DNA of 63,705 bases, filler included, from Thraustochytrium aureum (taxonomy: Eukaryota): NCBI GenBank assembly GCA_012862495.1. It is 5 parts of 4 records of this genome, joined end to end, with 100 filler letters (N's around TTAATTAATTAA, not from the genome) between each part and the next. Parts side by side here need not be neighbours in the genome. Positions count along the whole stretch, not along the records: positions 60,865 to 62,389 come from BLSG01000358.1; 4 more parts are not named here. One strand, given 5' to 3'. The notes below the pieces were generated by a model. The model saw only the letters and a program-made list of their open reading frames with translations, was not told the origin of the DNA and did no database searches. Position 1 is the first letter of the stretch. Each line of letters opens with the position of its first letter. This document shows, in pieces, positions 1 through 63,705 of this stretch. The translations under genes were made by a program, and so were the position numbers.

Positions 1-171
1 TCTGCACTGACAGTCAAAGGTTGCGTCGTGGAGGGCCAAGTCGTCGTCGCCGCCGGCGCTGCTCGACCCTGCACATGAGCGTCTGTCCCACAAAGACCTC
101 TCTCCCAACCGCCGCGTAGCGCCAACGCCTCGCTTGATAGATGTTGGAAATGTACTTGGTCTCTACCAGAG

Positions 172-2114
172 CTAGAAGAGATCGTGGAGGATCTCCTTGG
201 CGTCCTCTTGGTCGTGCGTGAGGTGGGGGCTCGCGTTCGCCCCGCCGAGGCCGGCGCCCTCGGCAGCCTCCATGACACTGAGTTGTTTCCATCGTCGTCC
301 TCGTCGTCCTCAAACCCGTCGTCGTCGTCGTCGTCGTCGTCGTCCGGGTTGTCGCGCATAAATGCAGCCATGGGGTCTTCCCTCCCTGCCTCTGCCGGCT
401 GCTCTGGCTCGATCTCAAGCTCGTCGAGTTCGGGAAGAGGGTACCGCAGGATGGCAGCGACCCCGGACAGCTGCTCCAGCTGCTCCCCAGAGGTGTGGAG
501 GGCAGAGAAGATGTAAACGTTGGCCCCGCTGCCCCGGCAGTCCTCCACGAGCTGGACATAGCGCTTGCGCGTTTTGATATCCGACGACCTGAACAGCGAG
601 TCCGTGACGAGGAGCGAGGCAATCGCGCCCTTGTCTTGCGCCGCGCGCACGTGGGGAAACGAGTAAAAGGCCTTCTCTGAGTTGTCGTTGAGCATGCGGA
701 AAAACTTGTGGAGGACCGCGACCTCCTTGGCCGCCTGCGTGTCGGCGAGCTGGCTCTGGATTCCAGGGTCGCCCATGACTTGGTCGAGCGCGTGCTTGTA
801 GCCGGAGGAGGTGTGCACGAGCAAGAACTGGTCCTTGCGCTTCAGCAGGTGGCGCAGGTCGGGGCGCTTTTCCTGCGCCGGCGCGATCCGATCCGCGCCC
901 CGTTAGCCTCGTGCGGGCCGGCGGCTGGTTCGTCGCGGCGCGAGGCAACTTACCGCTTCCGCGAGCATGTACTTGAAAAAGTCGTCCTTGGTGTAGCCCG
1001 GGCTGCCGAGGATGACGGCCTTGACGATCTCAAAGTCGACCTCGCGCGCCAAGGCCTGCACGATGAGCTCGAAGAACCGCTTCATCGCGTCGTCGTGGCT
1101 CTTGCCCCCGGCCCGTTTCTTGGGGACGCTCTTTTCCACCTTGGCCCGTACCAGGGTCATGTGCCCCGTGATCAGGCAGACGTGCGCGAGCCCGGGTTGC
1201 ATGACCACTGCTGCGAGTTGGGCCTGCTTGACAGGGTTGCAAGCCGTTTCAAGGCGCTCGAGGAAGATGGTGTCCCAGCGCTCCTTTGCGATGGAGAAGT
1301 TGCGATGGGGCTCGAGCTCCACGGTGTGGTGCGCGCCGAGCTTGACGTGCTCGTTCTCGCGGATGTTCTGGCCTGCGAGCCGGATGCTGCATTCTTGCGG
1401 GTCAAAGTCNNNNNNNNNNNNNNNNNNNNNNNNNNNNNNNNNNNNNNNNNNNNNNNNNNNNNNNNNNNNNNNNNNNNNNNNNNNNNNNNNNNNNNNNNNN
1501 NNNNNNNNNNNNNNNNNNNNNNNNNNNNNNNNNNNNNNNNNNNNNNNNNNNNNNNNNNNNNNNNNNNNNNNNNNNNNNNNNNNNNNNNNNNNNNNNNNNN
1601 NNNNNNNNNNNNNNNNNNNNNNNNNNNNNNNNNNNNNNNNNNNNNNNNNNNNNNNNNNNNNNNNNNNNNNNNNNNNNNNNNNNNNNNNNNNNNNNNNNNN
1701 NNNNNNNNNNNNNNNNNNNNNNNNNNNNNNNNNNNNNNNNNNNNNNNNNNNNNNNNNNNNNNNNNNNNNNNNNNNNNNNNNNNNNNNNNNNNNNNNNNNN
1801 NNNNNNNNNNNNNNNNNNNNNNNNNNNNNNNNNNNNNNNNNNNNNNTCGTGGTCGCGGTGACTGCGTCTCCGATCGAGATCAGGTTGTACGAGTGCCACA
1901 TATCCTCCGCGTCGCCTGGACACAACGTCACCTGTTGTTTGCCGCGCCGCGCCGCCCAGCAGGACGGTCAGCCACCGCGCCACTCCCACCGGCGCACAAG
2001 CTCCCGTGTGCGCGCAGGGCCACCCCGGCCGAGCAAGCCGTGGAGCGCGAGCGTCCCGAGACGTACCTGTCCTTCGCCATCCTTGGCGCTGATGCTCTTC
2101 TTCACGAGCCGCAT
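172..2114 (-). CDS. PELO: Pelota/Dom34 ribosome rescue factor; 3 visible exons (2114-2067, 1931-954 with N-gap, 872-172), probable frameshift near 280
   Basis: Exon 1 MRLVKKSISAKDGEGQ splices to VTLCPGDAEDMWHSYNLISIGD. Other motifs: ENEHVKLGAHHTVELE, LAAVVMQPGLAHVCLIT, SPGYTKDDF, SGEQLEQLSGVAAILRYPLP. GT-AG introns at 2066-1932 and 953-873 (GTAAGT donor, CTAAC branch-like site). Acidic C-terminal tail; the likely end KEILHDLF* (TAG 174-172) is in another frame. Confidence 0.93.
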
Positions 2115-2709
2115 CGCCCCAACGCGCGCAGAGCCGCGCTGCCCCGCTCGCGCTCTGCTGCAAGGGAGCCGTTCGCGCGGCCGAGGAACGTAAGAGCACT
2201 CTTCTACCCAGGCTTCCTGGCGGGCTGTCTTGGCGGAGAGGGAGGTCTGCTTGGGCAGCCGAGCTCGCAGGCAGCTCTGCGACCGCCAAGGTAGAGTATA
2301 AGAATACTCTGGTTGGCACGAGGGGGGCTCGGCAGCCAGGCCCTGGAGCGCCAACCAGCCGATTGGTCCGTCCATCGATCCCACGGCAGGCCTAGCTCGC
2401 TCGCGCTTCGGGTTTCTCGGACGCTACGCAAAGAGGGAGGCAAGGGGACTCGGAGGTCGCCACAACGCGCGACGGACAAAACACCTGCAGGAAGAAATGC
2501 AGCAAGGGAGTAGGGGTATGTAGGTTACTTGTCTGGGCTCGGAGCTGGTGCAGGGGCCTGGCTGCTTTGGTCGCGCGACCGACCGCCCACGCTCAACTCC
2601 GACGCGCACAGGGCGCAAAAAGTATAAAATCTGTGCCGCCGCACACGACCAACGCAAGTCCGCGCGAGTCGGCAGGACAGACGCCGAGCGCAGGCAGTCT
2701 GCGGGCAGC

Positions 2710-3943
2710 CTACCGCATGCTCACCTTTCGGCGAAAGTCATCGAGAATGTCGTCGTTCTCAAGGATCTCGTTGCGCATCTCCTCAATCTTGCCGTCAAAC
2801 TCCTCCGTGTAGCGCGCTGCGCGCTTGTCGATGAGTAGCTCGCGCTGGCGGTCGATGTCCCGCATGCGCTGCTTCTCCCGCACCTGCTCCTCGAGGAGCT
2901 GGCGATGAACGATGCGACGTTCCGCCTCCTCGCGGGCCAAGCGGGCCAAGCGCTCGTTCTCCAGCTCGTCCTCGGACCGCTTCCGCTGGATGTACATTTG
3001 GTCGTCGATGCGCTGCTGCTCGGCAGCCGCGCGGCGCGCCTCGAGCTGCTCTTGCCGGGTGCGGTCGACCTCCACCATGAGGGCCTCGCGAGCGTCCGCC
3101 TCCCTTTTCCAGCGCTCCTCGCGCTTGATCCACTCCTTCTCCGACTCCTCGCGCCTGATGCGCTCCAGTTCCGTCTCGTCCTGGGCCTCGCGCACAGCCA
3201 TCTGCCGGAGGTGATCCTGGAACTCGCGCTGCGCCGCCGCGAGCGCGGTCGACTTGGCGCGCCTTGCCTCCTCGGCCTGGCGGTCCTTCTCGAGCTGCTG
3301 GCGCAACAGGTACTGGTCGAGCTGCTTCTCGAGCTTGGCCTCCTCGGTGCGGCGGTGAGCGCGCTCGAGGTTTGCGCCCTGGATCTCGGTGCGCGAGAGG
3401 ACCTGCTCCCTTTCACGGCGAATGGCGGCCTCGCGCGCCTCCTCGGCCTCTTGCTGCCACTGTGCGCGCCACATTTGGCGCTGGGCCTCGAGCTCCTGGC
3501 GCTGGAGGTCTTTGCGGCGCTCGAGGTCGCTGACTTGGCTGTCCAGGACCTCGCGCATCTGCTGGTTGCGCATGGCGGCCTCGGCCCGCTCGCGCTCCTC
3601 GCGCTGCCGCTTGGCCTCGATCCCGTCGAGCCACTCGCGGGCAAACTCGGCGTCCATCTCCTGCTCGTGGCGCTTGCGCTCCTCGATGTCCTCTACCTGC
3701 TTGACGCGCTCTTTCGCGATCTTGAGCGTGCGCATTTGCGACTGTTGCAGGCGCATCTCGTCTTGGGCGAGCCGGTCGCGTTGCTTGAGGCACTTGGCCG
3801 CCAGCTCGCGGCGCGCCTGCTCGCGCTCGCGCTTGACCTTCTCGGCGCGCTCCTTCATGCGCTGCCGCCGCTCTTCGGGGCTCTCGAAGCTGTTGCGAAA
3901 CTCCTCCTCGTACATGACGTGCTCCTGGTGCAGCAGGTCAGCG
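2710..3943 (-). CDS. CFAP53: Cilia/flagella-associated protein 53-like coiled-coil protein (5' part in gap; a further 3' exon is possible)
   Basis: Continuous E/R/Q-rich coiled coil. ESPEERRQRMKERAEKVKREREQARRELAAKCLKQRDRLAQDEMR matches the CFAP53/trichoplein-family pattern. A GTGAGC donor-like site lies near 2725. Confidence 0.7.
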
Positions 3944-4626
3944 NNNNNNNNNNNNNNNNNNNNNNNNNNNNNNNNNNNNNNNNNNNNNNNNNNNNNNNNN
4001 NNNNNNNNNNNNNNNNNNNNNNNNNNNNNNNNNNNNNNNNNNNNNNNNNNNNNNNNNNNNNNNNNNNNNNNNNNNNNNNNNNNNNNNNNNNNNNNNNNNN
4101 NNNNNNNNNNNNNNNNNNNNNNNNNNNNNNNNNNNNNNNNNNNNNNNNNNNNNNNNNNNNNNNNNNNNNNNNNNNNNNNNNNNNNNNNNNNNNNNNNNNN
4201 NNNNNNNNNNNNNNNNNNNNNNNNNNNNNNNNNNNNNNNNNNNNNNNNNNNNNNNNNNNNNNNNNNNNNNNNNNNNNNNNNNNNNNNNNNNNNNNNNNNN
4301 NNNNNNNNNNNNNNNNNNNNNNNNNNNNNNNNNNNNNNNNNNNNNNNNNNNNNNNNNNNNNNNNNNNNNNNNNNNNNNNNNNNNNNNNNNNNNNNNNNNN
4401 NNNNNNNNNNNNNNNNNNNNNNNNNNNNNNNNNNNNNNNNNNNNCAGCAGCAGCAGTAGGTCGAGGCGCCTTGAGGGTTGGCTGGGTCGCGAGGTCCCGC
4501 CTGGTCCTGCGTCCCTGCTTGCCTACCCGCCTGCCCTCCGTGGACGCTCCTGCGTGGACGCTATCTACCTGGTATTGCTCGTGGTGCTGTTGACGCGGGG
4601 CCGGCGCTGGGTGTCGCGAGGGCGGT

Positions 4627-6376
4627 ATGTCGTACAGTAATGCGTACCCCAAGTCGGGCGCCGGCAAGTGGGGCGGGACGGCTGGCGGAGGCCAGATGGG
4701 CTCGGCGACGAGGGAGGCCGTGCAAAAGTCCAGGGCGAACAGGGCCGCGAAAGCGGCCCAGGCCACCGCGGTGAAGGCCACGGTGCCGCCGGCAATCGTG
4801 CACGCGCCGGTCGTGGGCGGCGGAGCGACGGCCGGCGCCGCTGCTGGCGCAGACAGCAGCCACCTGCAGCGCATGGACCGAGGCGGGCTCAAGGGCAAGC
4901 GCGGCTGGGCCAAAAAGGGCGGCGGCGGCCACGGCAAGTACACCTGGGGCAAGCCCGGCGACGAGGTGCTGAACGAGCCGATGCTGAGCCGCGCCGACCC
5001 AAACTACGACAGCATGGACGAAGACGAGAGCGACGTGATCTTCGACGTGCAAGAATACCACGCCGAAATGGCGCGCAAAGCCGGCATCAGCTTGGAAGGC
5101 TTGCAAGGCGGCGGCCACCTGTTCGGGGCCCCGCCGCGCCGGCCCGCCCCGCGGTCCGGCGAGCTGGGCAGCTCTCTGCCGCCAAAGATCCCGCTCAAGG
5201 CGTTCAAGTCCAAGTGCGTCGAGATCGTGGACGCGTACCTGACGAGCGAGGACGTGAGCGAGCTCAAGGACGACCTGCTCGACCTGCACAGCCCGATGCT
5301 GCACTACGAGTTCGTGCGTCGGTCAATCACACTGGCGATGGAGCGCCACTCGCGCGAGCGCGAGCTGGTCTCCGTGGCCCTCTCGGAGCTCTTCGGCGCG
5401 CACGTGGTCTCGGCCGAGCAGTTCGGCAAGGGCTTTGAGCGCCTGTTCGAGATCGCCGACGACCTGCAGCTCGACATCCCGAAGGCCAAGGAGTACATCT
5501 CGCAGTTTCTCGCGCGCGCCGTCGCCGACGAGCTCCTGCCGCCTTCGTTCCTCGGCGACCCGCTCATCGAGCGCCTTGGCGGCGAGATCGTCGAGCAGGC
5601 CAAGGTGCTGCTCTCCATCAAGCACGGCCTCGTCCGCCTCGACCACGTCTGGGGGACCACGAGCCACGCCTCGGTGGAGGAGCTCAAGCAGGAGACCAAG
5701 ATGATTCTGCAAGAGTTTGTCAACTCGAGCGACATGGACGAGGCCTGCGAGTGCATCAAGCGCATGCACGTGCCGCACTTCCACCACGAGATCGTCAAGC
5801 GTGCCGTCGTCCTCTCGCTCGACTTTCGCGAGCGCGAGCAGGCGATGATGTCCTCGCTGCTTGCCGAGCTCAGCTCGCGAGGGATCGTCTCGGAAAAGCA
5901 GATGGAGATCGGCTTCCGCCGCCTCTATGCGGCGCTTCCGGACCTCGAGCTGGACGCCCCTGGCGCGACCAAGATCCTGGACGTCTTCATTACACAGGCG
6001 GTCAAGGACCNNNNNNNNNNNNNNNNNNNNNNNNNNNNNNNNNNNNNNNNNNNNNNNNNNNNNNNNNNNNNNNNNNNNNNNNNNNNNNNNNNNNNNNNNN
6101 NNNNNNNNNNNNNNNNNNNNNNNNNNNNNNNNNNNNNNNNNNNNNNNNNNNNNNNNNNNNNNNNNNNNNNNNNNNNNNNNNNNNNNNNNNNNNNNNNNNN
6201 NNNNNNNNNNNNNNNNNNNNNNNNNNNNNNNNNNNNNNNNNNNNNNNNNNNNNNNNNNNNNNNNNNNNNNNNNNNNNNNNNNNNNNNNNNNNNNNNNNNN
6301 NNNNNAGGCGGTCAAGGACCGCTGCCTCTCGGTGGAGTCCGCCATCGCCATCAAGGAGCACTACGCGACCAAGTAA
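4627..6376 (+). CDS. MA3-domain protein, PDCD4-like translation regulator
   Basis: KKGGGGHGKYTWGKPGDE and DPNYDS motifs followed by two MA3 domains (HYEFVRRSITLAME; PHFHHEIVKRAV; LPDLELDAPGA). The C-terminus AVKDRCLSVESAIAIKEHYATK* lies after the gap. Confidence 0.9.
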
Positions 6377-7047
6377 GCGCGCGCGGGGGCGGGAGCACCA
6401 GAGCAGGCTCGCTTCCGGCCGGCGCCGCTGCGCGCGTGCTCCAGCGGCGCCGCGTCTCTCCCTCGTCTCTAGCTAGTAGCCAGAGAGAGTGATGGCCGCC
6501 GCCGCGCGCCTGCTCGCGCTTGTCCTGACTGCAACTTGCGAACGGCCCCGCAACTGCCTTTCTTTTGCCAAGCGCCTCATTTTCTATTCGCCGCGAGCAC
6601 TGCTGCGCCGGCCCATGGCACCAGGAGCCGCGCGCGCGCGCGAGCCGCCCATGCGCGCAGGTCGCTCGTCGCAGCCCAGCAAACACAGTAAAGCAAAGAG
6701 TGCCTTTGCATTATCCAGGTGCGCATCCCTCTACGAGAAAGTCTTGTGGTGATGCTCTTGATGTCGTGCGAACGGCACTAGGATGAGCGCTGTTGCACGC
6801 CGCGTCGACGATGCGGATGTGCCAGCGCGAGGTCTGTGTGTTTGTGGCGCTCTACATTCTTCGAACGAGCCTGGCCTCGAAGTTGATCTTGAACAACGGC
6901 TTGCGCGCGCATCTTAAATGAGGTGGGGCGCTGCCCTGAGGCGGACGCTCGCTCGCTCGCTCGCTCTGCGCAGAGCATCGAAAACGTCCGTGGTGCGCAG
7001 TCTGTGGGCCGCAAAAAGTCACAACGTCTTCGGTGAGCGGCCCGCGT

Positions 7048-7156
7048 TCGAGCTCTTGACGCCGTATGGTCAAGACGAGGTCCGGCTTCTGCAAGGCGAA
7101 GTCGAGCTCTTGACGCCGTATGGTCAAGACGAGGTCCGGCTTCTGCAAGGCGAAGT
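7048..7156. repeat. Perfect 54-bp tandem duplication (2 copies)
   Basis: TCGAGCTCTTGACGCCGTATGGTCAAGACGAGGTCCGGCTTCTGCAAGGCGAAG at 7048-7101 and 7102-7155. Confidence 0.95.
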
Positions 7157-8028
7157 GCGGCTGCTTCCTGCCAGTGTGTCAGATACCTGGAGGTCAGTTA
7201 GCTCGAGAGTGGCTTGTGTTTGCTTTGGCGCGGGGCCAGGGTCCTGGCCTGACAGCCCTGAAAGTGAGGAGCGGCTGCCTCGCCCAAGGTGGCATGGGCG
7301 ATGTTGAGCAACGCTCTCCTTCGTTGATTTCGAGCCCCGCGACGCGACTCNNNNNNNNNNNNNNNNNNNNNNNNNNNNNNNNNNNNNNNNNNNNNNNNNN
7401 NNNNNNNNNNNNNNNNNNNNNNNNNNNNNNNNNNNNNNNNNNNNNNNNNNNNNNNNNNNNNNNNNNNNNNNNNNNNNNNNNNNNNNNNNNNNNNNNNNNN
7501 NNNNNNNNNNNNNNNNNNNNNNNNNNNNNNNNNNNNNNNNNNNNNNNNNNNNNNNNNNNNNNNNNNNNNNNNNNNNNNNNNNNNNNNNNNNNNNNNNNNN
7601 NNNNNNNNNNNNNNNNNNNNNNNNNNNNNNNNNNNNNNNNNNNNNNNNNNNNNNNNNNNNNNNNNNNNNNNNNNNNNNNNNNNNNNNNNNNNNNNNNNNN
7701 NNNNNNNNNNNNNNNNNNNNNNNNNNNNNNNNNNNNNNNNNNNNNNNNNNNNNNNNNNNNNNNNNNNNNNNNNNNNNNNNNNNNNNNNNNNNNNNNNNNN
7801 NNNNNNNTTCTTGCGCCAGCCGTACCCGCTCGCTGTCAAGCACGCCTTGGCGCCAACCTACCTGCGTGCGAGCGCTTGCGCAAGGCAGCCACGCGCTCTG
7901 ACAGGGCAGAGCGCGACGGTGGGAAGCTGCCTGCCAAGGTGCCAGCCCGCCAGTCTGCCGCAAGCAAAGCAGAGGCTCAAGCCGAGAACGACGACTTAGA
8001 ATCAGTCGGCTCGCTCTAGCCGGGCAGA

Positions 8029-10219
8029 ATGGGGGGCGGCCAGTCGAAGCGCACGAAGGAGGAAGCCCTCGAGCTCCTCAAGGACGAATCGACCGACAAA
8101 CGGTGGGTTGAGGAGAAGACCTTTGCCGCCGAAAACTCGCTCGTGTACGGGAATAGCCCGCTGTTCAACGAGCTCCGCGGCCTGCTGGGCGAGCCTCTAG
8201 GCCAGCGGTTCTTGGGCGAGTTTGCCAAAAGCGAAAACTCTGCGGAGAACTTTATGGCCTGGGTCGACATGGAAGAGTACAAGCAGATCCCAACGCGGGA
8301 CTACCGCAGATGCATGGCACGAAACCTGTTCCAAAAGTACATCAAGCACGGCGCTGTGATGCAGCTCGGCGGGCTCACCGAGGACAGAATCAAGTACTAT
8401 GAGGACGCCGTGTATGACAATGTGCCCGTCGGCGAGGACGGCAGGCGCTGCGAAGCCGACCTGAAGCGCTCGCCCACCGCTGTAAGCTCAATTGCAAGCA
8501 AGCAAAGCCTAGCGACGAGCCGCGGGCGCATGGACCTCAAGCCAGACCTCTTCGTCGGCCTGCAGCACATGGTGTTCCGCGAGATGGCGGAAAACACGTT
8601 CAAACGGTTCAAGGACTCTGCGCTCTTCGCCGAGTACGTGGCACAAAAGAAAAGACGTACAACACCGTCGACGTCAACGACTTTGAGTACCTTGCTTTCC
8701 TCGGAAAGGGCGCTTTTGGGATGGTGGCCCACGTCCGGAAAAAGTCGACAGGGCGCGAGTACGCCATGAAGGTCATGAGCAAGGCAAGGCTCATCTCCAC
8801 GATGGGTCGCCGCGGGACACAGGCGCGCCGCCGCGAGCAAATCAACATCGAGCGGGACGTCTATGTCAACTCCCAGTTCCCGTTCATCGTCGCGATGCAC
8901 TACGCCTTCCAGACCCCGAAGGACGCCATCATCGTCATGGAGTTTGCCCGCGGCGGCACGCTGCAGGACCTCATGTCCTCATACCCGGACTCGCGCATGC
9001 CCGAGGAGCATGTCAGGTTTGTGACGGCGGAGCTCATGCTCGCTCTGCGCCACCTGCATTGCAGCAACTATGTCCATCGAGACCTCAAGCCCATCAACGT
9101 GCTCCTCGACATCAAGGGCCACGTCAAGCTGGCAGACATGGGGCTCGTTGGCCGCATCGACGAGACCAAGAACGTAGTCAAGGAGCTCCGCTCCGAAGCC
9201 GTGCTCGACATCGATGCCTCGGACGAAGAAGACGAGGAAGACGACGACGACGAGGAGGAGGAGGAGGAGGAGGAGCAAGCGAGCGGAGAGAAGGAGCAGG
9301 CTCGAGAAGGCGATGCCGCCGCCCGACCGTCGAACGGCGTGTATTCGTCGACGTCGGTCGGCAAGTCGATGCGCAGCGTGTCGCAACGCAGCTCGGGGGC
9401 AAACCCCAAGCTCGACTTTATCGGCCGCCGGTACACCCGCGTCGGAACCATGGGCTACAAGGCACCAGAGCTTCTAAACGCCAAGCGGCCAAAGCGCCCG
9501 AAGAAGGAGCCCGAGAAGGCCAGTCGCGAGGGCGAGGAGACCAAGGCGAGCGAAACCAAAGCGGCAAAGGACGGCGCCGCGACCAACGTCGAGGCCGAGG
9601 ACAGGAGGCGCGCGGGTATGGCTCCTCGGTGGACTGGTGGAGCCTCGGGGTGATGGTCCTCGAAATGCTGTCCGGGAAGAACCACTACGCTCCAAAGTCA
9701 GCCTTGATTATCGCTGCCAACGAACCGGAGAAAATTGAGCTCAGCGTGGTAAATGCGATCTCTGTCCCAAGCGACAAGATCCCGCCCAGCGCGGCGGCGA
9801 CAGAGGCGTGCAAGAGCTTTGTCGACGGGATCCTCAACGTCGACCCAAATCTGCGTCTGGGCAGCAACTCGCAGGGTTTTCGCGGGCTGCAAAAGCATGC
9901 TTGGTTTGAAGGTTTGAGCTTGAGCGAGCTTTTGAACAAGGAGATCGCGCCCCCGTTTCGCCCAGGGCGAGCCAGCAAACATCGGGAGGAATTGAAGGCC
10001 AAATGGCCTGGCTTTGAGGAGATGAAGGCTGAGGTGGACAGCGTCGACCTGAACGCGCTCATGGGCGAGGTGAAAGACGACACGGTGAAAGACAGGCACC
10101 AAAAGTACTTTGACGCGTGGGACTACGTGGCGCCAGCAACATTCAAGCTTGAGCTCAACACGCAAAAGAAGCGCTTCACGGTCAAGGCGCCGGCAGGGGA
10201 GGAAGTGGAGGACGAGTAA
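8029..10219 (+). CDS. RGS-domain AGC Ser/Thr kinase (GRK-like architecture); frameshifts near 8650 and 9615
   Basis: N-terminal MGGGQS (myristoylation-like) and an RGS domain (FLGEFAKSENSAENFMAW...RNLFQKYI...NTFKRFKDS). Kinase motifs across three consecutive ORFs: LGKGAFGMV, YAMKVM, HRDLKPIN, ADMG, VGTMGYKAPE, VDWWSLGV. AGC tail IAPPFRP. Confidence 0.88.
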
Positions 10220-10493
10220 GCAACCTCGCGCTGCGTCCGCCCGGGGGGTCGCCGTGACGACTGCGTTGGTTTTCTGTTGTTTTGTTAGCACTACCTTTAG
10301 AAACAAGGGGTTCCGAGTTTACTACCGAACACAGGCGGTGCTTGTCGCGCACGGGCGCGCGGACGATCTCCCTTCTAAAAGAGAGAAAGACCGCTTGCCG
10401 CCCTGGCGGAGTACCCGCGCACTGGCCGGTTGCCAACCCCCCCGCCCTTGGGTTCCCACGTCGGGCCTGCACAGCGTGGACGGCCTCCAGCAG

Positions 10494-13366
10494 CTAACGT
10501 GGTGTCGCGGCCATGTCGGCGTCGCTAGAGAGGTCGAGCTGCAGGTCCATGAGGTTTTGTTTGGCCTGCAAAGTAGATGCCAGCTCCTTCAAAAACTCCT
10601 CGAGCACGATGTGCGCCTCCACGAATACCTTGTTGCCTGAAGAATACGCCTCCGCTGCGCCGCCCACGCGAAGCGCAGCCGCCGCGGTGCTATCGGGCAG
10701 CCCGCCAAGCGTCTGACCGCCCAGGCCAACGCGGGAGAGCGCGGCAGCTGGCGCCCCCACGTCCACGCCGAGCTAAACGGGTTGCAAAGGCACTAGCCGG
10801 TGCTGGCGTTGGGGAGTCGTCCACCCCAAGGCGCGCTCGCGCGGCGGCTCGCTGCGACGCAAACTCGGGCATCAGGTCTTCCACCCTCTCCGAGGCCTCC
10901 TTCCAAACGGCCCTGAGCGCACTGCTCAGGGTGCGCACGCCGGGCCGAGGCCCCAAAAGCTGTGAGGTGTCTGGCGAGCTGGGACTAAAGTGCGTGCGGC
11001 AGGGCTGGCCGGAGGCGGCAGCGAGAAACTCTGCCACAGAGATCTCCTCTTCAAAGAGGTAGGCGTGCAGAATCCGATGCGGGCACTGCGCGAGCTTGGC
11101 GAGGATGCCGGTGAGCACGAGGCACTCCTCCAACGTCGTCTCCAGCATCCGCTCAAGCTTGTTGAGGAGCAAAGTGAGGAAAATTCCCCTCGGAAAAGTC
11201 GGCCTGGGGGTCCGTCGGGTCCTTTGCGCCGCGCGCGAGCGGGCTGCCCACCGGGCTGAGCGCGGCCGCATCCTGCTGCGCAAGGCGATGCCGCGGCAAG
11301 CGGGCGGGCGAGGTGTTCTGGGTATGGATCGTGGAGATCTGGGACATGTACGCGGCAATCTTGGCGGCGGCCTGGCCCTGTCCGTCGGTCAGGTACGCCT
11401 CGAAGGCAATCAGGTCCTGCTGCTCCTGGCTAGTGATATGGCGCTTCCGGGACGAGGACAGCGCCGGGGGCTTTGGCGAGCCCGGGTACTTGTCAAGAAA
11501 CTCGACGGCGTTGCTGCCCGCGGTCCGCCCCGGGGTCTGCGGCGTCCTCGGCGTGCGCGCGTGAGCCGACTTTGTCGGGGTGCGGAGGTCCATCGAGCCG
11601 GAGAGAAGCGGGGCCGACGGCGCCTCCCCGGCGGGCACCAGGTGGTTGCCCGGGTAGAGCTGGCGCAGCACCAGGCTGTGGAGTATGCGCGGGTCGTTCA
11701 GGTCGAGGAGCGCCGAGAACAGCTTGAGCGCTGCCGTCGACACCTGCGGAGACATCGAGTCCAGGCGGAACAGGAGCGTGTGCCTGAGGCGCTCGCTTTG
11801 GGCTTGGCCCTCCTCGGGCCCTGACGGTGCAGAAGAGTCGGCCACGACGTCCTCTACCCTTCGGTTGTCCGGGTCGAGCTCCGTGGAGACCAAGATTGAC
11901 ACGAGCGTCCAGAGGGCCGGGCTGCGCAGCTCCTGGCCAGTTGCGGCCATCGATTCGAGCAGGATGCACACCGCAAGCATGGCGTCGCGCGCCGTCTGCT
12001 CGCTGGTGGCGAGAAGCGCAGGGACGACCGAAGCCGTCAAAAACTCGTCGCGGATGCTCGAGACGATCGCCTCGGTGAGAATCTCAAAGGTGCGGTGCAT
12101 GATCCCCTCCTCGCCTCCGCCGTCCGGGTTTTCGTCCTGATCATCAGGGACTGGAGGCTCGTCCTGCACAGGCCGGGTGCCGTCTGGGGAGGTCGCCCCG
12201 AGGTTCCGTGAGGCGACCTGGAGCCCGACGGCCACGCCCGGGATCGAGAGCGCGTTGGCGAACTGCCAGATGAGCTCCAGCTTGCGCGTGGCCTGCGCGA
12301 GCCTGGCTGCTAGGTGCGGTGCGGGGTCGCCCTCGCCCGCTTGCAGCGCGCCGAGCGCCTCGGTGAGCTCGCGGAAGGCCCGGTTGAGCCCGGCACAGAG
12401 CTGCGCGCAGAAATGCGTCTTGTTGGCCACGTAGTCGAGGAGGTGCGCGTCGCAGATGGAGGAGACGCAGAGCATCGCGAAGCGCGCGCGCTCCCCGGCC
12501 TCAGAGTCGACGAGCATGTACGGCAGCATCACGAGAAACATGTCGAGCTGCTCGGTCCGTGTGCTGGTGGCCGGCGAGTAGAAAAACTCGAGTTGGGAAG
12601 GGTTTTTGCGCATNNNNNNNNNNNNNNNNNNNNNNNNNNNNNNNNNNNNNNNNNNNNNNNNNNNNNNNNNNNNNNNNNNNNNNNNNNNNNNNNNNNNNNN
12701 NNNNNNNNNNNNNNNNNNNNNNNNNNNNNNNNNNNNNNNNNNNNNNNNNNNNNNNNNNNNNNNNNNNNNNNNNNNNNNNNNNNNNNNNNNNNNNNNNNNN
12801 NNNNNTCGAGCCGTTTCGCGGGCGTCGGGCGAGCCCGCCTCTGCGCAGACGCGAACGAGCTGGCACAGCGGTTGGTGGGCGCTGCGATACGGCAGCAGCG
12901 GGTGGCGCAGGCCCCGGATGATGTAGTGAATCGTGTCGAGGATGAGGCGCATCATGCCGCGCGGCCGGTCTGCCAGGCCCTTGGCGCACAGGTCGCTGAA
13001 CACGCGGTTCTCCAGCGTGTACTCCAAGCAAGCGCGCAACGGGCCGTGCGACTCTTGCCGCTTGCCGGTCTGGCCAGGCGCGCCGCCGGTGCGGGGCAGC
13101 GCGTTCGAGTCCTTGATGATGCCGCGGTCTTCCCGGATCAGAATGCTCACGATGGTGTCGAGGTTGTTTTGGATATTGGTTTGCCCAAGCAGCCCGGGGT
13201 CATCGAGGTCGAGGTCGGTGCGCTGCAGCAGATCGCTGTGCTCGACCTGCACTTGATTCCACACCTCCTTGAAAGTCTCCACGGCCGGCCGATCACCAAG
13301 CCCGGGCGTCGCATTGGTAATCTGTTTCGCGAAGTCGCCAACGCGCTTCCTCAGTTTGCCAAACAT
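10494..13366 (-). CDS. FHIP/FAM160 (RAI16-like) family protein; frameshifts near 11190 and 10770
   Basis: ACLEYTLENRVFSDLCAKGLADRPRGM, PLLPYRSAHQPLCQLV, FLTLLLNKLERML..LVLTGILAKLAQCPH and HIVLEEFLKELAS are typical of this family. Confidence 0.82.
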
Positions 13367-13587
13367 GACCGCAGCGCGTTTCCCAGGGCCGAGCGCGCGG
13401 CGAGCGGCCTGCCCGCCTGCCCACCTGTCCGCGGCTTGCTTCGCTTCCTTTCCCGTCCTTCGCGGCCAGCGCCCTGCAGTGCAGCCGCCGCGCAGCCCAC
13501 CGGCGCCGCCGCCGCCGCCGTCGCTCTATATTCGCGCTCTGCCTGGTCGCTCGCTCGCCCTTTCCACGCACTGTCCGCCCTATCTAC

Positions 13588-13682
13588 GATCAACGAGTTG
13601 TTCTTCAATCGGAGATCAAAGAATCGTTCATCTTTGGAGATCAAAGAATTGTTCATCCTTCTGGCGATCAAAGAATTGAGCT
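13588..13682. repeat. Degenerate 25-27 bp AT-rich tandem repeat (4 copies) in a divergent intergenic region
   Basis: GATCAA(AGAATT)GTTC units start at 13588, 13614, 13639 and 13666. Confidence 0.8.
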
Positions 13683-13712
13683 TTAGTGCGCTACCATGGT
13701 GGTGGTTATGCA

Positions 13713-16700
13713 ATGGAACAGGAGCAGGAGCAACAGGAGCAACAGGAGCAGCAGGAGCAGCAAGAGGAGGAGCAGCAGGCGCCGCAGCAGCAGACCCTCA
13801 ACGGTGCAGGCGCGGAGGGGAGGCTGCTGCTGCCTGCCCTGTTGAATCGCTGGCGAGGTGCTCGCATTGGACGCTGGAGCGGCGCCCAGCGGACGCGACA
13901 GCTGCCCTGTAGACTCTCGCTGGACGCTGTGGACGCTGAAGCGGCGCCCAGCCCTGCTGACGCCACAGCTGCCCTGTAGACTCGCTGGCGCAGACGCAGC
14001 GACGCAGCGACGCAGTGACGCAGTTGCTACGGCTACGTCAGAATAAAAAGGTGGATTGCGCTGGACAGTGCCGTGCGGCTCGAAATGATGGAAGGCGGCG
14101 GGCTCGGTGGTGCGCCCGAGGCTGAGGCCGCTGGAGCCAAGCCGGACGCAACGACGCCATCCAACGACGAGGCTCGGGATACTGGTATCACGCCAAGCCT
14201 CCCGGGCGATACCGTCGCCAGCGACATGGCCGCCGGAGCAGGCGATTCGGCGGCCAGAAGTGTGGCGAACGCGAGCCGGAAACGAGCGGCGGCGAAAGCG
14301 CCGCGGATGTGTTGCTGAATATGGCTCGCGTCAGCAACGCTGGCCTGATGGGGCTTGGCTCTGGATTGGGAAGCGGTGCAGGCAGCATGGCCGCCCTAGC
14401 GGCCGCCCTGCGCGCAGGGAGAGTTGGACCTGGTGCTAGCGATGCCGCTCCGCCCGACGCTACACCGCCGACCGGGGCGGAGCAAGCCGTTTCTTCCAAA
14501 ATCCCGAGCGACCTGCGTGACGGCGGGCTGGGGCCAAGCTCTGATCCGCAGAATGCTTTGTCGTCGTTCGCGGGCTTGTCGCAAAGCCCGATTGCGCTTG
14601 GTGGAGCTGTGCTTGACCCCGAGTCTACTGCGGGGCAGGCAAGCCACAACGCCTTGGCGCAGGCAGAGGCCACCGCTCGGTTGCTGAGCTCTCTTGGATC
14701 TGGCTCTACGGGAAGCGCAGGGCTTGGCCTAACGTCCAGTGTTGGCAGCAGGGGCGGCGTGTCGGAGCTGCAAGCCCTCGTCGACGCCGCGAATGGCGTT
14801 TCTTCCTCCAGCAACAGCACCGACGCACTGATGGCCGCCTTTGCAAGCGCGACGAGATCCGGCGGGCTCTTGAACAGTGGCGAGCTGGCATCGTCACCCA
14901 TGGCATCTGCGCCTCTGAGCGGTGGGAGCGAGACCCTCCAAGCAAAACTGGACCAGTTGCAGAGCAATGCGACCTCGGGCTACGATGCCACCTCGGGATT
15001 CGACGTCCAGGGCAGCAACAACAGCGGTTTACTGCAAGCTCTTGTGGACAGCGCGAGCGGGCGGGCGGACCGCATTGGCATCGCAGATGCTGCAGAGGCG
15101 GTAAAGAGTCGCGGGGATGACGTTGTCAACAATGAGCAGGGCACTTTAGAGGCAACGGAAGCCGATAGGGGTGCGGCCGAGGCCCCTGAGGGGCCCAGCG
15201 CCGAGCTGAATCAAGCTCCTGAAAAGGAGGGTGCTGTGTCACCGCAGGCCCCCTTTCCGGTGGCTGCTGCCGAGTCTCTGCATGACTCGGTGGAGACGGA
15301 GCAGGTGGTGCAAACAAACGCAAGTGAGCGGGGCGACGCGACACGAACAGCGGAGGAGGCAAATGACAGGACAGCTGCAGAAACCGCGCCCCCACCCTCC
15401 AGAAATCAAGACGGCAGCGAAGAGGTAGCTGGACCTGGAGCGATCGTCCAACTAGAAACCCAAGGGCAACATGCGTCTGGAGGCCCTAGCGCGTCCGCTT
15501 CGCTCGGCGTCGATGTCGCGTCTACGGTTGAGCGCGCTGCGGACGCACACGAGTTCGGAGCGGGGGGCGCGACAAAGGAACTCGAGTTGCCAAGCTCGCA
15601 GCAGCTCAGCCGCCTCGGCGCAGAGAGTGCGGTGGGCAAGGCTGACACTGCAGTGGCAAGCCCAAGTGCTGGGAGCGAGCGCGAGACCGGGCAGGCTCAA
15701 AGCGGGGCCAGCATCAACTCGGGCGCGGCGCAGGCGATGGAAACCGAACAAGCGGCGACACAGTCGAGAGCAGCGGAGCCCCCGGCGAAACAAGCGCCGA
15801 CACCGCCCAGGCTGCGGCAAGGGCAAACGAGGTAGACAGACCCGATGCGGGACCAAGCTCAGTTATCGGCATGCCAGAGGAGAGCAACGAGGTTTCGTCG
15901 CAGATTGCGAACCAAGCGGCAACGGCGGACGAGGCTGCACAGCGCTCGCCCGTGCCCGTTGGCGGCAAGAACCCTGTATCTGTTGAGCTTAAAGAGGCGA
16001 AAACGGCAAGCGGAAACGACGATCGCGTTGTCGACGACGACGACGACGTGGAAATGGAGGGCGACGTTGAATCGCCGCATGCTTCAACAGCACACCGTGA
16101 GACCGAGGGGTCTGCGATAGCGAGCGAGGCAAAGCCTGCAAGCTCCGATAGCGCGCAAGAAAGNNNNNNNNNNNNNNNNNNNNNNNNNNNNNNNNNNNNN
16201 NNNNNNNNNNNNNNNNNNNNNNNNNNNNNNNNNNNNNNNNNNNNNNNNNNNNNNNNNNNNNNNNNNNNNNNNNNNNNNNNNNNNNNNNNNNNNNNNNNNN
16301 NNNNNNNNNNNNNNNNNNNNNNNNNNNNNNNNNNNNNNNNNNNNNNNNNNNNNNNNNNNNNNNNNNNNNNNNNNNNNNNNNNNNNNNNNNNNNNNNNNNN
16401 NNNNNNNNNNNNNNNNNNNNNNNNNNNNNNNNNNNNNNNNNNNNNNNNNNNNNNNNNNNNNNNNNNNNNNNNNNNNNNNNNNNNNNNNNNNNNNNNNNGG
16501 TCGACGATTCTGTCAAGGCCTGGTTCACGCCAAAGCGAGTGTGGCGGCTCAAGGCGGCGGAGGAGGCGGAGCGGCGTGCGCGACTCAAGCGCGCCTCCGC
16601 GTCGAATGGCCCGGCGCCGCAAGGGGAAGAGGAGAAGGTGGCGGTCACGGACGGGGAGCGGGCCGTTTATTTCGCAGTCACCGGGCGGTTCCGCAAGCTG

Positions 16701-17158
16701 CGAAGGCTCGTCGAGAGCCGCGGGCTGGGGGCCGCGCTCGAGCCGGCCAAGGCCACCTCGCTCTTCCAGCTTGCAGGAGGCTGCAACGTTTTGGACGACA
16801 ACGTGGTGCCTCGAGTTCGCGAGCAGCAGCAGCAGCGGATTCTCCAACAGCAACAGCACGCCATGCTCCAGCAGCAGCAACAGCAGCACTTGCAGCAGCA
16901 GCAGCACTTGCAACAGATGCAAATGCAGATGCAGATGCAGATGCATGCGTCGCGCCGTGGGAGTGGGATGCTTGTGCGAGGTGCTGGGCCCGCCTTGGAC
17001 GCGGAGCAGCAGCTGCAGCAGCTGCATATGCGCATGCAAGCAGCACAGATGCAGCCGAAGGGTGTTGCGGCGAGGCAGCGGGTTCCTGTGGGGGGGCCAA
17101 GCGCGGGTCCTGGCGCCGGGCGAGGCAGCCAAAAGGCCCCCGCAGCAGGATCTGTTTT

Positions 17159-17199
<41 letters not shown>

Positions 17200-17457
17200 T
17201 GCAGCTGCAGCAGAGGCAAATGTTGCTCGACGCAAAGCCAACAAAAGCAACAGCAGCAACAGCAGCAGCGATTCCTGCTCCAGCAGCAGCAGCAGCAGCA
17301 GATGGTGCAAAGCCAGTTGCTCGAGGCGGCGGGCAAGATAGAACGGTTGGAGCGGTTTCTCCAGGACCCGCGCGTCTCGGCCGAAGAGCGGGCGAAAGCG
17401 CTCAAGGAGTATGACGAGTGCAAGGCGGCCCTGGCTCCGTTCATCATCAACAGCTAG
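13713..17457 (+). CDS. Large low-complexity (A/S/G/E-rich, poly-Q) protein; exon structure and frames uncertain
   Basis: A chain of + strand ORFs (13686, 14073, 14309, 15871, 16539) shares a disordered composition and CAG tracts. It ends ...ERAKALKEYDECKAALAPFIINS* followed by an AT-richer 3' region. Confidence 0.5.
17160..17300 (+). repeat. CAG microsatellite tracts (poly-Q)
   Basis: Runs of (CAG)n at ~17160-17197 and ~17281-17300, with further tracts at 16820-16910. Confidence 0.9.
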
Positions 17458-17867
17458 CACAGGCACGTTCGTTCGACGACCAAACATTTGATTGATTTTT
17501 TCACATTCAACATTCAACAACGAGGAGGCGGGAACGTAGTATGACAAAAGGGGAGAGCATTCACTTTCTTCAAGACAAACACCTCGCGCGCGCGGCGAAC
17601 CGCGCGCGCTTCTTACATAAAAACACGACCAAAGCCGCTCGCCCGCCCGCCGCGCCCTGGCAGCGGCAGGCGAGAGACCATCTATCATAGCGCCGCACAA
17701 GCGGCTCTCACACACACACAAAGGCGACACAACAGCTCGCTCCAAAGTCAGAGCGACAGACACAAAAAAGCCCAGGAGCGCAGGCTGGCGGACAGCAAGG
17801 CGGGCGGGCGGCCCGCCCGCCCGCCCGCCCGTCAAAACTCCGACGCAGTTCCTCAAGCCAGAACGGC

Positions 17868-18562
17868 TCAGACGTTGATCATGCGGGACTGCTCGCTCTC
17901 AACGCGCTTGGCCTCGTCGGAAGACTTGCTGCTGGGCTCCTTGTCCCCGCCGAGCGAGAAGCCAAGCGACACGACCCTCTCGGCCTCAGCGACAACCTGC
18001 TCGAGGCTCTCGAGGTAGGGGACGTGGAACGAGGTGACCTTCATGCCACGGCCGCCGCCCTGGAGCAGGACAGGCACGCCTTCTTCTTGCTCGCCCATAG
18101 CCGCTTTTCGGCGACGTCGGCCTTGATCCGGGCGATGAGGTCGACCAGCAGAGCGTCCACGCCGCCAACGATGGAGGAGTCGAGGCCGATGAGCCGGAGC
18201 ACGTCGACAGAGCTAAACTGCTTGCCCAGGACGAAGAACTGGTGCACGAGCTCGTCGAAGTAGAGGCGGTCGGGCCTGAGGCCGTTCCATGTTTTGGTGT
18301 CCTCTGCGAACTGCACGCTGCAGCGCTCCTGCCGCGCGGCGAGCGTCGACTCGTGCTTGTAGACGGCGGGCGCGGGCTTGGCCGAGGCGGCCTTCGCGGC
18401 GGCGGGGCGTACCTGGTCCTTGCGCACGACCTTGGGGAGCCCGAAGCTGACGTTCTGCCTTTTGGTGATGCGGGTCTCCTGCTGGAACGGGCCCTTGAAC
18501 ATGCGCCTTTTCTCGCCGATGCCGCCGGCCTCCAGCTCGCTCTTTCCGTGCAGGCCGAACAT
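17868..18562 (-). CDS. Hypothetical protein, frameshift near 18100
   Basis: Host-like codon bias. ORF 18041-18583 (SVQFAEDTKTWNGLRPDRLYFDELVHQFF) appears to continue in ORF 17868-18098. Confidence 0.55.
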
Positions 18563-19914
18563 CGTGCTGGCGCCTCGAGGCACGTCAATAGGGTATATCT
18601 ACTCGTCAACCCCAACACGCACGCTGGCTGGAAGGTCGGCTGGGCGTTGGGGGTCTGGCCCGGTCCGCAGCCGCTGGCGAGAGCCGCGGCGCGTGCGGCG
18701 CCTGCGTAGGCGAGCTCGCTAGCCTGCCTGCCTGCCTGCCTCGTGCGTGGCCGGCTGGCGCTGTACGCTGCAAGGCAACGATGCGGGACTGGCCGAATGC
18801 GCGCGCGTGTTGGCTGGAGGTATGCCGCCCTCTTTCGTCCGCCAAAACAAAAAAAACCAAAAAAAAANNNNNNNNNNNNNNNNNNNNNNNNNNNNNNNNN
18901 NNNNNNNNNNNNNNNNNNNNNNNNNNNNNNNNNNNNNNNNNNNNNNNNNNNNNNNNNNNNNNNNNNNNNNNNNNNNNNNNNNNNNNNNNNNNNNNNNNNN
19001 NNNNNNNNNNNNNNNNNNNNNNNNNNNNNNNNNNNNNNNNNNNNNNNNNNNNNNNNNNNNNNNNNNNNNNNNNNNNNNNNNNNNNNNNNNNNNNNNNNNN
19101 NNNNNNNNNNNNNNNNNNNNNNNNNNNNNNNNNNNNNNNNNNNNNNNNNNNAAGACAGAGGCAACGCGGGAAGCAGAAGGCCGACTGCCGCAGAGGGGAG
19201 GCGCGAAACAAGCGCAACAAGCGCAACGCCCGCCGCCCTCCAGCGCAGAGGCGGGAAACGAGAGACGTTCAGTGCGGCTCGGCTCGTTTTCCCCTCTACC
19301 GGCCCATGCGCGCGCGCAAGCGACAGAGGGAGGCAGAGGCGCAGAGACGCAGAGACGCAGAGAGGCAGAGCGAGAGGCAGAGGGAGGGAGGGAGGGCTGG
19401 GCACACCACATGCACGTGTGGCGCTGCCTCCCAACCCAAACGCGACGAAAAGCCAAAATTCAAGCAACACGCAGACCAGGCTCCACTAAAACCCGAGGAA
19501 AACGCGACCAATAAATGAAAAACAGCAACCAATAAATGAAACAACCCTGAAACTATCAGCGCGCGCGAGAGGGGCGGCCGAACTCCTGGATCCGCAGAGG
19601 GCGAGCAGACTCGCACTCGGAGGTGAGGTAGTAGGAAGGTAGGGAGGGAGGGAGTAGGGTGGAGGGAAGTCGAGCGAGAAGCCGCAGGCATTGAGCGAGC
19701 GAGTGAAGGGCGCGAGGGAGGGCGGCGGCAGGCCCTGAGCGGCGTGCTGTCCTTGCGAGGGAGAGCGAGTCAAGTACGTACTGCCACGTCTGTCCTGCAG
19801 GGGGGGCTGAGGAAAGTAGACCCGCCTGTGAGGGAGCAGGCGCGCGAGGCTCGCGTGTGTGGCTTCCAGCGAGGAGGATGTCCAGCGAGGAAGGAATCGA
19901 GGAAACAGGCAAGC

Positions 19915-20014
19915 NNNNNNNNNNNNNNNNNNNNNNNNNNNNNNNNNNNNNNNNNNNNTTAATTAATTAANNNNNNNNNNNNNNNNNNNNNNNNNNNNNN
20001 NNNNNNNNNNNNNN
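19915..20014. other. Artificial scaffold linker (N44-TTAATTAATTAA-N44)
   Basis: Six-frame stop spacer at 19959-19970 between equal N runs; identical to three other linkers in the window. Confidence 0.98.
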
Positions 20015-20580
20015 GTGGCTCTGCGGCAGAGTACTTGGTCAGCACCTTGGCGGCGTATCAAAAATTTCGCGTTTATCGCGACCTCGGCGAAGTCGCACCG
20101 TCCGCCGAGATCGAGTGCATGCCGCCTCGCGCGTTTCCCGGTATGTACGAACTCACCTGCGAACGGCCCGCACAGGGGCCATCGCGGGCTTGCCAGGATT
20201 TGCGTCAAAACCCGCGACGACGAGCTCGTTGCGTTTCTGCGAGGAAGGTCGGCCTTGCCCAGGAGGCGCCAGCAAGGAAAGGATGATTGCTCTGCGCCTC
20301 GAGCCTTCGGCTTGCGCTTGTGCCACTGGCGGCTTGGACCTTCCCTGGCCTCGGAGCTTTGCGCCGCTGTGGCCAGCTGCGCTCTGATCGCCGGGCGGGA
20401 GTGCAAGAACGAACGATCGCCGGGTGAATTGCACATTTTGCTATTTTCGTTCGACTCTTTATGGCTGCCTCGCTCGGCGGTGACTCTCGAGTAGCTCGAG
20501 CTCGAGCGCGATCGACCGAAACGATTGGCCCAGCCGCATCCCAGGCCAGGCCAAGTGCTGGTGTTGGCAAACAGCACCTC

Positions 20581-22300
20581 CTACACAAATCGCATCGTCT
20601 TGTGGCCCCAACCAAGGGCGGCCTTGTGCCGATTGAAGGCGTTCTCGATGGACGCAAGAATGCGCTCGTGCACTGCATCGACCTGTGCCGGCGTCGGGTT
20701 CTCGACCTGGTCGACGAGGACCATGTCGCCGAGGATCATCGTGATATTGACACGGTACGGAACAGGGAGGCCGTACCTGCCCCAGTAGAAAAACACGCTC
20801 GCCTGCAGCTTGCGCGAGAGGCGCTCCATGACGCCCCAGCGGTCAAACCAAACGCTAAACGCTTCCGTGTTTCCCAAGCTGTAGCAGGGCAAAACGGGCC
20901 GCCCCGTTCGCAGCGCCAGTTTTGCGAGCCCCTTGCGCGTCCGGAGCGCAACGACCTCGTCGTTGTGGTCGCATTGGAAGATCCCAGCGATGCCATCGCC
21001 AACCAGGCCAACCGTGTTCCCGAGCTCCAGCTGTTTGGTGAGGCTCTCGCGTGACACCGTGACCGACTTGAACATGGTAAAGTAGCGCAGGAAAGGCGTG
21101 CGGAACACAATGCTCGCCGGCGCCCCGACAAATTCGCCCCCGGTCTGGCTCGGAGAAAACGAGTTGACAGCAGGGACTGAGAGCAGGTTGGAGAACGGCA
21201 TCGCGCCGTGCGGGACGCCTGCGCCGATGAACGGCGCCTGCGTCTGCGCTAGTACGCGCGCGTTCCCCGAGTACACAAAGCGGTAGGTAAAGTACTTGTA
21301 CAATTGCTGCACGATCCACGAGCTGTACACGGCATCCGAGATGTCCGGGATCGGGTGCAGGGCCAGCACAGCCGTCAGCACCACATAAGTAGCCACCTGC
21401 GACCAGACCCCCAGATGAGCACCGCGAGCCCGGCCCAGGACCAGTACAGTGCGCCGCCCATCAAAAGGCAAGCACGAGCACCACCGCGCTGTGCTCAACG
21501 AACGACATTGGCGCCTGCTCGGTCAAGCTATCCGCCTCAAACGCGCCCTTCGACCGCTGGAGGTATTCGCGGTCGATCGTTTCGCTCGCGGCCTTTCGCT
21601 CCTCCTCGCTTTTGTGCTTGTTTGCGGCGGCGCCAAGCTCCCGCGGGATTCGCCAAATATCGAGACAAAAGCTTTCTTCCAAGTTGCGCACGGCGGCGCC
21701 TCGCTCTGTGCCGGCCGCCACCATCTCCTCGCCGTCCGCGCGGCCTCGTGCAGCTACCGCCGCGCGGCAAGGCCAACTCCGTGGGCATCACCTGTCGCTG
21801 CAGCCTCCGCAACAACCTCGCACATCCTGCTCGAACTGGAGCGCTGCGGGCAGCCACTGCACGGCCTTGACGCCGTTCGCGCACGCCGCTGTGCGTCGCG
21901 TTCGCAGCTCCACGCCGAGTTCGGAGGTCGCGTTCACCCGCGCGTTGCTTCCAACTTTGCGAGCGTGTTTGTCGGGCGCGCAAGGCGTGCAAAGCGCGAC
22001 GCCGTTCGTGGTTTGCTGCGCGCTTTCGAATCCGGTCTGTGCCGAGTATAGCCGAGCGCTGCGTTGTGCTTTGGTGCCGAGCGCCGAGCGATTTGATGGA
22101 TTGAACCGCTTGTGCATCAGTAACGAGCAAACCCACACGAAGACACCTCACCGCGAGTCAGCGAGCGACGCAAACGCCCAATCCCCGCGTCATTCCGCCG
22201 GCCCCGTGACGAGCGCAGCGACGATGGAAACGCCGAGAGTCGCATTACACGCGTCAAGGAGCGGAACGACAACCACAGCGACGTCGTCGCCGTGTATGCG
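20581..22300 (-). CDS. DGAT2: Type-2 diacylglycerol acyltransferase (DGAT2) with long N-terminal extension; several frameshifts, start uncertain
   Basis: GVPHGAMP (HPHG-like motif), FRTPFLRYF, GLVGDGIAGIF, LRTRKGLAKLALRTGRPVLPCYSLGN, WGRYGLPVPYR and FNRHKAALGW in ORF 20581-21498. Upstream fragments 21461-21724 and 21788-22138 appear to continue it. Confidence 0.88.
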
Positions 22301-22820
22301 CTAAAACTCACTCCTTCACGGCCCCGGCCTCCCAGCCAGCAATCCCAGCCACTGAGCACATGCCTACAAACGTACTTACTCTACTCTACTCTGCGTGCTC
22401 ACCGATGGCTGCGTCCCGCGCCTGGCACTCCACACGCAGGAGGTCGCGCGACGCGAGCCACAACATCGCCATCCAGGCGCCATTCTTGATCGTTCAATGA
22501 AAGCGCTGCAGATCGGACAGGACCAGAACGTTGTGTCCGTCCGTACAGTGCGGGGGTCCGCGATAGTCTCGCAGCGCGGACCAGCGCGGACACCGTCGTG
22601 AAGGATTTGGAGTACAGCGCGAGATGGTCGTCTGGTTTTCGCGCCTTGGCGGAGGCCGTGGGCGACCACATCCTGCTCGATTGCCGCGACCGTCGACCGC
22701 CGATGCGTCCTCGCGCCGAGGCCGAGGCAGTCGCGCGACCAGGCTGCTGAGGCACGAGTCGGGCAAGCGCTGGCTGGGCTGGGCTGCGTCTGGGCTGCGT
22801 CTGGCAGGCAGGCGTTGCCC

Positions 22821-25007
22821 ATGGCTGCGGCTGCGTATGTGGTCCGGGCGAGGGTGGATGGCGAGGACGAGGAGCTTCGAGTGTCGTGCGGCGATGGCCG
22901 GCAGAAGATTGCATGGCTCGCGCTCGCCGTGGCAGACAGGGTGAACGCGAGGCAGGCCCCAGCAGCGCGGCGAACTGGGCCACCGCGCAAGGGAGCGGCG
23001 CCCGCCAAGGGGAGGTTTTTGCCTGTTGATGTTCAAGTGGATGGTGCCTCGGTGTGCCCGACGGCGCGCGTCAAGGACGTGCTTCGCAGCCTCGGCGCGG
23101 GCGAGGCCTCCGCGATTTCGCTCGAGAGCGCGGAGATACCTGTTCCCGCATTCCGTCCGCGCGGCGCAGCACGAGGCCGCGAACCCGCCGGCGAGTACCT
23201 CCAAGCGCAGCGAGGCTACTTCAGGACCGCGCTCGAGCCGCAGCAACCGCGCGAAAACAAACCAGCCACCACCAGAGGCGCAAACCCGCTCCTGCGCGGC
23301 CGCCTTGGCCGACGCACGGCGGGGAGCGTCGTGTTCATTGTCAAACTCGCAACGCGGGTGGAGTGCCGCGCCGACGGCTCGCCCGCAGTCCAACACACGT
23401 TTTGGCGCGACCTCGCCTTTGGCCACAGCGACCAAGCCCGCGACCGCTTGATGGCCATCCGGACCGAGCAGCTCGCGGAGGAGCGGCGCAAACAAGACGA
23501 GCGCGACCGCGCGATCGCCTTGGCCAAGGAGCGCGAGTTTTTGCTCGCCATCGGCAAGCCCAACGCGGCCAGCATCGACGAGGCCGACTTCCATGACGCC
23601 TCGCACGACCTCGGGGAGACGGCTGTCGCCGACTGGGGCGCCCTGCGGCCGGCGCTGGAAAAGCTCACGCAGCACGACCCCCACGAGCTCACAGAGATCC
23701 GAAAAGCCCTCCTCCTTCACTACAGGCTCTTCCGCGACGCCTTTCGCATGTACAGCGGCGTCGGCGCGGACAGCGGCGGGGACATGAGCTTTGCAGAGCT
23801 CATGTACCTTCTGCAAGACTCGGGCGTGTGCGAAAACAAGGACGCCGAGCTCGTGGGGCGCCTCATCTCGCCCGTGGTGGACGACGCTGCGGACTTGCGC
23901 TCTGGGAAGGAGTCGAGCGGCCGCTTCAGCACAGCTATCCGTAACCTGGCCTCCGCGCGGGGTCCGAACAGTTTGCTCAAAGACGAGCGGCGCGCCAGTC
24001 GGATCCTGCTCAGCATCTCTGACCTCAGCCTCGGCCGTCGCGACTTCTTCGAGTGCCTTACTCGCGTGCTCCTCTCCGAGGATCTCTACAAAGTCCACCA
24101 AGCCCGACTAGGCCGCTTTGGCGACGTCGCCGCGCTCACCTTGCAGCATCCAGGCGCGCGGATGCAGGACCTCGTGGAAAGCTCTGTCGTGCCCAGCCTC
24201 GAGCGCAAGACGCAGACACGGGCTGTCAGGGCAGCGCTCGCAGACAAGGCCGTGCTCCACGCTTGCGCAGAGCAGATCCGAGTGCTTCGGCTCATCTTCG
24301 TGACGGCCGCCGCAGACGTTCCCAAAGGCCGCGAGAGGCGAGAGCGCCAAGGCGGCGCCGCACCACGAGACACACTCGCCAAGCCAGACAAAATGGCTGT
24401 GCGCGAGTTTGTCCGGCTCCTCCTTTCAGCCAACATCGCGGTCGCCACTGGCGTCGATATCCACTCACAACTCGCGCGCGACTTGCCGTCGACGCGCACC
24501 GTCGCAGGCAGTCTAGACCTTGGCCAGAGCTTCAAGCGCTGGCCGGGCTCCAAGGCCAAACTCATGGCCTCCATGGGCGACGCCGACACGCATCGCGCAG
24601 CGCCGTTGGCCCCCATTGATTCTGCCTCCAGGGGCTGGCGCGAAAGGAGCGACTCGGCGTCCAGCGGCGGCGACGGCGACTCGATCGGGCTGGTAGCGCC
24701 TGTTGAGGTCTCGCCCTGGGGCGTCAACCCCGACAAGATCACCAGGCTCAGCATCCCCGAAGCGCGCGGCCTGTTCACGGTCTCGCAAGCCGAGAGCGAA
24801 GACGACAACAAGAGCGGTGCCGACTTCAACGAGCTCAACTTCAAAGAGTTTTTGGAGTCCATCGTGCGCGCTTCGCAGATCCTCTTCGCTGCGCATGCTC
24901 CAGGCGCAGTTAGCGACGCCAACAAGCTCAGGTACGTCATCGCGTGCCTCGAGGACGGCGCTGGGGTCGCGGCCGACCCGGACCTGCCAGTCGCAGGCGC
25001 GCCGTAG
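22821..25007 (+). CDS. Hypothetical ~728-aa protein with EF-hand-like segments
   Basis: Long uninterrupted ORF with degenerate EF-hand-like motifs (DMSFAELMYLLQDSGV, LGRRDFFECL, ELNFKEFLESIVRAS). Confidence 0.75.
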   Translation: MAAAAYVVRARVDGEDEELRVSCGDGRQKIAWLALAVADRVNARQAPAARRTGPPRKGAAPAKGRFLPVDVQVDGASVCPTARVKDVLRSLGAGEASAISLESAEIPVPAFRPRGAARGREPAGEYLQAQRGYFRTALEPQQPRENKPATTRGANPLLRGRLGRRTAGSVVFIVKLATRVECRADGSPAVQHTFWRDLAFGHSDQARDRLMAIRTEQLAEERRKQDERDRAIALAKEREFLLAIGKPNAASIDEADFHDASHDLGETAVADWGALRPALEKLTQHDPHELTEIRKALLLHYRLFRDAFRMYSGVGADSGGDMSFAELMYLLQDSGVCENKDAELVGRLISPVVDDAADLRSGKESSGRFSTAIRNLASARGPNSLLKDERRASRILLSISDLSLGRRDFFECLTRVLLSEDLYKVHQARLGRFGDVAALTLQHPGARMQDLVESSVVPSLERKTQTRAVRAALADKAVLHACAEQIRVLRLIFVTAAADVPKGRERRERQGGAAPRDTLAKPDKMAVREFVRLLLSANIAVATGVDIHSQLARDLPSTRTVAGSLDLGQSFKRWPGSKAKLMASMGDADTHRAAPLAPIDSASRGWRERSDSASSGGDGDSIGLVAPVEVSPWGVNPDKITRLSIPEARGLFTVSQAESEDDNKSGADFNELNFKEFLESIVRASQILFAAHAPGAVSDANKLRYVIACLEDGAGVAADPDLPVAGAP

Positions 25008-25112
25008 CGGCTCATGGACAAATAAACCAAATCCTTCTCTTGCTTCTGTTCTGGTTCAAAGATCAAGGGAAAATCAGCCACTTGGTCGCCGCTGCCGCCC
25101 GAACACCGCTGG

Positions 25113-28100
25113 TCAGCCGTCGTTGGAAACGTACGCCGTCTCAAGCAGCCGAATCAGCAGCTCTGGGTTCATCAGCTTGACGCGCAGCGCGTCCATCCAT
25201 AACTGCTCCTCCATGCGGTCAACAAACCGGAGCTTGACAGTCCGCGCGCGGTTCGGCTCGCGCAGCTGCGTCACCAGATAAATCCAGTGCTCGTCGTCCC
25301 TGCCGGGTCGCGGGTCGTCGATCACGTCCTCGGGCACGATCTTGCGGGTCCGGTCCAGCGTCGCCTGGAGCCGCTCTATGTCGTCGGACGAGTCGCCGCG
25401 CACGTAACCAGCGGCGGGAACGACGAGCCGGGTGCGAGAGGGGTCCAACAGCACCGACCCTTTCTCGCGCGTCTTGCTCTTCCGAAAGTGGTACCTGATC
25501 CTCTTCTCCTCCAAGTAGATCCACTTCTTCTTCGGCTTGGCCTGGAAAAACGCCGAAATGTCGCTGTACGACGAGGCGTCCTCGGGCCGCCACGGCACGG
25601 GCGGCGCCCCAGCGCTGCCGCTCGCCAGCCCGCCACTCGGTCCCGCGTTTGTCGCCGCTGCGCCACCGCGCCCGCCGCTTCCAGGCTCAGGACTTGCCAG
25701 GGCCCCACCCAGGACAAGCCCCGACGAGCCGTCCCAGCCGCCACGAGCGGGTGACGAGTCCTCGAGCGCCGCGAGGAGCTGCATCTGTTGGATGTCTTGC
25801 GCGACTCGCGACACCGCGCTGTCCCGCGAGAACGCATGCCGAGCACTCGAGCTTGAGAGCCCGAACGAGGAAAACAGCGAACTCCACTGCGAGCCGTCCT
25901 TGCCCGACTTGCCGCTGCTGGCGCTCTGCACGGCTGACGACCCAAACACAGTTGCCGCGCTAGCGCGCCGCGATGGCGCACTGCCCGCGGACGACCCGTC
26001 CACGGACGCGTCCCGCTCCAGGGTGTGGTCGACGACCACCATCCACACCCAGCAGCCTCTCGTGAGGCCAACCAGAGAGCGGTACACCTTGGCCTTGGCC
26101 CGCATGTGCATTTGGATGGCGTCGTCAAGCTGCAGACGGCTCAGTGCCTTGCGCACCTCTGCGGCGCGGAGGAACCCGGAAAACATTTTCGTCTCGGCGA
26201 AGCGACGGCAAAAAGCTCCGCTCGGGTCCTCTGTCCTCATGCTCTTGCAGAATTGCTCGACGNNNNNNNNNNNNNNNNNNNNNNNNNNNNNNNNNNNNNN
26301 NNNNNNNNNNNNNNNNNNNNNNNNNNNNNNNNNNNNNNNNNNNNNNNNNNNNNNNNNNNNNNNNNNNNNNNNNNNNNNNNNNNNNNNNNNNNNNNNNNNN
26401 NNNNNNNNNNNNNNNNNNNNNNNNNNNNNNNNNNNNNNNNNNNNNNNNNNNNNNNNNNNNNNNNNNNNNNNNNNNNNNNNNNNNNNNNNNNNNNNNNNNN
26501 NNNNNNNNNNNNNNNNNNNNNNNNNNNNNNNNNNNNNNNNNNNNNNNNNNNNNNNNNNNNNNNNNNNNNNNNNNNNNNNNNNNNNNNNNNNNNNNNNNNN
26601 NNNNNNNNNNNNNNNNNNNNNNNNNNNNNNNNNNNNNNNNNNNNNNNNNNNNNNNNNNNNNNNNNNNNNNNNNNNNNNNNNNNNNNNNNNNNNNNNNNNN
26701 NNNNNNNNNNNNNNNNNNNNNNNNNNNNNNNNNNNNNNNNNNNNNNNNNNNNNNNNNNNNNNNNNNNNNNNNNNNNNNNNNNNNNNNNNNNNNNNNNNNN
26801 NNNNNNNNNNNNNNNNNNNNNNNNNNNNNNNNNNNNNNNNNNNNNNNNNNNNNNNNNNNNNNNNNNNNNNNNNNNNNNNNNNNNNNNNNNNNNNNNNNNN
26901 NNNNNNNNNNNNNNNNNNNNNNNNNNNNNNNNNNNNNNNNNNNNNNNNNNNNNNNNNNNNNNNNNNNNNNNNNNNNNNNNNNNNNNNNNNNNNNNNNNNN
27001 NNNNNNNNNNNNNNNNNNNNNNNNNNNNNNNNNNNNNNNNNNNNNNNNNNNNNNNNNNNNNNNNNNNNNNNNNNNNNNNNNNNNNNNNNNNNNNNNNNNN
27101 NNNNNNNNNNNNNNNNNNNNNNNNNNNNNNNNNNNNNACCGTCCTTGCCCCCCTGCGGGGAGGGCGCAGAGTTGTTCATGCGAATCGTGGCCCGGGCGGC
27201 ATACGAGAGCAGGTAGTCGTAGTAAAGCGACGAGCGCACGTGCTCCGGCAGAACGAGCTTGGCGCTGAATGTGTACTGGCGCCAGCACTCGTCGCTGAGC
27301 CAGTTCCACGTTGCCACAAGGTCTGGCGAGCGCGTGATGGCGGCTCCCCGCTGGTGAGCTCTACATCGTGCAGGGCAAGCCGCACGAGGCGCGTGACATG
27401 CTGCAGGATGCGGCAAGTGAGCCCCGCCGCAGTGTGAATACCCGGAACGCGGGTATCTGGAAACGCAAACTCGTCCCCCGAGACCGCTCCTGCCGCTGCT
27501 GCAGCCAGAGTGCTCGCTTGCTCTGTCGCAGCCAGGTCCGCGCTCTCGGAGAGCATCATGAACGTGTTGAGCGCTTGCTCCTCTCCATCCTCGCCGTCGA
27601 GACGCTAGCCTCGGCAAAAGAAAACGAGGCTGCCGCGCTTCCGCCTCCTCCGGTGCCCGACACCAGGTCCTGCGAAGCTTGGAGCGTGGTCGTCAAGTAG
27701 AGCGTATTCAAAAGCTGGCGAGTCTCTTGAAAGTACTTGAATGACGCCACCCCGTTCCCGCGCAAAAGGTGCAGCTCGCCCATGTTGAGCAAGCAACGCA
27801 GCATCAGCGGGGCGTACCCGATGTCCGCGCAGAGGTCGATCGCCATACTCGCCGTCTCCTCGACACGCGCCAGAAGCGCCTCCCGCTCGCTATCGGCCGC
27901 TGACCCTTTCGCGGGCCGGGGCGCCTTGAACAAGACGGCGAGTTCGACTTGCGCCACGCGCGAGAGCGTTTTGGCCTGCCAAAGCGCGTCGTCGATGAGC
28001 TGAAAATACTCGAACGCACACCACAAGGACTGAACGCTCTGCCGCGACCCGGTGCCCGCTTCCGACCCTGTCCTCATCTCCATGAAACCACGCGTTAGGT

Positions 28101-31100
28101 CGTGCGCAAAGGCAGCGGAGGCCCCGCCAATCCCGAAAGGGCCGGGATCGAGCGATGATGTCTCCAAGGTGAGGCCGCACTCGCGGCAGTGCGCCTGGGC
28201 GCCATGGCGCCATTGCGACCGCTCGGCGCCCCCGCCGCCGTCAACCTGCCGCAAAATGGCCGGGCAGTGCTCGAGCTGGAGCACCTTGCCACGGTAGTAA
28301 TACAGGCGGCCAATTTGGCCCAGCGTGAGACCAAGGACTGGCCGCTGCTGGCCGCTAGGCGGGGCCCCGCCGACGCGAGTCGAGATGCCAGAGTCCAGCG
28401 GGTCCTTCGCACCTCGCTGTCGCTCCTCCTCTGGCCCATCGTCGCCTTCAGATTCCTCTTGTGGCGAGGGCGGCGCGCGGCCGCCCCTCGCGTTTGACGC
28501 GAGCGAGGCCGAACCGGGGTCAAGTCCAGCCAAGGTGAGCGTCTCATCGAGCCACAGCAGCGACTCGACAGGAAGCCCCTGGTACAAACAACACCGAGCG
28601 CGAACGACCGCATATGACATGGCCATGTCGCTTCCAGAGGAGCCCAGCTGCCGCAGGAGCTCCCTGATCATGGCGCGCGTTGGACGCGGGCGCGGCGACA
28701 CGATTGCGACCTGGCCGACAGTGCTCGCGAACGCGGGGTCGCACCAGCCGCCCGCTGTGGCTTCGTGCGCGAGCTGGTCCAGAGCGAGCGTACAGTCCGC
28801 GAGCCAGCGCAGCTTTAGGCAGGACTTCGCGAGCAAGAGCAGGACGCTCCAGCGCGAGGCGCTGCTATGGGCGTGGTCGGCCTCAGAGTAAGACGCAGAA
28901 GAGCCCGGGCCGCCGCCTTCTGAGCCTCGCATCACCCGCGCAGCAGGGGAGGCCGGTGAATGCAGGACGCTGGAACCCCCGCCGAGGCTCGCATGCGCAG
29001 AGGCGGCCGCTTCCACGCTCACTCCGGGACTGGCGTTGCCAGGATGCCCCGCGGCCGCCTGGGGAGACCCGTGACCGCTCGAGGCGCCCAACACCTGCGA
29101 CAGAAGGCGCGCGGCATCTTCGGCGCGGTTCGCTGCCAGTAGTACGTGAGCGAGGCGCTGCTGCAGCTTGAAGCGCAGCGACCGGTGGTGCGCATCGGAG
29201 GACGAGGACGGGGTCGCGATGGACGAGACCGACGCAGCAAACGCCGAGGTCGGCGTGGCGGTCGGCACCGGACGGGCGCCACGGTCAGCTCCTGGTTTGG
29301 CGCGCCTGGTTGTGCTAGCGGGCGGCTGACCACGAGCGTGGCTGGCAGCGTTGAAGCGCGGCCATCTGTGCGCGAGGAGAGAAGCGCGCTAATGTCGCCG
29401 ACCGAGGCAGCTCGACGGGTGCCCAGGTACGACAGCGCTAGCTTTAGGTAAGACTCTGCTTGCGCAAAGTCTGCTCGTTGGTCCAGCAGCATCATCGCGA
29501 CCCGCTCGGAGACGTAGACGAACTCGTTCAAGTTGGTGTCCAGCTTTGTAGAATGCAGTATCTCCAGGTGAAACTTGAGCGCGCGGTCCCAATCCATGTG
29601 CTCGACGCAGATGCTGCACAGGCGGCGGAATAGCCATTTAAAGTCCTGCCGCTCCCTGAGTTTGTACGAACGAACGGCGGACTCGTATGCTCCAATCGCA
29701 TACTTGTACTTTGCATTCTCGACGAGGATGTCCCCGTACAGAACCATGGCGTTGGTCGCCAGCTCGCTGAGGAGGGCGCGCCCGGTCCCGCCCGGGACGA
29801 GCTCCTTGGCCTGCTCGAGCACGAAAAGGCATTCAAACAAGAGCTCCTCGGAGCGACCCGCGTCGCGCTCCTCGTCCCAAGCAAACATGGCCAGCACGAA
29901 CGCTGCTTTGGCCTTGAGCACCGAGCTCGCCGGCAGCTGCGGGTACAGCTCGAGCAAGCGCTGCATTCGCCAGTGCGGGTCGACGCTGCAGAGCCGCTCG
30001 CATTCGAGGATCTCGGGCCGCTTGGCCAAATTCCGATGCACGACGCCGATGCACATGCTAATCCCAGACCCGTCTATGCTCTGCGACGACGGCACCCAGC
30101 CGGCCTCGTTCGACATGGCCTCGGCCTTACTGATGATATCCACCACCGCAGCCTCGACTACGTCGTCGCTGGTCATCCAATCCTCGAGTTCCAGCTGGAG
30201 CTGGTCAAGCGCGTCCTGGAGCTTGTTGGTCTCTGTGGTGGTGAGCGGCGACATGCCCGCCAGCACAAGCTGCATGTCGCACAGCGCTTCCGCCTGGATG
30301 TGCGCTGGGTCGGCTTCAACGAATTGGCCCACAGCTCCGCCCGCTGGTGCTTCCTCATTGCCCTGCGCGGCCGCAGCGGCAGACCTCCTCGCTGCCAGCT
30401 CCCCCTCCGAGGAGGTACGCGTTGCAAAACTGGGCGAGCACCGCTTCTGCGAGTTGCGCTTCGTTGGAGAGAAACGGCGTCGCGCTCGAGCGCGGAGGGG
30501 GGAACGCGAACGCCCAATTCCGCTCCGTCTCGTCCCCGTCCCACGACTCGCTCGAGGCCGAGGACTCTCCCGTTGCAGAGCGCAACGGGTTCTCGTCCGT
30601 TGGCGGCTGACCCGATCGCGCGTCCGCGTCCTCCTCGTCAGTGCTCTTCGAGCCACGCCGAGACCGGCCGAAGATGACGTCGCGCGACAGCTTGCGCTTT
30701 CGTCCGTGCGGCTTGTCCGCCTCGACAGGGCCGGGTTGGGGGACGCCTGGCGAGCGCGCGGGCGACTTTGACGCCGAAGATGAGGCGAAAGCCACCGCGG
30801 CTGCAGGGTCAAAGTCGAGAACGCAAGTAGCTAGCTGGTGCGCGGCAGCTTCTGCCTCGGCAAGGAGGAGCCTCGCGCTCACCTGCTGCTTTGCCGCCTT
30901 TGGGACCCGCGCGCGCGCCCACTTGTTGAGTTCACAGACCATGCTGAGGACGCAGCCGGGGACGTCCTCTCGCGCGTGGCCGCGCGCTCGTTCAATGTCC
31001 CCAGCAGCGTGCGCCGTGCCCGTTCGAACCAGCGACATGGTGCCCAAGCGGAAGCACTCCATGATCGAGGCGAAAAAGCAGTCCCACCTGACTGGCTCGG

Positions 31101-31337
31101 CCGATTCGCGCGGCTTCGCGTCTGCTGGCCCGCTCGCGCCAAGGCTCTCGACGAAACGGGCCTTTTCCATGCTAGCAGCGACGTCCGCCAACGGCGCGGG
31201 CTGCGGGCCTGGCGCGCGAGGCGGCTTGCGCGAGAAGAAGCGCCGCTCTGGCACTGGAGGCGTGGGCGGCGGGCTTGGCGGCGCGAAGCGTAGCTGCGGG
31301 TGCGGGGCCTCCGAGGAGGACTTTCGATGCGCAAGCC
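25113..31337 (-). CDS. Very large TPR-like helical protein with dDENN-like motif and C-terminal PH-like domain; 5'-truncated at scaffold end, multiple frameshifts
   Basis: Tiled minus-strand ORFs 30355-31254, 29019-30812, 27556-29268 and 25113-27617. TPR-like helices (YGDILVENAKYKYAIGAYESA; CLLNMGELHLLRGNGVASFKYFQE), FCRRFAETKMFSGFL (dDENN-like), and KKKWIYLEEKRIRYH...EEQLWMDALRVKL (PH-like). Confidence 0.65.
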
Positions 31338-31437
31338 NNNNNNNNNNNNNNNNNNNNNNNNNNNNNNNNNNNNNNNNNNNNTTAATTAATTAANNNNNNN
31401 NNNNNNNNNNNNNNNNNNNNNNNNNNNNNNNNNNNNN
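31338..31437. other. Artificial scaffold linker
   Basis: TTAATTAATTAA at 31382-31393 between 44-N runs. Confidence 0.98.
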
Positions 31438-31438
31438 G

Positions 31439-31570
31439 CCAACTCCGAGCGACTTTTCGCTGCCGCCGAACACGAGCTCGCCTACCGTGTCCACAATCAA
31501 TATCAACAGCGCCGCCAAGTCTGGCGCTTCGCTCATTGTGGCGCTTGCTGCAGCCGTGCTGCTCGCATGA
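31439..31570 (+). CDS. 3' fragment of a probable GPI-anchored surface protein
   Basis: Frame from 31439 reads PTPSDFSLPPNTSSPTVSTININSAAKSGASLIVALAAAVLLA*: a Ser/Thr/Pro stalk, small omega-site residues and a hydrophobic tail. Confidence 0.6.
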   Translation, partial: PTPSDFSLPPNTSSPTVSTININSAAKSGASLIVALAAAVLLA

Positions 31571-31728
31571 TTGGAGCCGAGTTTTGGAGTGTAAAGTACA
31601 AGGAGTACCTTTTCGTTTTCAACCTTCCTATTTCCTTTGCTGTGTTGTCACGTTTGCGTCTTGCCGTTGGCCAAGCAAACTCTGGCGAGAACGCACATGT
31701 TCCCTGCTTGGCATCGCCGGCAAAGCAG

Positions 31729-32706
31729 CTACGACACAGGGTATGCAGGAACCAACACGCGCGCAATCAACGTATTGGCAAGGCCCGTTTCGAACTCGAG
31801 TTTGTCTGACCCAAATCGACACCTGAGCTTGGAGTCGCCAATCATCCTGTGGGGGACGGTGGAGAGGCTCAATCGCAAGACCTGGTTCGAGCCCAGCACC
31901 ACAAACACGTTTTTCAGCAACTTGAATGCTGTCTGAAACTTGCCTGCGGGGCTGTAGCCCGTGATCTCGAGCAGAAGGTCGCCAATGTGTTCGGTGCGGA
32001 ATGGGGTCCCGGAGACATCGGTGAGCGTCACTGGTTGGATTCTGCGCAGGTTGGTGCAGTCCTCGAGCCGAAAATGCACGCTTGCATCACCGACATCGCA
32101 GAGCGCGATGCGCACAAAGTCTCCAGCATAGTTTGCGACACCGACGAATTTGATCTCTTCAACAACTTTGGGGCTTTGGCTAGTCTGCATTCCTGGAACC
32201 CACCGCATCGGCAATGCAGTGGCATCCCCGAACGATTGTGTTGGAATTCTCGACACGAGCTCCTGGTAGGCCCGCATGGCGGAGAAACCAAACCTGGGTG
32301 CGCTCAGGATGGCCCGATACTCGCAACCGTCCTTTGTGGTTGTGTCAACGCGGGCCCTCTCCAAAATCCACCAGAGGACCGGATAGACAAGGCTGGGGAT
32401 GCCCTTTTGCGGCTCGAGGAACCAGGCCGCCAGAGCTTTCTCGTCAACTCTGAGTCTCGCGTCCGCCGCTATCGTACATGCCGTCAGAACCTTGGCCACC
32501 TCCTTGCCTACCTTGTCCCTGAACGCTGGCATGTACATCCAGCCAGGAAACTCGACCTCCACTTTGCTCGCAGCGCGGCGCCACCGTCTTGCCGCCTCCT
32601 TCGGCGCGGTGAGGCGCGTGATTCTCTCTCGCGCGTGCGTCTCGTATGTTATTTCAACACCGTCGTGCTGGACAACCACGTCCTCGTCCATCCTCAGCTG
32701 CGACGA
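31729..32706 (-). mobile_element. Gag/aspartic-protease-like ORF of a divergent Ty1/copia-type retroelement (partial; no integrase or RT follows)
   Basis: IALCDVGDASVHF...VTLTDVSG...HIGDLLLEI...LKNVFVVLGSNQVLRLSLSTV parallels the copia protease consensus (LDSGAS.H...GIG.V.L...LKNVLYVP...NLLSV). Confidence 0.5.
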
Positions 32707-34207
32707 NNNNNNNNNNNNNNNNNNNNNNNNNNNNNNNNNNNNNNNNNNNNNNNNNNNNNNNNNNNNNNNNNNNNNNNNNNNNNNNNNNNNNNNNNNNNNN
32801 NNNNNNNNNNNNNNNNNNNNNNNNNNNNNNNNNNNNNNNNNNNNNNNNNNNNNNNNNNNNNNNNNNNNNNNNNNNNNNNNNNNNNNNNNNNNNNNNNNNN
32901 NNNNNNNNNNNNNNNNNNNNNNNNNNNNNNNNNNNNNNNNNNNNNNNNNNNNNNNNNNNNNNNNNNNNNNNNNNNNNNNNNNNNNNNNNNNNNNNNNNNN
33001 NNNNNNNNNNNNNNNNNNNNNNNNNNNNNNNNNNNNNNNNNNNNNNNNNNNNNNNNNNNNNNNNNNNNNNNNNNNNNNNNNNNNNNNNNNNNNNNNNNNN
33101 NNNNNNNNNNNNNNNNNNNNNNNNNNNNNNNNNNNNNNNNNNNNNNNNNNNNNNNNNNNNNNNNNNNNNNNNNNNNNNNNNNNNNNNNNNNNNNNNNNNN
33201 NNNNNNNNNNNNNNNNNNNNNNNNNNNNNNNNNNNNNNNNNNNNNNNNNNNNNNNNNNNNNNNNNNNNNNNNNNNNNNNNNNNNNNNNNNNNNNNNNNNN
33301 NNNNNNNNNNNNNNNNNNNNNNNNNNNNNNNNNNNNNNNNNNNNNNNNNNNNNNNNNNNNNNNNNNNNNNNNNNNNNNNNNNNNNNNNNNNNNNNNNNNN
33401 NNNNNNNNNNNNNNNNNNNNNNNNNNNNNNNNNNNNNNNNNNNNNNNNNNNNNNNNNNNNNNNNNNNNNNNNNNNNNNNNNNNNNNNNNNNNNNNNNNNN
33501 NNNNNNNNNNNNNNNNNNNNNNNNNNNNNNNNNNNNNNNNNNNNNNNNNNNNNNNNGTCATGATCAATCAACTGGATGGCGCGGCCAACGAGCCACGGTC
33601 CCAACCTGGACAGGGCTGCGCGCAGTTTCACGGGCGGGTGCATGTGCACACAGAGCGCGCGCCCAACTTGTCCAAGAAAGCTCCCGCGCATCCTTGTGGG
33701 TGGTGCATCAGCAGCAGCGTGCGGCATTCATTCATGCTCGCTCGAGTCAAGTCTGACTCTTCAATCCCTGCGGCATCATGGTGTCCTTGATTGATAGAAA
33801 TCATCAGAGTTGACGAAGGCCGGCCGCTCTGGAAAAGCGAATTGGACAAATGGCGCGGCGTCCCACGCACTGGCAGCTCGATCAAGAGCCTGAGAGATCA
33901 AGAACGCGCCGCGCAATGTGGAGGCGCTTGCTAGCTAGAGTATCGTTTGGGCAAAGCCCAACTGGGAACGAAAAAGGGCTGGAGGTTCACGCGATTTGGA
34001 AAGCACGCGATTTGTCTCCGCGTGTCGGTCGAACGAGCTCGTCCTTTCCCGCTTCATCATTTTCAAGCAGAATGAATGATGGGTGCCGTGCCGCACCCGG
34101 GCCGGCCTGTGCGGTTTGACCAATCAACCCCACGCAGAGCAGACCCGCAACGAAAGCAGGCAAGGACCACAAAGAAAAAAGGAGAGAAGATACGAAGGCT
34201 TACTACA

Positions 34208-36162
34208 ATGCGCCTTCTCGGATTCGGGCTCGCCGTCTCTGCGACAGGCGCAGCCGCCTCCCGCGACCTCTGGGCCAACGATGAGGCCACCGTGGCCAAG
34301 GTCCACCCCGGCGTGATCGAGTTTAGCGAATTGACGGACGCAAGCGCTTTCCCGGACAGCGACGCGCGCGAGATCCTCGCTGGGGAGCTGCACCGCACCG
34401 GCATCGTCCAGATTGCTGGCATCCCCGGGTTTGCGGCGCTTCGCGAAAAGGTGCTGACCAGCGCGACGCCCTGCTCGCGCGTCTCGGAAGCGGCGCGCAA
34501 AGCCAAGTTTTCCGACGGCTCAGAGCGCGTCACGCTGGCCAACGAGCTCGTTGAGGGGGCCCGTGAGAACGTTCGCATCGACCATGGCAGCGCGAGCGAC
34601 GTCGCGGCCTGCGTCGAGTTTGACGCAAGCAGCTCTGCATTGCGCTCGTTGGTGACCCGCGTTTCGGAGATCTTTGCCTCCCGGCTCAGCGAGACGTTTG
34701 TGGCCGCCAAGTCCCTGATGGCCACCCCGGACGGGCAGCGCGAGTACACTTCGTTCGCAGACGTGACCCAGATGGGCCACCAACTCGAGCATTTCCACTC
34801 GTACCGCTTCGAGCCGAGCAAGGCCGGAGCCAAGCCCGAGGAGGCCACGGTCGACTTTCACACCGACCAAGGCTTGTTCATCGCCTTCACCCCGCCCATG
34901 ATGGTGAGCCGCGAGACCGGACGCCGCGTTGACGCCAAGCCCGGGCGCTTCTTCATCGAGTTGCGAAGCGGCAAGGAGGCCGAGGTCGTTTTTGTCGAGT
35001 CGGGCGACGCCCTGGTGATCATGCTCGGAGACGGCGTCAACCAATACGTGAACAACAACCTCAAGCCGCACACGCCCGAGCTCCGTGCCACCCCGCACGC
35101 CTTCACTATGCCGCGCGGCGTCCGCACAGAGACCGAGCCCGAGACTGGAGCCTGGCGGTCCTGGTACGGACGCATGTTCCTGCCGCCGAGTGATGCGCTC
35201 AACAAGATCGCCGGCCGCACTTTCGGCGAGATGCGCGACCGCTCTGTGGGCAAGGTTGGCGACGCTGCCGACGCAGAGGAGGCGCTCGCCATGGGCTGCT
35301 CGGGCACGCAGCACGCTCGGGAGCTTCAAATGAAGGACTGCGCCAGCAACCAACTTTACTGCTGGCACAGGTGCTTCAACTTTACCGATGAGATCAGCCC
35401 GGAGGCGTGCGCGGCGAAGAACCTTGGCTTCCAGTGTGCGAGCCAGTACAACCAGGTCTGGCCGCCCACCGGCCCCCACGGGATTTCAACCCGATGTGCA
35501 CCAACGCGACTGACTTGATCACCCCGGCCCCGACGATCCCCCGTGCGGACGACAGCTGCCCCTCGATCAGCAGCGTGATCGAGCGCGAGACCTACCAGGG
35601 CTGGCGTGCCCTGTCCGCCTCGACGTACGTGCTGTGGAACATTACGTCTGACGGTTTCCTCGAGGGCAAGATGATCTACGATGGCCTCGTGGGCTGGCTC
35701 GCGTTTGGCCTCGCCAAGGAGGGCGCCGCGAAGAAGGGAATGCACGGCGCCAAGATCATCATGGGCATTGTCAACTTTGGTGGCGGTTTCGGCGAGGTTG
35801 ACGAGTACGAGATCCATCCCAGTCTTACTGCTTTCCGCCATTGGCAAACGCCTGTGGCTGCCTCGATTGCGGAGTCGGATTTTGTCATTGACGGCGCCTG
35901 CTTCTCGAGCATGTCGTTCAAGACCAAGTCCTCTGCCGGGGAGAACTTCAACTTGACTGGGCCCAACAACCTCATCTGGGCGGTGCACGACTCCACGTGG
36001 CTTAAGGACTACCACGGCGGCGGTGACAAGCGCGGCGTGCTGAGCCTGGACTTTCGCGACTTTACGCCTCCGGGCGAAGAGGAAGAGGACAGTGCAGCGG
36101 CGGGTCTGTCTGCCTCTGGCGTCCTTGCCATTCTGGCGGCGGCGGTCATGCTCGCGCTTTAA
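34208..36162 (+). CDS. Secreted, probably GPI-anchored protein: 2OG-Fe(II) dioxygenase-like domain + Cys-rich linker + DOMON-like domain; frameshift near 35480
   Basis: Signal peptide MRLLGFGLAVSATGAAA; HxD...H motifs (DFHTDQGLF, LRATPHAF, RSWYGRMFLPP); DOMON-like GWLAFGL...GMHGAKIIMG...LIWAVH...YHG; hydrophobic C-terminal tail. Confidence 0.72.
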
Positions 36163-38590
36163 TTCAGCGCTCGAGCTCGAGGAAGTGCGGTCTGAGGACC
36201 CTCGAATCCTCTTTTACTCTCTTGCGGCACAACCGCAGCAACAAAAGGCATATTTTGATACTCAACAGACGGGAGGTGCGACCTCAAGGAAACGCGATGG
36301 AAATCCGAACCTGTCAGTTGGTCAGGCAGCATCCAACAGCGACGTCTCGCTGCGCCACGAAGGCGGCTTGCTGGAGAGGGCCCAGGCCGGCCCCATGAGG
36401 GCCAGAGCTCAAATGCGAATCGAAGGTACTCTATCCAGATGACGCAGAACTTGCCGGATGACAGCCTTACGGTGTTGACACGAGACGTCCGTGACAAACT
36501 TGTTGAGACTCCCTTGCGGATCAAAGCAGTTGGCCCAAGCAACTTCCTCGCGAAGCATGTCAAGGCACGAGCCGCTCGAACATTTCCCCCATGTGCTGCC
36601 GATGTGCATGCATGCAGTTTGCGCGCACGATTGAAGCTGTCATCTGCCTCGGGCCAGAGCAACAAACCAAATCGCCTTTTCAACAAGCCAGGACAGGACA
36701 GAGTAAGAAAGAATGAAAGAATGAAAGAAAGAAAAAGTGCCTTGGTGTTCGAGTGTCTTGCGCGCCTGAAAGGCCGCGCGTGGATCGTTGTAAAGGATGC
36801 CGTAGTTGAGTATGAGTTGGACCGAGGACCAGCTCGGCTCGTGGTGTGAGAAAAAGTATGCCATAGTAGAAAGGGACGCGGCGCTGATGGGGAAATCGGA
36901 GGCAGCCGAAGCGCCGCTCATGAAACGCAACAGAGCGGTGCGACCTGCACGAATGCCCCGAGTCCCAGCANNNNNNNNNNNNNNNNNNNNNNNNNNNNNN
37001 NNNNNNNNNNNNNNNNNNNNNNNNNNNNNNNNNNNNNNNNNNNNNNNNNNNNNNNNNNNNNNNNNNNNNNNNNNNNNNNNNNNNNNNNNNNNNNNNNNNN
37101 NNNNNNNNNNNNNNNNNNNNNNNNNNNNNNNNNNNNNNNNNNNNNNNNNNNNNNNNNNNNNNNNNNNNNNNNNNNNNNNNNNNNNNNNNNNNNNNNNNNN
37201 NNNNNNNNNNNNNNNNNNNNNNNNNNNNNNNNNNNNNNNNNNNNNNNNNNNNNNNNNNNNNNNNNNNNNNNNNNNNNNNNNNNNNNNNNNNNNNNNNNNN
37301 NNNNNNNNNNNNNNNNNNNNNNNNNNNNNNNNNNNNNNNNNNNNNNNNNNNNNNNNNNNNNNNNNNNNNNNNNNNNNNNNNNNNNNNNNNNNNNNNNNNN
37401 NNNNNNNNNNNNNNNNNNNNNNNNNNNNNNNNNNNNNNNNNNNNNNNNNNNNNNNNNNNNNNNNNNNNNNNNNNNNNNNNNNNNNNNNNNNNNNNNNNNN
37501 NNNNNNNNNNNNNNNNNNNNNNNNNNNNNNNNNNNNNNNNNNNNNNNNNNNNNNNNNNNNNNNNNNNNNNNNNNNNNNNNNNNNNNNNNNNNNNNNNNNN
37601 NAGAGCAGAGAGCTCTACTCTACTTAGCTGCCATGCCAGTGGTGAGTTGTGGAGGCGGATCCTCCCTCTCACGCCTCCCGCGGGTCCCCCCTCCTCACAC
37701 CGCTTCTCCTCACAAGCGCCGAGGATGATGGCTATTCTTCCTTCACCACTCCCAGCGGCAGCCGAAACAGGAAAAAAACAAGAACGCGACAAGAATGCAT
37801 TCCAGGCGCACGGGGGGTACCCGGGCACTGTATGGCGATAAAGCGTCTCGGAGGAACAGTGGGCGAGAGGGAGGAAGGTGCGCGTGGAGGTAGGGGTGGC
37901 GCCTGGGTGCGGGACGAAGGTGCGGGGGGCACTTGACCCTCGCAGGGAGCTGGCAGTCAGGACTCGTGACACGAAACGGCGGCGCAATGTAGACCCGTGA
38001 GCCTCCTTGACGCTCGCGAGCGGGCGCTGGTAGATCCCCTCCCCCTGCGGGCGCTGGTTAGTTGGCTGGACGCGCGGCAGGCGTGGCCGAGAGCGCACTG
38101 GCAGTCGCTTGTCACGGGCATGGCGCTGGTCACTCCGCCTCCACCTGTCCCTCTGGCCCTGGGCAGCGCCGTGTCGCAGTTTTTGCGTGAAACCTGCACG
38201 GCACTTGTTTCGAGGCGCTTGTACGATCGCGCGAGTTGGCCCGGATGGCCCGAGAGGGGCTGCGCGGAGGGTGAGGTGGGTGTTCCGGATGGATGTGATG
38301 GCCTGCGGGCGTGTGCCGCTTCTAGAGACGTGGCCGGTCGAATCTGCAAGCAGGTTGAGTTTCACCGGACCTCACGCGCGCATGGATTGGCACCTGTGTG
38401 GCCTTTGGCCCCTGCCAGCCTTCTGCGCGCAAGCCCGACGACTGATGACAATGACTTGATTCGTTTTTGAAGACCTTGTTACATTGGTTTGGTTTATTGG
38501 TCATGTGCGTCGACATGGCTTGGACACGGAACCCGTCGCAAAGCGCGGGCTGTCGTGTTTGTTCGGTGCTCTTCCACAGTCCCCAACACT

Positions 38591-39558
38591 TCAAACACAC
38601 GGGACGCCCACCGCCGAATTGGCCGACCCAGCAGAGTTGGCGCGCTCGGCCTTTCCGCTTGCTTGCGGCGAGCCTGGAGGCTCCGGAGCCATGCGAATGA
38701 CAGGGCTCGTCACGACGGAGACGCGCTCCTTGCCGTCCGCTCCACGCGACCCAAAGCTGCTCGAAAGCGTAGAGTACTTTCCACTGGTGCCCTTGAGCGG
38801 CACCAGCCGGCCGGTCAGGTTGCGGCAGAGCTCGATCAGGCCGTCGCTGGCAGCGTCGTCCATTGCCGCAGCATGCCAGCTCAAGGCGGGGTCGACCTTG
38901 TACTTGTTGAAGAACTTGCCAGAAGTGCCGCGCAGGGAGGGGTCCGTTGCCACGTACGTGATGGCGTCCGCGGCGCTCGAGGCGTCCTTGAGAAAGTGCT
39001 GCGCGCAAAAGAACGCCGCTGCGAAAATCAATCCGCGCGGGATACCGAGCCCAGTGGCCGCGCTCCCCGGATACACGACGTTGACGTCCACGCCACTCGC
39101 GAGCGCCGCGAGCCGTCGAGCGATCATGACCTGCGCCTGCTTTGTCGAAGCATAGGTCCGCTGGAACTCAAAGTCCTTGCCATATGGCGTTTCCGAGAGC
39201 GCAAATTCGCCCTCGGTGTATTTCAATGACCCCACGATGAGGATTTGGCCACGCCGTGCTGTCGCCCACAGAAACGGCATCAACGCGCAAGAGACGGCGT
39301 ACGGTGCTACGCAGTTGACCATGAACGAGCTTTCGATGCCGTCCTTGTTGATCACGCACGTCTTCGCCCAAACGCCCGCGTTCAAGATCAGGCCGTCGAC
39401 GTGCTTGCCCTTCAGCGTGGCCTGGAGCGAGGCGCAGGCGGCCTCCGTCGAGTCAAGCGTGCTAAAGTCGGCGATCACGACGCAGACGTGCGAGGCCACG
39501 TCGGCCCCGCGCTCTTCTGCAATGCTCTGTATCGCTGCGATGGCCTTGCCTTCGTGCG
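38591..39558 (-). CDS. Short-chain dehydrogenase/reductase (retinol dehydrogenase-like), 5' end in gap
   Basis: VDGLILNAGV, SFMVNCVAPY, catalytic YASTK (YxxxK), VNVVYPGSAATGL, SGKFF. Confidence 0.85.
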
Positions 39559-40416
39559 NNNNNNNNNNNNNNNNNNNNNNNNNNNNNNNNNNNNNNNNNN
39601 NNNNNNNNNNNNNNNNNNNNNNNNNNNNNNNNNNNNNNNNNNNNNNNNNNNNNNNNNNNNNNNNNNNNNNNNNNNNNNNNNNNNNNNNNNNNNNNNNNNN
39701 NNNNNNNNNNNNNNNNNNNNNNNNNNNNNNNNNNNNNNNNNNNNNNNNNNNNNNNNNNNNNNNNNNNNNNNNNNNNNNNNNNNNNNNNNNNNNNNNNNNN
39801 NNNNNNNNNNNNNNNNNNNNNNNNNNNNNNNNNNNNNNNNNNNNNNNNNNNNNNNNNNNNNNNNNNNNNNNNNNNNNNNNNNNNNNNNNNNNNNNNNNNN
39901 NNNNNNNNNNNNNNNNNNNNNNNNNNNNNNNNNNNNNNNNNNNNNNNNNNNNNNNNNNNNNNNNNNNNNNNNNNNNNNNNNNNNNNNNNNNNNNNNNNNN
40001 NNNNNNNNNNNNNNNNNNNNNNNNNNNNNNNNNNNNNNNNNNNNNNNNNNNNNNNNNNNNNNNNNNNNNNNNNNNNNNNNNNNNNNNNNNNNNNNNNNNN
40101 NNNNNNNNNNNNNNNNNNNNNNNNNNNNNNNNNNNNNNNNNNNNNNNNNNNNNNNNNNNNNNNNNNNNNNNNNNNNNNNNNNNNNNNNNNNNNNNNNNNN
40201 NNNNNNNNNNNNNNNNNNNNNNNNNNNNNNNNNNNNNNNNNNNNNNNNNNNNNNNNNNNNNNNNNNNNNNNNNNNNNNNNNNNNNNNNNNNNNNNNNNNN
40301 NNNNNNNNNNNNNNNNNNNNNNNNNNNNNNNNNNNNNNNNNNNNNNNNNNNNNNNNNNNNNNNNNNNNNNNNNNNNNNNNNNNNNNNNNNNNNNNNNNNN
40401 NNNNNNNNNNNNNNNT

Positions 40417-41573
40417 ATGTCGTGGGAAGAATACTGCCGCGTCACGCCACCTAGCGTGTTCCTTGGCGTTATGCGGATGACGAACGCGGAGTTTGAACAA
40501 CTTTTCGATACTCTCGCCAACAACCCGGAAAGCGCTAACAATCTTTTCCGCGATTCTCGAGGTAGCCAAAGGCCCTCGACACGGCTGGTTGAGCCAAGAA
40601 TGATCCTCTCTATCACGCTCATGCGCCTTGGCGGTGCAAGCTTTGCTGTCATTGCAGGAATGTTCAACCTCTCGATCAACACACCGTGGTTCGCGTTCCA
40701 CGACGGCATACGCGCTATCTTAGCTGCGCAGGACAGCTTTATAGACCCGGACCCTTTCGGATCTTTGGAGAAGCTTGAGGGCCTCGCCAAGGACTTCAAT
40801 CGCAAGACGTGGGGATACCGGGACGGCATGCGAACGATGTATGGCTGTGTTGGGGCTCTGGATGGCATTGTTCTCAAGATCGCGAACCCTACAACCGAGG
40901 GGAACCAGCGCAGCTACTTTAACCGTAAGGGCTTCTTTGCCATTGTAGCCCAAGCGATTTGCGACGACAACTGCAAGTTCCTGATGTTTTCGCCGCGATT
41001 CAGGGGATCAACGCACGACTCACAGGCCTTCTACCAATCGAGCCTGTACGATGACATCGCTGGCACAACTCTGATGCTAAAGGAACATGAGGATAGTGAG
41101 CACCTCGAAATTGGCCGCAACTTTTGGATTGCAGCTGACAACGCGTACAACCCGACACCTACCGTATTGGTCCCGTACAAAAATCTGTCAACAGGACCTG
41201 AACGACTCAAGCGCCTCGGATTCAACGAAAAGCTCTCCAGTTTGCGCGTCAGGATCGAGAACTGCTTTGGCATTTTGAAGAAAAAGTTCCCAATCCTCAC
41301 GCACGGTCTGCCATGCAAAACCCCAAGCGACAACGCGAACGTTGCGATGGCGTGCGCGCTTCTGCACAACTTCCTTCGAGACCATCAATTGAGCGGAGCT
41401 GGTTCCGACAGCCCTGCAGCATTCGATGCGAGCGGGCAAGCAAGCAACTGGGAAAGTGGAGGACGACAGAACTTTGACAACAACACAAGTATTGATCAAG
41501 ACACGCATCGTCCGCAAAGGAATCTGCAAAGTGAAGCCCTTCGCGCCCGCCACGCAACCTGGCTCCTCCAAAA
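40417..41573 (+). mobile_element. PIF/Harbinger DDE transposase (DDE_Tnp_4/HARBI1-like), both ends in gaps
   Basis: GCVGALDGIVLKI, YFNRKGFFAIVAQAICD, GSTHDSQAF, IAADNAY, FNEKLSSLRVRIENCFGILKKKFPIL, ACALLHNFL. Lower GC than host genes. Confidence 0.93.
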
Positions 41574-42520
41574 NNNNNNNNNNNNNNNNNNNNNNNNNNN
41601 NNNNNNNNNNNNNNNNNNNNNNNNNNNNNNNNNNNNNNNNNNNNNNNNNNNNNNNNNNNNNNNNNNNNNNNNNNNNNNNNNNNNNNNNNNNNNNNNNNNN
41701 NNNNNNNNNNNNNNNNNNNNNNNNNNNNNNNNNNNNNNNNNNNNNNNNNNNNNNNNNNNNNNNNNNNNNNNNNNNNNNNNNNNNNNNNNNNNNNNNNNNN
41801 NNNNNNNNNNNNNNNNNNNNNNNNNNNNNNNNNNNNNNNNNNNNNNNNNNNNNNNNNNNNNNNNNNNNNNNNNNNNNNNNNNNNNNNNNNNNNNNNNNNN
41901 NNNNNNNNNNNNNNNNNNNNNNNNNNNNNNNNNNNNNNNNNNNNNNNNNNNNNNNNNNNNNNNNNNNNNNNNNNNNNNNNNNNNNNNNNNNNNNNNNNNN
42001 NNNNNNNNNNNNNNNNNNNNNNNNNNNNNNNNNNNNNNNNNNNNNNNNNNNNNNNNNNNNNNNNNNNNNNNNNNNNNNNNNNNNNNNNNNNNNNNNNNNN
42101 NNNNNNNNNNNNNNNNNNNNNNNNNNNNNNNNNNNNNNNNNNNNNNNNNNNNNNNNNNNNNNNNNNNNNNNNNNNNNNNNNNNNNNNNNNNNNNNNNNNN
42201 NNNNNNNNNNNNNNNNNNNNNNNNNNNNNNNNNNNNNNNNNNNNNNNNNNNNNNNNNNNNNNNNNNNNNNNNNNNNNNNNNNNNNNNNNNNNNNNNNNNN
42301 NNNNNNNNNNNNNNNNNNNNNNNNNNNNNNNNNNNNNNNNNNNNNNNNNNNNNNNNNNNNNNNNNNNNNNNNNNNNNNNNNNNNNNNNNNNNNNNNNNNN
42401 NNNNNNNNNNNNNNNNNNNNNNNNNNNNNNNNNNNNNNNNNNNNNNNNNNNNNNNNNNNNNNNNNNNNNNNNNNNNNNNNNNNNNNNNNNNNNNNNNNNN
42501 NNNNNNNNNNNNNNNNNNNN

Positions 42521-43411
42521 CATCTCCGCGATCGCCACCAGAGCCTGCATCGCCGGACCTGGCGGAACGCCAACGGCCGGGTCCACCTGTAACGTGAGAC
42601 GCGGCGTGGCTTCGAGTTCTGATGCACCTCGTGGACCTGGTGGCGAGGCGGGGTGCGCGCGGCGAAACAGAATCGAAGAAAACACAAAAATGAAGCGCCC
42701 GATACTGCGCCGGGCGTCAACCACATCCTGTCCAAACGAGACGAACTTTCGCGAAGACGACGGCCAGAGTTTTCCAAAGGCGCTCCGCTTAACCTCGGTG
42801 ACGCCGCCGTTGCTGACGATGGCCTCGAGGTTGGTTTTGGCAGCTGCAATAGCCTTTTGCGTATGCGAGTCAATCTCCGCCGATGGCGATGCAGGAGCCC
42901 CGTCGACGGCTCCTAGGAAGAAATCGCTAACAGCCTGCTTGAATCCCTGCAGCTTCACGAGGCTTTCGAGAGCTTCCGCCATGCTCTTTAGCTGCGGTCT
43001 GGTCAGCGAAGTTGACGAGAAGAACTCCTTCATCGTTTCAAGGCTGGCAACTCGCGACAGCCCGAGCGCAACGACCCCTTCGCCACATTTTGTAAGACAA
43101 CGCCCCGTCAGCGCGTCGAGAGCAGATCGCGGCGGGGCAGAGACCTCCTCAACAGGCGGCGTAGATTCAGATGAATCGGATTCGAAGCTGCTGTCGAGGT
43201 TCGTTGTCCACTTGACTTGCTCTTCGACATCCTCTGGAGCACGCGGCCGAGGGCCTGACTCGTCGATTGCCTTATCGAGGGTTGGAGACCACTCCAGCGC
43301 CTCTTGCCTGTCTCGGGGAGACTCTTTGCTGCCCATCGCACCCAGCGCGGCGTGTTGGGCACCCCGTAGCCCTCCTCTGTTTCCTTCTCTGGCACGCAGA
43401 CGCCCTCGCAA
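42521..43411 (-). CDS. Hypothetical ORF convergent on the Harbinger transposase (candidate second element ORF)
   Basis: Open frame of ~300 codons running into the gap, with composition like the transposase; no recognisable motif. Confidence 0.4.
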
Positions 43412-46400
43412 GGCAAGACTCCGTCGCGCGACAGCGACTGGTGTTGCGGCAGATCCAGTCAGTCCTACCTCTGACGTATCTTAGGTATACCTTGGCACAG
43501 TTTTTCACTCGAGCGAACAAACCGATCACGAACAAAGAGAACACATTTTGTTTTTTCCCGAACTTGGCTCCGACCTAAGGAATAAAGAACAAATAGGCAG
43601 TTAATTACGTGATTTTGATCGCTACGAAGAAGGCCTAATTGCTAATCGCACCCCAAAAGACGCTCGTGAAGGAGCACCATCAACTGCTCCCTTGGATGAT
43701 CCACATCGCGTCACGCCTACGACTCTCTTCGGCGTCAGCCAGGACACACCAGCCCACCCCTCGAGCGTGGGCCAGTCGATGGCTCTTGTGCCTGTTGACC
43801 CGGAGCTGCTCCCACAGCAGAGCCACATCTCACGGAGAAATCGAAGCGAAACTCGCAGCCGTGAAGTTGCACGTGCTACGTCCGTCGGAGCGCATGCAGA
43901 GAGAGAGCACACGGAGAGCACGCGGAGAGCGAGGCAAGTGCGACCCCGCTGTTCGCTGACATGTGATGGATGATCGTGACAGCCTGCGAACGAGCAAGTC
44001 CCGCGAATCTGCGACATACTTACTTGCTTTCCTGCCGGTACTCTNNNNNNNNNNNNNNNNNNNNNNNNNNNNNNNNNNNNNNNNNNNNNNNNNNNNNNNN
44101 NNNNNNNNNNNNNNNNNNNNNNNNNNNNNNNNNNNNNNNNNNNNNNNNNNNNNNNNNNNNNNNNNNNNNNNNNNNNNNNNNNNNNNNNNNNNNNNNNNNN
44201 NNNNNNNNNNNNNNNNNNNNNNNNNNNNNNNNNNNNNNNNNNNNNNNNNNNNNNNNNNNNNNNNNNNNNNNNNNNNNNNNNNNNNNNNNNNNNNNNNNNN
44301 NNNNNNNNNNNNNNNNNNNNNNNNNNNNNNNNNNNNNNNNNNNNNNNNNNNNNNNNNNNNNNNNNNNNNNNNNNNNNNNNNNNNNNNNNNNNNNNNNNNN
44401 NNNNNNNNNNNNNNNNNNNNNNNNNNNNNNNNNNNNNNNNNNNNNNNNNNNNNNNNNNNNNNNNNNNNNNNNNNNNNNNNNNNNNNNNNNNNNNNNNNNN
44501 NNNNNNNNNNNNNNNNNNNNNNNNNNNNNNNNNNNNNNNNNNNNNNNNNNNNNNNNNNNNNNNNNNNNNNNNNNNNNNNNNNNNNNNNNNNNNNNNNNNN
44601 NNNNNNNNNNNNNNNNNNNNNNNNNNNNNNNNNNCTCTTTAAAAAAATTAGAAACAGACGCCAAAACGAAATCGAGGACTGGGAGCTGCTTGACTTCGGC
44701 CGGGGCTTTCACAATCTGTCATAGTCCTGAGTGCTACCGCGCCGCTCTCCGAGCCGATGAGTTTTTCCAGCTGACATGCTTGCCATGCCATGCATGATAG
44801 CCAGGCCAGCTGGCGACGAAGGCCATGCGAGGCGCAGGAGAGTTGCCTGCCAAAGTGGTTCCGAATCGGCCGCGCCGAGTTGCTCTCTTGCTTCCAGAGC
44901 TACGATCAACATTCACGCGCGCGAGCCTCCGCATCACGAGCGCGGCTGACTGGCCTCTCCATCTTGGAAAGGGCTTGCATTTGTGAAAACGATCGAGTTC
45001 TGGACCGCATGGTCTGTTGCTGCACGCTCTCTCCCTAGCAAGAGGGTGGTGGGCGCGAGCTAGTCGAGGTGGTCGGCAACTTGAAAGTGCGTGGGATTGG
45101 AACTCCTCGAGCCATGGGGCGCGTGGCTGTGAGCAGACAGTCCGTCACGGTGCAGACGTCGTCCTGCGTTCAGTCCGCTCTACTCTGCTACCTCCAGCCC
45201 GTTTGATGGCTCGCGTTTGATTGATGCTGGCTGTCACTGAAGTGCTGAGCGAAAGCCGCTCGTTGATACGCGAATGCAATTTCCATTGCCTCTTCCCAGC
45301 AGCCCATGTTTGGCTCGACGGAGCCACTGGCAGGTCCGAAATGTCTCGGGCTCTCTCCTGCGAGAGTTGGCGACGAGAAGCGCGCTCAAACAGGCTCCCC
45401 GTGGCTTCCTCACCACCTGCTTGCTCCTCTACCAAAACGCGATCATCCGTGACGACAGCCAGACGTGGTGCCTCGAGGGTGTGCACTCGGTGCGCATCAC
45501 ATGCAATCGGCGCCCGAGTTGTGAGAGCCCTTCGAGCCCTAGCCCTAGCAAGAAGCTCGCAGAAGAGAGTCCTCGGGTACTCTACCTACCTTTGGAAGGG
45601 TACTCTACTTGCTCTACGCTGCTCTGTTCTCCTGGTCTGTTGGTGCGCGATTTTCATCATGGTGGGTAGATCCGGCCTTTCGGACGCCAACCAAGCGCAC
45701 CGTGACAGCGAGGCAAACCCGGTTCGCGTANNNNNNNNNNNNNNNNNNNNNNNNNNNNNNNNNNNNNNNNNNNNNNNNNNNNNNNNNNNNNNNNNNNNNN
45801 NNNNNNNNNNNNNNNNNNNNNNNNNNNNNNNNNNNNNNNNNNNNNNNNNNNNNNNNNNNNNNNNNNNNNNNNNNNNNNNNNNNNNNNNNNNNNNNNNNNN
45901 NNNNNNNNNNNNNNNNNNNNNNNNNNNNNNNNNNNNNNNNNNNNNNNNNNNNNNNNNNNNNNNNNNGTGGCCAGACGGCCAGCCGCACGACGCCCCAGTC
46001 CTCGCCGCGCCAAGCCGCACCGCACCGCCCCAGCCGCCCGACGTTTCGCCAGCCTTCGCTGTACCACCACGCCGCAGTGGGCCGCTGCCCGCGGTGCAGC
46101 AACAGCCAAACGAGGTCGAGAGAGCAAGATCAAGATGGGATGTGTGGGGTCGTCAACTAGAACCGTGAGGGCCATGCAAGTCAGCTCTGTGATCCCGTGC
46201 GTCAAAAGGCGCGGGGTGACCGAGCTTTCATCGGATCTCAGCCAAGAGGCATCTGAAGCAGAACCCCCCACTCGGCTCGCGTCCAAGGCCCTCCTCCGGA
46301 CCCTTTCGATGACCTTCCGAGCGGGCCCGTATTTAAACCGACGCCTTTTGCCTTCAATGTTGAGCTGCATGGTGCTGGGGAACGACAGCTTCGCTTTGGA

Positions 46401-46445
46401 AGAGGTGGTGACATCGCCTTCTTTAGCGGTAGTGCGGTCGGCCTA

Positions 46446-47315
46446 ATGGCTGGTGGTGCTGCTCTTGCTATTCCAGCACTGATGATTCCGGGACTGATCA
46501 TCGAAGGTGTTGGCCTGGCGACGCAGCTTGGCGGCTTGGCGGGTCCTGGTCAACGGATTCGCAGCTACTTATGGTCGGTTAGAGATGGTTCCTGGGAGTA
46601 CCGGTTTCCCATCTTTGCTTTTCTCTCGTACCATCAAGAGTCATCCAGAGGTGTTGTTTCGACATTTACCGGGGCGATTTCGAGACTCGGGGACCAGTTT
46701 TCGGGCGACGCTTTCACGAAGCAGAATGGATGTCTTCCCGACACGCAGCTTTTGGGTGACCTTGAGAGCATTCCGATGTACGTCAAAAACTCGCGCGTCT
46801 ACGTGGCATTCCTGTCGGAGAACTTTTTCAACAGCGCCTTTTGCTTGCTCGAGTTCATCACGGCTGTGCAGTTCCAAAAACCCATCATCTTGATTGAAAG
46901 CGACACCATCGAGCCCTTCCAGCGTGACCGCATTGAGACGTACAAGTACTTGGCGCAAAGGACGCGCCGGAAGAACCCTAGTACCTTTTCGTTGATTAGA
47001 GCATCGCGGGCAGACTGGGAGAAGCTCTTCAATCGCGTCGACAGAATCATCGCGACCAGATTTACGTCCAACATCAGGGACGACTACCTGGAGGGCTCCG
47101 TGAGGGGCCTCATGCGGGACTTTCTGGGCGCAGCGCTGAAGGATCGACAGCAAGAGCTCGAATCGTTCGAAGGCGCACCAAAGTCACAGCGATGGAGTTC
47201 CAGTGGCACGTTCACCTCATGGAGCGATGTGAAGGAGATCCAGTACGTGAAATGCTGTATTGGATACCGTGCAAAAGCTGTTCGTGCAATGAACCCGCAA
47301 TTCTTGGGCATGTAG
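46446..47315 (+). CDS. Standalone TIR-domain protein (289 aa)
   Basis: Box-1 FAFLSYHQ, then VKNSRVYVAFLSENFFNSAFCLLEFITAVQFQKPIILI with the conserved Glu at codon 46851-46853. Gly-rich hydrophobic N-terminus; intact intronless ORF. Confidence 0.85.
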   Translation: MAGGAALAIPALMIPGLIIEGVGLATQLGGLAGPGQRIRSYLWSVRDGSWEYRFPIFAFLSYHQESSRGVVSTFTGAISRLGDQFSGDAFTKQNGCLPDTQLLGDLESIPMYVKNSRVYVAFLSENFFNSAFCLLEFITAVQFQKPIILIESDTIEPFQRDRIETYKYLAQRTRRKNPSTFSLIRASRADWEKLFNRVDRIIATRFTSNIRDDYLEGSVRGLMRDFLGAALKDRQQELESFEGAPKSQRWSSSGTFTSWSDVKEIQYVKCCIGYRAKAVRAMNPQFLGM

Positions 47316-48089
47316 GCAACAGGGCACGCCGGCTCCATCAGCAATAGGGCCTACCCAGTTTTCGGCCAGGAGGAGCGCAGCAGCGCTGTCGATCTGCCTG
47401 CGAACATTGATGATCCATTATCCACGCTGTTTCTGGGTTTGTGCTCTTGAGGGATTTCGCTGATTCCTAGGCATCTTGGAACAGGACATCTCTGCGCGCG
47501 ACGGCGTCCGCATGCTGTCGAGTCCCCAGACCAGCCCCATAGCAACCAGACTGACAACCAAAGGTCTGAAGATGGCGAGGAGCCTCACGAATGATTGATG
47601 GCCTTCCGAATCTCCGCTGTTGACAATCGAAAGAGTCGCGCCTGTTCGATGAGGGGCGGGTTGCTGGACCGTTGGGCCCGCAATACTTGATCAAGAGAGC
47701 GGGATCAGCCGACGTTGGCGCCGCTCCGCTCGGTTGACTGGACCACGATTTCGGAGAGGCGCAGCCGGTGAAAGACCGGCTGCGGCAGCAGCTGGAGGAG
47801 GCTGACTGCAGAGGCTGCTCAGGAAGAGCGGCCGTGGCGAACGAGAACCGCTGGCGTACGAGCAGTTCTCGTTCGTCATAGAAGGGAGCGCGACTGGTGG
47901 CACCAGCCGCGAAAGCGCCGCAGGGACGCCCGCAGCCAGGGGAAGGGAGTTGGATCATCCGCCGAGCGCGCAGCTAGTTTGTACCAGGCTTTGGTAACGT
48001 GTTCAAAAGCTACACGACGAGTGCGTGGCCCGCGTGGGCTCTGACCCACGAGAACAAGTCCTGGCACGCCAAAGCGTCGGTGAGGATTA

Positions 48090-50207
48090 GTGTTGGCCGA
48101 CGGTGGCGGGACCCAACTCGGAGGTCCCGCGCACCACAGTGAGCCACACGGGCTTGCTCTGGCCACGGAGAGCCTGGGCACACAAAGTGCTCCAGGCGAC
48201 GTGGCGCAAGCAGGTATGCTTCGCGAGCCCCCCGGCGAAGAATGGCTCGTCGAGAGAGACGCAGGACCTGGTGAACATACGTCAACCGTAAAGATCGAGC
48301 CGCGGAGCGTCCGAGGAGACGAATGGCTACTCGTAGGACCACCCTATCGTGGTGATGGAGCGTCCGACTGCGGACGGACGGGCAACGAAACCTTCCTGGC
48401 AGCCGGGCCCAGCCTTGCCGAGAGGATTGCAGCTTTGCAACGGGAGCGAGCGCAGTTCCTGCAAGAGGGAAACCCGGATCTCATCGAAGCAATCGACGAG
48501 AAGGTTCGAAGCATGTACCGTGAGCTGGGGGAGGAGATCCGAAGTGCCTGCGCCGATGCCGCGCCTGCACGAGCAGCCCAAGAAAGGACAACGCGGAGTC
48601 TGCCGCGACGAGTGCCCCCGGCCAGCCTCTCGAGCAATCCTCCCGAAAAGCGGGGAGGAGAAACCTGGTCCCGTGGAGACAGGCCCAGTCCGCGGGGAGT
48701 TTGGGACGAGGAACGCGAAGCCATCGGTCGCCGGGAATACCTCGACCGACTGGAAAGCCCACCCCCCCGCGCAACATCGCTCGCTAGGCACCGGGCCAGG
48801 GAGAGGGCTAAGGCGACGGGTTTGCAGAACCTCAGCAGCCAAATATCTGGGATGACTTTGAACGATGCAGAGGCAATCTTTAGGGTGAAGATTAAGCCAA
48901 AAGAGTGGCAAGACCGCCTCAGAGATGCGCCAAGCATTGGGTTTAAAGGCTCGAACGCGTTCGGCGCGTATAGAGACCGGCTGGTGCAGATAATGAGCAA
49001 CGAGCTAAGGAGCCACGGGGTGGACAACGGAGCGGTTGCACTCCTGGTAGACAAGGCCCCAGTGGGCTCCATCCCTGAAACGCTGGACAGGATGTTCCAA
49101 ATCTTCATCGATGTGTCGCTCTGCCAAAGCGAGCCTGCTGCGCGAGCGTTCGCTCTCCAGGCAATGCCAACGAGGCGCAACATGAGAGGTGGCCTCGAGG
49201 CATACCGCCTCCTGGAGGAGGCGTGTGTCGTGCTGGGCCAAGGCGGCGACCCGCCCGAGCTGCGGCGGCTAAAGGACTGGAAGTTTGACCTTAACAAGGT
49301 CAGTATCGAAAACGCAGCATTATTCCGCGTCGCGAGCGCGGACGCGTTCCCCGACTTGGACACAAACGCGGTATCCCAAGCAACCGTACACTCGTTCCTT
49401 ATGGACGCCGTAGGGCGCCTCGGGCCGGATCTGAAGGAGGAACTACGCAGCGAGACGGTTGCCGCGCAGGAACTCCACCAGCAGGTTACGCAGGGGATAC
49501 TCAAGACGGCAGACTCACTCAACATTGCCCTGTCAAAGCTGCCAACGATCCTCCGCGTGGCTAAGGAAAGACAAGGCAGAGGCGGGGCTGAGCTCTACAG
49601 GGGACAGGTGGGCCCACGGTGCGGTTGGAAAATGCAGGCCCGCCGGCGGCCCGCAGCGAAGGCGAAGCAGAAGTCTCAAAGTGAGGCTACCTGCTTCAAT
49701 TGTGGTGAGAAAGGCCATTACAACAGGGAGTGTCCGGAGTTCGGGGCGCAGGCAACGAGGAGAGGCGACCAGCGCGTGCCCGACCGGGCCAGGAATGTTG
49801 GCAAAGGGCACGGGAAGAGACAGAGGAGCGACAGCAAGAGGGGGCCTCGTACGAAGAGCAGCAGCGGTGGCACGCACGTCACGAGCCGCCAACCGGACCT
49901 GCAAACTCAGGGTGGCCAAGGTGGTGCGACCGTCACGAGCCTTCCGGCGGGCCTCGTAGAGAGCCTGTCGACGCAACTCGCACACCTAAATCAAGCACTC
50001 GCGGCCCTAGTTCGGTCGCGTAGAGATGCGGCCACTCCCGCCAACCGGGACATGGCCCAACACGATTGGCCCATGATGCTCCGTACCAAACCAGAGAGCT
50101 CCCAACCCCAGCACGACGAGCCTGGAATACCAGAGGCGGCGTGGGATACGGGGCATCTTGGCCCTTGTATCAGGCTTGGCCAGCAAAACGTAGCCCAGCT
50201 TTCGTAA
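48090..50207 (+). mobile_element. Retroelement gag-like ORF with CCHC zinc knuckle and possible truncated protease motif
   Basis: CFNCGEKGHYNREC at 49692-49733, a GGLEAYRLL gag-like helix, a basic region after the knuckle, and AAWDTG at 50136-50153 shortly before the stop. Confidence 0.72.
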
Positions 50208-52185
50208 TCAAACCCCGACGAACGAACCAGGCATCCTGTTGAATCTGTTCTGATTGCCCGTCAATTGTGCATCATCTGAGTCTTCTTGATTTGGCGAAGG
50301 CTTGTAGCTTATCCACCGTGCAGTCTCAGAAGTGCGGCCCTTTAGCCCAGTCGGGGCTGCCTTCTGAATGCCGTACCGTCGCTTTTCGCATTCTCTGCGC
50401 GTCTTCCCACATTTCAGTCTCGACATTCGGCCCCGCTTCACGTCCTGGCACAGACAGATGCTAGCGCAGCATTGTAACAGCCCACCGACCACACGGTCTT
50501 TTCGTATTTCCAGCTCGGCGATAGCGGCGCGGGACACCGCCAGATGTTTAGCTGCAGCAGCGACGCGAACCTTTCACCAGAAACGACAGTGGTCCCACGC
50601 AAATTCCTTGCCTTTCTGGTTGCGGCAGGAAATGGAATTGGGGGAACACAAAGTGAAGCGCGATCATCGCCGCGTCGACCCTAATCTCCGAAAGCCAAGC
50701 CAATTGGCCGTCCCTCGGTCCGTTTTCAACGCCGTAAACCCGGACCTCTAGCGAGCCAGCTCACTTGCCACGCTGTCTGCGATACAAAGCGGACTGCTGC
50801 ACTGACAGTGAGTACACAGTGCGCAGACCTGTCCCATTGCACCGCTGCCGACCACAGAACAGAGCAAAATTGCCGGCCCGCGCGCAAGCGTCCTATGTTG
50901 AGCATAGTTTGAGCTCGCATGGCACTCCCTCCACAATGAGCAATCCTCCAAAATTGGTCAAGAGGACCGTAGCGAGTCAGGAGGGCCGTAGCGAGAACAA
51001 GCAAGCAAAAGCCAAGCACAGCCCGACACGAGTCCAGCAAATCAAATGCCTTCGAGACCTCGTTCCAGGTTCTCGAGGCGGAAGCGAGAGTGTTCTTTGG
51101 TCGTCTTCCGGTGCTCCAGAGGGCAAACGTCCTTGAAATCATCTGGGAGCCGCTCGATCCCAAAGGCGGCTCCAGAGGCTGCGAAGCTCAACGCAGCGCG
51201 AGCCTGGAGCGTCGCAACANNNNNNNNNNNNNNNNNNNNNNNNNNNNNNNNNNNNNNNNNNNNNNNNNNNNNNNNNNNNNNNNNNNNNNNNNNNNNNNNN
51301 NNNNNNNNNNNNNNNNNNNNNNNNNNNNNNNNNNNNNNNNNNNNNNNNNNNNNNNNNNNNNNNNNNNNNNNNNNNNNCGCACAACAACAAGAGCACAAAA
51401 GTGACACAAGTCACACAACGCACAACAAGGAACAAGAAGAAGCTCACTGCTGTCCAGCTTCCTGCGAATTTCGAGGTGAGAGTTTTGGGCTCGCGTGTTG
51501 CCTCTTGCAACACCGTTTGCCCCTGAACGGGGTTGCTGCTGAGGTTCACCGATCGTGCGAGTCCAACCGACGAGCAGAGGACCGAGTACATCTGCGAATG
51601 ACAGCGTCTTTCGTTTCACGAGTCCGCTCGCCGACCGGCTCGCCCGCCCACTCGCGGCAGAAGAAATGCTTGCTTGTGCTGCGCGAGCACCCCCGCGTCA
51701 CTGGATCGCCACTCCTGCGGGACAGTCGTTTCTCGCCCGACGATTGGTGAGATCGTTTCAACTCGGGACCTGATTGGCTAGCCCACCGTGCGCCTTGGAG
51801 CAAATCTGCAGCCGCAACTCGGATCAGACAACCTGTTCGTGCGTGCGGTGCACAAGTACGCACTTGTATGCCAGTGAAGAGGCATTTCGTACTTGCAGAG
51901 CTGCGAGAGACGAGCTGCATGCGAGCCGTCGGTCGCTCGTTTCACATGCGCGTCGAGCCGTTTTGTGAGCGCCTCACCGGTTTGAGGTTTGTCTGCGCGA
52001 CGCCAGGCCCCTTTCAAAAGGCTTGGCGCTCTTTTCGTGCTGGAAGCTTGACAGCCGCGATCCGGCACGGCGGACCATGGGTTGGGTTGACGAATGGAGC
52101 AGCCAAGCCGAGAGTCGCGGCGTGATTGGTGAGCAGCCACGCCGCAAGCATGCGCAGAGATTCGCGAAACACGACGGACCACTCC

Positions 52186-52292
52186 TCGCAGATCCAGGTG
52201 TCGCTTGCCTAGCCGCACTTCCAGCCTTTCGCAGATCCAGGTGTCGCTTTCCTGGCCACAGGTCCTGCATTTTGCTGATCCAGCTGTCGATG
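52186..52292. repeat. Diverged 43-bp tandem repeat (~2.5 copies)
   Basis: GCAGATCCAGGTGTCGCTT at 52188 and 52231, variant GCTGATCCAGCTGTCGATG at 52274; exact 43-nt period. Confidence 0.8.
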
Positions 52293-52374
52293 AGCTGCAG
52301 ACCCGCAACGCCAGCAGCACTGCAAAGCAAACAGCTGGTCAAGCTTGTGAGCAAGCAAATCAGAAAATCCCAAC

Positions 52375-53949
52375 ATGAAAGGCGCCACCCAGGTCGTTCT
52401 CGTGGCGCTGGGGCTCGTCGCTCTGGGCTGCTCCAGCGCGCAAGCATCTTGCCCCGCCGGCGAGTACCTCGACACCGTTTCACAGCGATGCGAAGACTGC
52501 ACAGGCTGCGGCGCCTACCAAGACGAAGAGGGCCAGACGACGTGCAAGTTCGCGACCGTCGAGACGTGCCCCGAAGGGAGCGTTCCGAGATTCACCTCGT
52601 CGTGGGCTTCTGGCAAAACCTCGCTTGAAGAGGCCTGCGAGCCCGTCTCTGCCGGCTACTACTTCGTCGACCAGACCGGCACAACCGAGCAAACCTGCTT
52701 CCCCGTCGAGAGGTGCGAGGGCTGTGGAGCGTACCAAGACCTCACCGGCCAGACGGAGTGCAAGACCGCAACGGTTGAGACCTGCCCTGAATCAACGGTC
52801 CCACGTTTTGCAAACTCTTTCAGTGGCTTCAAGTCGCTCGAGGAGGCTTGCAAGCCAGTCCCTGCGGGCTCTTACTTTACGGACGAGGCTGGCTCCAGTA
52901 GCTCCACCTGCTTCCCGGTGGAGACTTGCGAAGGCTGCGGTGCGTACCAGGACCTTGCTGGCCAGACCGAGTGCAAAACGGCAACGCGCGCAACTTGCCC
53001 TGCAGACCATGTGCCGCGCGACGCCAACAGGTGGAGCAGCATTGGCTACGCGACGCTGGAGGCCGCCTGTGCATACGTTGGCCCTGGTTTCCGATTCACG
53101 GACGACGCGAGTTCCTGCTATCCCATCTCAGCCTGCTCCGGATGTGGTGCGTACCAAGACCTCGCTGGGCAGACAACGTGCAAGATTGCGGCGCGCAGCG
53201 ACTGCCCGGCCAACAACGTTCCGAAATTTACTTCGTCGGGTTCGTACAGCTCCCCGAAGACTGCAGAGGAAGCCTGCAAGCCCGTCGAACCGGGCTACTT
53301 TTACGTGGACCAAGCCGGCGACTCGAGCTCGACCTGCTTTCCCATCTCCACGTGCGAAGGCTGTGGCGCCTATCAGGACGAGCCTGGCCAGACAACGTGC
53401 AAAGTAGCCACGGTTGCCACTTGCCCCGACAACTGGGTCCCCGATTTTACACGCTTCTTTGCAGCTCCTTCGCTCGCCGCAGCCTGCAAAGAGGTCTCGG
53501 CTGGCGAGTTTTACGAGGACAAATCTGGCACGACCAGCTCGGAGTGCTTTCCCGTCTCCTCCTGCAGCGGCTGCGGCGTGTACCAAGACGAACCTGGCCA
53601 GACAAGTTGCAAGACCGTTTCGCTCGAGCAGTGCGGCGCTGATCGAGTACCAAACTGGCAGTCTCGCGCAACGTCGATTTCCCAAGCATGCAAGCAGGTT
53701 GATCCTGGCTACTACTACACTCCGTCAGAGGAGAACTGTTATCCTGTGTCCAGCTGCAGCGGGTGCGGCGAGTACCAGGACCTCCCCAAGCAGACGTCCT
53801 GCAAAGTCGCGACGCTGGACACGTGCCCGTCCGGCTCTGTGCCCAAGAAGCCGTCGTTCTTCACGCCCTCGGCGACGCTCGAGGATGCCTGCGAGGCAGT
53901 CCCCGCTGGCTCCTTCTTCCGCAACTCGACGGCGAGCTGCTTTGCCGTC
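52375..53949 (+). CDS. Secreted cysteine-rich repeat protein (GCC2/GCC3 or ephrin-receptor-like repeats), 3' end in gap
   Basis: Signal peptide MKGATQVVLVALGLVALGCSSAQA, then seven ~70-aa repeats with core CxGCGxYQDxxGQTxCK. Confidence 0.88.
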
Positions 53950-54926
53950 NNNNNNNNNNNNNNNNNNNNNNNNNNNNNNNNNNNNNNNNNNNNNNNNNNN
54001 NNNNNNNNNNNNNNNNNNNNNNNNNNNNNNNNNNNNNNNNNNNNNNNNNNNNNNNNNNNNNNNNNNNNNNNNNNNNNNNNNNNNNNNNNNNNNNNNNNNN
54101 NNNNNNNNNNNNNNNNNNNNNNNNNNNNNNNNNNNNNNNNNNNNNNNNNNNNNNNNNNNNNNNNNNNNNNNNNNNNNNNNNNNNNNNNNNNNNNNNNNNN
54201 NNNNNNNNNNNNNNNNNNNNNNNNNNNNNNNNNNNNNNNNNNNNNNNNNNNNNNNNNNNNNNNNNNNNNNNNNNNNNNNNNNNNNNNNNNNNNNNNNNNN
54301 NNNNNNNNNNNNNNNNNNNNNNNNNNNNNNNNNNNNNNNNNNNNNNNNNNNNNNNNNNNNNNNNNNNNNNNNNNNNNNNNNNNNNNNNNNNNNNNNNNNN
54401 NNNNNNNNNNNNNNNNNNNNNNNNNNNNNNNNNNNNNNNNNNNNNNNNNNNNNNNNNNNNNNNNNNNNNNNNNNNNNNNNNNNNNNNNNNNNNNNNNNNN
54501 NNNNNNNNNNNNNNNNNNNNNNNNNNNNNNNNNNNNNNNNNNNNNNNNNNNNNNNNNNNNNNNNNNNNNNNNNNNNNNNNNNNNNNNNNNNNNNNNNNNN
54601 NNNNNNNNNNNNNNNNNNNNNNNNNNNNNNNNNNNNNNNNNNNNNNNNNNNNNNNNNNNNNNNNNNNNNNNNNNNNNNNNNNNNNNNNNNNNNNNNNNNN
54701 NNNNNNNNNNNNNNNNNNNNNNNNNNNNNNNNNNNNNNNNNNNNNNNNNNNNNNNNNNNNNNNNNNNNNNNNNNNNNNNNNNNNNNNNNNNNNNNNNNNN
54801 NNNNNNNNNNNNNNNNNNNNNNNNNNNNNNNNNNNNNNNNNNNNNNNNNNNNNNNNNNNNNNNNNNNNNNNNNNNNNNNNNNNNNNNNNNNNNNNNNNNN
54901 NNNNNNNNNNNNNNNNNNNNNNNNNN

Positions 54927-55020
54927 TACATCAATCACTCGCCGAGGTCGCGCCTTTCGTCGCTTTTCGCGGTACATCAACCACTCGTCGAGGTCGCGCC
55001 TTCCGTCGCTTTTCGCGGTA
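54927..55020. repeat. 46-bp tandem repeat (2 copies visible) abutting a gap
   Basis: TACATCAA(T/C)CACTCG(C/T)CGAGGTCGCGCCTT(T/C)CGTCGCTTTTCGCGG at 54927 and 54973. Confidence 0.9.
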
Positions 55021-55574
55021 GCGTTCCCGCAGTAACACATCAATCACATCGAGTAGATCCATGAAACCGCAGCCAAAAAAAGCACGCATCACCAATGCCC
55101 CTTCCGATGACCTGCTGCAACTGCTGCTGTTGGAACACTTGGACGACCGAGGCGGCGACCAGATCAGCCATTCCCAGCGACCACCCACACCCCTTGCAGC
55201 CCCTCTGCTGATGGAATCAACGACTATTCATTGCAAGCGCCTCACGTCGCGTGATAGCGCTGCTGCCTTCAGCCGGCTAGCCCGGCTGGCGCGGCGCCGC
55301 GGTCTCGTCTCGTGGGCCTCGTGAGACATGCTTCGCATTAGCAAAACACATGGTTGAGAGATTCTGTGCCATGTACGCACCTCGCTCGAGCAGACCCGCA
55401 GCGCGCCTCGAGCACGAGCAGCCAGAGCAGCAGCACCGGCGGAGCGGTGGTGCAGAGGAGGCCGGGGCCGAGGGCATCGCGGCGGCGCTAAGGGCTTGCC
55501 GCGCTGGCCGCGCTCGTGAGCGATTGCGTCCTCCAGCGCGGAGGTCGGCGCGACGATTTTTTTCTCGTTTTTTC

Positions 55575-58500
55575 ATGGTCTTGCCCGCCGTCGCGGTCGC
55601 TGCTGCTGGGGTCGGCGTCGCGGGAGGGCTGTACCAGGTCGAGCAACGGTGCTCGGGTAAACGGCACGTTGCGGACAGCACGGCGATGGAGGGTGGACTG
55701 GCTGGTGACGCAGAGGCCGAGCTGCCGGGTCGTGTCGCGCCTGCCTCGCCCAGCCCAACAGCTTCGCCGGGGCACGAGCAGAGCCGACGAGGGGCGAGGC
55801 GGACGGCGGGACCGAGCGAGGCGGGCGCGGGCCGAGCCACTCAAGTATGTGCTTCGTCTGAGCGGGTTTGAAACCCCTCCGGAACGCGGGTACACGATGT
55901 ACTACATCCGCGTGGCTGTGGAGAGCCAAGAAGCTGCTTTGCGCGGCGGAAAGCGGCTCTGGTACGTGCGCAAGCGCTTTCGCAATTTCTGGAAGATGCG
56001 CCAGGGAATCGTTCAGGTCAACGGGGTCGCCCCCGAGCTTCCACACAAAAAGTACTTTGGGAACCGCAACCCAGAATTCATCAAGCTCCGCGCGCACGGC
56101 CTCTCCACCTTCCTGTGGAGCCTTGCCTCGAGCCCGCCGATGTGCGCGATCAGGTGCGTCCACGAGTTCCTCTGGTCCGACGTCTGTGTCCCACCAACGC
56201 GCAGCCTTTTGCCCAGCACTCCCCTCATCACGCGCGCCTCGCCAGAGTTCGCTGGCGAGGGCGCGTTCGGTGGAAGCTCTGCCGCGACGGCGTCCCTTGC
56301 GTCCGCCCCGTTTCGCTTGGACGAGGACGGCGACCCCGCGCGGTCCCCTTGTTCAAGGTCAGAAGCTGTTCTCGTCGACCGCGCCGCATCAGACATTGCA
56401 GACGTCCAAGGGTGCCTCGTTCTCTCATCTGCAGAAGCCCTGCAGCGTAGCTTTGCACGCGAAGGCATCCTTTTCCCGGACGACGACGCGATCGAGTCGG
56501 ATGCCTCCGATAGCGACGCCGACGATGCGACCTACTTGGCGAGGGCCTGCTCTAGCTTCATGCCTGGCCTGTACCAGTGGTACGCTGGCAAGCCTGCTGG
56601 ACCGGGTATTTGTAGCGCGGACCGCTCGAGCGGCTCCCGCGATGCGCGCAGATACTCTGAGATCGGCGAGGCCGCAGCCCGAGAAGGTGGCGAGCAACCA
56701 GTCCCGTTCGATGCTGCGCGAATCCACACGGTGGACTCTGTGCGAGCTGAGCAGGCCACCGTGGACGACGACGACGAGATCCGGCGCCGCCTCGTGCCAA
56801 AGCTGCGCTTTGTTATCATTCTCGTCGGCTCGCGTGGCGACGTCCAACCGTACATCGCCCTGGGGCTCGCGCTGCACTGCCGAGGCCACTACGTGCGCGT
56901 TGCGGCGCACGAGTGCTTTCGCGAGTTTGTGGTCTCGCACGGGCTCGGTTTCGCTCCTCTCGCGGGCGACCCCAAAGAGCTGCTGCGCATGGTCACCGAA
57001 AACAACATGTTCTCGTTCCAGTTCGTCAAGGAAGGCGTGACCTCGCACCGCACCTGGGTTCAACATGTTCTCGACGACGCCTGGGACGCCTGCACGCTCG
57101 CAGACCGCGACCTCCGCCAAGGCCCAGAGGACCCTAGCGTCCCAAGGCCAGAGCGGGCTGACCCCAACAGGAACGTCGGCTTTGGGCCAGGCTTTGCCTT
57201 TGCGGCACGCAAGTCCTCTTTCCGCGCCGACGCCATCATCGCCAATCCACCCGCGTTCGCGGGCTGGCACCTCGCCGAGGCGCTCGGCGTGCCCTTGTAC
57301 ATGAGCTTCCCCATGCCGTGGTCGCGCACCGGCGAGTTTCCCTCGCCTTTCACCAGCGCGAAAAACAACACGGCGAGCACCCAGCTTAACTGGATGTCGT
57401 ACGGGGCCGTAGACCGCCTCATGTGGCTCGGAACAGGCGACCTCGTCAACCGGTGGCGAGTCAAGACGCTGCGCATTCCCCCGATCTGGACCATGTCGGC
57501 TCGCGGCCACCGCATGGTCCACGACAACAAGGTCCCACACATTTACCCCTGGAGTCCTCAGGTGCTCGCCAAGCCGCGCGACTGGGGCTCGCACATATGC
57601 GTGCCCGGGTACTGGTTCCTGGACGACGAGATCGAGCGTGCCAGCGCGTTGCAAGGCCAGACCGAAGGCGCCTCTGCCTCCAGCCAGGGCCCCGGCGAGC
57701 CAGATTACACTGCGCCTGCGTTGACCGCTGCTGCTCAAGAGTACATGCCTCCGGCCCAAGTGTCGCAGTTTTTCCAGGACCCGGAGGCCCCAATTTTCAT
57801 CGGATTCGGTTCGATTGTCGTGAAAAACCCTGAAAAGCTCTCGCGCATGATCGTCAGTACCCTCGTCGAGCTTGCGCCCAAGCATAGGTTTGTGGTCCAG
57901 GCCGGCTGGGCCAACCTCGACGTATCTGCCGTCCCGAGAGAGGTCGCTCACCGCGTGCTAATGCTCGGGCCGGTGCCGCACAGGTGGCTTTTCGAAAGGT
58001 GCAAGCTCGTCGTCCACCATGGGGGGGCTGGCACGACCGCAGAGGGACTTCGGGCCGGCAAGTCTGCCGTCGTGGTCCCGTTCTTTGGCGACCAGTTCTT
58101 CTGGGCCCGCCAGGTTAAGGAGGTGCGGATTGGTGTCCGTATCCCGTACAGCGAGCTCACGGTGAAAAAGCTCGTCGCCGCCATCGAGGCTGCGCTCGGC
58201 CCCGGCGTGCGGATGCGAGCACAGGTCCTGAGCAAGTCGGTGGAGCGGGAACGCGGCACCGATGTGGCTGTCGCCTTCATCGAGCGCCAATTCCTCAAGA
58301 TGGAGACCATCCGGGGCAAGCGAGAGGGCGGCCCCGTGGACTGGGCTTGTCTCGCGTCCCCCCAGGCGCCCCCTGCGGCACCGCCAACGAGGTCGTTCAG
58401 CGCGTGGGAGGCACGCAATATCGCAAGCGAGCACTGGCGGTCGTGGCCGTACGTGGACTGGAGCGACAAGGCTGAGACGTTGATCGACCGCCCGATTCAG

Positions 58501-58785
58501 GCTATTTCGTCGATTGGGAAGCGGGTCAAGGTGGTCGGCGCTGCGCTGAAGCAGACAGTGGTTCGACAAAGTCCCTCGCCACGGGCGCGCCAAGGCCTCG
58601 AGCTCAAGCCCCTGCCTCGATCTGCCATGGAACGCGAGGGTAGAGCGTCAAGGGGGAAGAGACTCCCGCCGCGCTCTTTTGCTTCCACAGCTCCGAAGGG
58701 CCACACGCGCTTCAGCTGGTCGCATGGGCAAGGCTGCGACGTGCCCAAAGGCCACACCCGCTTCAGTTGGGGCGGGGTGAGTTGA
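55575..58785 (+). CDS. PX-domain-containing sterol 3-beta-glucosyltransferase (GT1, UGT51/UGT80-like); start uncertain, probable frameshift near 55830
   Basis: PX: GYTMYYIRV...VRKRFRNFWKM...PELPHKKYFGNRNPEFIKLRAHGLSTFL. GT: VGSRGDVQPYIALG, AIIANPP, PWSRTGEFP, PIFIGFGSIV, VPHRWLF..VVHHGGAGTTAEGLRAG..VVPFFGDQFFW. Confidence 0.92.
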
Positions 58786-59046
58786 TGCCGAGTCCGCACC
58801 CTTTGCAACAACAGCCGCCGGCCACTGCCGCGCCAACCTCTGCTGCACCAGCCACCGCGGCGCCGACCTCTGCTCAGGGGGAGACAGGGATTGGCAGCTC
58901 CAGAGAGAAATTAAATTGCCTGGCGCGGCCTTCGATGGCGGGGACCGGCATTTTCGGAATGTATGTATTTATTTGTGCTCCGCTTTTTGTTGAACCCAAG
59001 TCCCTCACTGAGCATCCAGCGCGCGAGCGCATGGATGTCCCGAACT

Positions 59047-60650
59047 TGTAGACGCGCAGCGACCCCAGTCTCTGGGTGCCATGGGTGCTCGGGGCCTCGC
59101 TCAGAAGCCGATCGCCGGCGGCGGCGCCGCAGGGGCGCCAGCTCCCGCTGGCCGCACAACGAGGCGGCTGATGAGGCCGGCGCGGCCTCCCTGCGACGGC
59201 ACGCTGACTTTGATGTAGTCCTTGTAGCTCCCGCCGAGNNNNNNNNNNNNNNNNNNNNNNNNNNNNNNNNNNNNNNNNNNNNNNNNNNNNNNNNNNNNNN
59301 NNNNNNNNNNNNNNNNNNNNNNNNNNNNNNNNNNNNNNNNNNNNNNNNNNNNNNNNNNNNNNNNNNNNNNNNNNNNNNNNNNNNNNNNNNNNNNNNNNNN
59401 NNNNNNNNNNNNNNNNNNNNNNNNNNNNNNNNNNNNNNNNNNNNNNNNNNNNNNNNNNNNNNNNNNNNNNNNNNNNNNNNNNNNNNNNNNNNNNNNNNNN
59501 NNNNNNNNNNNNNNNNNNNNNNNNNNNNNNNNNNNNNNNNNNNNNNNNNNNNNNNNNNNNNNNNNNNNNNNNNNNNNNNNNNNNNNNNNNNNNNNNNNNN
59601 NNNNNNNNNNNNNNNNNNNNNNNNNNNNNNNNNNNNNNNNNNNNNNNNNNNNNNNNNCCCTTTTGACGGGAAATGATTCCGTACTGCCGCATCGTCGGAG
59701 AGTTTTTCGTCCACCAAGTGGTCCGCCACGAGCTCGAGCTCGTTCGCGCCATAAGAAAGAGCTGGGGGCGGCGGGGCCGACGCGGAGCCCTCAAACAAGG
59801 CATCCCGGAGCAGATCCGTGCCGCTCTGCCCAGCACTGAGCGTGCTTGGGTACGGCTGAAACGCAGGAGCCGGAGCAGACGGAGCCGGAGCAGACGGAGC
59901 AGGTGCCGGCACCATCTGCACTTGTGGCGCGGCAGACGCGACCGCCACAGGCGCCGGGGCAGGCGCCGGGAGTTGGATCGCGAGGGTGCTGCCAGCACCG
60001 CACCCGGCCGGGCAGGTCACATTGTAGGTTTGGCCCTGAAAGTTGACCGCGAACGGCATGCCAGCGGAAACGCCAGCAGGGACGGTCACGTTAACCGTTT
60101 GCATCGCTGGCGCGCTCACGGTCACCACAGTGGCGCGAGCCGCCGTGGCGGCTTCGGCTGACTTGCGCGCCTTCTCGGCTTCCTTTTGGGCTTGGCGCGC
60201 CTCCTCCTGGGCCCGAGCAGCGCTTGCATTGGCTTGGGCGATCTCTTGTTGGGTTCGCGCGGCGTCGCGCTGGCGTTCGCGGCTCCTGTGCAGATTTTCA
60301 GCGTGCAACACGTCAGCGCTTGCCGCAGTGAGAAAAGGCTTTTGGAGCACCAACTTACCGGTGAATCGCTCCACCAACGAGCAGTCCCGTCATCACGGGG
60401 CGGGCCGGCCCACGACCTGCTCTCGCGTCCGCGTCAGCAACCCCGAACAAGCAGGTGGCGGCGAGCGCGCGCCGCGCAGTCGCATCGCATCCAGTCCCAT
60501 CCCCGCGGTCACCCCAACCCTCCCTCCCTCCCCTCAATCCCTCCATCCCAGCCAGGCCAGAGACTTACGAACGACCACGACCATCTTGAGAGCGCCGCCA
60601 CAAGCAGCTGCAGCCTACTTCGTCCGAGTCCCGAGACCGTCTTCGCGCGC
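59047..60650 (-). CDS. Hypothetical multi-exon protein with Ala/Pro-rich region; boundaries uncertain
   Basis: ORF 58911-60377 has a coiled coil, the motif VTVPAGVSAGMPFAVNFQGQTYNVTCPAGCGAGSTLAIQLP and a PAPA tract. GTAAGT donor-like sites near 60568 and 60358. Confidence 0.5.
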
Positions 60651-60764
60651 CGCTGCGTCTCGTCCACGGCCGTGCTGGAGCTCCCGTTTGGTTCAGTGAC
60701 TGCCTGTGAACTGGAAAAATCCAACAGAAGAACACAATTTGTACATTCCATTTCAGGACTATTT

Positions 60765-60864
60765 NNNNNNNNNNNNNNNNNNNNNNNNNNNNNNNNNNNN
60801 NNNNNNNNTTAATTAATTAANNNNNNNNNNNNNNNNNNNNNNNNNNNNNNNNNNNNNNNNNNNN
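60765..60864. other. Artificial scaffold linker
   Basis: TTAATTAATTAA at 60809-60820 between 44-N runs. Confidence 0.98.
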
Positions 60865-61611
60865 CTTCGTGCGGGAGGTCGAGGCGATGGGCGAAAACCA
60901 AGCCCCTGGCCGCGGCTTCCGGTACGACACGGCCGGGCCCGCGGCAACCGGCGCAGCAACACCGCCGTGCCCACGCCCTCGCAGAGCCGGCACTCCACCG
61001 CGGCGCTCGACCCGGGCGTTCGGACCTTCCAGACCGTCTACGACGCGGACGGGCAGGCGATTGAGTGGGGCGCGGGCGACATGCGCTCGGTGTTCGTTCT
61101 CTGCCGCCAGGCGGACGCGATCCAGTCCAAGATGGCCAGGAAGCGCGCCGGGAAGGGGAGCACCTACGGGCTGCGCAAGGCCTGGGTCCGCAAGCTCGCC
61201 AAGATCAAGCAGAAGGTGGCGGAGTGCCACCGCAAGCTCGCGCTCTTCCTTGTGGAGAACTACCGCGCCGTGCTGATCCCCAAGTTCGACGTCTCGCGCA
61301 TGGTGCGCGGCCGTGACCGCAAGATCCGCTCAGTCACCGTGCGCTCCATGTGCACCTGGTCGCACTTCGCCTTCCGGAAGGCGCTCTTCACCAAGGCCGA
61401 GCTCGCGCCCTGGTGTAAGGTCGTCGAGGTCGGCGAGGCATATACCTCCAAGACCTGCGAGGAGTGCGGCGCGCTGCACAACAAGCTGGGCGGCAGCAAG
61501 GTGTTCAAGTGCCCGAGATGCGGTCACACCGCGGACCGCGACGTGCATGCTGCCAAGAACATTCTCCTGCGCTACCTCACGCGCGAGAACATCAACCCGG
61601 CTCGCTTTTGA
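60865..61611 (+). CDS. Fanzor2 (eukaryotic IS607-type TnpB homologue) RNA-guided RuvC endonuclease, C-terminal half; 5' truncated at scaffold edge
   Basis: RuvC-I ALDPGVRTFQTVYD (D 61009); RuvC-II region YRAVLIPKF with Pro at the canonical Glu position and relocated Glu in VGEAYTSKTC (61435); zinc finger CEEC...CPRC; RuvC-III DRDVHAAKNI (D 61540). Confidence 0.92.
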   Translation, partial: LRAGGRGDGRKPSPWPRLPVRHGRARGNRRSNTAVPTPSQSRHSTAALDPGVRTFQTVYDADGQAIEWGAGDMRSVFVLCRQADAIQSKMARKRAGKGSTYGLRKAWVRKLAKIKQKVAECHRKLALFLVENYRAVLIPKFDVSRMVRGRDRKIRSVTVRSMCTWSHFAFRKALFTKAELAPWCKVVEVGEAYTSKTCEECGALHNKLGGSKVFKCPRCGHTADRDVHAAKNILLRYLTRENINPARF

Positions 61612-61752
61612 GCCGGAGAGAGGTAGTCGTCGAAGAGGCGACTACCTTCGTGCCTTAGCACCCCACGTTGCCACTGGCCGTGGGTAACATCATCATGCGA
61701 CAGCTTTTGGCGAAATTGCTCGAATTGATAGATTTAATCTAAGGGCAGTTGG
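61597..61752 (+). ncRNA. Putative Fanzor omega-RNA scaffold / transposon right end
   Basis: Hairpins at 61597-61616 (overlapping the stop codon), 61620-61648 and ~61662-61688, plus long-range TGCCTTAG (61651-58)/CTAAGGGCA (61739-47) complementarity, directly 3' of the Fanzor ORF. Confidence 0.68.
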
Positions 61753-61821
61753 CACCGTGATTCTGTCCCAAAAATAGATTGCAAACAGCAGTTGCACAAC
61801 AACGAAGTCGAGCGAAAGGCA

Positions 61822-62389
61822 ATGACGAGGACGCTCTCGGACATGTGGGGCGGCGCGGGCGGCAGCGCGACATGCGCGCGTAAGCGGGCACGCGCGTACG
61901 TCGCGGAAGATAAGCCCCGCGCGCGACCCGTGCGCCCGCAAAAGCGCCAAGCGCAGCTGGAGCAGCAGACGTACCTGGACCTGGGCCAGCGCGGGTTTGT
62001 CGGCAAGGAGTGCGAGGCGTGCGGCATGACCTTCGTGCCTGGGGTGGCCACCGACGAGGCCCAGCACGCTCGATTCTGCAGCGAAAAGGCGGGTGCTATC
62101 TCCATGCGCGGCGTCGACGCCGAGGCAGCAGCTGGCCGCCTGGTCGCGGACCGCTTCGGCGAGGGTTCGGTCGCTCTTTACGTGCCCGGCTCGCCCTGCC
62201 CCCGCGCGCCCGCGAAAGGCTTTGCCGCCAAGCTCCTGGCAGTCAAGCGCGCGGTGGTGGACCCGCAAATGGGCTTCGCGGAGCGGCCCAAGGACAGGCG
62301 AGAGGACGTCGCAGCGGTGGTCGTGCGAGGCCGCTGGCGGGATTCGCCCTGATCGAGCGCGTGGCGGCCGAGGACCGCGTGTGCTGGAC
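61822..62389 (+). CDS. ECO1: Cohesin acetyltransferase Eco1/ESCO, N-terminal part (frameshift near 62335; truncated at scaffold edge)
   Basis: PIP-like QQTYLDLGQ followed by the C2H2-type zinc finger CEACGMTFVPGVATDEAQHARFC; AVVDPQMGF matches the conserved VdxELGF motif. Confidence 0.85.
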
Positions 62390-62489
62390 NNNNNNNNNNN
62401 NNNNNNNNNNNNNNNNNNNNNNNNNNNNNNNNNTTAATTAATTAANNNNNNNNNNNNNNNNNNNNNNNNNNNNNNNNNNNNNNNNNNNN
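62390..62489. other. Artificial scaffold linker
   Basis: TTAATTAATTAA at 62434-62445 between 44-N runs. Confidence 0.98.
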
Positions 62490-63197
62490 TTCTACTATCC
62501 GGTGTTCGCAGTGCCGGAAAAGGTCCTCGAAAGCGAGTACAAGCGGGTCGCGCGCAAGCCCCCGCCGCAAGAGCAGCCCACAGCTGCCGCCGCCCCACTC
62601 ACGCCCGACGACAGCGCCAGCAACGGCGACAGCCCAGGCGCGGACCAAGCGACGGCCAGGCCGTCGGCCAAGCGCCGAAAGGGCAAGGGCAAAGCCAAGA
62701 CAGCGGCCAGGGCAAAGTCCGCCGGGGGCGCGGAACGCCAGGCGAAGAGCGGCAGTGTCGACGAGCTCGCCGTTGTCCACGCTTTTCAGACGCCAAAAGG
62801 CGCGCTGAGGTTTGAGGACACCGAGTACGAGGACGACTCTGAACCGCTCGTTGTCGTGTTTCCAAACGGAGAGGAGATCCAGCTCGACGATCTCAAGCGC
62901 GTCGACGCGCTCAAGGAAACGCTTCCGGACGCCGTCCCGCTTATCAGCGAGGCGACGGCCCCAACGAGCGGTGTATCTTTTGTTCTGGTGCAGCGAATCC
63001 GGTCTGCGGCGCGCCCGTTCCCGGACAGCGTGTTTCTGCGTCACGCGCTCCTCGTACTAGCGTTTGTGGGCTCCATCCTCGGCTCGCACTACCTGTTCCT
63101 GCTCCAGTTTCTAGCCCCAATCGTTGCATGCCTCTGCGTGCTCATGGGCAAGGAGAGCGCGCCAGTGGAGCGGTATGTCCACAAAAAGGTGAACTGA
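62490..63197 (+). CDS. 3' part of a hypothetical protein with two C-terminal transmembrane segments
   Basis: Open frame from the scaffold edge with hydrophobic ALLVLAFVGSILGSHYLFLLQFLAPIVACLCVLMG before the stop. Confidence 0.6.
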   Translation, partial: FYYPVFAVPEKVLESEYKRVARKPPPQEQPTAAAAPLTPDDSASNGDSPGADQATARPSAKRRKGKGKAKTAARAKSAGGAERQAKSGSVDELAVVHAFQTPKGALRFEDTEYEDDSEPLVVVFPNGEEIQLDDLKRVDALKETLPDAVPLISEATAPTSGVSFVLVQRIRSAARPFPDSVFLRHALLVLAFVGSILGSHYLFLLQFLAPIVACLCVLMGKESAPVERYVHKKVN

Positions 63198-63411
63198 ACG
63201 GAGCGAGCAGGGATCGCGTGAACGCCATTTGCAACGTGAGAAAAAAAGGAAACATGACATCCTGCTGACAACCTGTGTTTGATGAAAGATTGACCAAGAG
63301 AGATCTTGAAAAAAAGAAACGATACCAAAACTCGCAAGCTCCGCTTGCCTCCGTGGCGATGAGCAATCCGGCCGCCGTCACCACGTCGAGCGTGCCAACC
63401 GACGCGTCGAG

Positions 63412-63705
63412 TCACAGCTCCACCTCGGCGTCGCCGTCGCCCGCCTGTGCCGTTGGCTCGTCGTCCGCGCCGGCGGGAGCCACCGTCGACCCCTCGGTGT
63501 CGTGCCCAAGCGCGTCAGGCGCTGCGGGCGACGCCGGCGCGGTCGCCTCTGCTTTCGGCGTGGGCTCTGCTTTCGGCGTGGGCTCTGCTTTCGGCGCCGG
63601 CGCCTCTGCTTTCGGCGCGGGCGCCTCTGCTTTCGGCTCGGTCGCCTCTGCTTTCGGCGCGGGCGGCATCTCGCGCTCCAGTGCCGGCATCTCGCTCTCC
63701 AGTGC
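63412..63705 (-). CDS. 3' end of a protein with PKAE(A/P) tandem repeats and acidic tail
   Basis: Seven PKAE units encoded by an 18-21-nt minisatellite (63548-63660); ends DGDAEVEL*; runs off the window. Confidence 0.65.
   Translation of the reverse strand, partial: ALESEMPALEREMPPAPKAEATEPKAEAPAPKAEAPAPKAEPTPKAEPTPKAEATAPASPAAPDALGHDTEGSTVAPAGADDEPTAQAGDGDAEVEL

Follow-up and report, generated by a model that had tools for sequence, protein, structure and literature searches.

The window, the whole stretch of 63,705 nucleotides of Thraustochytrium aureum DNA analysed here, is a string of small scaffolds. One of them, a 1,525-bp scaffold flanked by N linkers (60865-62389), carries the 3′ part of a gene for a Fanzor2-type nuclease, a non-coding tail, and the 5′ part of a host gene (Table 1).

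Table 1. Features of the Fanzor2-bearing scaffold, in positions of the window
Feature	Position	Strand	Basis or remark
Upstream Fanzor2 coding segment, 18 codons, likely the last wedge-domain strand	60866..60919	+	Matches FVREVE..QAP of homologues
71 extra bases breaking the frame	60920..60990	+	Candidate GT-AG intron 60922-60986 (65 nt), or coding insert plus frameshift
RuvC / REC2 / zinc-finger coding region	60991..61611 (containing 61009)	+	206 codons, stop-free; Pfam, PDB match, AlphaFold2, Foldseek
RuvC-I Asp, DPG motif	61009..61011	+	Corresponds to ApmFz2 Asp324 (residue numbers from PMC11832414)
Pro replacing the canonical RuvC-II Glu	61279..61281	+	Gly416 in ApmFz2
Relocated catalytic Glu	61435..61437	+	Six residues N-terminal of the zinc finger; corresponds to ApmFz2 Glu467
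C4 zinc finger	61456..61521	+	Translation and Pfam; CxxC at 61456-61467 and 61510-61521
RuvC-III Asp	61540..61542	+	RD after the C4 zinc finger; corresponds to ApmFz2 Asp501
Predicted omega-RNA scaffold	61612..61745	+	RNA fold; 5′ edge possibly inside the ORF near 61590
Strong hairpin	61620-61648	+	Within the predicted omega-RNA scaffold
Predicted pseudoknot arm	61653..61658	+	6-nt complement of 61739-61744; core in the loop of a small hairpin
Element right end, GG dinucleotide	61744..61745	+	Four contigs diverge nearby; IS607 GG rule (PMC10711439)
Predicted guide, host flank between element and ECO1	61746..61765	+	Deduced from the right end
Host ECO1/ESCO cohesin acetyltransferase gene, 5′ part	61822..62389	+	PF13878 zinc finger, E 9.7e-13

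An earlier note on this DNA had described an RNA-guided endonuclease with a rearranged RuvC active site, and every residue it named was found in place, namely Asp 61009, Pro 61279, Glu 61435, both CxxC pairs, and Asp 61540. Translation gives a stop codon at 61609-61611 and places the Glu 52 residues downstream of the Pro. The homology of the Fanzor region is far above chance: the HMM search proposed in that note detected PF07282 (Cas12f1-like_TNB) by Pfam with an E of 4.4e-18, and homologues are up to 74% identical. In a 396-row alignment, the column of Pro 61279 held Glu in 40/40 canonical bacterial and archaeal TnpB rows (L150-L193) and the column of Glu 61435 in 0/40, the opposite of the window's pattern, which bears out the rearrangement; the relocated Glu was invariant across the 134 rows of alignment A2. 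The protein thus combines DPG at RuvC-I, a replaced canonical Glu, the alternative Glu, a C4 finger, and the RuvC-III RD, as Fanzor2 proteins do. As an arrangement of the active site this is not news, having been published as a hallmark of the entire lineage; the rearranged site, the DPG motif, and the link to IS607 have all been described (PMC10711439, PMC10530073, PMC11832414, PMC3627910).

Judged by its sequence, the host is a thraustochytrid, since a PDCD4-type gene elsewhere in the window, on a different scaffold, has its best named matches in Hondaea fermentalgiana (65%) and Mucochytrium quahogii (63%). The eukaryotic ECO1 gene that the earlier note had seen next to the nuclease was recovered by Pfam on the same scaffold, with its ATG 76 bp downstream of the element end. 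We compared the scaffold with contigs from four runs (X1-X4), of which X2 and X4 come from one sample and X2 and X3 from two other organisms. ECO1 is one base short at 62333 and runs out of frame there, and the X2 and X3 contigs have an extra C; the missing base is likely an assembly error, which limits how far individual bases of this scaffold can be relied on. None of the contigs in the four runs bridged the junction between the element and ECO1, and the junction therefore rests on the assembly; in the X2 run and in the X3 run alike, the element and ECO1 occur together, with identities of roughly 89-97%. GC3 was 0.92 from the RuvC-I motif onward and 0.77-0.91 in 12 host ORF stretches. The description of the gene as host-adapted accordingly holds for its codon use, but not in the sense of a domesticated gene, given the defined right end and differing flanks described below.

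Other ORFs of the window lie on the same strand. A long unbroken ORF at 55492-58785 (+) encodes a PX domain and a family-28 glycosyltransferase and is likely a sterol glucosyltransferase. The ORF at 48216-50207 (+) contains a CCHC zinc knuckle, and we take it to be a likely retrotransposon gag. The ORFs at 40417-41573 (+) and 46446-47315 (+) presumably carry motifs of Harbinger/PIF DDE transposases and of TIR-like domains, respectively.

Relationship to known Fanzors and TnpBs

The best of 16 matched PDB sequences was the mimivirus Fanzor2 ApmFz2 (9B0L; E 1.7e-18). In the alignment its Asp324, Glu467, and Asp501 are the counterparts of Asp 61009, Glu 61435, and Asp 61540, and its Gly416 is that of Pro 61279. 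The structure prediction suggested in the earlier note led to the same relative. An AlphaFold2 model of 60991-61608 (pLDDT 87.6) gave 9B0L as its best PDB match in Foldseek (E 1.4e-10, TMq 0.71), and the Fanzor1 structures scored far lower, with TMq values of 0.44-0.51 (SpuFz, E 3.8e-4, TMq 0.47). The best viral models were giant-virus transposases. The Fanzor1 fold with REC and WED insertions was not seen, as judged on the RuvC part alone.

Sequence searches yielded 233 homologue matches among 1,250 candidates, 1,520 among 2,950 longer candidates, the best of them 70-74% identical, and 9,125 cluster representatives at E ≤ 0.001. The best viral locus was 50% identical, and a viral scan with a single protein as the query returned 0 loci. 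A scan covering 4 of 64 collection parts gave a best bacterial match with a firm name of 46% identity, and a 793-bp contig from a Gammaproteobacteria bin at 67%; short contigs with a Gammaproteobacteria label occur among the close relatives (P0026, and L115 at 67%).

Phylogenies were computed with FastTree from 227 of 389 rows (8 removed as partial or duplicate, the others thinned at 72% identity) and with IQ-TREE from 59 hand-picked rows; neither tree holds Fanzor1, and the IQ-TREE set holds no named Fanzor2. In the IQ-TREE analysis the window protein falls into a clade of 16 rows (98/93) that also holds two records labelled as eukaryotic, one from Durusdinium and one an MMETSP transcript; the DPG groups of cyanobacteria (97/97) and of other named bacteria (100/98) stay separate from it. 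The clade consists mostly of unnamed metagenomic proteins, and in the FastTree analysis the short P0026 lies inside it. The deeper nodes are not resolved in the trees. The phylogeny called for in the earlier note thus separates the protein from the bacterial DPG groups, with Fanzor1 and named Fanzor2 standing outside the tree, and neither the host nor this placement is that of a prokaryotic pro-Fanzor. Fanzor2 is thus a nearer relative of the protein than either Fanzor1, compared by fold and sequence scores, or canonical TnpB; the match to ApmFz2, the clade, and the thraustochytrid host agree with a Fanzor2-type protein in a eukaryote, as had been proposed.

Two of the homologues have unusual records. 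P0212 (1,139 aa) joins XPG-type nuclease domains (PF00867, PF00752) to a Fanzor2 that is 54-55% identical to the window's, and is either a real fusion or a read-through. P0152 (621 aa, 70% identical) is filed under the dinoflagellate Durusdinium trenchii, which reflects either protist-to-protist transfer or a mixed assembly.

Interrupted reading frame upstream of RuvC-I

The Fanzor gene runs beyond the 5′ end of the scaffold at 60865. Close full-length relatives are mostly 580-710 aa long, so the scaffold lacks about 60% of the protein. The closest homologues pass from FVREVE..QAP into HST..LDPG without a long gap, whereas in the window the former part lies in frame 60866 and the RuvC part in frame 60865, separated by 71 bases (60920-60990) that have no counterpart in these homologues. 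The ORF drawn in the earlier note does not stand at its 5′ end, where the first 42 codons of the frame contain no Fanzor sequence. A codon model trained on 12 host ORF stretches scored 60868-60919 at 6.1 in frame 60866, and at -8.3 in the earlier note's frame and -5.1 in the remaining one. Both variants listed in the upstream segment sit on third positions of frame 60866, and an X3 contig extends upstream with the expected MDRLGRVFLC, a translation of the contig's loose end. The active site had been called intact, which is true of the three catalytic residues but not of the gene, whose frame is broken just upstream of RuvC-I.

Among all GT/GC-AG pairs tested against 15 homologues, 60922-60986 (65 nt) scored best, and it is the only canonical GT intron that restores the homologue spacing. 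The distance from QAP to RuvC-I is 9-12 residues in 117 of the 148 motif-bearing homologues (315 examined), with a longest value of 30; here it is predicted to be 12 residues with the intron and 34 with a coding insert. The donor, GTACG, resembles that of a host intron candidate in a pelota-like gene. The acceptor must bypass a CAG two bases earlier, the use of which would give an out-of-frame product, and the CTGAC of three host intron candidates, picked by eye, was not found in this intron candidate. An X3 contig skips 60920-60983; it is taken as RNA only by guess, so this is no proof of splicing.

The other way to account for the 71 bases is that they comprise a coding or low-complexity insert with a true frameshift, which would make the same element a dead relic, and this has a standing only slightly short of even. 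It bears on the condition of this copy and leaves the identity of the element untouched, and the RNA end alone could still serve the protein of a sister copy. In its favour, a single frame switch within the insert gives a coding score of 5.2 (p=0.046 against 2,000 shuffles), near the median of 5.4 for host coding windows (n=190); an X2 contig keeps both ends of the segment around a longer middle, for a derived length of 126 nt, in frame, versus 71 here; and the proximal CAG acceptor would lead out of frame. Against it, no homologue has so long a loop at this point, the donor matches that of the host intron candidate, and 206 codons follow without a stop. The base apparently missing from ECO1 on the same scaffold also makes an assembly error a live and plausible cause of the frame break. 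An intron and a frameshift, the latter by lesion or assembly error, are about equally probable, and we consider it possible, but slightly doubtful, that this copy makes a full protein. With the frame broken before RuvC-I and about 60% of the protein off the scaffold, the suggestion in the earlier note that the nuclease is possibly active is weaker than it was presented.

Split homologues among the loci L005-L028 were considered as intron-bearing genes and rejected, because the 10 junctions inspected were Lys-rich coding inserts without GT-AG. These loci form a degenerate multi-copy Fanzor2 family with a GC content of about 41% and a Lys-rich coding insert of about 400 bp in REC2.

Right end, guide RNA candidate, and mobility

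Four contigs (two from X2 and one each from X4 and X3) track the window's non-coding tail at roughly 91-95% identity and depart from it at 61746 and 61749 (X2), 61745 (X4), and 61748 (X3), each into a different flank. The last base common to all four closes the GG at 61744-61745, and GG is the dinucleotide at which IS607 elements cross over (PMC10711439). One other organism by itself shows at least three different flanks (two X2 contigs and the X4 contig, all from a single sample), and in X3 the sequence before ECO1 differs from the window's. One X3 contig lacks 61553-61644, a loss of 92 bases that removes the C-terminus together with the stop codon and the greater part of the first RNA hairpin. 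Of five right flanks at 61746-61749, three begin with CAG and four with C, a bias that may arise because the recombinase favours certain targets or because the element extends slightly further.

The tail is predicted to fold into a structured RNA. The fold z was -3.24 for 61612-61745 and -3.87 for 61600-61765, which folds better than all 200 shuffles, and the lowest z among 24 scaffold windows was that of 61590-61724. Rfam gave 0 matches at E ≤ 1 for this region, and the first 12 nt of the predicted guide (≤ 1 mismatch) have no second match within the window. The RNAs of ISXfa1 and ApmFz2 close with a pseudoknot analogous to that predicted here (PMC10711439, PMC11832414). The right end, the guide-RNA candidate (z about -4), and the pseudoknot, as modelled here, are new in this analysis. 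The window's 3′ end aligns loosely with those of L005-L028, with a mean column identity of 43%. Two candidate signatures were discarded: TAAGGG as a family-wide end was present after the ORF in only a few related loci, and a 17-nt RNA motif matched 2 viral contigs, in each case a chance hit within a phage gene that had no Fanzor in its vicinity.

On the 1,525-bp scaffold neither TnpA nor a left end was found, the latter lying beyond it. In the relatives L001 (729-2759 and 779-1474) and L035 (2737-4627), a Resolvase-domain (PF00239) serine recombinase is encoded in another frame across the start of the Fanzor ORF. Of 17 close proteins tested, 15 have an N-terminal match to this overlapping L001 frame. 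The close relatives (P0140-P0160 among them) owe their long N-terminal extension to a second reading frame of the IS607 recombinase gene that overlaps it. A TnpA-like match, scored as presence within the locus, was found in 55/80 viral and 27/35 bacterial DPG-range loci and in 1/44 loci of a mostly canonical set. Full-length relatives also carry HTH_OrfB_IS605, and the N-terminal HTH/REC/WED part present in them is off the scaffold here.

The scaffold therefore very probably holds the 3′ end of a Fanzor2 transposon, with its predicted guide RNA and a GG right end, likely of the IS607 type and homing. The defined right end and the different flanks of related copies argue for a mobile element rather than a domesticated gene, and the GG end together with the recombinase-overlapping N-terminal frame of the closest full-length relatives argues for an IS607-type element.

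It is improbable, though worth weighing, that the Fanzor2 rides on a non-IS607 eukaryotic transposon (Fanzor2* type) or on a TnpA-less derivative moved by another enzyme. Such captures have been described (PMC10711439), TnpA is not visible on the scaffold, and with 3/5 right flanks starting with CAG the true end could be at 61748; the GG end with its predicted pseudoknot and the TnpA-overlapping frame retained by the closest proteins speak against it. Far less probable is a domesticated single-copy host gene with a cellular role. The host-like GC3 of 0.92, the possible intron, and the mostly synonymous change in X1/X3 (11/13 changed codons synonymous and 2 non-synonymous, among 40 of 122 variant rows listed), which in the favoured reading as a mobile element points to selection on the protein, would suit it. 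X2 has 10 synonymous and 10 non-synonymous codons, mostly in a variable loop, among the same 40 of 122 rows. An abrupt end, three or more flanks in a single other organism, and the different sequence ahead of ECO1 in X3 do not fit such a gene. A bacterial pro-Fanzor or viral DNA misjoined to ECO1 as a contaminant or chimera is just as improbable: no contig spans the junction and two short Gammaproteobacteria-filed contigs are close relatives, but the best firmly named bacterial and viral matches reach only 46% and 50%, versus 70-74% in the close clade, X2 and X3 each carry both the element and ECO1, and codon use is host-like.

For the IS607-type element, we propose that a TnpA would insert the element by crossover at a GG; its gene would lie in the missing 5′ part and, as relatives show, overlap the start of the Fanzor ORF in a different frame. 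The end of the element is seen at 61745, with ECO1 beginning 76 bp further downstream, and different sequences flank the related copies. A transcript across the right end would yield an omega-RNA with a scaffold of about 61590-61745, closed by the pseudoknot, and a guide formed by the next 15-20 nt of host DNA. By analogy with characterised relatives, the protein-RNA complex would cut where a G-rich motif (GGG in ApmFz2 and ISXfa1) directly adjoins a match to the guide, that is, at the element-free allele, and repair from the occupied copy would restore the element. Homing activity is listed in a review as shown for bacterial TnpB/IscB only (PMC13565253). It is unlikely, yet conceivable, that an active, intron-bearing IS607-Fanzor2 family moves in thraustochytrid nuclei and that the guide of this copy is aimed upstream of ECO1; if so, homing would act on the promoter of an essential cohesion gene.

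Comparison with known systems

Introns in Fanzor genes and Fanzors in stramenopiles are already published. Our literature search retrieved no paper linking Fanzor with thraustochytrids or Aurantiochytrium with TnpB, Repbase and subscription papers lying outside the search, and Fanzor with Labyrinthul- gave nothing beyond a Replitron paper. Eight labyrinthulomycete names or stems were absent from the available supplements of PMC10711439 and PMC10432273, one scanned file excluded, in which control names were present; the available supplement text of PMC10530073 lacked the control names, so its blank is uninformative and its full organism table may list such hosts. Thraustochytrids are thus probably a host lineage not yet catalogued for Fanzors. 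The protein is a genuine Fanzor2 belonging to a known kind and a very large family, present here as a fragment whose frame is interrupted. It would add a host lineage to a compact RNA-guided nuclease family, with an RNA end that can be defined and a target motif that can be predicted. A nuclear IS607-Fanzor2 in several copies, if some of its sites were occupied and others empty, would suit homing tests in a eukaryote.

Thraustochytrids are grown industrially for omega-3 oils.

Among known systems, the closest is ApmFz2 (ApmFNuc), the IS607-encoded Fanzor2 L79 of Acanthamoeba polyphaga mimivirus (PDB 9B0L). Both share DPG, an inert residue at the canonical RuvC-II position, the relocated Glu, the C4 finger, the RuvC-III Asp, and a structured 3′ RNA ending in a pseudoknot, RNA and pseudoknot both being predictions for the window. 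They are only about 30% identical over the domain; the window's gene is nuclear, GC-rich, and not viral, ApmFz2 has 520 aa versus mostly 580-710 aa in the window's close relatives, and the window copy has a 3′ non-coding part of about 134 nt and a possible intron, its nuclease activity being a prediction. Eukaryotic IS607 elements with Fanzor2 (Bao and Jurka 2013, PMC3627910; 'IS607EU', PMC13565253) likewise combine a serine recombinase with Fanzor2, as in the window's relatives, and have a right end at GG, whereas the window's scaffold is without TnpA and a left end and its host lineage is absent from the catalogues searched. The cyanobacterial pro-Fanzors (IS607 TnpB with DPG and the alternative Glu, PMC10711439) share the active-site fingerprint and the TnpA partner, but are 38-46% identical and form a separate clade. 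Fanzor1 (SpuFz, PDB 9CEU; GtFz, PDB 9CER) has the rearranged catalytic site in common with the window's protein and differs in its much weaker fold match (TMq 0.44-0.51); its RNAs are reported without a pseudoknot, and HTH_OrfB_IS605 is carried by the window's full-length relatives.
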